Positions 1-52,130 of a stretch of DNA of 52,130 nucleotides are shown one piece after another. The DNA is taken from the NCBI GenBank assembly GCA_016187105.1, contig JACPKK010000001.1:1-52130 (forward strand). Direction: 5' to 3'. Position 1 is the first letter of the stretch. Each line of letters starts with the position of its first letter. The notes under the pieces were generated by a model. The model did no database searches and was not told where the DNA came from. It saw nothing but the letters and a program-made list of their open reading frames with translations. This DNA comes from Candidatus Curtissbacteria bacterium (GTDB taxonomy: Bacteria > Patescibacteriota > Microgenomatia > Curtissbacterales > GWA2-41-24). Position numbers and translations under genes: made by a program.

Positions 1-1050
1 CCATGATATGAATGTCGGCATGAGCAAGTACCAATCCTGTTCGGATAAGCGTCGGCCTATCAGATTCTTTGCAACATGAATCCCGAGGAGATCGCAGTAA
101 AGTTCGGAAACTGTTGAATATTGTCCTTTTAGTCTGCTTTCGTCGCCTGGTCTGCGTATTAAAGGATGGCAAGTTTCATGAGCAAAAAGGAAGATTCTTG
201 AAACTCCTTCTAAATGGTCATCTTCAAATTCTTTCGATGCCGGAAGAATCGAGTGAAGAGCGGCTAATCTATTTTGAAAGCGTGCGTGAAAAGATGGTGC
301 GAAAATCGTTACCTTTGAACCGTATTTTTCTCTCCAGTCTGCCTGGCACGGGAGATTATTAGCGCTCCAGCCTATCGAAGCCAGACCTGAAAATATTCTT
401 GTTTTGTCCACCCTTGCTCTTATCGGGCTTCCGTTCCATCCATAAACAGCCAGAAAACTATTTATAAACTGTTGTGCTTCTTGCGTCTGTTCTCTGTCAA
501 TGATTCCTGACCATGATAAATATGCGTATTTGCGGCTAAAAAGCTTATCTATGTATCGATCATAGGGGCCGATAACAATATCTACAGTTGGTTCTGGATT
601 TGCAATCCAGACTTTCTCGCTTTTTTCATAATCGCCATCGAGTAAGGATTGGGACCGTAAGATCAAATAATTTTTAAGATCTTGGTCTTCACAGATTTCT
701 GCTGCTTCAATCAATTTCTCAACCACTGGCACAAGTAATTGATGATATTGATGATGGTAAGGAATTGCGGTTAGCTTGCCATCACCAGCCCTTTTTACTG
801 TTGTATACTCGGATAAAATTTCTGGATTTTGGTTGGCGGCTTCTTCTATTTCTTTAGCGGTGGCATCATGAGGATAAAGATTTGCGCCGGGAAATAAGTC
901 GTTTTGTTGTTCCTCGTAAATTGGTGCGGTACCTACGGCAGCTTCAACAAGTCTTTCTGATAGCTGACGTTCTACTTCGGTTAAACCACTTAGCTGTATT
1001 TCAAATCTTCTGATAAAATTGGGTTCTGATACTGCTGTTCTTTCTACCAT
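1..1050 (-). CDS. Zinc metallopeptidase-like protein (HExxH; DPP-III/M49-like by motif), C-terminus cut by window edge; paralog of 2579..3940
   Basis: Absent from the supplied ORF track. Manual minus-strand translation from ATG 1050..1048 gives 350 open codons down to position 1. Sequence: MVERTAVSEPNFIRRFEIQLSGLTEVERQLSERLVEAAVGTAPIYEEQQNDLFPGANLYPHDATAKEIEEA...IFLFAHETCHPLIRRPGDESRL... It is colinear with ORF 2579..3940 (APIY..Q.N...GAN.YPHDAT..EI; LLDG.YE.S...W; DI.IGP..RY.D.LF; HE..HPL.R). Confidence 0.8.
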   Translation of the reverse strand, partial: MVERTAVSEPNFIRRFEIQLSGLTEVERQLSERLVEAAVGTAPIYEEQQNDLFPGANLYPHDATAKEIEEAANQNPEILSEYTTVKRAGDGKLTAIPYHHQYHQLLVPVVEKLIEAAEICEDQDLKNYLILRSQSLLDGDYEKSEKVWIANPEPTVDIVIGPYDRYIDKLFSRKYAYLSWSGIIDREQTQEAQQFINSFLAVYGWNGSPIRARVDKTRIFSGLASIGWSANNLPCQADWREKYGSKVTIFAPSFHARFQNRLAALHSILPASKEFEDDHLEGVSRIFLFAHETCHPLIRRPGDESRLKGQYSTVSELYCDLLGIHVAKNLIGRRLSEQDWYLLMPTFISW

Positions 1051-1137
1051 GAATCTCTTTGAGAGCGAGTTTATACGGGAAGTTTGCCGACCTCGTTAAT
1101 TAAGTTTTGGTGCAGAGGGATTAAGCAGCGTTTGATC

Positions 1138-2544
1138 TCACCTAGCCAAAAATTGTTCCCATGACTGCGTACTGGCTCTGCCGTACTGACCCCTATGTTC
1201 CGAAGACAGCATATTATTTACAAAATTTAGCTCTTGCTGGGGAGTAACCGGCTGCCGGAATATGAGACGCAAAAGTCTTCTTCTGCCATCATAATTTAGA
1301 CTTTGGGCCATCCATTTATGCATCGCAAATCCGATTCCGTAAGCATAAAGGTACGCTCGGAAAATTGGGTCTTCTGTCCTGTCTTTAATTTGTTTTGCTA
1401 TCTCTTCATCTGTTTCGGCAGGACAATAATGTCGAATATACTCCCTGACCTCTTCTTCGGGTATTGTTTCACCGTCACTAATCCGCTTGTGGATATTGTT
1501 ATAAACCATTTGCCTTAGCCCTTCAGCTTCAAGCTCAAATTTTGCCCCTTCTGTAAGTTTTTCTGATATACCGTCAACAAATAAATGGAGTGTTTGGGCT
1601 ATGCCTTCTGCTGTTATCTGTTCAGGGTCAAAAACTGTAGTTACTCCAAGAATCGGGATTAATCTCGGATTGTTTAACCAGCCAAACATTTGGCCGAAAT
1701 GGGCGGCAATTTCGTGCGGTACCATGGATTCAATTTTACTTATCGTCAGTCTTTGTGCATGTCTTGCGTGGGTGTTTACTCTAAGGCGAAACCTTTCTCT
1801 ATTGCCGTCTGCCCAGTTTATCCAGTATTCGTCTCTATTGTCGGTTTCCGCAACAAAATTCGGAGTAAAATCCCGACCAATAATCCTCGACAATTCTCCA
1901 AGTAAGTCTTGCCCAGACGTCTGCATTAATCCAGGAATTTCTGCAGGGTCTATCAGCTGGGATCTTCGAAAAGCCTCTATAGATTCACGGTCATAACTAC
2001 TCCATCCCAATAAAGCAAACGTTTCTCTCACGTCCTGCAATTGCCCTTCTAATCTTCTTTCCCCAATTAAGACCGGTTCTATGCCCATAAGCTCTCGTAT
2101 GTAATCTGTAGGGGATATTTCTAAGGTATTTGCAAAATTTACACCATAAAATGTTTCAAAAGCTCTTAATTTTGCCTTAAGGAAGTCAATCTGCATCTGT
2201 AAACCTTCATCGTCGGAGGGCGGAAGTGCTTCTACGGTATGTCTATATGATTGCAGTTGATCGATTATTCTTACTGCTCTCTCCTGTGTAATAGGGCTAT
2301 AGATGGCGGTAATTGCTTTACTTGTTCCGTCGTCAAATAATGGTGACGCGAGATCAAAATCTATAATGCCGCCATCTTCCTCTCCAACTATTTTGCTGGA
2401 TGCATGAACGACGCGGAAAAGAGCAACAATATTGGGAGAAGTTACTTCCCTAAGATTTTCTGCCTCTTCTCTAGATAGACCCTGTCCACCATTTAGTACT
2501 GGTCCACCATTTAGTACTGGTTCACCATTTGGTCTCTCTACCAT
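1138..2544 (-). CDS. Putative gluzincin-type metalloprotein (HExxxH), family not recognised
   Basis: 468-aa ORF. It has HEIAAH followed about 35 aa later by AEGIAQ, a possible third zinc-ligand helix. The N-terminus carries an 18-nt tandem repeat (PVLNGG). It sits between two M49-like paralogs. Confidence 0.45.
   Translation of the reverse strand: MVERPNGEPVLNGGPVLNGGQGLSREEAENLREVTSPNIVALFRVVHASSKIVGEEDGGIIDFDLASPLFDDGTSKAITAIYSPITQERAVRIIDQLQSYRHTVEALPPSDDEGLQMQIDFLKAKLRAFETFYGVNFANTLEISPTDYIRELMGIEPVLIGERRLEGQLQDVRETFALLGWSSYDRESIEAFRRSQLIDPAEIPGLMQTSGQDLLGELSRIIGRDFTPNFVAETDNRDEYWINWADGNRERFRLRVNTHARHAQRLTISKIESMVPHEIAAHFGQMFGWLNNPRLIPILGVTTVFDPEQITAEGIAQTLHLFVDGISEKLTEGAKFELEAEGLRQMVYNNIHKRISDGETIPEEEVREYIRHYCPAETDEEIAKQIKDRTEDPIFRAYLYAYGIGFAMHKWMAQSLNYDGRRRLLRLIFRQPVTPQQELNFVNNMLSSEHRGQYGRASTQSWEQFLAR
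2485..2538. repeat. 18-nt tandem repeat (2 perfect copies plus 1 degenerate copy) in the 5' end of ORF 1138..2544
   Basis: TCCACCATTTAGTACTGG occurs twice, followed by TTCACCATTTGGTCTCTC. The repeat encodes (E)PVLNGGPVLNGG. Confidence 0.8.
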
Positions 2545-2578
2545 GTTTTATATTTAAATAGAGGCAAATTATAGCGCT

Positions 2579-3940
2579 TTAGATGAGGTTCTTCAAGTTT
2601 GGTCTGAAGCGTTCGAAGATTTCCAGGGAACCATATTTTTCGACGACGTGCTTGGCTTCGTTATAGCTTCCCATGGAAATTAATGTCTCAAGAGAATCTG
2701 ATAATTCTTCAAGCGCTAGGAACATTTTATTGAAGTTTGGCCATGAAAATCCGCCAGATTCAATGATTGCCCCATTTTCTAAAAAGAAGTTAATGGCAAT
2801 AGCAAAACCTTGAGCATAATGAACGACGCCAGGTTCTTTGAGGTAGGAAATCCACCAGGAAAAAGCCCTGGCGACAAACGTGACCATTATGGCCTCGAGC
2901 TCTTTTTGGCTGATAACATCTTTTAACAGCAACGACCCACATGCTTTGACTCCAAAAACCGAAGCTGCTATTTCGTCAAAGACTGGGAAGTATTCTTTAA
3001 GTCTGTCTTCTGCGTCCCTATATCTTAGAAGCGGATGGCTGATCTCGTGGAGATATGAATTTCGAAGTGAACCCAGCCTTAAAATTTCAGCGGGGTAGCC
3101 TTGCTGAAACTTCTCTTCAAAAATAGCGTGGAAGATGGGACGATGTTCTGTGTCGAATTTTTTATTGAACGACTCTTTAAAAATGGTTATTTCAGAACCG
3201 TATCTTTCCATCAGCTTGACGTCATTTGGAAGGTTGGAGCTTGTGAACATGAAGTGGGCGATTAAGCCGGAGAAAATTAGAGTATTATCTACCCTAACCT
3301 GAATTTTATTTAAAAAGTCTACTTTCTCGGAGGGGGTTAAAGTTCTTCTCCTTGCACTGACAATAAAATCTTTAAAACGCACAGCATCTTCAGTTTGTTT
3401 TTCATCCATAATTCCGACCCAGGCCTGGTAGGAACATTTGGTAAAAAATAGTTGGTCATTGTATCTTTCAATTGGGCCAATTGCGATATCAATTTTGTAA
3501 GGCTTCATGGTGAGCCAGTAAATGTCGCTAACCTCGTACGTACCATCAAGAAGGGCATTTGCTTGAGTGTGGAGCCTTTTGGCAAAATCCCTATTTTGGG
3601 TAAGATCTGCCGCTTCTTTTAAGAGGTGCGCAACTTTCTCCAGCTGGGTTTTGTATTTTACGTGGTATGGAATAGCTATTAGCTTCCCATCTTTTGACCT
3701 TTCTACTACCGTATATGGAGAAAGGATACTGCGGTCATTTTTGTCGGCGGCGGCGATTTCATCACGTGTTGCATCGTGCGGGTAGAAATTTGCGCCTGAA
3801 TGGGCGACATTTTCCTGCTTTTGGTAAATTGGTGCGATAGCTTTTGCCGCTTCAATTAACTTTTTAACGACTTTTTTTTCAGAAGCAGTTAGCCCATGGT
3901 CGGCCTTTGATTTAAAAATGACAATTGAACCGTTTTTCAT
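2579..3940 (-). CDS. Zinc metallopeptidase-like protein (HExxH; DPP-III/M49-like by motif)
   Basis: 453 aa. Motifs: GANFYPHDATRDEI near the N-terminus, then LHEISHPLLRYRDAEDRL plus downstream FDEIAAS. Its start overlaps the greA stop as ATGA (3937..3940). Confidence 0.5.
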   Translation of the reverse strand: MKNGSIVIFKSKADHGLTASEKKVVKKLIEAAKAIAPIYQKQENVAHSGANFYPHDATRDEIAAADKNDRSILSPYTVVERSKDGKLIAIPYHVKYKTQLEKVAHLLKEAADLTQNRDFAKRLHTQANALLDGTYEVSDIYWLTMKPYKIDIAIGPIERYNDQLFFTKCSYQAWVGIMDEKQTEDAVRFKDFIVSARRRTLTPSEKVDFLNKIQVRVDNTLIFSGLIAHFMFTSSNLPNDVKLMERYGSEITIFKESFNKKFDTEHRPIFHAIFEEKFQQGYPAEILRLGSLRNSYLHEISHPLLRYRDAEDRLKEYFPVFDEIAASVFGVKACGSLLLKDVISQKELEAIMVTFVARAFSWWISYLKEPGVVHYAQGFAIAINFFLENGAIIESGGFSWPNFNKMFLALEELSDSLETLISMGSYNEAKHVVEKYGSLEIFERFRPNLKNLI

Positions 3941-4401
3941 AAAATCTCCAGCACTCTGACCCTACTTTTAACCGGCCCGACAGCAATCTCGATTGTCTCC
4001 CCTACTTTTAAACCCAAAATGGCTTTGCCGACAGGTGATTCGTTGGAAATCTTCTTCTCGGCCGGGTTTGCTTCCATGGAGCCGACTATTTGAAATTTAT
4101 GGACTTCGTCGTTCATCTCCACAACGACGGTGGAGCCAATGACAACGAAATCTGTTTTTGGGGCCGCCTCGATGACTTGGGCGGAGTGAAGAACGTCTTC
4201 GAGTTGAGAGATTCTGGTTTCTATGAGAGATTGATCTTCCTTGGCGGCATCGTATTCGGAGTTTTCGGCAAGGTCCCCGAATTCCCTGGCCCTTTTAATT
4301 CTGGCAACTACGTCCGGCCTTTTCTTTCGTACCAGCTCTTCGTATTCTCTTTTTACTTCTGTAAGACCTTCGCGGGTGAGGCTCCAACCGGAGTTGCGAA
4401 T
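3937..4401 (-). CDS. greA: Transcription elongation factor GreA (full two-domain frame, but no canonical start codon)
   Basis: The track calls only the C-terminal 61 aa (GTG at 4122). The same frame stays open upstream to the TGA at 4405..4407. It encodes the GreA N-terminal coiled coil: (K)IRNSGWSLTREGLTEVKREYEELVRKKRPDVVARIKRAREFGDLAENSEYDAAKEDQSLIETRISQLEDVLHSAQVIE... The only in-frame start candidate is ATT at 4401..4399. An ATG at 4417..4415 lies in another frame. Confidence 0.7.
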   Translation of the reverse strand: MRNSGWSLTREGLTEVKREYEELVRKKRPDVVARIKRAREFGDLAENSEYDAAKEDQSLIETRISQLEDVLHSAQVIEAAPKTDFVVIGSTVVVEMNDEVHKFQIVGSMEANPAEKKISNESPVGKAILGLKVGETIEIAVGPVKSRVRVLEIL

Positions 4402-4429
4402 CTTTCAGATTCCGCATTTTTCTACACTT

Positions 4430-4453
4430 CTACTGAAATCGTTGTTTCAGTAG
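4430..4453 (-). other. Perfect 9-bp hairpin (CTACTGAAA-N6-TTTCAGTAG) between tRNA-Glu and greA
   Basis: The inverted repeat was read directly from the sequence. Its function is unknown; it could be a processing or termination signal after the tRNA. Confidence 0.4.
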
Positions 4454-4529
4454 AGTTCCGAAAAACCGAACCAATGGTCAACTCTTGAGGAAGCACAAAA
4501 TTACTTTGGACTTCACCAAAATAATTTTG

Positions 4530-4602
4530 TGGCTCCAACCGGAGTCGAACCGGTGTTACTAGGATGAGAACCTAGCGTCCTGGGCCACTAGACGATGGAG
4601 CC
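4530..4602 (-). tRNA. tRNA-Glu (anticodon CUC), no encoded CCA
   Basis: Minus strand folds as a cloverleaf: GGCTCCA TC GTCT AGTGGCCCA GGAC G CTAGG TTCTCAT CCTAG TAAC ACCGG TTCGACT CCGGT TGGAGCC A. The acceptor stem is 7 bp, and the anticodon loop TTCTCAT gives CTC. Confidence 0.9.
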
Positions 4603-4655
4603 AAGCCGTGCTGATTATATCAGCCGCCAAGTTTGCGGAGCAAGGCCTTCTGATA

Positions 4656-4661
4656 TATAAT
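4656..4661 (+). promoter_or_regulatory. -10 box TATAAT upstream of ORF 4684
   Basis: CTGATATATAAT lies 22 nt before the ATG. It is part of a cassette shared with the cca promoter (see findings). Confidence 0.35.
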
Positions 4662-4683
4662 CTGCTGGATTCTTTGATCTGAT

Positions 4684-5379
4684 ATGCGAGTAGTTTCAGT
4701 CTGCCTTGTATCATTTTTGCTGTTTTTTTACACTCTCGCTCCCGCTCGTGCTGCTTTTGAAATTGAATTTCCGCAAGTCAGCGATGGGCAGATTAACGAA
4801 GCCTTATTAAAGACCGTGCCCCTTAGGCTTATTCCTTCCAATCCTTTTTATTTTTTGATCAGCGTCAAAGAGGCAATTTTGTGGAGTTTTCAGCCATCGA
4901 GCGCCAAACGGACGGAACTGGATATGGTTCTTGCCGGCAAGAGACTTAAAGAATCTTACCTTTTAGTTAATAGGGGGGATATCAAAAATGCCAGTACCAA
5001 TATGACCCGATACGCCCAAAAAATCGGGAAAATGACGGGAGGACTTGCGAAAGCAAGGCTGCAAAAACAGGATGTCTCCACTTTAGTTTCGGAGATTGCG
5101 GAGGATATGAAAAGCCATGAAGTCTTGTTTTTTGCAATTAAAAAGAGGGCCGAGGGCCTAGGTGATGATTACGGTTTTTCCAAAAACTACAATAGCGCGG
5201 CGGCGGCTTTTGTTGATGCGGTCGCGGCGCTTGATAATTTTCGGCCGGGAATCAAGGACAGGTTTAAAAGCGCCAGCGAATCGGCAGAAGTCCGAAAAAC
5301 TTTATTTGACAGCGCCCCTAAATCTCCAGGTTTTATTGAGGCTTCGCCATCTGTTAAGCCAAGAAAAATTATTTACTAG
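4684..5379 (+). CDS. Secreted or membrane-anchored hypothetical protein
   Basis: 231 aa with an N-terminal signal-like segment (VCLVSFLLFFYTLAPARA/AFE). No motif recognised. Confidence 0.6.
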   Translation: MRVVSVCLVSFLLFFYTLAPARAAFEIEFPQVSDGQINEALLKTVPLRLIPSNPFYFLISVKEAILWSFQPSSAKRTELDMVLAGKRLKESYLLVNRGDIKNASTNMTRYAQKIGKMTGGLAKARLQKQDVSTLVSEIAEDMKSHEVLFFAIKKRAEGLGDDYGFSKNYNSAAAAFVDAVAALDNFRPGIKDRFKSASESAEVRKTLFDSAPKSPGFIEASPSVKPRKIIY

Positions 5380-5385
5380 GAAAAA

Positions 5386-5413
5386 TTTTTAATTTCTAAT
5401 TTTTAATTTCTAA
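5386..5413. repeat. Perfect 14-nt tandem duplication (TTTTTAATTTCTAA x2)
   Basis: Read directly from the sequence, just after the stop of ORF 4684..5379. Confidence 0.8.
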
Positions 5414-5435
5414 ACTTAAAAGAAAATTCTAGGCA

Positions 5436-5509
5436 GATTCTGGACAAGCCCTTCGATTACACTCAGGGCAGTTGAAGGGCAGTGAGTTATATCGAACTGC
5501 CAGAATGAC
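5436..5509 (+). repeat. 74-nt TIR repeat, type A, copy 1 (GATTCTGG...CCAGAATGAC)
   Basis: About 96-99% identical to 28762..28835 and 37139..37212. It has terminal inverted repeats ATTCTGG/CCAGAAT and an inner 7-bp stem GGCAGTT/AACTGCC. It lies in a convergent intergenic spacer. Confidence 0.85.
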
Positions 5510-5585
5510 AAGAGAAAGACTGCTTCGCGGCTTTGTTCATAAAGATTGCCACGCCCCTTGGACTCGCAATGACAGGGTGCTTGGG

Positions 5586-7592
5586 TTAGACCAGGAATGG
5601 GATGAGGAGCAAGGCGACGATGTTTATTATTTTTATCATGGGGTTGATGGCTGGGCCCGCAGTATCTTTATAAGGATCGCCGACTGTGTCGCCCGTTACT
5701 GCGGCTTTGTGAGTTTCTGAACCTTTGCCGCCAAGTTTGCCCGACTCTATATATTTTTTAGCATTGTCCCAAGCCGCGCCTCCGGTTGTCATGGAAATGG
5801 CGACAAAAATTCCGGAAACTATCGCGCCTATTAAAAGCCCGCCGAGAGCCTTTGGCCCTAAAGTCAGGCCGACAATAAGGGGGGAAATGACGGGAATCAT
5901 GGCGGGAACAACCATCAGCCTTAAGGCTTTTTGGGTAACAATATCAACTGCTTTGTCGTACTGGGGTTTTTGGGTTCCTTTTAAGATACCGGGGATCTCC
6001 TTAAACTGTCGCCTGACCTCGTCTACGACTGCGCCGCCTGCTTTGCCGACTGCACTAAGGGCATAGGAAGCGAATAAAAACGGCAAGGAAGCACCAATTA
6101 ATAGGCCGATTAGGACTCTAGGGTCAGAAAGCGAAAATTCAACGCCAGCACTTTGTAATGCCAGCTCTTGGGAATAGGCGGCAAAAAGGACTAAGGAGGC
6201 GAGAGCGGCAGAGGCAATGGCATAGCCTTTGGTAACAGCTTTGGTGGTATTGCCGACGGCATCGAGCGCATCGGTAACTTTTCTGACTTGAGAGGGAAGG
6301 TTGGCCATTTCGGCGATGCCGCCGGCGTTATCGGTAATGGGGCCGAAGGCATCGATGGCCACGATGATTGCGGTTAAAGAAAGCATGGACGTTGCGGCAA
6401 TCGCTACACCATAGACTCCGGCAAGGGTAAACGAGGCCAGAATGCCGGCACAAATCACAAGAACCGGCCAAAAAGTAGAACGCATGGAGAGGGCAAGGCC
6501 GGCGATAATATTGGTGGCGTGCCCGGTTTGTGAGGCGGCGGCAATTGACTGGACCGGCTTATATTTGGTTGCAGTGTAGTACTCTGTAATAAAAACCATA
6601 AAAATGGTAACAGCAATACCAATTATGGAAGTCAGGTAAATATTAAGCGGGTCATAAATACCGTTGGCATTTAACATAATTTGCGTCGCCGGATAAAAGG
6701 CCACGGCGGACAAGGCGGCGGCCACAATTAAACCGATGTAAAGGGCTGCCATGATGTTTTTATTTTTAGGCAACCTGACGAAGAATGTACTGATAATCGT
6801 GGCAAGGAGCGCGATGCTTCCCAAAACAACCGGATAAAGAATTGCCCCCAGTGAATCCTTAAAAACGTGTGAGCCAAGAAGCATGGCGGCGATTATGGTG
6901 ACAGCGTAAGTTTCGAAAAGGTCGGCGGCCATGCCGGCGCAATCGCCGACATTATCACCAACGTTATCAGCAATGACGGCTGGGTTTCTGGGGTCGTCTT
7001 CGGGAATACCGGCTTCGGTTTTGCCGACGAGATCGGCCCCGACATCGGCACCTTTGGTAAAAATGCCTCCACCTAAACGGGCAAAAATGGAAATTAGCGA
7101 CCCGCCAAAACCAAGGCCGATAAGGCCGGCAGTATCACCGGTGGCGCCAAAAAACCCTGCTACGGAAAGAAGGGAAAGGCCAACAACCAAAAGGCCGGTG
7201 ACCGAACCGCCGCTGAAGGCAACATGCAAAGCTTTTGAAAGGCCAGTTTTGGCAGCTTGAGTGGTACGAACATTGGCCCGAACCGAAATATTCATACCAA
7301 TAAAACCGGAAACGGCAGAGGCGACAGCACCGATGGCAAAACCGACGGCGATAGCGGGCGTTAGGAAAAACCAAATGGCAGCAAAGATAACAACTGCCAC
7401 GGCGGCTATTACCATATACTGCCTTTGGAGGTAGGCCGCGGCGCCTTCGGCTATGGCGTCGGAAATTGCCCGCATTTTAGGAGTTCCAGATGGAAGGGAA
7501 ACAATGCGAAAAGCGGTGATGATACCATATAGAATCGCCGCAACAGAAGCGATTAGGGCAAACGGCAGGCCGACTTGTGGATCGAAATTCAT
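5586..7592 (-). CDS. hppA: Membrane-bound H+-translocating pyrophosphatase, K+-independent type
   Basis: 668 aa and polytopic. Signatures: [48 protein letters not shown]. The [10 protein letters not shown] motif (Lys/Thr version) marks K+-independent enzymes. Confidence 0.95.
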
Positions 7593-7646
7593 GCAGAATT
7601 AATTAAAACAGGTTTCTAAAAAAGCTAGCAAGGGGCAAGTGGAGAA

Positions 7647-7675
7647 AGGATAACTTTTAGGAACGGCTATGTCAA
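7647..7675 (-). promoter_or_regulatory. Putative sigma70 promoter of hppA (TTGACA-N17-TATCCT)
   Basis: The minus strand reads ctcTTGACAtagccgttcctaaaagtTATCCT. The extended motif CTCTTGACA recurs upstream of several minus-strand genes. Confidence 0.4.
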
Positions 7676-7729
7676 GAGTTATCAGTTTTCGGTTGTCGGA
7701 TAGTTGTCCGTCAGTTATCAGCTAATCGG

Positions 7730-10150
7730 TTAATTGAGTTGAGTTGTTTGAGGAGCGGCAACTGATTCTTTTTGTTTTCCGGATTTTGGTTCTTCGACTT
7801 TTTCTTTAGGAAGAGATTTGGTGAGGGCTACTTTGAGAACTTCGTCCATGTGTTCGGCTAAAATAAACTGGAGATCGCGCTTAACGTTTTTAGGGATGTC
7901 TTCCAGGTCTTTGGCGTTGTGCTTGGGAAGAATGACGGTCGTCAAGCCTGCCCGGTGAGCGGCCAAAACTTTTTCTTTAACGCCACCAATTTCCAGAACA
8001 CGGCCGCGCAACGTCACTTCCCCGGTCATACCAACTTCACGACGAACGGGGATTCTGGTAAGGGCCGAGACTAGGGCTGTTGTTATGGCAATACCGGCCG
8101 AGGGCCCTTCTTTAGGAACGGCGCCTTCCGGAACATGGATATGGATATCGCTTTTGGCAAAAAGGTTTTCGGCAATACCCAAGATTTTAGCCCGGGAGCG
8201 GATATATGAAAGGGCGGCTTGGGCCGATTCTTTCATGACATCGCCAAGCTGGCCGGTTAAAATAAGTTGGCCTTTGCCCGGCATAGGGGTGACTTCGACA
8301 AAAAGGATTTCGCCGCCGGCGGCTGTCACCGAAAGTCCGGTGGTCATGCCAATTTCGTCTTTCTCTTCGGCAATTGCTTTGGTGTATTTAGTCGGCCCTA
8401 AATAGGAGTGAAGCTGTTTGGAGCCGACGCTAATTTTGGTTTTGGCTTTTTGGGTTGCCAGTTTTTTAGCGATTTTCCTAAAAATTGACGCGGCTTCCCT
8501 TTCAAGTTCCCTGACCCCGGCTTCTCTGGTGTAATGAGAGACGATATCCTTTAAAGCACTATCGGAAATTTCAGCTTTTTGGATGTTAAGACCGTGGGCT
8601 TCAAGCTGTTTGGGGATTAAAAAGCGTTTGGCAATATGGAATTTTTCGTCCTCGGTGTAGCCCGGAAAGCTGATAACTTCCAAGCGGTCGCGAAGAGCCG
8701 GCGGAATGGTATCCAGAATATTGGCAGTGGCAATAAAGAGTACGTCGGAAAGGTCGTAAGCGACTTCCAAGTAATGGTCGGAAAAAGAATTATTTTGCTC
8801 CGGGTCGAGGGCTTCTAAGAGGGCGGATGAAGGGTCACCGCGAAAATCAGTGCCGATTTTATCGATTTCATCAAGCATGAAAACCGGATTTTTGGTGCCG
8901 GCGTTTTTAACGCCCTGAATAATCCTGCCCGGCATGGCGCCAACATAAGTTCGGCGGTGGCCGCGGATTTCGGCCTCATCGTGGATACCGCCCAAAGAAA
9001 CTCTAATGAATTTGCGGCCAAGGGCGCGGGCGATGGATTTGCCGATAGATGTTTTGCCGACGCCGGGCGGGCCGACAAAACAAAGAATCGGGCCTTTGAT
9101 TTTGCCAACCAATTTGTGGACGGCCAGATATTCCAAAATCCTTTCTTTAACTTTTGGCAAACCGTAGTGGTCCTCGTCTAAAATTTTGGCGGCCAAATCT
9201 ACGTCGACTGATTTTTTCTTGTCCTGGACGCGCCAAGGCAAATCGACCAGCCACTCCAGATAGGTGCGGATATAGGAGGATTCCGGGTTGTAAGAGGACA
9301 TTTTGGCAAGGCGGGAAAGTTCGCGGTCGGCCTTTGTCCTAACGTCTGTTGGCATTTGGGCTTCTTTAATTTTCTTCCTGAATTCAGTGACTTCCCGGCC
9401 GTCTTCATCTTCACCGAGTTCTTTTTCAATCGACCTCATCTTTTCGCGAAGGATGGCTTCTTTAGTAACACGGCCAACCCTTTCCTGGGTTTCAGTATCG
9501 ATTTTGGAAGAAATTTCCAAAATCCTGATTTCGCGGGTTAGGAGCTCGGAAAGCCGCTCAAGCCTGGCTTTGGTGTCGACCATTTCCAGGATTTGCTGCT
9601 TGTCTTGCGTTTTGAGGTCGATTGAGGCGGAAACGATGTTGACAAGCTGATTAGGGTCGTCAGTTGAAAAGATGTGAATCGAAGATTCGAGGGTTAAGGT
9701 TCCGCCAAGCTCGCCGAATTTTTTGATTTTGGTAAGGATATTTCTAAAAAGAGCTTCGGCTTCATCGGTTTTTTGGGTAAGCTCGGGAATTTCTTCGACT
9801 TTGACGGCAAGGTAGGGGTCAATTTGGGTAAATTCTTTAAGATATACACGGCTAATGCCTTCAACGGCCAGATTATATTCGTTATCAACTTTCCAAAGAC
9901 GGCGAATTAGCCCGACCGTCCCAACGGAGTAGATATCGCCCGGGGCCGGATTTTCGATTCTGGGATTTTTTTGGGCGACAAAAACGGCCAAGTGGTCACT
10001 CGCCCAAGCACTATCAAGGCCAAGTTTTACTTTTGGGCGGCCGACGGTGATTGGAACCATGGATGAGGGAAAGACGACGGTGTCGCGAAGCGGGACGATC
10101 GGCAGTTCGTTTTTAATTCTGGGTTTTTGCTGATCTAAGAATATAGCCAT
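7730..10150 (-). CDS. lon: ATP-dependent Lon protease (LonA)
   Basis: 806 aa with an N-terminal LON substrate domain. It has Walker A GPPGVGKTS, the catalytic Ser motif PKEGPSAGIA, and a downstream GGVKEK Lys. Confidence 0.95.
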   Translation of the reverse strand: MAIFLDQQKPRIKNELPIVPLRDTVVFPSSMVPITVGRPKVKLGLDSAWASDHLAVFVAQKNPRIENPAPGDIYSVGTVGLIRRLWKVDNEYNLAVEGISRVYLKEFTQIDPYLAVKVEEIPELTQKTDEAEALFRNILTKIKKFGELGGTLTLESSIHIFSTDDPNQLVNIVSASIDLKTQDKQQILEMVDTKARLERLSELLTREIRILEISSKIDTETQERVGRVTKEAILREKMRSIEKELGEDEDGREVTEFRKKIKEAQMPTDVRTKADRELSRLAKMSSYNPESSYIRTYLEWLVDLPWRVQDKKKSVDVDLAAKILDEDHYGLPKVKERILEYLAVHKLVGKIKGPILCFVGPPGVGKTSIGKSIARALGRKFIRVSLGGIHDEAEIRGHRRTYVGAMPGRIIQGVKNAGTKNPVFMLDEIDKIGTDFRGDPSSALLEALDPEQNNSFSDHYLEVAYDLSDVLFIATANILDTIPPALRDRLEVISFPGYTEDEKFHIAKRFLIPKQLEAHGLNIQKAEISDSALKDIVSHYTREAGVRELEREAASIFRKIAKKLATQKAKTKISVGSKQLHSYLGPTKYTKAIAEEKDEIGMTTGLSVTAAGGEILFVEVTPMPGKGQLILTGQLGDVMKESAQAALSYIRSRAKILGIAENLFAKSDIHIHVPEGAVPKEGPSAGIAITTALVSALTRIPVRREVGMTGEVTLRGRVLEIGGVKEKVLAAHRAGLTTVILPKHNAKDLEDIPKNVKRDLQFILAEHMDEVLKVALTKSLPKEKVEEPKSGKQKESVAAPQTTQLN

Positions 10151-10156
10151 GTCACT

Positions 10157-10187
10157 TTAAGGAGACAACCTGCGGTTTTCTCCTTAA
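10157..10187 (-). promoter_or_regulatory. 9-bp hairpin TTAAGGAGA-N13-TCTCCTTAA in the lon 5' leader, ending 6 nt before the ATG
   Basis: Perfect inverted repeat. It holds the only SD-like sequence near the lon start. Confidence 0.45.
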
Positions 10188-10292
10188 TATTCCTCTTTCC
10201 CTAAGTTGAAAAATTTGAACTGGCAAATCCAGATTCAAATTTAATTTTATTAATAGTACCCTTATATTATAACCTAACGTTACTAATATGGG

Positions 10293-10320
10293 TTAGCAGA
10301 GAGCATACCATGAGTGCTAA
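10293..10320 (-). promoter_or_regulatory. CIRCE-like element (TTAGCACTC-N10-CTCTGCTAA on the minus strand)
   Basis: The left half is a perfect match to the CIRCE half-site TTAGCACTC. The right half matches 6/9 and the spacer is 10 nt rather than 9. It overlaps the -10 of the lon promoter. Confidence 0.35.
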
Positions 10321-10330
10321 GTGGTGTCAA
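10302..10330 (-). promoter_or_regulatory. Putative sigma70 promoter of lon (TTGACA-N17-TATGCT)
   Basis: The minus strand reads TTGACAccacttagcactcatggTATGCT, about 150 nt upstream of the lon ATG. Confidence 0.5.
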
Positions 10331-10336
10331 GAGAGT

Positions 10337-10368
10337 TAAATTGCTAAATTGCTCGATTGTTAAATTGT
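10337..10368. repeat. Four tandem 8-mers (TAAATTGC TAAATTGC TCGATTGT TAAATTGT)
   Basis: Read directly from the sequence. This AT-rich tract lies just upstream of the lon -35 box. Confidence 0.7.
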
Positions 10369-10424
10369 TGATCGAAGAGATTGCTTCGTCACTTCGCTTT
10401 GCTCGCAATAAGAGAGCTTATTGC

Positions 10425-11255
10425 TCATTTCTCTCGCAATGACAGAAGGCGGATTCCGATTAGGATCAATAACAACGAGAGCAAATAAGCGACTTTGATG
10501 TCCCCTAATTTGGCCGTATCGATGCGCCAGATTTCGGCGACTCCCCGGCTGGCGCCGTAGAGAATGAGATAAAGGCCGAATACAGAACCCGGTTTATTGT
10601 TCGAGTTTACCCTGAACTTCCCTATTTTGAGGAAACTTCTCGACTCTCCGCCAGCTGGCGGATCGCTCGAAGAATAAAATCTCTTTGCCAATACAATCAG
10701 CAGGAAAAAGGCGATCAGTTCCAAAATCGCTTCGTAGAAAAATGTGGGATGGAAATGCGTCTGGAATAGATATTGGATTGGACGATGGGCGGGATCGATA
10801 TAAACTCCCCATGGCAGATTTGTCGGCGGGCCAAAGGCTTCCTGATTGACAAAGTTGCCGATTCTGCCGATTGCCTGACCGAGGATCAAAGACGGCGATA
10901 CAAGATCGAACAGGGATAAAAAATTGATTTTCTTAAACCTAGCAAAAATCCAAAAGCCAATAAAAACTCCGGCGAGGGCCCCGAAAATTCCCAGCCCCCC
11001 ATTTGTTATAGCTAAAATTTGATCGGGGCTTTGGGAGTAAAAACCCCATTTATCAATTACGTGATAAAGGCGGCCGCCGATAGTTCCAAGAATGAGTGGG
11101 GAAAGAAGTAGCGGATCATCAAATAAGGCGGGGCTGATTTTGTATAAAGGCGCCCGTCTTTTGGCGATGATCCAGCCCAGAAGAACGGCAATGGCGATTA
11201 CAAGGCCGTAGATATGGATGGTAAAGGGACCGAGGGGAAATGAATTAGGAATCAT
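10425..11255 (-). CDS. lgt: Prolipoprotein diacylglyceryl transferase, carrying an in-frame repeat insertion
   Basis: 276 aa. Typical Lgt pattern: IHIYGLVIAIAVLLGW..., GGRLYHV, GGLGIFGALAG, GQAIGRIGNFVNQEAFG, HPTFFYEA, YGASRG. There is an extra segment of about 25 aa, YSSSDPPAGGESRSFLKIGKFRVNSNNK. Confidence 0.85.
   Translation of the reverse strand: MIPNSFPLGPFTIHIYGLVIAIAVLLGWIIAKRRAPLYKISPALFDDPLLLSPLILGTIGGRLYHVIDKWGFYSQSPDQILAITNGGLGIFGALAGVFIGFWIFARFKKINFLSLFDLVSPSLILGQAIGRIGNFVNQEAFGPPTNLPWGVYIDPAHRPIQYLFQTHFHPTFFYEAILELIAFFLLIVLAKRFYSSSDPPAGGESRSFLKIGKFRVNSNNKPGSVFGLYLILYGASRGVAEIWRIDTAKLGDIKVAYLLSLLLILIGIRLLSLREK
10595..10677. repeat. Palindromic element (type B) inserted in frame in lgt
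   Basis: The hairpin CTTCTCGACTCTCCGCCAGCTGGCGGATCGCTCGAAGAA lies at 10636..10674, with ATTGTTCGAG at the other end. The same element and the same reading frame occur at 19152..19308. Confidence 0.75.
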
Positions 11256-11258
11256 TTA

Positions 11259-11909
11259 TTAAGTATTAAGAATATGACTTCTCGACTTCGCTCGAAGGAT
11301 AAAGGTGATGATAGCAATTACGGCTGACGAAATAAAAATATTGATGGCTAGGCGGTTTGCAAATTCCACGAAAAACTGCTCGGGGAAAAGTTTGATTAAA
11401 TTATCGTCGGCGGGAAAGAGCCAGAGGGTATTTGTAAATAAAATTTGATGGAATTTAAGGAAAAAGCTATCAAAAGCAGAAGATATTCCCAGCCCAAGCG
11501 CGGCAATGAAGAAAATGGTGGCGATCGATGAAACAAAGAGCGACCCGAGAATGATTTTTGACTGTCTTTTGAAAATCAGGGAAATGGCGATTACCAAGGC
11601 CGCAATGAGTGAGAGATAAAAAAGTCCATTTGCAAAAACCAGTAAATCGCGGACGTCTTTTAGGTGTGAAACAGCCTGCGTTGAGAAAAAATTGTGATCG
11701 AGTGTATTTTTTCCTCTAAAGTAGCCAAATAAATTATTGGTGGCGTCGTTTACAATTTTTTGATTTTCAAAATTCTGGTAGGTTCCAACTTTTCCATAAA
11801 GCGACTGGTAAAAACTGCGGTTTAAAATTAGATAGTTAAAATTTCCGAGAATAATTGAGGCTGGTATCAGCACAATAAGTAAATAGCCAAGGATTCTTGC
11901 GATGGTCAT
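11259..11909 (-). CDS. DUF1461/TIGR01906-like integral membrane protein (family of the lipoprotein intramolecular transacylase Lit, from memory)
   Basis: 216 aa with about 4 TM segments. It has SHLKDVRDL (H..DV motif) and [28 protein letters not shown], as I remember for DUF1461. It has an ATGA overlap with the copB stop and lies 3 nt upstream of lgt. Confidence 0.5.
11278..11298. repeat. Minimal type-B repeat module encoding the C-terminal tail (RAKSRSH) of the DUF1461 protein
   Basis: CTTCTCGACTTCGCTCGAAGG shares the 14-mer CTCGACTTCGCTCG with 33756..33769 in the gltX 5' end. Confidence 0.6.
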
Positions 11910-14113
11910 AATTTAACTTTGCGAAGAGCGAGGGCGTTTAAAACAACTATAACAGATGAGGCGCTCATGAGAAGTGCAGCCCATTCGGGCCTAAGTAGTA
12001 TTCCAAAAGAAAAAAGGGCTCCGGCGGCAACTGGAATTGCCAAAATATTATAACCGGCAGCCCAAGCGAGGTTCTGCTTCATTTTAGAATTCGTTTTTTT
12101 AGAAAGTCTAATTGCCTTGACTACATCTTTTGGGTTATCTTTCACAAGTACTATTTCGGCCGATTCGACAGCTACATCTGTTCCTGCACCGATTGCAATG
12201 CCTACGTGGGCTTGCGTTAAAGACGCCGCGTCGTTAACACCATCCCCAACCATAGCAACAATCTCTCCTTTGCCCTGAAGCTCTTTAACCTTACTGACCT
12301 TATCTTCCGGTAACACTTGGGCAAAAACGGTATCTATTCCCAGCCTTTTTGCGACTGAATCCGCTACGTCCTGGTTGTCTCCAGTTAACATCGCAGTTTT
12401 AATTTTCATATCCGCAAGCGCCGAAATTACCGCTTTAGATTCACTTCTTATAACATCTTCCAGGCTAATCATTCCTATCAGCTTTTTGGCTTTTGCTACC
12501 CAAATATAGGTATTTGCAGCATCTTGATTCTTGTTAATTTTGTCTTCAAGACTTCCCTTTTCAATACCAAATTGTTTTATTAACGCTTTATTGCCAATAA
12601 TTGTGCTCTCCCCATCAACAGCAGCGCTGGCCCCCTTACCGGGATAAGACTTGAAATTTTTGGCAGGGGAAAAAGTAATTTTTCTTTTTTTGGCTTCTTC
12701 AACTACCCCTTGGGCAATAGAATGCTGTGAATGAAATTCTACGGAAGCCGCAACCTTTAATATGTCATTTTCGGAGATATTATCGGCAGTAATGATTTTA
12801 CTAACCCCAAATTTTCCTTTGGTTAAAGTTCCGGTTTTGTCAAAAACCACGTACGTAAGTCTGCGGGCAATTTCGGCGGCTTTCATGTCCCTTATCAATA
12901 TTCCGTTTTTGGCAGCCAGTGATGTTGTAATAGTTGTAACTGTAGGAATTGCTAGACCCAACGCATGGGGGCAGGCAATAACAATAACCGTTATAGCCAG
13001 AGTACCCGCGAAAACTGCGGGTGCTGCACCTTGAGGAAAAATAAACATCCAAAAGAGAAAAGTTCCAGTGCCAACTATAATTGCCGTGTATGTAAGCCAG
13101 CTGGCGGCACGATCCGCAAGTTTCTGGACTGGCGGTTTTGACTCCTGGGCTTCCCTAATAAGTTCCATTATTTGTGAAATAGCAGTATCTTTTCCAGTCT
13201 TTTCCACTTCCAGCGTTAGTGACCCGTCATTGTTGACTGTTCCGCCAATCACCTCATCGCCTTTCTTTTTGGGGACTGGTTTGGACTCGCCGGTAACCAT
13301 GGACTCGTTGATAGAGCTTTCACCGTCAATTACTACGGAATCGATTGGTATTTTTTCTCCCGGGCGGACTAAAATTTTATTTCCACGAGTCAGCTCTTGC
13401 GTACCAACATCGACAATCTCCTTACCGCGAATTTGATGGGCTGTCGGGGGAATTAATTTGGCGAGTTGGGCCAAAGCGCCGCTTGCACCCCGCACGGCTC
13501 TCATCTCCATCCAATGGCCGAACAAAAATACTAAAACCAGTGTCGAAATTTCCCAATAAAGGCTTTCGCCTTCAAATAGGAATGTCGCGGCTACACTGAA
13601 GGCATATCCTGCAAGGACGGCAAGACTTACGAGTGTCATCATTGCGGGGTTACGGCCTTTGAGTTCTCCCCTGGCCATCTGGTAGAAGGGCAATCCGGCC
13701 CAAGAAACTATTACTGACGCAACGAAGAAGCTTATAATTCCCGAATAAGGGATATTAAGTGATAGCCCTAACCACCTTTGAATGTTTGGCGAGAGAATAA
13801 CGACCAGGGCGGTTAACGGGAGCGCGATAAAAAATCTTTTTTTGAAGCTTTCTTCCATACCCGCATGACTTGGGCCGTGTTCGTGCTTTTCCAGCTTCAT
13901 GCCGCATTCGGGACAATCTTGCGGCTTGTCTCTTGTTATCTGGGGGTGCATAGGGCAAGAGTAGATAGTGCCAGGCTGATTACGGCTTGTTATTTGTTTG
14001 GTACCTGATACCTGTGATTTAGTATCGATAACCAGGTCCATGCCGCATTTTGGGCATTTGCCGGGTTTATCGGATGTGACGTCCGGATGCATGGGACAAG
14101 TGTAGGCTGTCAT
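11906..14113 (-). CDS. copB: Copper-transporting P1B-type ATPase, CPH (CopB-like, P1B-3) subtype
   Basis: Motifs: TGES, CPH in TM6 ([13 protein letters not shown]), DKTGTLT, GDGVNDA. The N-terminus has two CPMHP...CP(K/E)CGM metal-binding motifs. The start was moved to ATG 14113 ([12 protein letters not shown]), which forms an ATGA overlap with the upstream ORF stop. The track start at 14200 is probably an over-extension. Confidence 0.9.
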
Positions 14114-14607
14114 CGTTTGTTCCCTTTTACCAAGTACAAAATTGAGGCGGCAATGATAAGCAAGGAAATACTGATGGGAGCAATGACCGGACCGACCCAA
14201 GGTGTAGGAAGCAAGAAAAACGTGTCGAGATCCAGCAATGATTTGGGCCAGCCGATTGTGAGTTTTAGGAAAATATAATAGAAAATATCCCAGACCCCAA
14301 ACATCAGGAGGAAAAAGGCGATTTTTTGTTTTAAATTTTTAGCGGCAAGCGCGGCGACAGAAGCCAGCATAATAAGTGTGGCAGCTTCGCGTAATCTTTC
14401 GATGTTCAAAATAGCCGTATCGGTTATGATCTTGACAGCGAACCTTGGCTCTAAAAAAGCAATGCCAGGAATCAAAAATAGGATTTGATCTTGGCTGACA
14501 CTCGCTTGATTTAAAGCGAAAAGACGGCGCAGATAGATAACAACAGCTGCCTCAACAAAGGCAAAAGCAACGGCAAAGACAACTACTTTGATAATTGATT
14601 GTTTCAT
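14110..14607 (-). CDS. Integral membrane protein, unknown function (copper operon member)
   Basis: 165 aa with 4-5 hydrophobic helices. It is translationally coupled to copB. Confidence 0.6.
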
Positions 14608-14622
14608 CTGGGCTACTCCATT

Positions 14623-15300
14623 TTACAGCAACGGCTGAATAAGCCAGAGGAGCAATGTCACGGACATGGCGATTGTGACCAAACCCATCACAAGCTTAAT
14701 TTTAGTGTGCGCTACTCCCTGAAATTTTTGAATTAGCTTGACCGTTTGCGGGCGGGTTGAAACTAAGAAAATAAGTGCCGTCGGCAAGATGAACATGAGG
14801 TTGTAAATTAATAGATAAAAAATGCCGTTTATAAATGTTTCCTTCGAGGAAAGCAGGGCAACGGTGCCAAGATAGATCGCTCCGGAACAGGGGAATTCAC
14901 AAAGACCAACAAAAAAGCCGAGGGCTAGCGCTGAAAGAACGGTGATTTTCCGATCCCATTTGGGGATGCGGCAAGCGCCAAAGAAAGGAGACAAGATCGG
15001 CACATAGAGCCTTGGTAAAAAATATTCTTTTAGGTAAAAAGCGCCAATCATAAAAAGGACAGCAGCAGCTACCCAGCCGAAAAAGTTATGGATGCCAAAG
15101 AGGTGAAAAACGTGAAGAATTCCAAGACCAATCAAGAAGTAGGTAATATACATTGACGCCAAATAAAAAATGCCGAAGTTTATGAGCTGGCGGCGGCTGC
15201 CTCCTAGGGTCAGGATGAGGGAAATATAAAGAAGTAAAACCCCGATGGCGCAGGGGTTGAACGAATCGATAAGTCCATTTAGCAAAACTAGGGGAAGCAT
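14623..15300 (-). CDS. CcdA/DsbD-family transmembrane thiol-disulfide (or metal) transfer protein
   Basis: 225 aa with 6 TM segments. It has paired Cys motifs: SFNPCAIGVLLLY and GLCEFPCSGAIY. Confidence 0.6.
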   Translation of the reverse strand: MLPLVLLNGLIDSFNPCAIGVLLLYISLILTLGGSRRQLINFGIFYLASMYITYFLIGLGILHVFHLFGIHNFFGWVAAAVLFMIGAFYLKEYFLPRLYVPILSPFFGACRIPKWDRKITVLSALALGFFVGLCEFPCSGAIYLGTVALLSSKETFINGIFYLLIYNLMFILPTALIFLVSTRPQTVKLIQKFQGVAHTKIKLVMGLVTIAMSVTLLLWLIQPLL

Positions 15301-15301
15301 A

Positions 15302-15799
15302 TTAATTGACTTCGGCTACAAGAGTCAGAACGATATCGGGCTTTTGGGGATCATTGGTTCTTATGTAAACACTCCTTTCGACTTTTCCCTTGACGGGCAT
15401 TCTGGCCGGTTCGTAGGAGGCTGTTACTTTTGCTTCTCGGCCGGGTTCAATTTGCCCCATCCAGTTCGGGTTCTGGTGCATGGAGAAACGCGGACTTATC
15501 TTATCGCCAATGGTGATTTGGGCAAAAGTACAATCACAGGAAGTGCTGATGTTGTTTATCTCTAAATTTTGATTACCCGTGTTTTTGAGAAAAAAATCAA
15601 GTGTTTTGATTTCCGAAACCTTCATTTGACCCAAGTCTGCAAAGCTGGCTGAAAGTTCGGCTTTAGGCCGATCGGGGCTTTCGGCGGAATAAGTCTTTGG
15701 CGTCTTATCAGCAGTTGTATAGGCAAAGACAATGCCGCCGACAATCACCAAAACTAAAAAAATGATAATTCCCAAGATAAATGGGTTGATTTTGCTCAT
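15302..15799 (-). CDS. DUF1573-like membrane-anchored protein
   Basis: 165 aa with an N-terminal TM segment. The pattern FLKNTGNQNLEINNISTSCDCTFAQI (..v.tSCgCT..) is typical of DUF1573. Confidence 0.6.
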   Translation of the reverse strand: MSKINPFILGIIIFLVLVIVGGIVFAYTTADKTPKTYSAESPDRPKAELSASFADLGQMKVSEIKTLDFFLKNTGNQNLEINNISTSCDCTFAQITIGDKISPRFSMHQNPNWMGQIEPGREAKVTASYEPARMPVKGKVERSVYIRTNDPQKPDIVLTLVAEVN

Positions 15800-15810
15800 T
15801 TAGGATTTTT

Positions 15811-16083
15811 TTATTTTTTGGCAAACCGGTTGTAAAGCCAAGCAAAAGCCCAGCCTGTCAACCACATTCCAATGACTGCCGTAATAAACCCTAGGAAGAA
15901 ATTTCCTCTGGGGCTTCCGGTCCAAATAAGACTAATGTCCATCCCATGAAACCAGCTCTGACCAACCGCTTTGGAAGCCTGCGGGAAAAGGGCAACTGCC
16001 AGAGAACAAACCACATAAACAACTGCGGTTATGGCGGCTGACGCATTAGCAAACCCAAGTTCGTTTAACTTCATTTTTGTCAC
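15811..16083 (-). CDS. Small membrane protein (2-3 TM), copper operon member
   Basis: 90 aa, preceded by a strong SD (AAAAGGAGGTGAcaaaaATG). Confidence 0.6.
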   Translation of the reverse strand: MTKMKLNELGFANASAAITAVVYVVCSLAVALFPQASKAVGQSWFHGMDISLIWTGSPRGNFFLGFITAVIGMWLTGWAFAWLYNRFAKK

Positions 16084-16102
16084 CTCCTTTTATGACTTTT
16101 CT

Positions 16103-16312
16103 TTATCCCCCTTTTTTCCATAGCCATCTCAAAAGGGCAACCAAAACGGCGATAACGAGAAACCAGGTGACAAGCCAAAGAACGCCATAAACCCAGAAAG
16201 GTTGAGTTGTCCCGAACATCATCGGGTGATTACCCCAGTACCTTAGGGAATCAATGTCTTTGCCGGAAGTTGCTTCGGTAAAACGCATCATGTTATTAAA
16301 CATTAATTTCAC
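16103..16312 (-). CDS. Small single-TM membrane protein
   Basis: 69 aa, preceded by the SD TAGGAGGTGAaattaATG. It overlaps the csoR stop by 4 nt. Confidence 0.55.
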   Translation of the reverse strand: MKLMFNNMMRFTEATSGKDIDSLRYWGNHPMMFGTTQPFWVYGVLWLVTWFLVIAVLVALLRWLWKKGG

Positions 16313-16575
16313 CTCCTAGCCTTAGAGAAAACCTCTATAATTTCATTAATCGATTTTTCTTTGTTTTTGCCATGCATGGCATGGGCTACGTGTTCTTCCA
16401 GATGGCCCTTGAGAATGGTACTGTCGACTGCGCGCAGGGCAGACTGCACCGCTAATGACTGCTGCAGGATATCGATGCAATATCTTCCGGCGGTGACCAT
16501 GCGAATTACGTGATCCAGATGGCCGCGGGCTGTGGTTAATCTTTTGAGGGCATCTTCCTTAACAGTATCTTGCAT
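16309..16575 (-). CDS. csoR: CsoR/RcnR-family metal-sensing transcriptional repressor
   Basis: 88 aa. LKRLTTARGHLDHVIRMVTAGRYCIDILQQSLAVQSALRAVDSTILKGHLEEHV is typical of DUF156. The ligand positions are C33, H58 and H62 (x-C-H-H). Confidence 0.8.
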   Translation of the reverse strand: MQDTVKEDALKRLTTARGHLDHVIRMVTAGRYCIDILQQSLAVQSALRAVDSTILKGHLEEHVAHAMHGKNKEKSINEIIEVFSKARR

Positions 16576-16584
16576 GACAATACT

Positions 16585-16613
16585 ATCCTACCCTAGTGGG
16601 GAGGGTATGTCAA
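16585..16613 (-). promoter_or_regulatory. Putative csoR-operon promoter (TTGACA-N17-TAGGAT), with the ATG only 9 nt after the -10
   Basis: The minus strand reads TTGACAtaccctccccactagggTAGGATagtattgtcATG. Confidence 0.45.
16589..16607. promoter_or_regulatory. CsoR-type operator (TACCCT-N7-AGGGTA around a G/C tract)
   Basis: TACCCTAGTGGGGAGGGTA sits exactly in the -35/-10 spacer. It resembles known CsoR operators (TACCC...GGGTA pseudo-palindromes). Confidence 0.55.
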
Positions 16614-16626
16614 GGGAAAGTGATTT

Positions 16627-18918
16627 TTATGGAGAGTAATCGGCCTTTAGCTTTTCAACGAAGGTTAAAGCTGTTTCCTCTTTTAAAATCGGAGACTTGG
16701 TCAATTTTTGCCTCATGAGAAAGTATTCATTCCTCGGATAATAATCTGTTATTGGCGGGCTTTTTATGAATTCTTTAAGGAGACTTTGGCGATCGCCAAT
16801 TATTTCAACGGTGATTGCATCTTTTAGATCCGTCCCAGGGGCAAGACTCATAATTTCTTTAAGGTCGGCGGCGACGATTTCATCGGATAACATCCCATCC
16901 AGTCTTTCTTTGGCAAAAGGGCCAGAAGAACCCTCTAAAAAAATGCCCCCGACGCTGCCGGTTTTTTGGATCGCCAAAACATAAGGGAAAACATCGAGGA
17001 AACTTTTAATGGCCATGGCGATTTCGTCTTTGCGGGAACCGTGATAGTAAATCCATTGGCTGACGATCCCGCCTGCGTTTAGGTGTTTGGATAAATCTTG
17101 ATAAAATTCTTTGGAGTGCAGAACCGAGGTACCGGCCGCGTTAAACGGCGGCGGCGGGTCTATAGTAACGATATCGTATTTATTACGGGTTAAGAAAGCG
17201 AAATTTCGGCCGTCGTTTACAATTATTTTCCCTTTGGGGTTATTTAATACCTCTTCGGCGTCCGGATGAAACAGGTACGTAAAGCCCGGAATAGACGGGA
17301 CAAGTTCAATGGCATCAGTTTCCAGATCATGTTTTAAGCTTGAGCGGAAAGTGGTGCCCATGCCAAAAGCAATTACCAGGACTTTCTTGGGATTTTCATG
17401 AAGCGTTATCGGGATATGGGCCATTAACCTTGTTTCGGAAACTCTGGAGGTAGTTGCAACTCCGTCAATAAACAAGCCGAGGTCATCATTTTTGTAATCG
17501 CGATAGCCAAAAACGGAAGCGACTTCGTCTTCTTGAAATTTATAGTCAAAACCGTTTATTTGCGCGGCCCCAATATTGAAATCGTTAGTCTTCCCGTAGA
17601 GACGGTGGTTTTTATAAACAACCAAATAAAAATTGGCACCTATTAAAAATAAGGCGGTTATGAGGGCGGCAGACTTTATAGAAACCAGGCTTCCTTTTTC
17701 ATAAAAAATGAAGGCCAGGGCGAGGGCGAAGTTTGCCAGGGACAAAACGGCAATTGATTGGGACGAGCCGAAAGTCGGGATTAAGAAAAAGCTGGCAATA
17801 AAGCCGCCGGCAATAGCGCCGATGGTATTGCCGAAATAACTCAAGCCGACTACTTTGCCCAGCGACTTTTCCTTGGCGAGCTGGGAGACGACAATGGGGA
17901 AAGTCAGACCCATGACGATAGTTGCCGGAAGAATCATGAAAGCAACGCGGTCGTAGGTATCGATGACAAACTTATGGGCAATTAAAACAGATAACAGGGC
18001 GAAAAAACCGATGGCAAGCTGGCAAAGGCCAAAGGCGAAACTCTGGGATTTTATGTAGCGGGAGATCTTTTCGTACAAAAGACTGCCCACGCCAATTCCG
18101 AAAATATAAATTGCCAAAACGGCGGCGAACGCATAAATAAAAGTGCCGAGAGTAGGCGTTAAGATTCTTGCCCAAAGGACTTCATAAGAGATGGCAACGA
18201 GACCGGATAAAGAAAAGGCAAGAATGACAAAAATGGTTTTTCTGGTTAGAACTTGCGAAAAATCAATTGCTAATTCTTTTTTAACTTTCGCCTTTTGATT
18301 TTTTGCCCCGACTAAATTTGCGGCAAAACCGATCATGACATTGGTGGCGACGGCGACAAGAAGAGTGTTTCGTAAGCCTAAAAATTCAATTAAAACAAAG
18401 GCGGCAATAATAACGCCGAAAACGCCGCCAAGCGTGTTTATTGCATAAAGCAAACTGACGCTTTTGGCAATTGACCTATTATGGTACTGGGCAAACTTAA
18501 TGAGGACCGGAAGGGTGGCGCCCATTAATACGGTCGGAATCAAAATAATTAGAATGGCAAGCGTGAATTTTATAAGAAGCAGGTTGAGGGTAACGGCAGA
18601 CCCGTCGGAGAAGTTAGCATAGAGATTCCTGACCGCCGGAAGAAGTATTAAGGTAGAAGCGGCAGTCAACCCGACAGCTAATTCTAAAAATGAATAAGTT
18701 TTAATGAGCTTTTTGGGAGAAAATTTGTCGGCAAATCTGCCGGCAATCAAGCTGCCAATCGCCAACCCACCCAAGAAAGCAGAGATAACAGCAACAAGCG
18801 AATTGGTAGTACTGCCAAAAATTAAAACTAGAAGCCTTGCCCAGATTATTTCATAAATCAGGCCGGCAGTACCGGAAAAGAAAAACAGGAGATAAATTAT
18901 TTTTGGCGGCAATTTCAT
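16627..18918 (-). CDS. Fused polytopic membrane domain plus spermidine-synthase-like methyltransferase-fold protein
   Basis: 763 aa. The N-terminal SGTAGLIYEIIWARLL motif starts about 12 TM segments. The C-terminal part has VLVIAFGMGTT and YDIVTIDPPPP, typical of the aminopropyltransferase fold. Confidence 0.65.
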   Translation of the reverse strand: MKLPPKIIYLLFFFSGTAGLIYEIIWARLLVLIFGSTTNSLVAVISAFLGGLAIGSLIAGRFADKFSPKKLIKTYSFLELAVGLTAASTLILLPAVRNLYANFSDGSAVTLNLLLIKFTLAILIILIPTVLMGATLPVLIKFAQYHNRSIAKSVSLLYAINTLGGVFGVIIAAFVLIEFLGLRNTLLVAVATNVMIGFAANLVGAKNQKAKVKKELAIDFSQVLTRKTIFVILAFSLSGLVAISYEVLWARILTPTLGTFIYAFAAVLAIYIFGIGVGSLLYEKISRYIKSQSFAFGLCQLAIGFFALLSVLIAHKFVIDTYDRVAFMILPATIVMGLTFPIVVSQLAKEKSLGKVVGLSYFGNTIGAIAGGFIASFFLIPTFGSSQSIAVLSLANFALALAFIFYEKGSLVSIKSAALITALFLIGANFYLVVYKNHRLYGKTNDFNIGAAQINGFDYKFQEDEVASVFGYRDYKNDDLGLFIDGVATTSRVSETRLMAHIPITLHENPKKVLVIAFGMGTTFRSSLKHDLETDAIELVPSIPGFTYLFHPDAEEVLNNPKGKIIVNDGRNFAFLTRNKYDIVTIDPPPPFNAAGTSVLHSKEFYQDLSKHLNAGGIVSQWIYYHGSRKDEIAMAIKSFLDVFPYVLAIQKTGSVGGIFLEGSSGPFAKERLDGMLSDEIVAADLKEIMSLAPGTDLKDAITVEIIGDRQSLLKEFIKSPPITDYYPRNEYFLMRQKLTKSPILKEETALTFVEKLKADYSP

Positions 18919-19005
18919 CTGGACTCGTGGAAAGAATAATAGCCGATTGGGGTAAACTGGTGCAACTCGTAAAAGAATTATTTGCCTGCTATACTCTCTC
19001 TCGTT

Positions 19006-19710
19006 ATGATTTACACAAAAGGCGGAGACGGCGGTAAAACTTCTCTTTTTGGCGGAGAGAGGGTAGATAAAAATTCCGCGAGGATTGCGGCTTACGGAAC
19101 TGTTGATGAATTGAATTCACTCGTTGGAGTAATTATTGCAGAGTCAAATGATTATTCTTCGAGCGATCCGGCGAACGGCGGAGAGTCGAGAAGGAGTTCT
19201 CGACCACGTCCGAGATCGCAAGACGAAGTCGTTTTCGGCGGACAAGCTCGAACAATATGCAACGCATGTTGTTCTCGTCCTGAGCTACGTCGAAGGGCTC
19301 GAACAATAACAGACAAACTTCTCCGTATTCAAGCCGAGCTTTTTGTGTTGGGGTCGAGCCTGGCGGTAACTGGGAATATGAAGGTAAGGATGCCAAAAAT
19401 TTCCAAAGCGTGTGTCACTCGCCTGGAGAAAGAGATTGATATTTGGGAAAAGGGCTTAACTCCTCTTAAAAATTTTATTCTGCCTGGGGGCGGGAAAACT
19501 GGAGCGAAACTTCATTTAGCGCGGGCTGTTTGCCGTCGAGCGGAAAGATTGATAGTAGATTTAGACCGCTTGGACAAGCTAAATCCGAACGTATTAGTTT
19601 ATATTAATCGCCTTTCGGACTGGTTTTTTGTGGCGGCAAGATATGCCAATAAGCTGGAAAATATTCCTGAATGGGTTTGGAAAGGGCGTAAGCAAAAGGC
19701 GAAAATCTAA
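19006..19710 (+). CDS. PduO-type ATP:cob(I)alamin adenosyltransferase, with a ~50-aa in-frame repeat insertion
   Basis: MIYTKGGDGGKTSLFGGERVDKNSARIAAYGTVDELNSLVG...LLRIQAELFVLGSSLA...FILPGG...LHLARAVCRRAER...YINRLSDWFF. I use the ATG at 19006; the track start at 18982 is a TTG. Confidence 0.85.
   Translation: MIYTKGGDGGKTSLFGGERVDKNSARIAAYGTVDELNSLVGVIIAESNDYSSSDPANGGESRRSSRPRPRSQDEVVFGGQARTICNACCSRPELRRRARTITDKLLRIQAELFVLGSSLAVTGNMKVRMPKISKACVTRLEKEIDIWEKGLTPLKNFILPGGGKTGAKLHLARAVCRRAERLIVDLDRLDKLNPNVLVYINRLSDWFFVAARYANKLENIPEWVWKGRKQKAKI
19152..19308. repeat. Composite palindromic element (type B plus PFD-type module) inserted in frame in the adenosyltransferase gene
   Basis: The hairpin TTCTTCGAGCGATCCGGCGAACGGCGGAGAGTCGAGAAG lies at 19155..19193. 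GCTCGAACAATA occurs twice. The minus strand of 19271..19300 reads GAGCCCTTCGACGTAGCTCAGGAC. Confidence 0.75.
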
Positions 19711-20390
19711 AAAGTTAGGGAGTCGATCATTTTCTGGTGGATTGCGTTGAATTTTTGTTCGTCTTTGGTTTTAGCGTAAGATAAAAGCTTTAACACTACT
19801 CCGTCTTTTAAAATTGCAAAAACGTGCTGGTATTCGGTTTTTGGCCCTTCGAGAGCTGAAAAATGGCGGTCTATCGTATACTCCACCCCCCTACTACCTC
19901 CAATTTCTAAATTTTTGATTTTGGTTACTACCGATTTAACATCCAAAGGTTCCAGAATCTCTTTGCCTGCTTGCAGATTGTAAATTTTTTCAAATTCATT
20001 TTGGTCTACTTTTTCTTTGAGAGCCGAAAACTTAATGAGGATGGCACCGGGCGTCGCCTCTTTTACTTTTGGATCGGTGGTTTGGAAATTGGCGGCGTAG
20101 TCCCCATACTCGCGGACGAACCATTCACTCGGGTATTTGACGGAGAAACCGTAAGTTTTGTTCTCGTAAGTTTTCCACTCGGGCAGAACGTTTTCTACGT
20201 CCGATTTGGGTGATTGTACGTTGGAGAACCATTTTTGCAGCGAATCGCTGTTTAAAATAACAAGTACTAGGATGGCGAGGAGAATAAGCAGTATTAGCGG
20301 TTGGGCAAATCCCCCTTTCGATAGACGGTGCCATGCGATTCTTTCGAATCTAAGACTCAAGGTCTCGATGACTCGACTTTTGGCAGGCAT
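19707..20390 (-). CDS. Membrane-anchored hypothetical protein
   Basis: 227 aa with a TM segment at about residues 30-47. The first 15 codons are repeat-derived (SRVIETLS module). Confidence 0.55.
   Translation of the reverse strand: MPAKSRVIETLSLRFERIAWHRLSKGGFAQPLILLILLAILVLVILNSDSLQKWFSNVQSPKSDVENVLPEWKTYENKTYGFSVKYPSEWFVREYGDYAANFQTTDPKVKEATPGAILIKFSALKEKVDQNEFEKIYNLQAGKEILEPLDVKSVVTKIKNLEIGGSRGVEYTIDRHFSALEGPKTEYQHVFAILKDGVVLKLLSYAKTKDEQKFNAIHQKMIDSLTF
20356..20379. repeat. 24-nt module CTCAAGGTCTCGATGACTCGACTT (encodes SRVIETLS)
   Basis: 23/24 identical to 33740..33763 in the gltX 5' end. Confidence 0.75.
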
Positions 20391-20411
20391 AACTTTATTT
20401 TAGCACAGGAA

Positions 20412-20663
20412 TTATCTATAGACATCTTTTCTGTGATCGATTGTCAAAATCCAAATAATCTTTTTTCCATAATCAAATTCATAGATTATTCTGTATCTTG
20501 AAACCCTTAATTTGTATTTACCTTTAAGCTCCCGACGCAGCGGGGCACCGGCCTTAGGATTCTGGGCAAGCCTTTTGAGTCCTTGGGCGATTGCTTTTTG
20601 ATACCGATGATCCAGCGATTTTAATTGTTTTTCGCCCTCATTTGTGAGGAGGACTTTGTACAT
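20412..20663 (-). CDS. RelE/ParE-family type II toxin
   Basis: 83 aa. KYKLRVSRYRIIYEFDYGKKIIWILTIDHRKDVY is a typical RelE/ParE C-terminus. It abuts the antitoxin stop. Confidence 0.75.
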   Translation of the reverse strand: MYKVLLTNEGEKQLKSLDHRYQKAIAQGLKRLAQNPKAGAPLRRELKGKYKLRVSRYRIIYEFDYGKKIIWILTIDHRKDVYR

Positions 20664-20935
20664 TAGGAGAGCTTGAGATCTTTCAGGACATCTTCAAGCG
20701 GTTTGACTTTACCTGCTTTAATATCTTTTTCCCCGCGGCGGATAGAGGCCATAGTGACAGGGTTGGAAAGAATTTCCAAAGTATCAATCAGGGCATCATA
20801 TTCTTCCTTACTCATGAGAACCGCCTCCGGTTTACCGTTGCGGGTGATTGTAAAGCGAGAAAACATTTTGCTTGCATCATCAATGAGCTCGGCAAACTTA
20901 TTTCTTGCTTCGGTTAAAGGAAGAACAGTATTCAT
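20663..20935 (-). CDS. Phd/YefM-family antitoxin
   Basis: MNTVLPLTEARNKFAELIDDASKMFSRFTITRNGKPEAVLMSKEEYDALIDTLEIL. The start was trimmed to ATG 20935. Confidence 0.75.
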   Translation of the reverse strand: MNTVLPLTEARNKFAELIDDASKMFSRFTITRNGKPEAVLMSKEEYDALIDTLEILSNPVTMASIRRGEKDIKAGKVKPLEDVLKDLKLS

Positions 20936-21045
20936 AATGATTAAATTGTACAGAATTCTGGCTTTTATGTCAAATGGGAGGCTATGGTAAATCCCCTTTT
21001 CATAATTTAAGTTTAGCACAGAAATTATGGCGTGTAGCGGAAGGG

Positions 21046-21699
21046 TCAAAATTGTTTTAAGGCTTCTAAATGAAAATCATTGAGCGAGGTAATGACCATG
21101 TCGGCAATTAAAAGCCTTTTATCGTCTTTCATTTTTATGTCCGGAACTGCAACACATTTCATCCTTGCCGCTTTTGCAGCCAAGACACCATTTGGCGAAT
21201 CTTCAAATGCAAGACAATTCTGGGGAGGGATGCCGAGTTTTACAGCAGTCGTGATATAGACACCCGGATGCGGTTTCCCGTATGTTTCATGTTCGGCAGA
21301 GTGTATAACCTTAAAATAATCTTTTATACCGAGCTTATCTAATACAGCGTTTATTATTTCTGTTTGAGAGGATGATGCAATTGCCATTGGCAAGCCTGCT
21401 TTTTTAAATGTTTTGACGATTGCTTCTACTCCATCTTTGGCTATGCCTTTCTCATTTACCAGCTCAATTACTTTTTCTACGATTGTTGCTTCAACTTCTT
21501 TTTGGGTAGGTGTTTTCCATGGATAGCGAGAAAACCAGTGTTGTACTACCTCGTCTACCCGCAAGCCCATGGTCTCTTTTGTCATTTCCTCTGTTAAGGG
21601 GACGCCAACCGCGCTGAAAGTAGCGAGTTCCGCTTCTTCCCAGAGAGGCTCGCTATCTATGAGAAGGCCATCCATATCAAAAATAATTGCTTTAATCAT
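21046..21699 (-). CDS. HAD-IA family sugar-phosphate phosphatase
   Basis: IIFDMDGLLIDSEPLW is motif I (DxD). Downstream S/T, K and ED motifs are present. Confidence 0.8.
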   Translation of the reverse strand: MIKAIIFDMDGLLIDSEPLWEEAELATFSAVGVPLTEEMTKETMGLRVDEVVQHWFSRYPWKTPTQKEVEATIVEKVIELVNEKGIAKDGVEAIVKTFKKAGLPMAIASSSQTEIINAVLDKLGIKDYFKVIHSAEHETYGKPHPGVYITTAVKLGIPPQNCLAFEDSPNGVLAAKAARMKCVAVPDIKMKDDKRLLIADMVITSLNDFHLEALKQF

Positions 21700-22361
21700 T
21701 TGGAGTTAAGGATTAAATATTTGCCTTCACCGACTACTTCTACTTTACTGCCCACGATTTTTATGGCCATGTTGTCGTCAAGGGCATAAATTGGCTCTTT
21801 AATGTTTTTGGCAACTTGAGCAAAGTAAGCATTGTTTGCATTTGGGAAAAAGCGCGAATTCAAGTGCGGACGAACATAGAAATTTACCAGACCTAGACCT
21901 TCGTCGCTTCCGTAGCCAAACCATTTTTCGTAATAGATTTTTTTGTCTTTGTTGCCAAGTGCGATTGTCGGATTTGTTACCATACTTCCTGCGCTTATCC
22001 CTGCGTATACTCGGGTTTTAAGTAGTTTGGGTAGAAGATCAGCAAGCCCTGACTTCTTGAGCCAATACATAAGGTGAGGAGTGACGCCGCCGGAGAAGAA
22101 GAGAATATCTACCGCTTCGAGTCTTGGTAGCCACATTTCTTTTGGAAGCGCAGAAATATCTACAATGTCGATAGACTTAAGTTTGAGCTTTTTGATATTA
22201 GAAAGATCTTCGATAAGCCAGCTTTTATCTCCTTCTTCCACATTTGCGGCTGTTGGGATGAAGGCAAGAGAGGTTTTATTAAATGGTTTGCCGACAAGAT
22301 CGGCGAGGGCTTTTTTAATGGTTTTATTGGTGATTCCGCCGGAAGTTAAAAGTAGTTTCAC
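21696..22361 (-). CDS. Peptidase E-like (S51 / class I glutamine amidotransferase-like) protein
   Basis: 221 aa. ILFFSGG and YAGISAGSMV form the nucleophile-elbow pattern. Confidence 0.55.
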   Translation of the reverse strand: MKLLLTSGGITNKTIKKALADLVGKPFNKTSLAFIPTAANVEEGDKSWLIEDLSNIKKLKLKSIDIVDISALPKEMWLPRLEAVDILFFSGGVTPHLMYWLKKSGLADLLPKLLKTRVYAGISAGSMVTNPTIALGNKDKKIYYEKWFGYGSDEGLGLVNFYVRPHLNSRFFPNANNAYFAQVAKNIKEPIYALDDNMAIKIVGSKVEVVGEGKYLILNSK

Positions 22362-22377
22362 AAGGGAAATTGTAGCA

Positions 22378-22430
22378 GATTCTGGATATACAGAGCCATG
22401 CGGCCCGAACGGGTCTAAAGCCAGAATGAC
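22378..22430 (+). repeat. TIR repeat variant (GATTCTGG-N38-CCAGAATGAC), with a core different from type A
   Basis: It has the same termini and flanks (gcaG|ATTCTGG ... CCAGAAT|GACaa) as the type A copies. Confidence 0.65.
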
Positions 22431-22491
22431 AAAGAGGAAACCCTTCGACTATGCCAAGTCTTACTTGGCTTTGCTCAGGGTGAACTAAAGT

Positions 22492-25362
22492 TCAGCTACA
22501 TTTGCTCCAGCCGCAGATGACGTTTACGCATTTTTTGCAGCCTTCGGCGTAGATTAGGGGACTGCCGCAATCGGGGCAAGATGTAAATTTGGCTTCCAGC
22601 ATTTTTTCTTCTTCGTGGATGGAGGTAATAATTAAGCCGCTTGGGTCTTGCTTGTCAACGACTGCGGGAACTTGTGTGGAAATTAAGCTGTTTAAAGTCA
22701 TCTGGGCGGTTTTACCGTTGCCTGTGTGACCATTAGTGTAGCCATTGCCCTGCCTGCCGGCAGACAGGCTATAGCCGTTGGTGTGGCCATTTGTCTCTAA
22801 ATTGACTGACGTTTGGCCATTATCGGGGGACACTGGCTCCTCGCTAATTGGCAGCTGCAGCTGTTTGGCCTTGGCGATTTCCAGGAGTGATTTACCAACA
22901 GCATCAAATGCGCTAAGGACGCTGTCCGGGCCGAGGCCATAAGGGGTTCCGCAAGAAATACCAACCAAGTCGGAAGCCACTTCTTCAAGCGTCGCGCCGT
23001 ATTTAAGGGCGCGGGAGATTAGCCTGCCGGTGACTTCGGCAGATGCGGAGATATAACCGCCGGGTTTGCCGATATTGATAAACACTTCCACCGGAACACC
23101 ATCAACATCCCGATAAACCGCCGTGTAGACCCAGCCGACGTCGGCCCTTTTTCTGACGCGCATACCCCACGCCTCGTGCGGAGTGCGGCGTTTTCCGGGA
23201 AGCTGTGGTCCGCCCGGCGGCGAGACAGACAGTCCGCTAGCTGATTCGTCCAGGCGTTTGGCGGCCAGCCCCGCACCTTGCGGGGCAAGCTGATCGTAGT
23301 ACGATTTGTCTTTTTTAACTTCCAGGACTTGTTTGACGCGGGAACCGTCGCGGTAAATGGTAATCATGTGGCCGCCTAACTCGTAAGTTAACCAGTAAGC
23401 CTCGCGGACGTCTTCAACCGTGGCTTCACTGGGGAAGTTAATGGTTTTCGAGATGCCGTTGTCGGTAAACTTTTGGAAGGCTGCTTCCATGCGCACGTGG
23501 TCGGCAGGGGCAATATCACCGGCCACGACAAAGACTTTTTTGAGCTCGGGGGGGCAAGCGGCAAGATTCTGGATCGACCCTTTGTTTTCCCCGATCTGGG
23601 CAAGAAGCTCTTCGGAATATAATTCCTGATCTTCAAGGGCCTTTGTGAAATAGGGATTGGTATTAAAAAGCCTTTTACCTTCAATGGTGTTTTTGGCAAA
23701 GGTAAGGGCAAAATGCGGCTCGATGCCGCTGGAACAATCGGCAAGAAGCGAGATCGTGCCGGTTGGGGCAATGGTGGTGCGGGCACCGTTTCTGGGGCGG
23801 ATGCCGACTTTCCCACCTTCGCCCTTTCGACTTAGCTCAAGGCTTCGGCGGGCAGGTTTGTCGTAAATTGAGCCTTTGAATGCCGGGAAGACGCCGCGGA
23901 TTTTGGCGAGGCCCTCGCTGGCACTATCCGCCTCTTCCTGCACAAACTTCATGACTTTTTCGGCTAAATCAAAGCCTTCCTTCGTGTTATAGCCGATTCC
24001 CAGCTTGACGAGCATGTCGGCCCAACCCATAACCCCAAGGCCGACGCGGCGGATTTTGGCAGTCATCTCGTCGATTTGGTAAACCGGATACTCGTTCATA
24101 TCCAGAACGTTATCCAGAAAATGAATGGCGCAATGGATTGTTTTTTTCATCGCCTGCCAATCGATTGCTTCTTCGACCCTTCGACTTTCAGCCGCGGGGT
24201 AAACAAACTTGGAAAGATTGATTGAACCTAAGGTGCAGGCGTCATACGGGTGCAGGGGCTGTTCGGCGCAAGGGTTGGTGGCCTCGATTGGCCCAAATTT
24301 AGGGACGGGATTGGCGCGGGATTTGTTGACCCGATCAATTAAGATCAGACCCGGATCGCCGTATTGCCAGGCGAGCTTGGTGATTAAATCAAAAACTCTT
24401 TTGGCATTAAGTTTGTCCATGGTCTTGCCGGTCCTGGGATTAATGAGGTCGTAACCTTCACCTTCTTCTTTGGCCCGGCAAAGTTCGTAAAGCCTGGCCA
24501 CCCCTTCGTCGACCCGGACGTTTTTGAGATCGAGGTCGCGAATAGCATAGGCTTCTTTGATTTCTGCGACAATCGGGTCAAAATCCACCTCTAGTTGAGC
24601 ATACTGGGCATCTTTGTGAACCTGCTCCATAAACCCTTCGGTAACGGTAACGGAAATATTAAAGTTTGTCAGCGAAAATTCATCGATTTTGTGGACGGCA
24701 AAACGCAGGACATCAGGATGGTTATAATGGAGAATTCCCATGTTGGCACCACGCCTGACACCGCCCTGGCGGATTTGACTGCAGACGTCGTTATAGGCCT
24801 GCATAAAGGCTACAGGGCCGGTAGATTTGCCTTTGGAAGTGCCGATCATATCATCTTTGGGGCGAAGGTGGGAGAAAGAAAAACCGGTACCGCCAGCCAT
24901 TTTGTGGATCATGGCCATGTCGGACATGGTTTTTAGGATAGAACGCATATCGTCTTCGACCGGCAGAACGAAGCAGGCCGAAAGCGATTGGCCGATTTTG
25001 CCGGAGTTGACGAGAGTGGGCGTATTAGGAATAAAGCTTTGGGTAGCCATGAGTTCATAAAACTCGCGGGCGGCTACCTGGTGAACTTTTTTTGCGCGAC
25101 TTGACTCGCGGCGAGGCAGGTAGATGGTATCGGCGGCGGCAATATAATAAGCAACGCGCCAGAAGAGATCCTTGGGAGTTTCTATGGGATTACCCTTATC
25201 ATCCCGGAAAGCATACCGCGTTTTGGCAATATAGGCGGCATTTTCGGAAAGAGCAGGCTCAAACAAATCCTTGGGGGCTTGGGGGATTTTGCGGCCGAGC
25301 TTGCGAGCCGCTTCCCGTTCATGCTGTCTTAAATCGACTTTAATTTGGTTCAACTTTTTCAT
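22492..25362 (-). CDS. nrdJ: Class II (adenosylcobalamin-dependent) ribonucleotide reductase with a C-terminal Cys4 zinc ribbon
   Basis: 956 aa. Motifs: NPCAEQPL, TIAPTGTISLLADCSSGIEP, GISKTINFP. The C-terminus reads CPDCG...CKKC. Low-complexity linker: NGHTNGYSLSAGRQGNGYTNGHTGNG. Confidence 0.9.
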   Translation of the reverse strand: MKKLNQIKVDLRQHEREAARKLGRKIPQAPKDLFEPALSENAAYIAKTRYAFRDDKGNPIETPKDLFWRVAYYIAAADTIYLPRRESSRAKKVHQVAAREFYELMATQSFIPNTPTLVNSGKIGQSLSACFVLPVEDDMRSILKTMSDMAMIHKMAGGTGFSFSHLRPKDDMIGTSKGKSTGPVAFMQAYNDVCSQIRQGGVRRGANMGILHYNHPDVLRFAVHKIDEFSLTNFNISVTVTEGFMEQVHKDAQYAQLEVDFDPIVAEIKEAYAIRDLDLKNVRVDEGVARLYELCRAKEEGEGYDLINPRTGKTMDKLNAKRVFDLITKLAWQYGDPGLILIDRVNKSRANPVPKFGPIEATNPCAEQPLHPYDACTLGSINLSKFVYPAAESRRVEEAIDWQAMKKTIHCAIHFLDNVLDMNEYPVYQIDEMTAKIRRVGLGVMGWADMLVKLGIGYNTKEGFDLAEKVMKFVQEEADSASEGLAKIRGVFPAFKGSIYDKPARRSLELSRKGEGGKVGIRPRNGARTTIAPTGTISLLADCSSGIEPHFALTFAKNTIEGKRLFNTNPYFTKALEDQELYSEELLAQIGENKGSIQNLAACPPELKKVFVVAGDIAPADHVRMEAAFQKFTDNGISKTINFPSEATVEDVREAYWLTYELGGHMITIYRDGSRVKQVLEVKKDKSYYDQLAPQGAGLAAKRLDESASGLSVSPPGGPQLPGKRRTPHEAWGMRVRKRADVGWVYTAVYRDVDGVPVEVFINIGKPGGYISASAEVTGRLISRALKYGATLEEVASDLVGISCGTPYGLGPDSVLSAFDAVGKSLLEIAKAKQLQLPISEEPVSPDNGQTSVNLETNGHTNGYSLSAGRQGNGYTNGHTGNGKTAQMTLNSLISTQVPAVVDKQDPSGLIITSIHEEEKMLEAKFTSCPDCGSPLIYAEGCKKCVNVICGWSKCS
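22748..22768. repeat. 21-bp palindrome CCCTGCCTGCCGGCAGACAGG inside nrdJ (encodes SLSAGRQG)
   Basis: One of four copies; see 25371, 41724 and 50184. Confidence 0.8.
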
Positions 25363-25840
25363 GCTTTAGGCCCTGTCTGCCGGCAGGCAGGCTCTTTGAT
25401 AATTTTGCCAGTTCTTTTTCAAAATCCGAAAGGTCGGCAAATTGTCTATAAACAGACGCGAACCTGATGTAGGCAACTTCGTCCAGCTTTTTCAGTTTAC
25501 GGATTACGAGTTCGCCGATCCTTTTTGACAAAACTTCGTCTTTGCCGTCTTTTCTTAAATCCCCTTCTACCTCATCGATAATCTTTTCAATATCGTCGGC
25601 CGAAACCGGCCGCTTCTCGCACGATTTGATAATACCGCTTCGCAATTTGCTTCTATCAAAAATTTCCCTCTTGCCGTCCTTTTTAATAACTAAAAGATCA
25701 AGCGTTTCAACCCTCTCGAAGGTTGTAAACCGGCGGCTACATTTTTGGCACTGGCGCCTGCGCCTAGTTGTTTTACCGTCGGTGCCTTCTCTTTTATCGA
25801 TAACCGCAGTCTTATCGAAGCTACAAAACGGACAAATCAC
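25340..25840 (-). CDS. nrdR: Transcriptional repressor NrdR
   Basis: MICPFCSFDKTAVIDKRE...CQKCSRRFTTFE is the zinc ribbon, followed by an ATP-cone. It has a GTG start with the SD AAGAGGAAG. It overlaps the nrdJ start by 23 nt. Confidence 0.9.
   Translation of the reverse strand: MICPFCSFDKTAVIDKREGTDGKTTRRRRQCQKCSRRFTTFERVETLDLLVIKKDGKREIFDRSKLRSGIIKSCEKRPVSADDIEKIIDEVEGDLRKDGKDEVLSKRIGELVIRKLKKLDEVAYIRFASVYRQFADLSDFEKELAKLSKSLPAGRQGLKHEKVEPN
25371..25391. repeat. 21-bp palindrome CCCTGTCTGCCGGCAGGCAGG in the nrdR 3' tail (encodes SLPAGRQG)
   Basis: Read directly from the sequence. Confidence 0.8.
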
Positions 25841-25951
25841 GTAAGCTTCCTCTTACACATTAATTTATACTGCCCTTTTTATGAAAACGTGGCGTTTGGC
25901 AAGCAGACTTGTTTTACCGAACCTGACTCGGTTTCACGAATTTGCCAAAAG

Positions 25952-25965
25952 CACAATATATTGTG
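25952..25965. promoter_or_regulatory. NrdR box 1 (CACAATATATTGTG)
   Basis: A perfect 14-bp palindrome matching the NrdR-box consensus acaCwAtATaTwGtgt. Confidence 0.7.
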
Positions 25966-25975
25966 GTCTAATTTC

Positions 25976-26005
25976 AGCTTAGACACTAGATCTAGTTCTT
26001 GTCAA
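25976..26005 (-). promoter_or_regulatory. Putative nrdR-nrdJ promoter (TTGACA-N18-TAAGCT)
   Basis: The minus strand reads ctcTTGACAagaactagatctagtgtcTAAGCT. Confidence 0.4.
25983..25996. promoter_or_regulatory. NrdR box 2 (ACACTAGATCTAGT)
   Basis: A palindrome 31 bp centre-to-centre from box 1, the typical tandem spacing. It lies in the -35/-10 spacer. Confidence 0.6.
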
Positions 26006-26090
26006 GAGGGCAAAGTTTACTCCAAACCGGTAAAGGCTGGATGATTATAACCCAAAGAAAACCCGAAAGTCAATATCCAAAAAGGCAGAT

Positions 26091-26393
26091 TTAATTAACA
26101 AAACCTAGAAGATCTTTAGATTCGTCGGACATCTTGTTTGGGCTCCAGGGTGGGTCAAAAGTAAGTTCGACGGAGACGTCGGAGACGCCTTTTAGGGATT
26201 TGAGCTTGCCGGTAATGTCTTGAACAAAATAGGAATCCAGTGGGCAACCGGGGGTAGTAAGGGTCATAAGGACATTAATTTTAGAACCTTCAATGTTTAC
26301 TCCGTAGACAAGGCCTAAATCGATAATATTGACTCCAAGCTCCGGATCGAGGCAGTGTTTTAGCTTTTCGATAATCTCTTCCTGTGAAACCAT
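26091..26393 (-). CDS. DUF59 (SufT/MIP18-like) Fe-S assembly domain protein
   Basis: 100 aa. Motifs: LKHCLDPELGVNIIDLGLVYGV and TLTTPGCPL. Confidence 0.75.
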   Translation of the reverse strand: MVSQEEIIEKLKHCLDPELGVNIIDLGLVYGVNIEGSKINVLMTLTTPGCPLDSYFVQDITGKLKSLKGVSDVSVELTFDPPWSPNKMSDESKDLLGFVN

Positions 26394-26435
26394 GTGACAA
26401 GCTAACTATAGCAGTCGCATGTACAAAGAGTCAAT

Positions 26436-26464
26436 TTGACTTAGGTGTTCTATTTGACTAACCT
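26436..26464 (+). promoter_or_regulatory. Putative promoter (TTGACT-N17-TAACCT) for ORF 26496
   Basis: Read directly from the sequence. It is followed by the strong SD AAAGGAGGTGAT. Confidence 0.4.
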
Positions 26465-26495
26465 GAAGTTAGATAGTCTAAAAGGAGGTGATTTT

Positions 26496-26900
26496 GTGAC
26501 AAACGAAAAACTGATTAGTTTCTTTGGCTTCTGGCTTGCCAATGCTTTAGCAGTTTTGGCGGCGGCCTTGGTCTTCAAGGGCAATATTGTGCTGGGGACT
26601 GACAAGGTTTCGATGCCGATGGCGGCAGTTATTGCCGGGTTTACCGTAACGGTACTAACGACACTGGTTGCACCGGCCGTAGACAGAACCGGCTATAAGG
26701 TAAAAGACAAAAGGCTTTGGGTTGTTATCTACCTCTTGGCCAATTTGTTAATTCTTTGGATCATAAAAAGATTTGCGCTTGTGTTGGGGCTGGGGATCTC
26801 GGGCATTATTTATGTGGTAATTTTAGGTGTTATCCTAACCGCAGTGCAGTGGGGCGTGGTAGCGGCGACGGGATCGATGATTAAGGCGAAAAAAGGGTAA
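26496..26900 (+). CDS. Small 4-TM membrane protein (holin-family-4/DUF360-like, low confidence)
   Basis: I chose the GTG at 26496 because AAAGGAGGTGATttt precedes it. The track start at 26445 has no SD. Confidence 0.55.
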   Translation: MTNEKLISFFGFWLANALAVLAAALVFKGNIVLGTDKVSMPMAAVIAGFTVTVLTTLVAPAVDRTGYKVKDKRLWVVIYLLANLLILWIIKRFALVLGLGISGIIYVVILGVILTAVQWGVVAATGSMIKAKKG

Positions 26901-26911
26901 GTAGAGACCAA

Positions 26912-27979
26912 TTACTTGATAAGGGGCGCTACCTTTTCGAAAAGCTTTTCGGCGGCAAGCTGGTGGACGTATTCATTGGGGTGAAAATCAAATTTACTGG
27001 CGATTAAATCCCGGCTCTTTTGATTTTTTAGATCATCAAGTAAATCAATAACTTCTGCCCCCCCGCTTTTAAAAACCTCGGCCATCAGCTGGTGAGCGCC
27101 GGCGGCTGGATAGTCAGGCAATAGATTGACAAAGGGAAAGATAATAACTACAACTTTTTCCCTATCGCTTTTTAGATCGTTTAAAAATGCGGTTATTATT
27201 TTTTCATGCCTTTGGAGAGTTTGCTCTTCCTGATATCTATCCAAATCCGCAGTCCCTAACTGCTGGAATGTTTTCTCGTATCTTGCCGAAAGTTTCCAAT
27301 AAAGATAATCAAAAAAGTATGAATAATTGGAGAAAAAGCTTATAACTTTTGCGGTCTGGCTGGCGCGAGCAATTATGGGGGCGCCAGTTGTGGTGTCTTC
27401 CGGCTGAATGTCGTTTAAAAAATACTCCCAGACAATAATGTCGCACTTGAGGAATTCTGTCTCTTTATAAACTCTGATTTCTGCCTCGGTATCGTAACCG
27501 GACCTGCCAAGATTATAAACTTCGACACTACGACCTGAATCGCGAAGTTTCTTCTGGAGAAGATTTGAGAACCTATCTTCAACTCTTTTTATACCGCCGC
27601 CAAAGGTTATAGAGTCGCCGAGCGCGCAAATTCTGGCAGTACCATCTTTTTTATTCTCAAAATTCCTATCTCTCATGAAATCGCTGTTGAAGACAACGTG
27701 CCTTGCATGCCACCTTTGGTTAACTTTCAAAAACCCCAAGCCGTCCGACTCATCGTATTGATAACGAAAATAAGCTTCAAAGGCGCAAAGGGCCAGAATC
27801 AAAGAAAAAACTGTAAACAATAAGGAAATAAGCAGTTTTTTCCGATTTTGAGAAAGCCCAGATTTATAAATTTTATAAGAACTAAACGGCAAGACGATCA
27901 AGGAAAGGATGATGAGAAGCAGGTAAAAAGCAAAGTCCGTTAAAAAGTATGAGAGACGGGCCCAAGCGGTAAAAAGCAT
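26912..27979 (-). CDS. Membrane-anchored SGNH/GDSL-family hydrolase
   Basis: 355 aa with 2 N-terminal TM segments. ICALGDSITFGGG is GDS block I. Confidence 0.6.
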   Translation of the reverse strand: MLFTAWARLSYFLTDFAFYLLLIILSLIVLPFSSYKIYKSGLSQNRKKLLISLLFTVFSLILALCAFEAYFRYQYDESDGLGFLKVNQRWHARHVVFNSDFMRDRNFENKKDGTARICALGDSITFGGGIKRVEDRFSNLLQKKLRDSGRSVEVYNLGRSGYDTEAEIRVYKETEFLKCDIIVWEYFLNDIQPEDTTTGAPIIARASQTAKVISFFSNYSYFFDYLYWKLSARYEKTFQQLGTADLDRYQEEQTLQRHEKIITAFLNDLKSDREKVVVIIFPFVNLLPDYPAAGAHQLMAEVFKSGGAEVIDLLDDLKNQKSRDLIASKFDFHPNEYVHQLAAEKLFEKVAPLIK

Positions 27980-28025
27980 TGTCTTATTCTTAGAAAGCTT
28001 TAGCTTTCGCAGAACGGCTTAGGCT

Positions 28026-28054
28026 ATTCTATTTTTTAACTGGGGGTTTGGCAA
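28026..28054 (-). promoter_or_regulatory. Putative promoter (TTGCCA-N17-TAGAAT) for ORF 26912..27979
   Basis: The minus strand reads tctcTTGCCAaacccccagttaaaaaaTAGAAT. Confidence 0.4.
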
Positions 28055-28131
28055 GAGATAAGACCTTGAGTTTAAAATTTGCTCGAGATGAAATATTTTA
28101 CTCATTTGAAGCTAAATTATTGTTGTCGGTA

Positions 28132-28137
28132 TATAAT
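28132..28137 (+). promoter_or_regulatory. -10 box TATAAT 6 nt before the MTHFS ATG (leaderless candidate)
   Basis: The sequence reads ggTATATAATtgctttATG, with no SD. Confidence 0.4.
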
Positions 28138-28143
28138 TGCTTT

Positions 28144-28758
28144 ATGGAAATTTCTAAAAGTGAGTTAAGAAAAAGCTTAATTGCAAAAAGATCTGGTCTT
28201 TCCACAAAAAGTGTTGAAGAAAAAAGTAGACAGATTGCAAAAAAGATGATGGAAAGCGATCTTTTTTTAAAAACAAAAATTGTTTCGGCATATTTACCAA
28301 TCCGCGGCGAGGTCAGCACAAAACCAATTATTAATTTTTTAATAGAGGCAGGTGTCGAGGTCTATCTGCCAAAATCTTTTGGCGAGGAATATAAGCTGGT
28401 GAGGTTTAAATCGTGGAATGATCTGGAAAAAGGACCTTATGGAATTTTAGAACCTCTTTCTCCTAGTCATCCTGAATTTAGTTCAGGATCTAAAAAGATG
28501 CTGAAACAAGTTCAGCATGACAAAGTGGATATAGATTTAGCATTTATTCCTGGCGTGGCTTTTGATAAAAATGGCGTAAGACTTGGATACGGCAAAGGAG
28601 TTTTTGACAGGCTTTTTGCAAAAAGCGAAGCGACTTTGGTGGGGCTGGCTTATGAATTTCAGATTGTTGACGAGCTTCCCCGAGAAGAACATGATTTGGT
28701 AATGGATTATGTTGTAACCCCATCCTCTGTCATCCTGAGCGGAGCGAAGGATCTATAA
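28144..28758 (+). CDS. 5-formyltetrahydrofolate cyclo-ligase (MTHFS), with an internal and a C-terminal repeat-derived segment
   Basis: LRKSLIAKR..., YLPIRGEV, GPYGILEP, DLAFIPGVAFDKNGVRLGYGKGVFDR. The start was trimmed to ATG 28144. Confidence 0.8.
   Translation: MEISKSELRKSLIAKRSGLSTKSVEEKSRQIAKKMMESDLFLKTKIVSAYLPIRGEVSTKPIINFLIEAGVEVYLPKSFGEEYKLVRFKSWNDLEKGPYGILEPLSPSHPEFSSGSKKMLKQVQHDKVDIDLAFIPGVAFDKNGVRLGYGKGVFDRLFAKSEATLVGLAYEFQIVDELPREEHDLVMDYVVTPSSVILSGAKDL
28466..28521. repeat. Twin-hairpin element inserted in frame in MTHFS
   Basis: Two 8-bp stems: ATCCTGAA-N5-TTCAGGAT (28469..28489) and ATGCTGAA-N5-TTCAGCAT (28498..28518). Together they encode SHPEFSSGSKKMLKQVQHD. Confidence 0.7.
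28729..28753. repeat. Type E-like module GTCATCCTGAGCGGAGCGAAGGATC forming the MTHFS C-terminus (VILSGAKDL)
   Basis: Related to 37090..37127 and 38926..38957. Confidence 0.65.
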
Positions 28759-28761
28759 CCT

Positions 28762-28835
28762 GATTCTGGGCGAGCCCTTCGATTACACTCTGGGCAGTTG
28801 AAGGGCAGTGAGTTATATCGAACTGCCAGAATGAC
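28762..28835 (+). repeat. 74-nt TIR repeat, type A, copy 2
   Basis: See 5436..5509. It lies in the convergent spacer between MTHFS and PCD. Confidence 0.85.
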
Positions 28836-28876
28836 AGTTTAATCGAGGAGTTTGTCAATTTTAGCAGCCACGATAG

Positions 28877-29236
28877 TTACTTCGCTTCGCTCCGTTCCTG
28901 TTCTTGCTGCAATTTATTTATTTTCGCAGCAAGAATGAAATCATTTGTCGAGAGGCCGCCGATGGCGTGGGTAGAAAGTTCGACCTTTACCCTACCCCAA
29001 CCTAATTTGATATCCGGATGATGACCTTCTTCTTCGGCGATCTCCCCTATTTTATTAACAAATGCCAGCGCTTCTTTAAAATCTTTAAATTTAAACTCGC
29101 GGCTAATTGTGTCTGCCCCGTTTTGATTTACGACCTTCCAATCTTTGACCTCTTCAAGATAAGGCTCGATCTCACCTGTGGCCATTGGCTTGGTGCCGCC
29201 TTCGCAGGGAACACATTTTTGATGAGCGAGATTCAT
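28877..29236 (-). CDS. Pterin-4a-carbinolamine dehydratase
   Basis: 119 aa. Motifs: FKDFKEALAFVNKIGEIAEEEGHHPDI and V.ELSTHAIGGLS.NDFILAAKI. Confidence 0.85.
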   Translation of the reverse strand: MNLAHQKCVPCEGGTKPMATGEIEPYLEEVKDWKVVNQNGADTISREFKFKDFKEALAFVNKIGEIAEEEGHHPDIKLGWGRVKVELSTHAIGGLSTNDFILAAKINKLQQEQERSEAK

Positions 29237-29263
29237 ATTGAAATTATATCAGACAAGGGGTGC

Positions 29264-29337
29264 TGGCTGCGGAGCAGGGATTCGAACCCCAATACCATCC
29301 TCCAGAGGGATGTGTCCTACCGTTAGACGACTCCGCA
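29264..29337 (-). tRNA. tRNA-Gln (anticodon CUG), CCA encoded
   Basis: Minus strand folds as TGCGGAG TC GTCT AACGGTA GGAC A CATCC CTCTGGA GGATG GTAT TGGGG TTCGAAT CCCTG CTCCGCA G CCA. It has the U1:A72 pair typical of bacterial tRNA-Gln. Confidence 0.9.
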
Positions 29338-29393
29338 ATGCCCACAATTTTATCATTTTTGGGCTTTTCTAGGAAGCACTAAGGTAAAGATTT

Positions 29394-30521
29394 TTAGATA
29401 TTTTTAATTTTTTCCCAAGGGAACTGGTCCCTTCCGAAATGACCGTAGGCGGCAGTTTCCAGGTAAATCGGTCTTCTTAAATCCAACTCTTCGATTATGC
29501 CCCTGACAGAAGTATCGATTAATTTTTCAATAAAGCTTATAAGCACTTTTTGGGAAACACGGGCAGTGCCGAATGTTTCTACTTCCTGCATCAGAGGCTT
29601 TTTGGCGCCAATAAAATAGGCCAGACTAACTTCGGCTCGGGAGGCAAGTTTATGGGCGACAATGTTTTTGGCAATAAACCTTGCGGCGTACGCGCCGGAT
29701 CTATCTACTTTGGTCGGATCTTTACCGCTGAAACATCCGCCGCCAACCCGGGCGTAACCGCCGTATGTGTCAACGACGATCTTCCTGCCGGTCAGCCCGG
29801 AATCAGAAGCCGGACCGCCAATATGCCAAACCCCAGTCCCGTTAACAATGACCTTGTCTTTAGGAACTTCCAGCCCATAAGTTTCCAAGACTTTGCTGAC
29901 AACATATTTATATAAATCGGCTTTGACTTGCGTGAGCCTTACTTTTTGATCGTGAGGAACAGCAATGACGACTGTCGAAACGCCAACAGGCTTACCGTTT
30001 TTATACTCAACCGTTACCAGTGATTTGCCATCCGGCCTAAGATAGGGAATTGATTTACTTTTTCTCGCATCGTCGATTGCTTTGGTAATTTCGTGAGCGA
30101 GCGTTATCGGTAAAGGCATTAATGACTTAGTTTCGGTGCAAGCAAAACCGAACATGATTCCCTGATCACCGGCTCCGTCATTGTCAACGCCAGCGGCAAT
30201 TTGGGGTGATTGTCCAGATACATAAATTTCTATTGGTGACTGGTAAGTAAAATTAAAGCGCTTTTTAGTGTAGCCTAGGCTTTTAATTTGATTCCTGGAG
30301 ATATCTTCAAGGCTGATGCGGGCGCTGGTTGTCAGTTCGCCGACAATAATGAGTCTGTTTTTAGCAGCCATCGTCTCTATGGCCACACGGCCCTGCTGAT
30401 CTTGGGCCAACACTTCATCCAATATAGCGTCGCTTATCTGGTCACAAATTTTATCCGGATGACCGGCACAAACAGATTCGGAAGTAAAACTTGAGGATAA
30501 TTTTTGTCTTTTTGCGACCAT
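29394..30521 (-). CDS. metK: S-adenosylmethionine synthetase
   Basis: 375 aa. Motifs: GHPDKICDQISDA, GAGDQGIMFGFA, GGGCFSGKDPTKVDRSGAY. Confidence 0.95.
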   Translation of the reverse strand: MVAKRQKLSSSFTSESVCAGHPDKICDQISDAILDEVLAQDQQGRVAIETMAAKNRLIIVGELTTSARISLEDISRNQIKSLGYTKKRFNFTYQSPIEIYVSGQSPQIAAGVDNDGAGDQGIMFGFACTETKSLMPLPITLAHEITKAIDDARKSKSIPYLRPDGKSLVTVEYKNGKPVGVSTVVIAVPHDQKVRLTQVKADLYKYVVSKVLETYGLEVPKDKVIVNGTGVWHIGGPASDSGLTGRKIVVDTYGGYARVGGGCFSGKDPTKVDRSGAYAARFIAKNIVAHKLASRAEVSLAYFIGAKKPLMQEVETFGTARVSQKVLISFIEKLIDTSVRGIIEELDLRRPIYLETAAYGHFGRDQFPWEKIKNI

Positions 30522-30602
30522 ATCTACCTTTTAGGTACAGGCACCGTGGCTAAATTAGGCTCGGTTGCCGGTCCGCCGATGACGGACTCTCTTGATACAA
30601 CA
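30522..30602 (-). ncRNA. Candidate SAM-I-clan riboswitch (SAM-I / SAM-IV / SAM-I/IV-like) in the metK leader
   Basis: The minus strand reads UUGUAUCAAGAGAGUCCGUCAUCGGCGGACCGGCAACCGAGCCUAAUUUAGCCACGGUGCCUGUACCUAAAAGGUAGAU-AUG. Core strings AUCAAGAG, GGCAACC and GGUGCC occur in the SAM-I order. A possible P1 (GUAUC/GAUAU) overlaps the start codon. Confidence 0.45.
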
Positions 30603-30607
30603 AAAAG

Positions 30608-30636
30608 ATTAAAGCATACGGATGAGATTAATTCAA
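30608..30636 (-). promoter_or_regulatory. Putative metK promoter (TTGAAT-N17-TTTAAT)
   Basis: The minus strand reads TTGAATtaatctcatccgtatgcTTTAAT. The predicted TSS gives a leader of about 80 nt that begins at the riboswitch-like sequence. Confidence 0.4.
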
Positions 30637-30655
30637 GACAAAATAGGGAAGCAGA

Positions 30656-31831
30656 TTAAAGCTTGAGCCCTAGAATTTGAGAACATTTGGAGATTAGCTC
30701 GCCGGAGCGGGGCTTTTTCGATTTTACCATTTTGGAAAGTGCCTCAATGGCCGCGGGAGTATTTAAATCATCGTCCATGGCTTTGAAAAAATCGGGGGCA
30801 AGTTTTTTCAGTTCGTTAATTTGCAAATTACCTCCCGCAGATTCCGACTCGAAAGTTTGGGCTAAGAGTTTGGCTCTTTCCAGCTCCTGCTCCTGATAAT
30901 CCCAAGGAGTGCGATAGTGATGCGAAAGGAGAAAAATCCTAATGGCATTTGGGGAATATTTTTTGAGAAGATCGCTAATAAATATCATGTTGCCCAATGA
31001 TTTACTCATTTTCTTGCCCTTACAATAAACCATGGCAGTATGCATCCAAACTTTTACAAATTTTTTGCCGGTTGCGTTTTCGCTTTGGGCAATTTCCGCT
31101 TCATGGTGGGGAAAAATTAAATCTTCTCCCCCGCCATGGATTGTTATGGTCGGGCCCAGATATTTCATGGACATAGCCGAACATTCAATATGCCAACCCG
31201 GTCTACCTTGGCCCCAAGGCGAATCCCAAGCCGGTTCAGCGGGTTTTTCTTTCTGCCAGAGGACAAAATCCAAAGGATCTTTTTTATTGGGGTCAAGGGG
31301 GAAATTACCGCGTTCATTGGCAATTTGCAGCATGGCGTTGTAATCGTATTTAGAAAGTTTGCCAAAGTTTTTATCGCTTGCTACTCTAAAATATACCGAA
31401 CCATTTTTCTCGTAAGATAGACCCTTTTTCAAAAGCACTCCAATGATTCGAATCATTGGAGTAATGTTTTTGGTAGCTTTGGGGAGGTAATCGGGACGAA
31501 GAAAATTGAGAGCGTCCAGATTGCGCAGATGGTTTTGTGTTTCGAGACGACCTAATTTTTGCCAATTAACTTTGAGCGATTTAGCTTTTATTAAAATATC
31601 GTCATCAATATCGGTAACGTTTTGGACATAGGTAACTTTGGCACCTAAAAACCTTAAATATCTCGTTAAAACATCGTAAGTTATAAACGTAAAAGCATGC
31701 CCGAGATGAGTTGTATCGTACGGCGTGATTCCGCAGACATAAATGCCCACGGGTTTTGCAAGGTCAATAATATCTTTCTTGCCACTTAAGGTATTTGTAA
31801 TTTTCACCGGTGATTTATTTTTTAAGGACAA
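30656..31831 (-). CDS. CysRS/MshC-family cysteine ligase (class I catalytic core, no C-terminal anticodon-binding domain)
   Basis: 391 aa. Motifs: YVCGITPYDTTHLGHA (HIGH), YVQNVTDIDDD, GRPGWHIECSAMS, FPHHEAEIAQ, KMSKSLGN, DDDLNTP, after which the protein ends. Confidence 0.75.
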   Translation of the reverse strand: MSLKNKSPVKITNTLSGKKDIIDLAKPVGIYVCGITPYDTTHLGHAFTFITYDVLTRYLRFLGAKVTYVQNVTDIDDDILIKAKSLKVNWQKLGRLETQNHLRNLDALNFLRPDYLPKATKNITPMIRIIGVLLKKGLSYEKNGSVYFRVASDKNFGKLSKYDYNAMLQIANERGNFPLDPNKKDPLDFVLWQKEKPAEPAWDSPWGQGRPGWHIECSAMSMKYLGPTITIHGGGEDLIFPHHEAEIAQSENATGKKFVKVWMHTAMVYCKGKKMSKSLGNMIFISDLLKKYSPNAIRIFLLSHHYRTPWDYQEQELERAKLLAQTFESESAGGNLQINELKKLAPDFFKAMDDDLNTPAAIEALSKMVKSKKPRSGELISKCSQILGLKL

Positions 31832-32492
31832 GGAAATATTCTTCTTTGGGAAATTTTTGACGCATTGCGAGGATTCTTTTGGCGTCTTGAATTTGCGATT
31901 TGTGGGCCATCATCGCCTTGATTTTCGTTTCCCAAACGTCGGTAACTTTGACAATTTTAGCAATTTCGCTTCTTTTGTAGCCCGGCGGAAAATAGATGAA
32001 ATAATTATCGCTTATTGTGTTTCTCATTTTGTCGGTGATGCAGTGATAAAGAATTGTTTTAACAAACGGCAACTTTTGGCAGACGAAGCTTGTGGCCATA
32101 GAGACAGTAATATGGTCGATATGGCCGGAAACGCCCCTTGGCTCAAAGGTGATGACGGTTTGCGGTTTTAAGCGCTTGAGGTGAACTTCGATTTTTGCGG
32201 CAAGCTCGTGATAAAGAGAATTTGAGAGCGTACCGTCGACAAAGGCTAGAAAATAGACTTTTTTAACGCCCAATATTTTGGCAGACGGCCTTAATTCCCT
32301 TTCCCTGGTTTTGCCTAAATTTTTGTGATTGCCGGAATTTTTCCCAGCTTCTCCCTTAGTGGCACAGAGGAGATAAACGTCGTGAGTCTTGGTAAATTTA
32401 TGGATGGTTCCAGAAGGACCAAAGGCTTCATCGTCGGGATGGGCGAGGACGGCAACGACTGTTTTTCTACTTTTTCTTTTTTGCAAGCTCAC
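31815..32492 (-). CDS. PIG-L/LmbE-family N-acetylglucosaminyl deacetylase (MshB/BshB-like)
   Basis: 225 aa. Motifs: VVAVLAHPDDEAFG and GHIDHITV (HxDH). It overlaps both neighbouring genes. Confidence 0.8.
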   Translation of the reverse strand: MSLQKRKSRKTVVAVLAHPDDEAFGPSGTIHKFTKTHDVYLLCATKGEAGKNSGNHKNLGKTRERELRPSAKILGVKKVYFLAFVDGTLSNSLYHELAAKIEVHLKRLKPQTVITFEPRGVSGHIDHITVSMATSFVCQKLPFVKTILYHCITDKMRNTISDNYFIYFPPGYKRSEIAKIVKVTDVWETKIKAMMAHKSQIQDAKRILAMRQKFPKEEYFLVLKK

Positions 32493-33789
32493 TTACCCTT
32501 TCTAATGTTTCCTCTTTTCCGATAATGCTCACTGACTCTGGTAACGGCGGAGTAACAAGATTTCCAAATGTAGCAACACCTAAACTCCTGTATAGATCTT
32601 TTGTTTCTACGCTATGCACTCTTGCGAATTCTGCTGTTCCTGCCCGTATCATGTCAGGATTCCAATCAATCTTTTCTAAGTCTTTTGCATATTGACTAAT
32701 AGTCGCTCCAGAGAGGGGGGCGGCTTTGATTACAGGATTGGTCAAGGGTGGCTTTTTATAGAATGAATCAGCCAATTTGGGAAAATCAGCTATTGATCCT
32801 ATTCGTCCTTGTACCAGCGGTATCACGCTCAACGTTACTTTCGAAGCATATGCATGAGGGAATTTGTCATTCAGTTTTTTATAAAAATCGTTTGGCGATA
32901 GTTTTTTCAACCACTGTTGATTGAACCATTGCAGTTTTTCCAAGTTAAAAATCGGGCTGTTTTTGTTGAGGCGGTCGAGCGAGAATTCACTGACCAGCTC
33001 ATCCAGAGTAAACAGCTCCCTGTCGCCTTTCGGGGCCCAGCCCAAAAGCGCTAAAAAGTTAACGATCGCTTCCGGCAGATATCCTTCTTCGACGTACTCG
33101 ATGACGGATTTTGCGCCGCCTCTCTTGGAAAGTTTTGTGTGGCCTGACCCGAGAATCGGCGGGAGGTGGACGAAATGGGGATGCTTCCATCCAAACGCTT
33201 CGTAAAGAAGAAGGTGTTTCGGTGTTGAAGAAATCCATTCATCACCGCGCATGACGTGGGAAATTTCTAAATCGTGGTCATCGACGACAGAAGCAAAATG
33301 ATAAGTGGGGAAACCGTCGGATTTTACGATTACAAAATCTTCGATAACGTCTGAAGAAAACTTAACCGGCCCATGAACAACATCATTCCAAGTAAGATTT
33401 TTACCTTTTTCGACTTTGAAGCGCCAGGCGCCTTGATCTTCGTAAGCAAGTTTCTTAACTTTGAGAATCTCGAGGTGCTTATTGTAGATGTCGAGCCGTT
33501 TTGATTGGTGTTCTTCTTCATCCCATTTTAGATTAAGCAGAATAAGGCTTTCTTTTATTTTGTCTACGGATTCGGGAACGAGACGGGCACGATCGGTATC
33601 CTCGATACGCAGCAAAAACTCTCCGCCTTGGTTTTTAGCAAAAAGGTAGTTAAAAAGGGCGGTACGAATATTGCCAATATGGGGAATTCCGGTTGGCGAA
33701 GGGGCGTATCGAACACGAATCCCTCGACCCTTCGACGAACTCAGGGTCTCGATGACTCGACTTCGCTCGGAACCAATGGCTTTAGACAT
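32467..33789 (-). CDS. gltX: Glutamyl-tRNA synthetase with a repeat-derived N-terminal extension
   Basis: IRVRYAPSPTGIPHIGNIRTALFNYLFAK..GGEFLLRIEDTDRAR and KLSKRGG. The first ~20 codons (MSKAIGSERSRVIETLSSSKGRG) are built from repeat modules. Confidence 0.9.
   Translation of the reverse strand: MSKAIGSERSRVIETLSSSKGRGIRVRYAPSPTGIPHIGNIRTALFNYLFAKNQGGEFLLRIEDTDRARLVPESVDKIKESLILLNLKWDEEEHQSKRLDIYNKHLEILKVKKLAYEDQGAWRFKVEKGKNLTWNDVVHGPVKFSSDVIEDFVIVKSDGFPTYHFASVVDDHDLEISHVMRGDEWISSTPKHLLLYEAFGWKHPHFVHLPPILGSGHTKLSKRGGAKSVIEYVEEGYLPEAIVNFLALLGWAPKGDRELFTLDELVSEFSLDRLNKNSPIFNLEKLQWFNQQWLKKLSPNDFYKKLNDKFPHAYASKVTLSVIPLVQGRIGSIADFPKLADSFYKKPPLTNPVIKAAPLSGATISQYAKDLEKIDWNPDMIRAGTAEFARVHSVETKDLYRSLGVATFGNLVTPPLPESVSIIGKEETLERVSELAKKKK
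33740..33770. repeat. Repeat modules in the gltX 5' end (CTCAGGGTCTCGATGACTCGACTT plus CTCGACTTCGCTCGG)
   Basis: It shares 23/24 nt with 20356..20379 and a 14-mer with 11281..11294. Confidence 0.75.
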
Positions 33790-34807
33790 GTTAGAATTGT
33801 ATCACTGGATGGTTACTCTAACCAAGTTTGCTTATTTTTTCAAAAAAGGATCAGTTTGGGCCGCTTTGGGGCTGGCGATTATAGCGCTTCTTTTGATAAT
33901 AGCGGCGTTTGGCAAAAATATTAGGACTCTGGTCTTTGAGCCAAAGGCGCTTCCTGCATCGGTAGCATTCGGGAAATTGCCAAAGATCGATTTTTCGGAA
34001 GGGGTTAAACCGCAAGGAAGGATAACTTACAAGCTTGAAACAATTAGCGGCGATTTGCCAAAATTGCCCGGAACGGCAAAAGTTTTTGCAATTAGGTCGG
34101 AAGGTTTATCTTTTGGCCGGATTGAAGATATTAAAAGGAGGGCACAACAACTCGGTTTTAACAATCAGCCAAATATTACACCCGGCGGATTTTTAAGTTT
34201 TGTTGACCCTAATGACAATAAAAGGTTTCTTAGCATGTACGATACGAACGGCAGTATCTCGTACGTCATAATTCTAAATAATCAAGAGATGGCGGCGGTT
34301 CAAAAGCCAAAAAACAGTCAGGATGCGCTTCGGCTTGCCTTAGATTTCCTATCCAAATTAAATTTAAACCGCAATGAGTTTCCTAATAGTAAAGATGTAA
34401 ATTCGCAGGCGGACGCGAATTTGGTGAGAGTGAATTTTTATAGAGCAGATTTAGATAAATTACCCGTTTTGCCAATGCTTCAAGATCCAGCAAAGGGTAA
34501 GGTCTGGGTATTGATTGGGAATGATAAAGTCCTTGCAGCAAAGATGGAAATCTATAATCTTGAAAGGTTTACGTTTGCCACCTATCCGCTGAAGGGAGTT
34601 GCTAAAGCATATGAAGAGCTGCAAAATGGCCAAGGGGTGTTTAACACGAGTCCCGACTTGGACACTATGGAAATAACGAGCGTTGGCTTGGGTTACGTTG
34701 AAAGCAGTAAAACAGATGGTTTTTTAGAACCGGTTTATATTTTCGGCACCTTGGGAAATCTGAAAGCGTTTGTTAGTGCGGTTGATGATTCCTGGATTTC
34801 TAAGTAG
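33788..34807 (+). CDS. Membrane-anchored hypothetical protein
   Basis: The start was chosen at ATG 33788 (MLELYHWMVTLTKF...); 33809 is also possible. The track start at 33671 would run antisense through gltX. One TM segment, then a soluble domain. Confidence 0.5.
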   Translation: MLELYHWMVTLTKFAYFFKKGSVWAALGLAIIALLLIIAAFGKNIRTLVFEPKALPASVAFGKLPKIDFSEGVKPQGRITYKLETISGDLPKLPGTAKVFAIRSEGLSFGRIEDIKRRAQQLGFNNQPNITPGGFLSFVDPNDNKRFLSMYDTNGSISYVIILNNQEMAAVQKPKNSQDALRLALDFLSKLNLNRNEFPNSKDVNSQADANLVRVNFYRADLDKLPVLPMLQDPAKGKVWVLIGNDKVLAAKMEIYNLERFTFATYPLKGVAKAYEELQNGQGVFNTSPDLDTMEITSVGLGYVESSKTDGFLEPVYIFGTLGNLKAFVSAVDDSWISK

Positions 34808-34813
34808 GCCTCG

Positions 34814-35725
34814 CTAGGGTGAAATCCAATTGTGATTTTCGAAAGCCCAATCGATAAGCAAGCGGGTTTCGCCGAAGCGATCTTGAGACCCCAGTACGAC
34901 TATAATAATTGTGTTGCCGCTACGGGTGACTTTCGTGACTAGATTTTCAAGCGACCCTTCGGTTTGGCCTGTTTTAACTCCTTCAACGCCGGGGACTGTT
35001 CCCAGAAGCTCGTTAATATTCTCAAGATAATAGGGTTTGGTAGCGGTAGCGTCGGTTACAACAATACTTCTGGTGGCCACGATTTTGGAAATTAGAGGAT
35101 TGGCAACTGCGGCACGAGATAATTTTGTGAGATCGCGGGCAGTTGAGTATTGGAATTTGCTGTCAAAACCGGCGGGGTTTTCAAAATGGGTACTTAGCAT
35201 GCCAAGATTTTTGGCCTTTTTATTCATCTGGGCGATAAAATCCCGATACGAATCGGTGCATGAATAAGCCAGTACGAAAGCGGCGTCATTGGCGGAAGGA
35301 ACCAAAAGTCCGTAAAGTAAACTTTCGATAGTCAGAGTGTCGCCCGCGACAAGGCCCATTTTTGTCCCTTCCGGTTCAACATAGCCTACCTGAACTACCT
35401 GTTGAGGAAGACAATGTTCTAGGGAAACTAGGGCCGTCATGAGTTTTGTGGTTGATGCAGGCAGGTGCTTAAGATCCGGATTTTTTTCAAAAAGAATCAC
35501 GCCGGTTTTATTATCGATAACTGTAGCTGCCTGGGCGGTGAGGTCGGGAGCATTTTTAAAGCTTGAAACAGCAACCGGGTAAGGTTCAAGCTGCGAGGAA
35601 TCGGAGACATCAATTTTTTGAATCGTTTTTGTAAAGGGAAAAGTACGGGAATATTGCGGCAGGATAAAAAAAGAGGCCGCGATAGCCAGAATTAAGGCCG
35701 CAATAAAAATTTGGGGCAGTTTCAC
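34814..35725 (-). CDS. D-alanyl-D-alanine carboxypeptidase (serine peptidase S11, PBP5-like)
   Basis: It has SxxK (PASTTKLMT), SxN (PSANDAA) and KTG (VKTGQT), with an N-terminal anchor. Confidence 0.8.
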   Translation of the reverse strand: MKLPQIFIAALILAIAASFFILPQYSRTFPFTKTIQKIDVSDSSQLEPYPVAVSSFKNAPDLTAQAATVIDNKTGVILFEKNPDLKHLPASTTKLMTALVSLEHCLPQQVVQVGYVEPEGTKMGLVAGDTLTIESLLYGLLVPSANDAAFVLAYSCTDSYRDFIAQMNKKAKNLGMLSTHFENPAGFDSKFQYSTARDLTKLSRAAVANPLISKIVATRSIVVTDATATKPYYLENINELLGTVPGVEGVKTGQTEGSLENLVTKVTRSGNTIIIVVLGSQDRFGETRLLIDWAFENHNWISP

Positions 35726-37059
35726 TTTGGTTTTTCAACTTTGGACAGGCGAATATCTACCCTATCCATATCCCTTGGGAACAGTGACGCTTCGCGGATA
35801 TTGGAAAGACCTAAAATATTCATGGTTATTCTTTCTGCGCCGAATGAAAATCCGCCTTCCGGCGGCATACCGTATTTAAAGGCCATAAGATACATCTCAA
35901 AATCACCAGGGTTCATTCCCCGACTTTTTATACTTGCTAACAACTCTCCATAATCATTAATTCTTTGACTACCGCTTGCGACTTCAACACCCCTGAAAAG
36001 GAGATCGTAACTTAAAGATAACTTAGGATTTTCGGAATCCGGCTCGGTGTAAAACGGTTTGGCGGCAGTTGGAAAATGGGTAACGGTGACAAAATCGCTT
36101 TTGTGAATTCCTGCTGCCCACCTGCAAAGATCGGTCTCGTCTTGCGGCGTCAGATCTTTTTCCTTGGTGTTGTCCCTTTTAAATTCTTTTTTAATGATTT
36201 CTTGAGCTTCGCGCAGTGTAAGTCTGGGGATTTTGCCAAATGCTATCTTTTTATGACCTAATGAATCTAGATCTTCTTTCGACTCGCTTTCGGCGTACTT
36301 TATTGTTTGGCAGGCAACTTTTTCCAAAAGATCCAAAAGGTCGTTAAAATCTACAAAACCAATCTCGCAATCCATTTGGGTGACTTCTGACAAATGTCTT
36401 GTGGTCACCGAAGGCTCGGCACGATATGCTTTGGTCACGGTAAAGACTCTTTCAAAAACGGGGATAAGCATCTGTTTGTAAAGCTGGGGGCTTTGGGTAA
36501 GGTATGCACTGCGGCCGTAGTAATCGACTTTAAAAACTTCTGCCCCGCCTTCGGTTGCGGAGACGGCGATGGTGGGGATAACTATTTCGGTGCAACCTAT
36601 TTCTTGTGCGGCAATTCTGAAGCCTTCTAAAACTTTCGCCTGGACTTTAAAGATTGCTTTAACTTTGGGGTGCCGCAGTGTCAGAGACCGAAAATCCAGA
36701 AGGGTCGGCAGTTCCAGGCCGAGAGTTTCTGCGCCCATATCAAAAGGCAGCTCTTGAGATTTTGCTAACACTTCCAGTTTGTGACTTTTTATCTCTATCT
36801 CGCCTGTTTTAATCTTTTTGTTAACCATTTGCGGCGGACGTTTTTGCACGGTGCCTTCAACCTTGACGACGTATTGGGGCTTGAGCGATGCGATTGCTTC
36901 CCCGGCGCCTACGATCTGGACTGTACCAGTGTAGTCATGAACGTCTATAAAAGTTATTTTTCCATGATCACGTTTGGTATCCACCCAGCCCGAGATTTCG
37001 ACTTTCTCCCCAATCTTTTTGGAAGTGTCAGCGATTAAAGTCCTTTGCATAGTTTGCAT
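35722..37059 (-). CDS. aspS: Aspartyl-tRNA synthetase, archaeal/eukaryal-type (short form)
   Basis: 445 aa with an OB-fold N-terminus. Motifs: YLTQSPQLYKQML, FRAEPS.T.RHL.E, GSQRIN, GGFSFGAERI. Confidence 0.85.
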   Translation of the reverse strand: MQTMQRTLIADTSKKIGEKVEISGWVDTKRDHGKITFIDVHDYTGTVQIVGAGEAIASLKPQYVVKVEGTVQKRPPQMVNKKIKTGEIEIKSHKLEVLAKSQELPFDMGAETLGLELPTLLDFRSLTLRHPKVKAIFKVQAKVLEGFRIAAQEIGCTEIVIPTIAVSATEGGAEVFKVDYYGRSAYLTQSPQLYKQMLIPVFERVFTVTKAYRAEPSVTTRHLSEVTQMDCEIGFVDFNDLLDLLEKVACQTIKYAESESKEDLDSLGHKKIAFGKIPRLTLREAQEIIKKEFKRDNTKEKDLTPQDETDLCRWAAGIHKSDFVTVTHFPTAAKPFYTEPDSENPKLSLSYDLLFRGVEVASGSQRINDYGELLASIKSRGMNPGDFEMYLMAFKYGMPPEGGFSFGAERITMNILGLSNIREASLFPRDMDRVDIRLSKVEKPK

Positions 37060-37089
37060 AGCTTGATTCTAACTTATTGATTCTTCGTT

Positions 37090-37127
37090 GTCATTCTGGG
37101 GACGAGCGGAGCGAGGACTCCAGAATC
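37090..37127 (+). repeat. Type E hairpin repeat GTCATTCTGGGGACGAGCGGAGCGAGGACTCCAGAATC
   Basis: Its termini (GTCATTCTGG...CCAGAATC) match those of the reverse-complemented type A element. Confidence 0.75.
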
Positions 37128-37138
37128 AAATCTATTCA

Positions 37139-37212
37139 GATTCTGGACGAGCCCTTCGATTACACTCAGGGCAGTTGAAGGGCAGTGAGTTATATCGAAC
37201 TGCCAGAATGAC
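37139..37212 (+). repeat. 74-nt TIR repeat, type A, copy 3
   Basis: See 5436..5509. It lies between the recJ stop and the aspS start. Confidence 0.85.
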
Positions 37213-37244
37213 GGAAAGGTTTTCGATACTTTTTCATTGTAGTC

Positions 37245-38876
37245 CTAATTTTTAATTTTTAGGTCTTTGAGTTTCAGCTGAAGGCCGCCATTTCCTGCGT
37301 ATCTATCCTCGGCGATATTGTAAACCAGGTCGACTAAATAGCCGGGGCGAAGATTGGCGCCGAGTGCGCCCATATTAAAACCGATTGCCGAGAAGCCGTT
37401 TGCCTGAAGCTTGAGGTGGTCGTTTGCGGCACCAACAGTGCGTACATCTTCAAGGAGCATATTTTTTGTTAGAAAAATTGGATGGGGATTAGCTACTCCG
37501 AAGGGCTCGAATAATTTGATTTGTTTAAGCGCGTGGTTATTGATGTCGGCTGTTTCGAGTTGACATTCGATCTCAACTTGCGGCGTCAAAAGTTCTTCGG
37601 TAATTAAGCTTCTCGAATGCTTATTAATTTTTGCGGAGAACGCTTCGATATGCCTTGTCTCGATGGTAAAACCGGCCGCCATCGGATGGCCGCCGGCATC
37701 GACTAAAAATTCGCTGGAGGCGCGGATGGCTTCGACGATGTTAAAGCCAGGAATGGAACGGGCAGAGCCTTTGGAATAAACTTCTCCTTTGGCTATGACA
37801 ATCATCGGCTTTTTGTACGTTTCGACCAGCCGCGATGCCACAAGACCGATAATGCCTTCGTGCCAATCGACGCTGGCTATGACGCCGACGACATGATCTT
37901 CGTGAATAAAGGTCAGCGCATGGGAAATTGCCTTGGTTGTCAGGTCTTGCCTTTTGGTGTTGGTTTTGGAAAGCAGCTGGGCAAGCGTGTCTGCTTGGGA
38001 TTGACTTTTAGCACAAAGAAGGCGCAAAGAATCTAAGCCGTGTTCGATTCGGCCCATGGCGTTAATGCGCGGAGCCAGAATGTGGCCGATTTCGTAAGTA
38101 CCAACTGAACCGTTAATATGAGATGCGCGAATTAGGGCTTTGATACCGGGCCTTTTGGTTTTAGCCATTTTTTCAAGGCCGATTTTGACAATAGCCCGAC
38201 TGCCACCTGAAAGCGGGACAAGATCGGCAATGGTGGCAAGGGCAGCCAGTTCTAATTTTTCCAGAAGTTTTTCGTGATAATCCTTTTTTAGCTTTTTTAC
38301 TATCTCCCAAGCAAAACGCCAAGAAACGCCGGCGCCGCAGAGATCGAGTGAGTGGACAAGGGCATAAGGTTTTGGAGGTTTTTGGGGCAAAGTGTGATGA
38401 TCGGTTATAACAACATCGACGCCCAGGCTTTTGGCGTGCTCTACCTGCTCGAGCGCGGTAACACCATGATCAACGGTGATGATTAGCGTGACTCCATCTT
38501 TGGCAAGATTTGAAATAGCCGGTTTGGACAAGCCGTAACCTTCTTTAATCCTGTGAGGAACATACGGCATGACGTCGGCACCCAGGTCGTAGAGTGTTTC
38601 CCAGAGGATTGCTGTTGCAGAAATGCCATCGGCATCGTAATCGGAATAGACAATAATTTTCTCTTTGTTAATTATGGCGTCGATAACCCTTTTGACGCCT
38701 TTTTCTGTTTGAGAAAGTTTGACGGTTAGGATTTGGTCGAGCGTCGGATTTAAGAAATCGTGCAGTTTTTGTGGCGTTACAAGTCCCCTATTTTTGGCCA
38801 GGGTTTTTGTTAACCATACGCTTCCAGTTTTGTTAGGATTTTTCTCTTTGACCTTCCAAACCGTATCGTTCATCAA
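37245..38876 (-). CDS. recJ: Single-stranded-DNA-specific exonuclease RecJ
   Basis: 543 aa. DHH motifs: YSDYDADGISA, TVDHG, VVITDHH. It also has the DHHA1 motif GGHPMAAG. Confidence 0.9.
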   Translation of the reverse strand: MMNDTVWKVKEKNPNKTGSVWLTKTLAKNRGLVTPQKLHDFLNPTLDQILTVKLSQTEKGVKRVIDAIINKEKIIVYSDYDADGISATAILWETLYDLGADVMPYVPHRIKEGYGLSKPAISNLAKDGVTLIITVDHGVTALEQVEHAKSLGVDVVITDHHTLPQKPPKPYALVHSLDLCGAGVSWRFAWEIVKKLKKDYHEKLLEKLELAALATIADLVPLSGGSRAIVKIGLEKMAKTKRPGIKALIRASHINGSVGTYEIGHILAPRINAMGRIEHGLDSLRLLCAKSQSQADTLAQLLSKTNTKRQDLTTKAISHALTFIHEDHVVGVIASVDWHEGIIGLVASRLVETYKKPMIVIAKGEVYSKGSARSIPGFNIVEAIRASSEFLVDAGGHPMAAGFTIETRHIEAFSAKINKHSRSLITEELLTPQVEIECQLETADINNHALKQIKLFEPFGVANPHPIFLTKNMLLEDVRTVGAANDHLKLQANGFSAIGFNMGALGANLRPGYLVDLVYNIAEDRYAGNGGLQLKLKDLKIKN

Positions 38877-38889
38877 GCCATTTTAGCAA

Positions 38890-38911
38890 ATTCTGGACGA
38901 GCCAGAATGAC
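38890..38911 (+). repeat. Minimal TIR repeat (ATTCTGGACGAGCCAGAATGAC; type A termini without the core)
   Basis: Read directly from the sequence. Confidence 0.65.
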
Positions 38912-38925
38912 CGGTTTCTTACTTT

Positions 38926-38957
38926 GTCATTCTGGGGAGCGGAGCGACTCCGGAATC
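38926..38957 (+). repeat. Type E hairpin repeat GTCATTCTGGGGAGCGGAGCGACTCCGGAATC
   Basis: Related to 37090..37127. Confidence 0.7.
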
Positions 38958-38960
38958 TGT

Positions 38961-39015
38961 ATATCAGCAGGTCGCCTTGACACACTTCGTCGTGTCAATG
39001 GCGCTCCTCTGATAT
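38961..39015. repeat. Nested long hairpin (ATATCAG...TTGACAC-N8-GTGTCAA...CTGATAT)
   Basis: It has two perfect 7-bp stems nested inside one another. Confidence 0.6.
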
Positions 39016-39040
39016 ATCAGATTCGCCGAAAGGCGAAGGC

Positions 39041-39049
39041 TGATATAAT
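39041..39049 (+). promoter_or_regulatory. Extended -10 (TGATATAAT) 6 nt before the cca GTG start (leaderless candidate)
   Basis: The sequence reads gcTGaTATAATttagatGTG. Confidence 0.45.
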
Positions 39050-39055
39050 TTAGAT

Positions 39056-40396
39056 GTGATTGATAAAGATATTAAGCACATTCTTGATAAAATTGATAAG
39101 GCCGGGTTTGAGGCGGCTTTGGTTGGCGGCGGGGTACGTGATGTCTTGGCGGGTAAAAATATTTCCGACTGGGATTTGACGACAAACGCGAAACCGGAAG
39201 AGATTTTAAAGTTATTCCCAGAGGCTTTTTACAACAACCGCTTTGGGACGGTGGGAATTGCCAAGGACGGCAAAACGATTGTTGAGATCACGACTTGGCG
39301 AACGGAGGGGAAATATACAGATCTTCGCCATCCAGAGAAAGTTTCTTGGGGCAGGAGCCTTGAAGAAGATTTAAGACGAAGGGACTTTACAATTAACGCC
39401 GTGGCCCTTCGCTACGCTCAAGGTAAACTTAGCGAAGCGCCGGTTGATCCGTTTGGCGGACAAGATGATTTTAAAAATAAAATCATTAGAACTGTCGGGG
39501 ATCCCGACGAGCGGTTCGGCGAAGACGCTCTGCGGCTGCTTCGAGCGATCCGCTTTGCCGCGACACTCGGGTTTAAGATTGACAAGAATACCCTCAAGTC
39601 AATTAAGAAAAACGCAAAGTTGATTTCCAAAATCTCGGGCGAGCGGATCCGTGATGAGCTATTTAAAATCATCGAGAGTGAGGGAGCAGCGGATGGGGTT
39701 TTTCTGGCAAGAGAAGGCGGGATCCTTCCTGTAATTTTGCCGGAGCTGGACGTGTGTTTTGACGTACCGCAAAAAAGCCCGAAGAGGCACCACGTGTATG
39801 ACGTGGGAACTCACTGCGTGATGAGCATGCAGGAATGCCCTTCAAAAGATGTCATGACTCGTTTTGCGACGCTACTCCATGATGTTGGAAAAGCAAAAGT
39901 TGCCAAAACGATAGATGGCGTGCGGACTTTTTATAATCATGAAGTGGTTGGATCTCGACAAGCCAGTCAGATAGCTAGCCGACTCCATTTGTCGCGAGAG
40001 CAGAAAGATAAACTTTTTAAATTGGTGCGCTGGCATCAGTTCAGTGTCAACGAGAATCAGACAGACGCAGCAATTCGCAGATTTATTAGAAATGTAGGGC
40101 TGGAATATGTTGAGGATATGATGGATCTTCGGGTTGGCGACCGGCTGGGCGGCGGTTTGCAGCAGCCGGAATCTTGGAGGCTTAAACTCTTTAGACAGAA
40201 GATAAAAGATGTTTTGAAACAGCCGTTTACGGTAAAAGATTTAAAGATTGACGGAAATGACGTGATGCGCGAGCTTAACCTAAAACCCGGGCCAAAAGTT
40301 GGAGGGATTTTGAATAAACTTTTTGAAGAAGTACAGGAAGACCCAAAGAAGAATAAAAAAAAATATTTACTAACGGCGATTAGGTCCTTGTTGTGA
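39056..40396 (+). CDS. cca: CCA-adding tRNA nucleotidyltransferase with an HD domain
   Basis: 446 aa. Motifs: ALVGGGVRDVLAGK...DWDLTT, RDFTINA, LRAIRFAA, HDVGK. Confidence 0.85.
   Translation: MIDKDIKHILDKIDKAGFEAALVGGGVRDVLAGKNISDWDLTTNAKPEEILKLFPEAFYNNRFGTVGIAKDGKTIVEITTWRTEGKYTDLRHPEKVSWGRSLEEDLRRRDFTINAVALRYAQGKLSEAPVDPFGGQDDFKNKIIRTVGDPDERFGEDALRLLRAIRFAATLGFKIDKNTLKSIKKNAKLISKISGERIRDELFKIIESEGAADGVFLAREGGILPVILPELDVCFDVPQKSPKRHHVYDVGTHCVMSMQECPSKDVMTRFATLLHDVGKAKVAKTIDGVRTFYNHEVVGSRQASQIASRLHLSREQKDKLFKLVRWHQFSVNENQTDAAIRRFIRNVGLEYVEDMMDLRVGDRLGGGLQQPESWRLKLFRQKIKDVLKQPFTVKDLKIDGNDVMRELNLKPGPKVGGILNKLFEEVQEDPKKNKKKYLLTAIRSLL
39407..39437. repeat. PFD-type repeat-like hairpin inside cca (CTTCGCT-N17-AGCGAAG; encodes LRYAQGKLSEA)
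   Basis: GCCCTTCGCTACGCTCAAGG resembles the GAGCCCTTCGAyNAC.CTCAGG core of the intergenic repeats. Confidence 0.4.
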
Positions 40397-40783
40397 TTTC
40401 CAAACTTCAAGCCTGGCTCGCAAGCGGTCTTCTCTTGCCGTTTCTTCTAGATTCTTTAAATAGTTCCCATAACTATCTCTACTTGGGCTTAACATATTCA
40501 ACCTGTATGCATCCAGAATAGCTTGGCGTTGATGAGGCAAAGTGAGGTCTGGAAACCACGGGCGTTCTCTTAGAATTCTAAAAGCTCCGTTAACAGTTGG
40601 TATACGGAGACTACCATCTTCGCTTCTTAGGTTTAATAATTTCTCACCGATTTGACTGCCAACTTTAGCATACGCATCTCTAAGGTTATTTGCGTCAAAA
40701 ATTCTAACAAACTCTTCCTGCTCTTCCGGGGTAAGCTCCTGCCTTGGAGGAGGGTTTTTTTCGGCTTTGCTTTGGTCAGCCAT
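40370..40783 (-). CDS. Hypothetical protein
   Basis: 137 aa, hydrophilic, with no motif recognised. Its 3' end overlaps the cca 3' end by 27 nt (convergent). Confidence 0.4.
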   Translation of the reverse strand: MADQSKAEKNPPPRQELTPEEQEEFVRIFDANNLRDAYAKVGSQIGEKLLNLRSEDGSLRIPTVNGAFRILRERPWFPDLTLPHQRQAILDAYRLNMLSPSRDSYGNYLKNLEETAREDRLRARLEVWKSQQGPNRR

Positions 40784-40820
40784 AATAAAATTATATCAAA
40801 GAACTATTTTTTTTCTCAAA

Positions 40821-41627
40821 TTATGCCAGACGACGAGGAGCGGGGCGGCGTTGAAAATGGAAGAGTAAGTGCCGGAGATGACACCGATTAAAAGGGCAAG
40901 AACGAAGGCCTTGATCGACTGGCCGCCGAATAAAAGCAGTGCAATGGTTAACGATTTGGTCAAATGAAAAATCGCTGTGTTTTTTCAGATTCTCGCGGAT
41001 CCTGTCGAAAACGACAATGGTGTCGTGAACCGAAAACCCGATAACCGTTAGAAGGGCTGTAATAAAAAGGGAATCAACTTCCAGACCGAAAAAGTGTCCA
41101 AGAACGGCAAAGACACCAACAACGACAATAACGTCGTGGATGAGGGCAATAATGGTCGTGACGCCAAAAGCAATTGGGGATGCCGGTTTGGCAACTTTCC
41201 TGAAGGCCCAAGTGATATAGGTGACGATAGCAAGAATTGAGAGCCCCACGGCAATAGCCGCTTTGCGGGTTAGCTCCTTGGAAATAACCGGGCCGACTGT
41301 TTCCAAACGGATTTCTTCGTACTTTCCAAAATTGGCACCAACCTTATCTTTTATTTCCTTGATTTTCGATTCGTCGGTTGCCTTTAGACGAAGAAGGATC
41401 GTGTCCTGATTGGTTTTGGCGGCTTGAGAAATCTCCAAGCCGCCTTTGGTTATGAGGTCTTTTACGGCTTGTGGATTTTTTTGATCTGCAAGTTTAATCT
41501 CCCAAAGAGTACCTCCTTCAAAATCGATGCCGAGTTTGAGATGCCAGGCGAAAAGCGCAATAATGCCGGGAATAATAATTGTCAAAGAAAGTGCAAAGAA
41601 CCAGTTGCGGTATTTGATTATGTTCAT
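40821..41627 (-). CDS. secF: Protein translocase subunit SecF; the last ~40 codons of this frame are non-homologous and the conserved C-terminus lies in another frame (to 40796)
   Basis: The frame is homologous through ...SVHDTIVVFDRIRENLKKHSDFSFDQIVN. The +1 frame from about 40948 to the TGA at 40796 encodes TIALLLFGGQSIKAFVLALLIGVISGTYSSIFNAAPLLVVW. Confidence 0.8.
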   Translation of the reverse strand: MNIIKYRNWFFALSLTIIIPGIIALFAWHLKLGIDFEGGTLWEIKLADQKNPQAVKDLITKGGLEISQAAKTNQDTILLRLKATDESKIKEIKDKVGANFGKYEEIRLETVGPVISKELTRKAAIAVGLSILAIVTYITWAFRKVAKPASPIAFGVTTIIALIHDVIVVVGVFAVLGHFFGLEVDSLFITALLTVIGFSVHDTIVVFDRIRENLKKHSDFSFDQIVNHCTAFIRRPVDQGLRSCPFNRCHLRHLLFHFQRRPAPRRLA

Positions 41628-41723
41628 TTTATTTTGCGGGTCCTGTCACGACTTTCCTTCCCGCCAGTGATCATTTTCCTGATTCGATTTTGTTGTTGTC
41701 CTCATTGCTTCCATTGCGCGCTA

Positions 41724-41744
41724 CCTTGCCTGCCGGCAGGCAGG
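41724..41744. repeat. 21-bp palindrome CCTTGCCTGCCGGCAGGCAGG in the secD-secF spacer
   Basis: Read directly from the sequence. Confidence 0.8.
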
Positions 41745-41776
41745 TCGGGAACCCTTCCTGTCGTGCCACCCGCTTC

Positions 41777-43060
41777 TCACATATTATGTCTGACCCAAAA
41801 AAGTCTCAAGAGTGTTCTGGTGACGGTAATGGCGCTAAACATGGAAACTAAAATGCCGATGGCCAGGGTTAAGGCAAAACCGCGAATGGGGCCGGTTCCA
41901 AAGTAAAATAGAATTGCGGTGGTGATTAAAGAGGATACATTGGAATCGCGGATAGATGACCAGGCCCTTTCAAAACCGCTGTAAAGCGCTTCTAATTTTT
42001 CTTTACCCCAACGGCGTTCTTCTTTAATTCTTTCGAAAATTAGAATGTTGGCGTCGACTGCCATGCCGATAGAAAGCACAAAGCCGGCGATGCCGGCAAG
42101 CGTTAAGGTGACGGGGATTAATTTAAAAACTGCAAAAACAAGGGCGGTATAGATCAAAAGGGCAAAAGTGGCGAAGATTCCTAAAAGGCGGTAATACGCA
42201 ACCATAAAGATGATGACAGAGGCGATGCCAACTGCCGCGGCAAGGATACTTTTTTGAATTGAGTCTTGACCAAGGGTTGGGCCAATCCGAGTTTGGCTTT
42301 CGATTGTGAGCGGCACCGGCAGTGCGCCGGCATTAAGCTGAATCGCCAGCTGCCTGGCAGAATTTGAATCGAAGTTGCCGGTGATTTGGGCGTTGCCGTC
42401 TGTAATTATCGATTGAACCCGCGGACTGGAAATAATGACCCCATCGAGAAAAATCGTTACCTCTTTGCCCAAATTTTCTTGTGTAATTTTTTCAAATCTC
42501 TTAGCTCCCTCTTGAGTGAATTGTAAATTAATTATGTATCCCGGGTTCTTTGGATCCTGGCTTGGCTCGGCGATTGATCTTTTAAGGTCTTTGCCTGTCA
42601 GTCCAGTACTTTCGAAGATATCACCCGGGCTGGCTGACAGTGTTGCCTCTGGGGGAAGGTCTTTTTTAATGGTTTTAAACTCCAAGTGGGCGGTTTTTTT
42701 AACTGTTGCCACGGCTTGGTCAATATCGGAAATGCCGGCAATTTCGACAATTAAACGATACTGGCCGCCGGTTTTGGCTGTCTGGATAACTGGTTCGGCT
42801 ACACCTAAAGCGTTGATTCTGTCTTCGATAATATTTTTGGCACTTTCCAGGGCACTGTCGCGATCGGTTTGGGCAAGCTGTGACATATCGGCGGACATTG
42901 TCAGTTGAACTCCGCCTGAAAGATCCAGCCCAAACTTGGGGTTGAGGTCTCTTTGAATAAAATTTGTGACGGCAGGATTATGGAAGGGCAAGTCGATATA
43001 GAGGGCGGCAATGACTAATAAAATAATGAGAAACAAGACGCGGCGCGGGTGTTTGGACAT
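41777..43060 (-). CDS. secD: Protein translocase subunit SecD
   Basis: 427 aa. Motifs: GLDLSGGVQL, a periplasmic domain, and GIAGFVLSIGMAVDANILIFERIKEE. Confidence 0.9.
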   Translation of the reverse strand: MSKHPRRVLFLIILLVIAALYIDLPFHNPAVTNFIQRDLNPKFGLDLSGGVQLTMSADMSQLAQTDRDSALESAKNIIEDRINALGVAEPVIQTAKTGGQYRLIVEIAGISDIDQAVATVKKTAHLEFKTIKKDLPPEATLSASPGDIFESTGLTGKDLKRSIAEPSQDPKNPGYIINLQFTQEGAKRFEKITQENLGKEVTIFLDGVIISSPRVQSIITDGNAQITGNFDSNSARQLAIQLNAGALPVPLTIESQTRIGPTLGQDSIQKSILAAAVGIASVIIFMVAYYRLLGIFATFALLIYTALVFAVFKLIPVTLTLAGIAGFVLSIGMAVDANILIFERIKEERRWGKEKLEALYSGFERAWSSIRDSNVSSLITTAILFYFGTGPIRGFALTLAIGILVSMFSAITVTRTLLRLFWVRHNM

Positions 43061-43123
43061 CCTTTCGATTTTAACAGAGAGATTGTCTTAGGAGAAGATT
43101 AGAGTTCTTCAACAAGTTCAGAA

Positions 43124-43702
43124 TTATAATTTGACCATCTCTTCTTCGTCGCCGATTAGCATAACGCGAGGCTTGGAAAGGATACCGATGACAAACGGGT
43201 CACGCCTGCTTTTGCGGAAGTTAAATTCCTCTTCGGTCATTGGCGTAAAATTAATTTCCCTGTTTCTTCTGGTTTCTTCTTCGCGGACTAAGTTACCAAG
43301 TTCCGGCAGAATAATAGTACCAACTATAAAAAGGTCAACCTCATTTTGGCTATATGGCTTGCCGCGGACAAAAGAGCCGGAAAGCATAGCGTATTTTATT
43401 TTGCCGAGTCTGCCTTTCCCCTTAATTATCTGGCCGCCGAGGCCAATTTCTTTGTTAATAATTGATAACAATTCGGGGAAGAAAATAAAATCCTTTTTGA
43501 GTGAATAGAATCTTCTATTGGCGCGCCATTCGCTTCCCAGAAAACCAGTTTTTTCAAGCCGGGCTAATTCCCGGCGGACGGCATTTATTTCTTCTTCTAC
43601 ACGACGGACTATTTCGCGGACATGATAGGACTCCTGGGGACTGCCCAGGAAGAGTTCCAGAATTTTGACCCTAACTTTAGAAATTAAAATGTCGATTAGC
43701 AT
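43124..43702 (-). CDS. Winged-helix (ArsR-like) regulator fused to a nucleotidyltransferase-like C-terminal domain
   Basis: 192 aa. VRVKILELFL....YHVREIVRRVEEEINAVRRELARLEKTGFL is the wHTH. LSGSFVRGK...DLFIVG follows in the C-terminal part. Confidence 0.45.
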   Translation of the reverse strand: MLIDILISKVRVKILELFLGSPQESYHVREIVRRVEEEINAVRRELARLEKTGFLGSEWRANRRFYSLKKDFIFFPELLSIINKEIGLGGQIIKGKGRLGKIKYAMLSGSFVRGKPYSQNEVDLFIVGTIILPELGNLVREEETRRNREINFTPMTEEEFNFRKSRRDPFVIGILSKPRVMLIGDEEEMVKL

Positions 43703-43711
43703 AAGATTACT

Positions 43712-43739
43712 CTAAGGGGACACCAAGGTTTCCCCTTAG
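43712..43739 (-). promoter_or_regulatory. 9-bp hairpin CTAAGGGGA-N10-TCCCCTTAG ending 9 nt before the ATG of ORF 43124..43702
   Basis: It has the same architecture as the lon leader hairpin at 10157..10187. Confidence 0.4.
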
Positions 43740-43775
43740 TATTCCTCTTCCTTTAAGGCAGGCTGTAGGCAGAAG

Positions 43776-44903
43776 TTAATATGTTACCGTGTTTCCAACC
43801 GGTACAGTTTGAATCCAAATTTGTCCCCTATTAAAAGTAATTTCCTTTCCTTTTGCATCTTTATAGATTGTGCGATCTTCCCTTGTCTTTTTATTCCAAG
43901 TGCCTTTAGTGACCTTGCCATCCATAAAGATTAGCGCGTTGCCAGTGCCGGTTGTTTTATAGAGAAGATGGCCATCCGGGTAACCGTCGTTGGCCGTGCT
44001 TTCGACTTGAAACTGGACGATGACATTTTTGGGTGACATTTGTTCTGTGGTCACGGGGTCGATTTGGGCAACGCCGGCAATAAACCTTTGGTAGACATTG
44101 GTATTTTTGTCGTACTGCCAAGTAACCGTGTAATCGGGTGCTTGTTCCCAGAACGGAGTAGTAATAGGTTTTTGGTCGCCGCGGGCCTCCAGTGCCGCGT
44201 CGTCTTTAAATTTCCACTTAATGAAGCCGTCATCCCATTTTTCGCCGTCTTTATTTTCCGGGCCGAAACCCCGCTCCTGGGCCGCTTCCCAAAGTTTTTT
44301 GGTGGTGGAGTGGACGTTATGGGGAGCAAGTTTATCAGTACCGCGCCAATAAGTGGGGAATCCTAGGCCGAATTGGTCCATATCTAAAATGCCATAATCG
44401 CGGATTTGGCCGAGCGCGTTCGCCGGCCCCGGAGTATTGGCGCCGCCGACGTGGGCGTAGGCGGCGTTATATTCCAAAACCCAATCCAAAAAATAGGTAC
44501 GGGCGCTTCTGATCGGGGCTAAATCCCCAACGTCTTGGCAAAAGAAAATGTCTAGGGTTCTGGTGATGCCGCCTTCGGCAACAACTTCATAAACTATATC
44601 GGCTCTTGAAAGACCGATAATGGGCCGGGCGTCCGCGTGGTTTTCGATCATGACGGCCAGCGGTCTTCTTTTCTTCCACTGATCTTCACGGGTTTTTGAA
44701 TACATTGCACCGTTTATGGGGCACTGGCGGTCTTTTTGGCCTTCATCGCCATCAGAAGTGACATCGGTAAGACTGCCGAATGGTGTTGAAATGTTGACAG
44801 GACTGTTTAAAAGACTCGCGAAAACCAGATAGGAAACGCCTGCGGAGGCAGCATATAAGATTAATGCACCAATAAAAATCAATAGAAGCTTTTTATTTAA
44901 CAT
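43776..44903 (-). CDS. DUF3048 (YerB-like) secreted or anchored protein
   Basis: 375 aa. RPLAVMIENHADARPIIGLSRADIVYEVVAEGGITRTL is typical of DUF3048. Confidence 0.65.
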   Translation of the reverse strand: MLNKKLLLIFIGALILYAASAGVSYLVFASLLNSPVNISTPFGSLTDVTSDGDEGQKDRQCPINGAMYSKTREDQWKKRRPLAVMIENHADARPIIGLSRADIVYEVVAEGGITRTLDIFFCQDVGDLAPIRSARTYFLDWVLEYNAAYAHVGGANTPGPANALGQIRDYGILDMDQFGLGFPTYWRGTDKLAPHNVHSTTKKLWEAAQERGFGPENKDGEKWDDGFIKWKFKDDAALEARGDQKPITTPFWEQAPDYTVTWQYDKNTNVYQRFIAGVAQIDPVTTEQMSPKNVIVQFQVESTANDGYPDGHLLYKTTGTGNALIFMDGKVTKGTWNKKTREDRTIYKDAKGKEITFNRGQIWIQTVPVGNTVTY

Positions 44904-45366
44904 TTTTAGCTATCGCTTTTTCGACTACTTCTTTCTCTTCTTTTGAGAATTCATGGTCTACCGCCTTTGAGTTCTCAATTCGCTTAGCATAAACCCTTGT
45001 ACCGCTTCTCGAATGAAGAGACGAAATTACAAAACCGTTATTGGCACCATTTAAAAGGGCAATAACGAAACTTTGGTCTCCGCCCGTATCCTCAAAAGGA
45101 TTAAAACGTACCAGCGCGTGCTTTTGAAAAAAATCTTTGCTTTCTTGCCCAAGCTTCTTTACCTCTTCTTCTGTGTTTTTGATCTTTGTCTCCAGCTGAC
45201 CCTGCTGTTTTATGATATTTTCCAGGATCTGGGCAAGATTAAGATTTTTGCCACTTTTGGTTAATTTACTCCAGGCCCCCAGAACTTTCAGGAAATAAAA
45301 AGTCAGGACCGCAAGCCAAATAAAAACTGCTGATAGGATATAGTCGACCAATTGAAGTTTTTCCAT
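44893..45366 (-). CDS. DUF4446-like membrane-anchored protein
   Basis: 157 aa. Motif: RFNPFEDTGGDQSFVIALLNGANNGFVISSLHSRSGTRVYAK. Confidence 0.6.
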   Translation of the reverse strand: MEKLQLVDYILSAVFIWLAVLTFYFLKVLGAWSKLTKSGKNLNLAQILENIIKQQGQLETKIKNTEEEVKKLGQESKDFFQKHALVRFNPFEDTGGDQSFVIALLNGANNGFVISSLHSRSGTRVYAKRIENSKAVDHEFSKEEKEVVEKAIAKNVK

Positions 45367-45404
45367 TCATTAACTTTGGATATTGGATAAATCTGGTACC
45401 CACT

Positions 45405-45433
45405 CTTTTACCACTCGCCTTTGCGCTTGTCAA
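45405..45433 (-). promoter_or_regulatory. Putative promoter (TTGACA-N17-TAAAAG) for ORF 44893..45366
   Basis: The minus strand reads ctcTTGACAagcgcaaaggcgagtggTAAAAG. Confidence 0.35.
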
Positions 45434-45486
45434 GAGAATTTGTGTTAAGATCCCTTTAGTTATATTCTACATTACTTGGGAGATAA

Positions 45487-45729
45487 ATGCCTTTTAAGAC
45501 TAAGAAGAAAAAATTAAAAGCAGCAGGCAGGCGGTTTGCATTTGATGAGGGAGTTGTCAAAATCATCGATGAGGGAAGGAAGAAGCTTATCGAGGTTGAG
45601 GTAAAAAAAGAACCGCAGGTGGCGGCCGAAAATCTTTCTTATATTAGGGGCGACCTTCTAAAAATTATCATCACGAGCGTATTTATCGGCGGGGCCCAAA
45701 TTCTGCTACGCTTGACACTCTCCAAGTAG
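45487..45729 (+). CDS. Small hypothetical protein with a basic N-terminus and a C-terminal TM segment
   Basis: 80 aa with no motif recognised. Confidence 0.4.
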   Translation: MPFKTKKKKLKAAGRRFAFDEGVVKIIDEGRKKLIEVEVKKEPQVAAENLSYIRGDLLKIIITSVFIGGAQILLRLTLSK

Positions 45730-45824
45730 CTGTGCTATGGTTGAGGCTAATTGAAGCTAGTTAGCTTTGACGCTGGCGAGACTTCTTTAAAATCTTCACT
45801 GCCAAAAGGAGGTGATTAACTAAA

Positions 45825-45965
45825 ATGACTACAATGTATTGTGTTAAGTGCCGAGCAAAGAGAGACGATCCCAACGCCCAAAAAGTGACTATGAAAAACG
45901 GCAAGCCAGCTTCAAAAGGTAAGTGCCCGGTTTGCGGTACTACCATGTTTAAGATTGGCGGCTAG
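45825..45965 (+). CDS. 46-aa Cys4 zinc-ribbon protein (DUF5679-like)
   Basis: Absent from the track because it is shorter than 60 aa. Sequence: MTTMYCVKCRAKRDDPNAQKVTMKNGKPASKGKCPVCGTTMFKIGG. It has a perfect SD (AAGGAGGTGAT, 45806..45816) and a terminator hairpin follows. Confidence 0.7.
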   Translation: MTTMYCVKCRAKRDDPNAQKVTMKNGKPASKGKCPVCGTTMFKIGG

Positions 45966-45973
45966 TCGAAGTT

Positions 45974-46007
45974 AGCCTACCACGTATGACGTGGTGGCTG
46001 ATTTTCA
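45974..46007 (+). terminator. Intrinsic terminator candidate after the zinc-ribbon ORF
   Basis: The stem AGCCTACCACGT / ACGTGGTGGCT (one bulge) has a 3-nt loop and is followed by GATTTTC. Confidence 0.5.
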
Positions 46008-46060
46008 AGAAAGTAAGAGCTCGTAATCCTCTTTGAAAAATTTGGATTGCGCGCAAAAGA

Positions 46061-46108
46061 AAAAACCCCAGGCAATTTTGGTTTTAAGGTTGTCTTTGGG
46101 GGTTTTTT
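46061..46108. terminator. Possible bidirectional terminator (AAAAACCCC...GGGGGTTTTTT)
   Basis: An A-run/C-run and a G-run/T-run flank a long loop. It lies between convergent genes. Confidence 0.35.
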
Positions 46109-46114
46109 CTCGAG

Positions 46115-46732
46115 TTAACCGTTTAAGAGGCCAATAACAAGACCCGGTACGCCAAAAAGGAATTGCAAAACAGAATCGGGGTATTTATCTAAATCCCCAT
46201 ATAAATTTTTTAGCTTCGGGGACAAATTCTTCTTTTCAAATTCCCAGATGATTTGTGTAGTTTGCCCGTTGACATTGATGGCGAGTTTAATTGAGCTGAA
46301 AAGGGATTGATCGTTTGCGCCAAGATTGGCTTTGGCAGGGTCTTGGGCGGCAAAAAGCGACTGACTGTCGACAATAATCGCCGGCAGAACTTTATTGAAA
46401 ATGCTCGGGTCGGAGTTCTCGGGCATTTCCAAAGTGGCAATGATGCGGTCATTTTTGGAGGAGAAAGCTGGAGTGAATTTATAACGAACCGCAACAGTCT
46501 CTTTGGCGAGAGTTTCCATTTCCCAATAGTAAATGGTTTCATCAAAACCGTAGATTGGCCTTGGAATTCCCTCGGGAATTCTTACTACTCTTGAAAGATC
46601 TTTTTCGATGTTTTTATTAATGGCTTGGGTCGCTGGTTTGATAACTTTGAACCCCAGATAGATGGAAAAGGAAATTAAAGCCGCAGAGAGAATGGCGAGT
46701 AAAATTAACGAGAAAAGAATTATTTTCTTCAC
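46115..46732 (-). CDS. Membrane-anchored hypothetical protein
   Basis: 205 aa with an N-terminal TM segment. Confidence 0.5.
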   Translation of the reverse strand: MKKIILFSLILLAILSAALISFSIYLGFKVIKPATQAINKNIEKDLSRVVRIPEGIPRPIYGFDETIYYWEMETLAKETVAVRYKFTPAFSSKNDRIIATLEMPENSDPSIFNKVLPAIIVDSQSLFAAQDPAKANLGANDQSLFSSIKLAINVNGQTTQIIWEFEKKNLSPKLKNLYGDLDKYPDSVLQFLFGVPGLVIGLLNG

Positions 46733-46827
46733 TTATACAATTGTATCAGACCCAGCTTTAACTATCGCTCGGCCTGTACTGAAGTGCTTCCGCGACCATT
46801 CAACTTCGCTCATGGTCTTGAAGCGTT

Positions 46828-48372
46828 TTAAGTATCAGTACTTGGGCGATATTGCAACGCTTCTGCGACGTGGTTTGATTTGATCTTGACTGATCCTTCA
46901 AGGTCGGCGATGGTCCTTCCTATTTTGATGACGCGGTGAAAGGCCCGGGCAGAAAGGTTGAGTTTTTGGATGGCCTGTTTAAGGAGTAAAATTGACTGAT
47001 CGTCTAAATTACAAAAAGTTTTGAGCTGTTTATTGTTCATTTCAGCATTGGATGTTATTTTTAGACTCCTAAATCTTTTAAGCTGAATGTCCCTTGCCTT
47101 TTGGACCCGTTTTTGAATCTTGGATGATGATTCGGATTGGTAATTTTCTGTTAGCTTTCCGGGCGGAACAACGGGGACGGTTATGTGCATGTCAATTCTA
47201 TCCAAAATCGGCCCCGAGATTCTTTTCTGGTAGCGGGTAATCATGTGAGGCATACAGGTACAGTTTCTGGTTTCGTCGCCAAAGTAGCCGCACGGACAAG
47301 GGTTGGCGGCGGCAATTAATGTGAATCTCGCGGGAAACTTTACTGAACCGGCCGCTCGAGAAATAGTTACGTGACCATCTTCCATTGGCTGCCTCAAAGC
47401 CTCTAAAACCTGACGCGGAAATTCGGGAAATTCATCCAAGAACAAGACTCCGCGGTGAGCAAGGGAAATTTCGCCGGGGTGAGGATTTGCACCGCCACCG
47501 ATTAAGCCTATGTGGCTGGTGGTGTGATGGGGACTACGAATTGGACGCGAAGTTATAATCGGCTGATCAGCGGACAGGAGATTGGCAACAGAATAAATTT
47601 TGGTAACTTCTAAGCTTTCTTCAAATGTTAATCTAGGTAAAACGGTTGCAAAACTTCTGGCCATTAAGGTTTTGCCTGCACCCGGCGGTCCTTTCATAAG
47701 CAGGTTGTGGCCGCCGGCCGCTGCAATCTCTAAAGCGCGTTTAGCGCTTTCCTGACCTTTAATATTTTCAAAATCATACTCGAGATCGAAGAGGCGGGCG
47801 TATTTTAGCTTTTTGTAAGCTGCCGGAGGAATTGTTTTGCGGCTTAATTGGGGCAAGTGCGCGGTGGCAAAATGATCGAAGACTTGCTTAAGGGTTGCAA
47901 CGGGGTAAATTGTGAGTTTGTCGACGATTTGGGCTTCCGGCATGTTATCTTGGGGTATGAAAATGTCATTGATGTTTTTGTCCCTGGCCATAAGGGCGCA
48001 AGGTAAAACTCCCCAAATACGGCGCAGGGATCCGTCAAGTGAAAGTTCACCTAAAAAAACAGCGTCGGAGAGATCGCGGGGCGATAGCTGTTCTGAAGCA
48101 ATTAGTATGCCGAGGGCAATTGGCAAATCATAAGCAGGGCCTTCTTTGGGAAGGTCGGCTGGGGCAAGGTTAACAGTGATCCTTTTTGGGGGCATATCCG
48201 CCCCGCTGTTTTTAAGGGCGGCCCTGACTCTTTCCTTGGATTCTTCGACGGCTTTATCGGGAAGGCCGACTATGGTAAAAGAGGGCAAGCCTTGGGAAGC
48301 GATATCAACTTCGACAATAACAGGGACAGCGTCAAGACCGACAACGGCGGCGGAAGTGATTTTGGCGAGCAT
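46828..48372 (-). CDS. comM: Mg-chelatase-like AAA+ ATPase ComM/YifB
   Basis: 514 aa. It has an N-terminal Lon-protease-like fold, Walker A GPPGAGKT, Walker B FLDEFPEF, and a CPCGY zinc motif. Confidence 0.9.
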   Translation of the reverse strand: MLAKITSAAVVGLDAVPVIVEVDIASQGLPSFTIVGLPDKAVEESKERVRAALKNSGADMPPKRITVNLAPADLPKEGPAYDLPIALGILIASEQLSPRDLSDAVFLGELSLDGSLRRIWGVLPCALMARDKNINDIFIPQDNMPEAQIVDKLTIYPVATLKQVFDHFATAHLPQLSRKTIPPAAYKKLKYARLFDLEYDFENIKGQESAKRALEIAAAGGHNLLMKGPPGAGKTLMARSFATVLPRLTFEESLEVTKIYSVANLLSADQPIITSRPIRSPHHTTSHIGLIGGGANPHPGEISLAHRGVLFLDEFPEFPRQVLEALRQPMEDGHVTISRAAGSVKFPARFTLIAAANPCPCGYFGDETRNCTCMPHMITRYQKRISGPILDRIDMHITVPVVPPGKLTENYQSESSSKIQKRVQKARDIQLKRFRSLKITSNAEMNNKQLKTFCNLDDQSILLLKQAIQKLNLSARAFHRVIKIGRTIADLEGSVKIKSNHVAEALQYRPSTDT

Positions 48373-48376
48373 ATTG

Positions 48377-49822
48377 CTACTTACCCCTACTTTCCCTTCT
48401 AAGGATCCATAAATTATCTTTGTCCTTATAGCTTAACTCTTGATACTGCCGAAAATTACCGCTGGCGACCAATTCATCCTTAAAGAGCGGATTTGCCAGT
48501 AAAACCGTATCAACAGTATCTAGCTCGAAAAACGGCCAGAGCTCGACACCGCTTCTAATATCCATCATCGGGACATTTCGATCGCCGTTTTTTATCCAAA
48601 GAACCTTAGGGCTTTCTGGTAGATTATTAATCGCTTTTACGGCATCTCTGTAGGTTGTTTGTCCATAGCGGAAATTGGAATCGTTAAACATGGTTGTCTG
48701 GGCCCATGGGCCGATATTAATTCGTAAACCATTGAGTATTAATAGAGGGGTAAAGAAAATCAGCACAGTGAAAATATAAATTTTCCTAAGTGGCGAGTGA
48801 AGGCGAGAGAGTGCCAGAGCAGCAAATAAGGAAAAGTAGGGGTTTAAAGTTACGTACCCGTATTCGCCGCTGTGGCCGACGTGAGTTATAAAAATATGCG
48901 AATAAACAAGGAAGAGGCTTAATAGAAATAGATGCTGCGGTTTTCTATGTTTTAAAGAAACGTAAATGCCAAAGGGAACTAAAAGAGCAAACGGGAAAGA
49001 ATAAAGATGCGGAATCAGCCTTTGGAACATAAAAGAATAGAAATCGCTCACGAACTGCGAAAGAACCTTGTTAATACCGGCTATATCGGGGTCGGCCGGG
49101 TTAGCGAGTGCATCAAAATAGGCATTTGGCGAAACCAGTAGGTAAAAGATTATTACAAAGGAGACGGATGCGATGATTAGTTGCTGCCAATGGTTTTTTG
49201 CCCAGAGCGGAAAATTTTTGATTCTTGTAAAGGCGGCTAGCGCCAGACCGTAAAAAACGAACAGGAAAGGACCGTTAATTTTGGTGGCCCAGACCAGAGC
49301 CGACGCCGCGCCAAGCCAAAGCCCCAGAATCAGTTTTTGGGAATTTAGCACTTTCCAAAAAGAAATCGCTGCAAACAATAAGGTGGCTTCCAGAAGAGGG
49401 TCAAGGTGGGCATCCCGGCCGTATCTTACGTCGTGAGGGAGGAAAACGAGCAAAAGGAGAGCCGTCAGTGCGACTCTTGGACCAAATAGGATTTTCCCAA
49501 GAATATAGGTTCCCAAGACGGCAATCAAGTTTGACAGCGCCATCACGAGCCTGCCGGTTGTGACCGAAGGTCCAAAAACCTTAAACATGATGATCATTAA
49601 ATCGCCGCCAAGGAAAGGATGACCTACAAAGGGAACTCCGTGACGAAACGGGTGGTGTCTGGGAACAACATACGGGTCACCGGTGACGAACCGGTAAGCT
49701 TCATGAATAAAATGGTGTTCATCGGGGCTGATGTCGAAATTGCCCAAACCCCAAAGCCTTAAAAAAGCGGCTGCTGTAAAAAGGAAGATGACAAAAAGCC
49801 GCGATTTCTTAGTGGCAAGCAT
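48377..49822 (-). CDS. GT-C fold glycosyltransferase (family 39/ArnT/PMT-like)
   Basis: 481 aa and polytopic. It has a DE motif in the first loop (ISPDEHHF). Confidence 0.55.
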   Translation of the reverse strand: MLATKKSRLFVIFLFTAAAFLRLWGLGNFDISPDEHHFIHEAYRFVTGDPYVVPRHHPFRHGVPFVGHPFLGGDLMIIMFKVFGPSVTTGRLVMALSNLIAVLGTYILGKILFGPRVALTALLLLVFLPHDVRYGRDAHLDPLLEATLLFAAISFWKVLNSQKLILGLWLGAASALVWATKINGPFLFVFYGLALAAFTRIKNFPLWAKNHWQQLIIASVSFVIIFYLLVSPNAYFDALANPADPDIAGINKVLSQFVSDFYSFMFQRLIPHLYSFPFALLVPFGIYVSLKHRKPQHLFLLSLFLVYSHIFITHVGHSGEYGYVTLNPYFSLFAALALSRLHSPLRKIYIFTVLIFFTPLLILNGLRINIGPWAQTTMFNDSNFRYGQTTYRDAVKAINNLPESPKVLWIKNGDRNVPMMDIRSGVELWPFFELDTVDTVLLANPLFKDELVASGNFRQYQELSYKDKDNLWILRRESRGK

Positions 49823-49838
49823 TGTGTTTTAGTTTAGA

Positions 49839-50615
49839 TCAAAGTTTAGATTTTCGCCATCCAGAATCTTGGGCTTCCCCTTCTGTGCAAAACCATTTTT
49901 CGCCTTTAGACTCGTCGACTACTGTTTTATCGTAATATCTTTGCCCGGGCAGATGATAAATTTTTTCGCCGGAGGTTGAGATGTTTCCTTTAATAAGGCA
50001 AGCTTCTTCTTGACTGGTCGTCTTATCATCTGATTTACATACTGACCACAAACCTTTGCCTTGTTCCTGCGCTCTCTGTTGGGATTGTAGAAGACGGTCT
50101 TGGTACTTAATATCCGGCGGAAAAGCCGAGCTTTGCGCGAAACCTTCTTTGACAAGATAATCATTGACGAAAATATCATCTACACCTGCCTCGCCGGCAG
50201 GCAGGTAAACGTACCTTAATAATCTTCCATACTTATCGGTCTGGCTCACATCTTTTTCTAGACTAATTGATTTACCTTCAACCAGTTCCTTGTTTTTTGC
50301 GGCCGATTCTTGACCGAAACATTGGACAGGTTTCCTAGGATCCACAGTTTCCGGGGTATCGATACCAATGTAACGGACTCTCTGGCCATTTTCGAGTTCA
50401 ATGGTGTCACCATCAATAACTTTGGAAACTTTGGCAGTCGTGAGGTTGTTAATTTCAGGTAATAATTGACTCGAATCGCTTGCGGAGATAACTTGAGGAT
50501 AGTTCTCAACCGTAGTTGACTCACGGCCAGCTTGATTTTTCCCAAAGGAAAGAATGAATAAGACTAAGGCGAATATAAAAAATAATCCAGAAAAAAGTAG
50601 GGGTAACTTCTTCAA
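49839..50615 (-). CDS. Membrane-anchored thermonuclease (SNase-like) with a C-terminal Cys-containing domain
   Basis: VIDGDTIELENGQRVRYIGIDTPE and GRLLRYVYL...NDYLVKEGFA. The C-terminus reads GNISTSGEKIYHLPGQRYY...WFCTEGEAQDSGWR. Confidence 0.8.
   Translation of the reverse strand: MKKLPLLFSGLFFIFALVLFILSFGKNQAGRESTTVENYPQVISASDSSQLLPEINNLTTAKVSKVIDGDTIELENGQRVRYIGIDTPETVDPRKPVQCFGQESAAKNKELVEGKSISLEKDVSQTDKYGRLLRYVYLPAGEAGVDDIFVNDYLVKEGFAQSSAFPPDIKYQDRLLQSQQRAQEQGKGLWSVCKSDDKTTSQEEACLIKGNISTSGEKIYHLPGQRYYDKTVVDESKGEKWFCTEGEAQDSGWRKSKL
50184..50204. repeat. 21-bp palindrome CCTGCCTCGCCGGCAGGCAGG inside the nuclease gene (encodes LPAGEAG)
   Basis: Read directly from the sequence. Confidence 0.75.
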
Positions 50616-50630
50616 AGTGAGTCGATTATA

Positions 50631-51185
50631 TCACCGACTTAAATACTTCTTGAGTTTTTTGAGGGCGAGGGCGCGGTGGGAAATTTTGTTTTTTTCTACC
50701 GGGGACATTTGGGCATAAGTTTTTTTAAAGCCGTTTGGAACAAAAACTACGTCAAAGCCAAAGCCTTGATTTCCTTTTGCTTTGGGAACTAAATGACCAT
50801 GGATCATTCCTTTAAATATTTTTAAAGTTCTGCCGTCGTAAATGGCAAGGGCATCAGTAACCTTGGTCCTAGTGTTTTTACTTTTAATGAGGCTGACGGT
50901 TTTTTCGGCACCTAAAGTTTTTAGGAAATACTTAACAAATGGCCCGGGCAAGCCATCTAGCGATTCGATCTGGAGACTTACGTCTGTGACTAAAACCGGT
51001 TTTTTGATTTTTTCGTAAGCTGCTTTGGCCTTGGCAGTAATAACTTCATCTAAGTCTAGTGACTGAATTTCTGGAACGTCGATTTTTGAAACTTTATGGT
51101 TTGTGCCCAGAATTTCGTTAATCTCTTGTAGTTTATGGCTATTGGATGTAACTACGACTAAGTCTTTAAGTTTAAACTTACTCAT
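50631..51185 (-). CDS. rdgB: Non-canonical purine NTP pyrophosphatase (RdgB/HAM1 family)
   Basis: 184 aa. Motifs: VVVTSNSHKLQEI, GLPGPFVK, GFGFDVVFVP, KNKISHRALA. Confidence 0.85.
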   Translation of the reverse strand: MSKFKLKDLVVVTSNSHKLQEINEILGTNHKVSKIDVPEIQSLDLDEVITAKAKAAYEKIKKPVLVTDVSLQIESLDGLPGPFVKYFLKTLGAEKTVSLIKSKNTRTKVTDALAIYDGRTLKIFKGMIHGHLVPKAKGNQGFGFDVVFVPNGFKKTYAQMSPVEKNKISHRALALKKLKKYLSR

Positions 51186-52130
51186 ACTCTATCGTTGCCG
51201 GGGGTTTTTGGGTGATGTCGTAAACGACGCGGTTGACGCCGCGGACTTCGTTGACGATGCGAGAGGAAACTTTTTCTAGCAAATCATAGGGAAGTTTAGT
51301 CCAGTCTGCTGTCATAAAATCGACAGTGTCAACGCATCTTAGAGAAACAATGTAGGAGTATGTACGGCTATCCCCCATGACCCCCACAGATTTGACAGGA
51401 AATAGGGCGGCGAGGGCTTGGCCTACCTTTAGATCCGAACTCTGTGAGGATCGCAAGGAAGTTTTGTTAGAAACTTCCTTATTATATAGACCCGATGATT
51501 TAAGTTCCTCAATAAAAATCTCGTCGACCGATTTTAAAATGTTGAGTCTTTCTTCTGTCACTTCTCCAAGGATTCTTATAGCGAGACCCGGTCCGGGAAA
51601 CGGATGGCGGTTTAAAAAATCTTGGGGAATCCCTAATGCTTTTCCAATTAGTCTTACTTCATCTTTGTAAAATTCCGCAAGCGGCTCGATAAGTTCAAGT
51701 TTTAGACCCGATGGCAAAGTGACATTGTGATGGCTTTTAATTTTGTCGGCATGCTTTGAAGGCTGGGCTGATTCGATACGGTCGGGGTAGATAGTCCCTT
51801 GGCCAAGGTATCTGATCCGTCTGTCGCCGGACAGGTCTTTTCCAAGTTTTTTTGCTTCTTCCTCTAATATTTTGAAATAAAGTTTTGCGATAGTTTTTCT
51901 TTTTTCTTCGGGATCGGTTATTCCTTTTAAAGCTTTGACGAAAGTTTCACTTTTATCTGCAACCTTAAAATTTTTGAACTTAACTTTTTCAATAACATTT
52001 TTTAAATCAGATAAATCGTAATTTCTCAAAAGACCGGTATCGATAAAGAGAAGATGGAGCTTTGATCCGATTGCTTCTTTTAGAAGCGCCGCAGCAACAA
52101 GCGAATCTACTCCGCCGGAGATTGCCATTA
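51178..52130 (-). CDS. guaA: GMP synthase (glutamine-hydrolysing), ATP-pyrophosphatase and dimerisation domains; N-terminus outside the window; 17-aa in-frame repeat insertion
   Basis: AISGGVDSLVAAALL is the P-loop. Other motifs: LGQGTIYPDRIES, HHN, VGVMGDSRTY, KPPATIEYE. Confidence 0.9.
   Translation of the reverse strand, partial: MAISGGVDSLVAAALLKEAIGSKLHLLFIDTGLLRNYDLSDLKNVIEKVKFKNFKVADKSETFVKALKGITDPEEKRKTIAKLYFKILEEEAKKLGKDLSGDRRIRYLGQGTIYPDRIESAQPSKHADKIKSHHNVTLPSGLKLELIEPLAEFYKDEVRLIGKALGIPQDFLNRHPFPGPGLAIRILGEVTEERLNILKSVDEIFIEELKSSGLYNKEVSNKTSLRSSQSSDLKVGQALAALFPVKSVGVMGDSRTYSYIVSLRCVDTVDFMTADWTKLPYDLLEKVSSRIVNEVRGVNRVVYDITQKPPATIEYE
51427..51477. repeat. 51-nt twin-hairpin element inserted in frame in guaA
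   Basis: The minus strand reads GGAAGTTT-CTAACA-AAACTTCC then GATCC-N11-GGATC. Together they encode EVSNKTSLRSSQSSDLK. The tail TTCGGATCTAAAG resembles TTCAGGATCTAAAAAG in the MTHFS insertion. Confidence 0.7.

Follow-up and report, generated by a model that had tools for sequence, protein, structure and literature searches.

The stretch of DNA analysed here (the window, 52,130 nucleotides of an uncultured groundwater bacterium, Candidatus Curtissbacteria) ends inside guaA, and this gene carries an in-frame insert of 51 nt that folds into two hairpins. We regard the insert as probably a shortened copy of a small, non-autonomous family of hairpin repeats, similar to the Rickettsia palindromic elements (RPE) and to REP sequences, that is tolerated in a permissive loop of the protein. 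Our data support a family that is new and structurally distinct while of a known kind, i.e., that of RPE- or REP-like hairpin repeats able to live in frame. It is confined almost wholly to a Curtissbacteria-like family of CPR bacteria. The preliminary description, made from the letters of the window alone, had proposed a discrete palindromic element inserted in frame in guaA. This proposal held: the extra segment is lacking in solved GuaA structures, the gene of the sister species has an empty site, a foreign contig skips exactly the 51 nt, and related copies lie at unrelated loci, some of them in frame in other genes. The features of the window are the following.

51178..52128, minus strand: C-terminal 316 codons of guaA, with the ATP pyrophosphatase and dimerisation parts; the gene leaves the contig at its end
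51426..51480, minus strand: whole repeat copy of 55 nt, made of AAGG, P1, a GCG linker, P2 and a CTAAAGG tail; match to the covariance model R1
51455..51480, minus strand: hairpin P1, with a 10-bp stem (51480-51471 with 51464-51455) and a 6-nt loop; encodes K-E-V-S-N-K-T-S-L
51432..51452, minus strand: hairpin P2, shortened type A, with a 5-bp stem (GATCC/GGATC) and an 11-nt loop; the inner stem of other copies is gone
51426..51431, minus strand: conserved 3' tail TAAAGG, whose AAGG is a 4-nt direct repeat of the AAGG at the 5' end
51427..51477, minus strand: 17 extra codons, EVSNKTSLRSSQSSDLK, amino acids 218-234

The open reading frame at 51178-52128 is the C-terminus of a GMP synthase: 13 GMP synthase chains matched it, e.g., 3tqi with an E-value of 1.5e-91. 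In structure-sequence alignments that otherwise run end to end, the GuaA of Coxiella (3tqi) and of Escherichia coli (1gpm) leave one gap, exactly 17 residues long, facing EVSNKTSLRSSQSSDLK, which confirms the extra residues reported in the preliminary description. The flanks were called strongly conserved there, and the gap is indeed clean in these two proteins, but the loop is not invariant: the GuaA of Neisseria (5tw7) has its own, shorter extension at this position. Hence, the position is permissive. The boundaries are as clean as had been claimed, yet a 4-nt ambiguity remains. The window allele reads TATAAT-AAGG..(47 nt)..AAGG-TA, and the net insert of 51 nt can be placed at 51426-51476 or slid up to 51430-51480 through the AAGG. 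Of the two stems proposed, GATCC (51452-51448) with GGATC (51436-51432) stands as described, and P1 is longer than claimed, with 10 bp between AAGGAAGTTT (51480-51471) and AAACTTCCTT (51464-51455). The ends of the copy, AAGGAAG.. and ..GGCCTAAAGG, are not inverted repeats. Compared with dinucleotide shuffles, the insert folds unusually well both as RNA (z = -2.9, one of 200 shuffles as good) and as DNA (z = -3.3, none of 200).

The insert is probably translated as part of GuaA. Splicing or ribosomal bypass were set aside because the guaA copies that we found (51, 63 and 66 nt) are multiples of three, free of stops, and share their phase with copies in NAD kinase genes. In an AlphaFold2 model built on an alignment of 22 sequences (mean pLDDT 74), residues 218-231 are predicted as coil without secondary structure (pLDDT < 50), while the helix 192-211 and the strand 237-251 that flank the insert are kept. 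The simplest reading of this model is that the 17 residues would form a disordered surface loop.

We label the source genome of the window G000 (88.7% complete) and the other species of its genus G001; further G labels denote genomes of the same family. Of the 24 other genomes of the family, 22 gave a GuaA homologue, and most have no copy of the repeat in the gene. In G001 the site is uninterrupted (TATAATAAGGTA, Y-N-K-V). We compared populations using assembled contigs of public runs. The insert is carried across the site by two contigs from probable source samples (X1 and X4) and by one of a 2017 study (X5); the latter has nine differences from the window in 374 nt and none within the element. 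In a drinking-water metagenome unrelated to these samples, a contig of 213 nt (X6) lacks precisely 51426-51476, and its junction has a 4-letter ambiguity. This contig is 99% identical to the window gene-upstream of the insert and 77% identical on the other side (window 51318-51425), so it comes from a related organism or is a mosaic allele, and does not represent the same population. In X5, eight of the nine differences fall within 34 nt (51373-51406), at every third base. Divergence is thus concentrated just gene-downstream of the insert in both X5 and X6, and there may be a recombination boundary at the element.

A BLAST search with a 76-nt region against the source genome returned only the region itself, and finding relatives therefore required searches with patterns and covariance models. 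The motif AAGGAAG..CTTCCTTGCG occurs three times in G000 and three times in G001, always at different loci, and the reversed pattern used as a control gave no match. All copies have a common layout, in order AAG-P1-CTT, GCG, P2 and CTAAAGG, and they range in size from 51 to 102 nt. They differ in their second hairpin, which is either GGTCCTCGTC..tip..GACTGCGGGCC (type A) or a long hairpin GAGAAY..GAAATCGTTGTTTC..RTTCTC in which the loop GAAATCGTTGTTTC is conserved (type B). The window copy is a type A without the inner P2 stem.

We built the covariance model R1 from eight copies, with the window copy among the training sequences; the latter scores 61.4 bits (E = 1.9e-12, model positions 1-64). 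Outside the training set, 31 more copies were matched with E ≤ 4e-4. Copies are present in 27 of the 32 genomes of the family at E ≤ 1 (one to eight per genome), and about 18 genomes have matches at E ≤ 0.001. In G021 we found three near-identical copies of 55 nt, one of them in different flanks. Outside the family, R1 matched two of 143 sampled genomes of the class, both from one other family (f31), and one of these matches is a clear type-B copy. A pattern search at the level of the order, which added two genomes, gave no match there. The strict pattern, applied to one genome per species, retrieved only two known guaA copies and two matches in Desulfobacteraceae; we attribute the latter to chance, as they lie in homologous coding sequence and lack a matching P2. 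We also rejected the site G000:C25:5775 as a member of the family: it shares GCGATCC..GGATCTAAAG, lacks the AAG..CTT P1 and has no R1 match. No covariance model of Rfam 15 matched the copies, either at gathering scores or at E-values up to 1-10.

Most copies are intergenic. The three motif copies of the source genome and the copies that lie in frame in genes are listed below.

guaA of the window, minus strand: the copy described above
G000:C46:11707-11791: copy in the infA-rpmJ spacer, antisense to the operon
G000:C56:10544-10622: type-B copy in the 1.07-kb 23S-5S spacer, 6 nt before an ORF of 146 amino acids
guaA, three genera: in-frame copies, sense
N-terminal part of NAD kinase, G016 and G041: in-frame copies, sense; the NAD kinase of G000 has no copy
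N-terminus of a GT2 glycosyltransferase, G001 and G014: in-frame copies, antisense; the orthologue in G000, at C37, has a clean empty site facing the G001 copy
End of a YbaK-like ORF: in-frame copy

The ORF beside the 23S-5S spacer copy has no Pfam match and gave no lead to a nuclease; the spacer itself extends over G000:C56:10054-11127 (L033). No locus with a copy is common to G000 and G001. In addition to the empty guaA site of G001, a copy on its contig C9 (L078) corresponds to a seamless empty site in G000, at C49:3732/3733. The six sense copies within genes are all read in one phase, as K..SLRSS..GLK. This phase is free of stops in 15 of the 25 type-A copies, compared with three and seven in the other two sense frames.

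The fold of the repeat is supported by covariation. In an alignment of 39 copies, 98.7% of the stem cells form standard pairs and ten of the twelve stem pairs have changes on both sides, a value reached by none of 500 shuffles, with the caveat that this alignment was fitted to the R1 model. When partners were slid, pairing fell to 28-66%. A MAFFT alignment of eight sequences, made independently of our hand, has an outer P2 stem that is 100% paired, with four of its five pairs covarying, and covariation is seen throughout the family in P1 as well. In 22 copies a U.G wobble forms the middle pair of the outer P2 stem (GGTCC with GGGCC). As this wobble would be a C-A mismatch on the opposite strand, the fold is specific to a single strand of the element.

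Strong covariation and a conserved wobble that implies a strand-specific fold are also what one would expect if the repeat were a structured RNA module useful to the host, e.g., a processing or stability site of the RNase III type, or a switch masking a ribosome binding site, with the guaA copy kept by selection on the RNA fold. We judge this unlikely, but it accounts for several observations. Three genera have guaA copies with 29 core nucleotides in common, while the third-codon positions of the flanks are only 40-50% identical, i.e., their synonymous sites are saturated. This indicates that the element is under constraint or has repeatedly entered the same site, and a neutral passenger should have decayed. 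The low copy number (one to eight per genome) also speaks against the reading of a tolerated hairpin repeat. Type-B copies lie within highly expressed operons: the rpsC-rplP spacer in four genomes, the 3' end of rplL in three, and the 23S-5S spacer. The tail and the flank of a copy often form AAAGGAG shortly before a start codon, and in P1 an arm resembling a Shine-Dalgarno sequence is paired with one resembling its anti-Shine-Dalgarno. In the rpsC gene of G022 a synonymous change goes together with a compensatory one in the 3' arm (GGT/ACC), and the type-B copy in family f31 extends the motif to another family. On the other hand, about nine of the some 31 copies with a clear context are antisense to the surrounding genes, including the in-frame GT2 copies and the infA-rpmJ copy of G000. 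Furthermore, the two species of one genus share no site, the guaA copy is absent from most genomes and decayed in G011, and no Rfam family matches. If the core were nevertheless maintained by selection, the repeat would rather represent an RNA motif of ribosomal operons that has escaped recognition.

The copies between rpsC and rplP bear on another, rather improbable reading, that of a guide-directed mobile element. It would have a constant core (GCG-P2-CTA) and a 3' arm of P1 that selects the target through base pairing or is formed from it in this way; part of the first hairpin would in that case be host sequence, and direct repeats of variable length would be left behind. At rpsC-rplP, the gene's own end (K-G-E-T-stop), homologous to that of genomes without the element, serves as the 5' arm of P1, and the 3' arm is complementary to it. 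Across copies, the stretch downstream of the CTA tail is similar to the 5' arm of P1, with a mean of 5.59 matches against 4.94 ± 0.19 in permutations (none of 2,000 as high). Direct repeats at the flanks measure between 4 and about 17 nt, and 10-17 nt at some loci, e.g., in the NAD kinase gene of G016. At guaA, the only sequence in common with the target is AAGG (6 of the 7 nt of AAGGTAG). We searched for an empty rpsC-rplP junction in G000, G001, G003, G012, G021 and G017; all have other, unrelated spacers, and none has a clean empty site. If this reading were true, CPR bacteria would contain a tiny programmable hairpin element, perhaps driven by Y1 transposases of the RAYT type, that could insert in frame, or restore the ends of genes, without a lethal effect on essential ones.

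Almost every genome examined has its own version of the rpsC-rplP spacer (G000:C46:3720-3825; in L097-L101, the stretch right before position 1501). The spacer is filled by unrelated repeats, with GAATT/CCGAA-type hairpins, tracts such as 'ggaaattagaaatt', and A-rich 'caaaaatcaaa' units, and it appears to be a hotspot of repeat insertion. A different arrangement was observed at rplL in G018, G008 and G016 (L080:1438-1660; L061:567-790; L085, with the element at 1501-1589 on the minus strand). There, the stop (AAG TAA) starts a type-B copy, and the element is followed by a duplicate of the final ~20 codons (..EAKTKLEAAGAKVELK and a stop). The two ends of the gene are about 30% different in DNA, with the peptide and the stop kept in both. 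The arrangement may stem from an element that brought a replacement for the gene end, from a Campbell-type duplication, or from translational bypass.

The presence of the insert in distant genera raises the question of whether GuaA ancestrally had a longer loop, inherited vertically and lost in most lineages, with the palindrome and the similarity to other loci being secondary. Two genomes of two other genera (G017 and G018) have guaA inserts of 63 and 66 nt at the identical site. Their P1 stem is identical to that of the window copy, and their P2 is longer. The extension at the same place in Neisseria (5tw7) indicates that GuaA tolerates lineage-specific additions there, and the flanking 4-nt repeats and the hairpins would favour precise loss. 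The guaA of G011 retains 15-18 nt, AAGGAAG followed by GATCCTCA and AAAG, and from its sequence this remnant looks like an internally deleted copy. We computed the GuaA tree with the insert removed. G000, which has the insert, and G001, which lacks it, are sisters (support 99/98), and a tree holding the insert-bearing proteins together as a clade was rejected (AU test, p = 0.0017), so that an ancestral loop would need many independent exact losses. The same architecture is also found at about 35 loci other than guaA, in other genes as well as in spacers, and the guaA copy of G017 is closer to the glycosyltransferase copy of G001 than to the guaA copy of G000. We thus hold an ancestral loop to be very improbable. 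It had been anticipated that extra residues shared with distant GuaA proteins lacking the palindromic DNA would speak against an insertion; the two other genera that share the residues have the same hairpin DNA.

Finally, a chance palindrome or slippage product without relatives, which the shortness of the window copy and its P2 stem of only 5 bp might suggest, is refuted by the pattern counts with their empty reversed controls, by R1 matches with E-values of 1e-13 to 1e-5 at many loci and by covariation, with fold z-scores of about -3 also against it.

Under the reading that we favour, a tolerated hairpin repeat, the element would have entered guaA next to an AAGG, between the Asn-Lys and Val codons, and in the one sense frame least often interrupted by stops. 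With such an entry, it would be transcribed and translated with guaA as a Ser/Lys-rich disordered surface loop, and GuaA would tolerate the extra residues at this position. The copy would be of no use to GuaA and would persist as tolerated selfish or REP-like DNA, with spread or loss proceeding through a strand-specific single-stranded intermediate.

The foremost candidates for moving the repeat, still unproven, are the RAYT-like Y1 transposases. Genes for Y1 (HUH) transposases (PF01797) are present in 26 of the 32 genomes of the family (one to nine each), including all 16 high-quality genomes; there was no match in the 88.7%-complete assembly of the source genome. One of these proteins has its best match to the NCBIfam family 'REP-associated tyrosine transposase', at 71 bits for a cut-off of 80. 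Around four Y1 loci we found no R1 copy better than E = 0.96. The coordinates of Y1 genes and R1 copies are rarely close, and the closest pairs elsewhere are 1.5-5 kb apart. The RAYT-like Y1 genes encode 200-260 amino acids (e.g., L089:1270-1872, minus strand). Their presence in most of the family, with up to nine per genome, is unusual for genomes of ~1 Mb, and fits the many hairpin repeats of these genomes.

Among known systems, a close parallel is with RPE-1 to RPE-10 of Rickettsia (Ogata et al. 2000, 2002, summarised in PMC10969869). These are dispersed elements, many of which interrupt unrelated housekeeping genes in frame and are translated into a conserved peptide at sites that the fold can accommodate; they lack a known transposase of their own, and their hosts have small reduced genomes (PMC10969869). 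The repeat described here is likewise a dispersed palindrome with in-frame copies, in guaA, NAD kinase, GT2 glycosyltransferase and YbaK-like genes, and in the AlphaFold2 prediction its peptide lies at the protein surface and is compatible with the fold. It differs from RPE in size (51-102 nt, compared with ~100-150 nt), in copy number (one to eight per genome, compared with dozens), in having two hairpins with fixed AAG..CTTGCG and CTAAAGG landmarks, in being mostly intergenic, and in its CPR host. The relation would therefore be one of working alike, by analogy, and not of membership.

The repeat also resembles the REP/RAYT systems (PMC3733652), in which short hairpin repeats are sometimes intragenic and in frame, and RAYT-like Y1 genes abound in the same genomes as our repeat. 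Some REP families similarly lack a linked transposase (PMC3733652). In contrast with the GTAG- and CGTC-tagged REP, our copies have no unpaired GTAG or CGTC (TGTC/CCTC) tag, no stem of 8-9 bp starting with A-T pairs, and no CCA tail, and the definition of the CGTC-tagged REP further includes a loop of 4-5 nt (PMC3733652). Moreover, the four RAYT-like genes that we tested are not flanked by the R1 repeat. An Ssn-related motif (pattern of PMC11893778) matched none of the 39 copies and occurs three times in the whole source genome, compared with two to six times in shuffled sequences. We also excluded a MITE: the ends of the repeat are not terminal inverted repeats, and the direct repeats of 4 to about 17 nt do not correspond to a duplication of fixed length.

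The IS200/IS605 family and its miniature derivatives reportedly move by a single-strand 'peel and paste' transposition. As described for that family, our repeat has no terminal inverted repeats, two subterminal hairpins, a strand-specific fold and seamless empty sites. It adjoins AAGG and ends in AAGG, and CCTT, the complement of AAGG, stands at the foot of both hairpins, which is said to be the guide position in IS608. Nevertheless, its two hairpins are unlike each other, and direct repeats reach 17 nt at some copies, while peel-and-paste is said to make none. In addition, the four copies on the 527-kb contig G001:C7 lie in both orientations, which argues against a strict targeting of the lagging strand. 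The Correia elements of Neisseria (CREE/NEMIS) have terminal inverted repeats of 26 bp, duplicate a TA and are targets of RNase III. They are comparable to our repeat as small repeats in operon spacers that fold in the transcript and can supply expression signals; our copies have neither the 26-bp inverted repeats nor the TA duplication.

In-frame hairpin repeats have been described in the literature mainly for Rickettsia, and our literature search found no paper joining CPR bacteria with RPE-like in-frame repeats. The present family thus provides an independent, structurally distinct case for CPR bacteria, with genomes of ~1 Mb, carrying hairpin repeats within essential genes. Such inserts inflate and distort protein alignments and can break assemblies, and guaA is here split between two contigs. 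The family also offers clean material on the movement of hairpin repeats that lack a tag: seamless pairs of filled and empty sites, a wobble that fixes the strand, and, at some loci, a first hairpin of which one half is host coding sequence.

The preliminary description had likened the tail of the guaA insert, TTCGGATCTAAAG, to that of an insert in the MTHFS gene of the window (28466-28521) and suggested comparing the two elements. The tail is present and matches that insert at 14 of 15 positions, but equally good local matches exist elsewhere in the 52-kb window, which places the similarity within window-wide chance, and R1 has no match in the MTHFS insert. A kinship of the two inserts was thus not upheld. 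The second hairpin of the MTHFS insert (window 28498-28518) reads ATGCTGAA-ACAAG-TTCAGCAT, then GAC. Two look-alikes at G000:C55:443-520 have an identical loop and stems that differ yet stay complementary. These compensatory changes place the second MTHFS hairpin in another family, and together with the C55 sequences it looks, from the sequences, like a separate small hairpin family.

The guaA fragment of the window has two further peculiarities. The first 429 nt of another contig of the source genome (G000:C48:1-429) overlap window 51679-52128 (amino acids 1-150 of the fragment) with 90-94% protein identity and run into the N-terminal half of guaA. This overlap looks like a strain variant, and the break of the assembly inside guaA seems to be due to such variants. 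Contigs of public runs show many variant sites and loose ends at 51894-51930. A second in-frame indel lies at 51817-51837 (minus strand): its 21 nt encode DLSGDRR and form the palindrome CTGTC-CGGC-GACAG. Variant forms of this indel occur in four other genomes (..SSERR, ..PAGRQ), G003 has LPAGRQG elsewhere in guaA, and CCTGCCGGCAGG-type palindromes are present elsewhere in the source genome.
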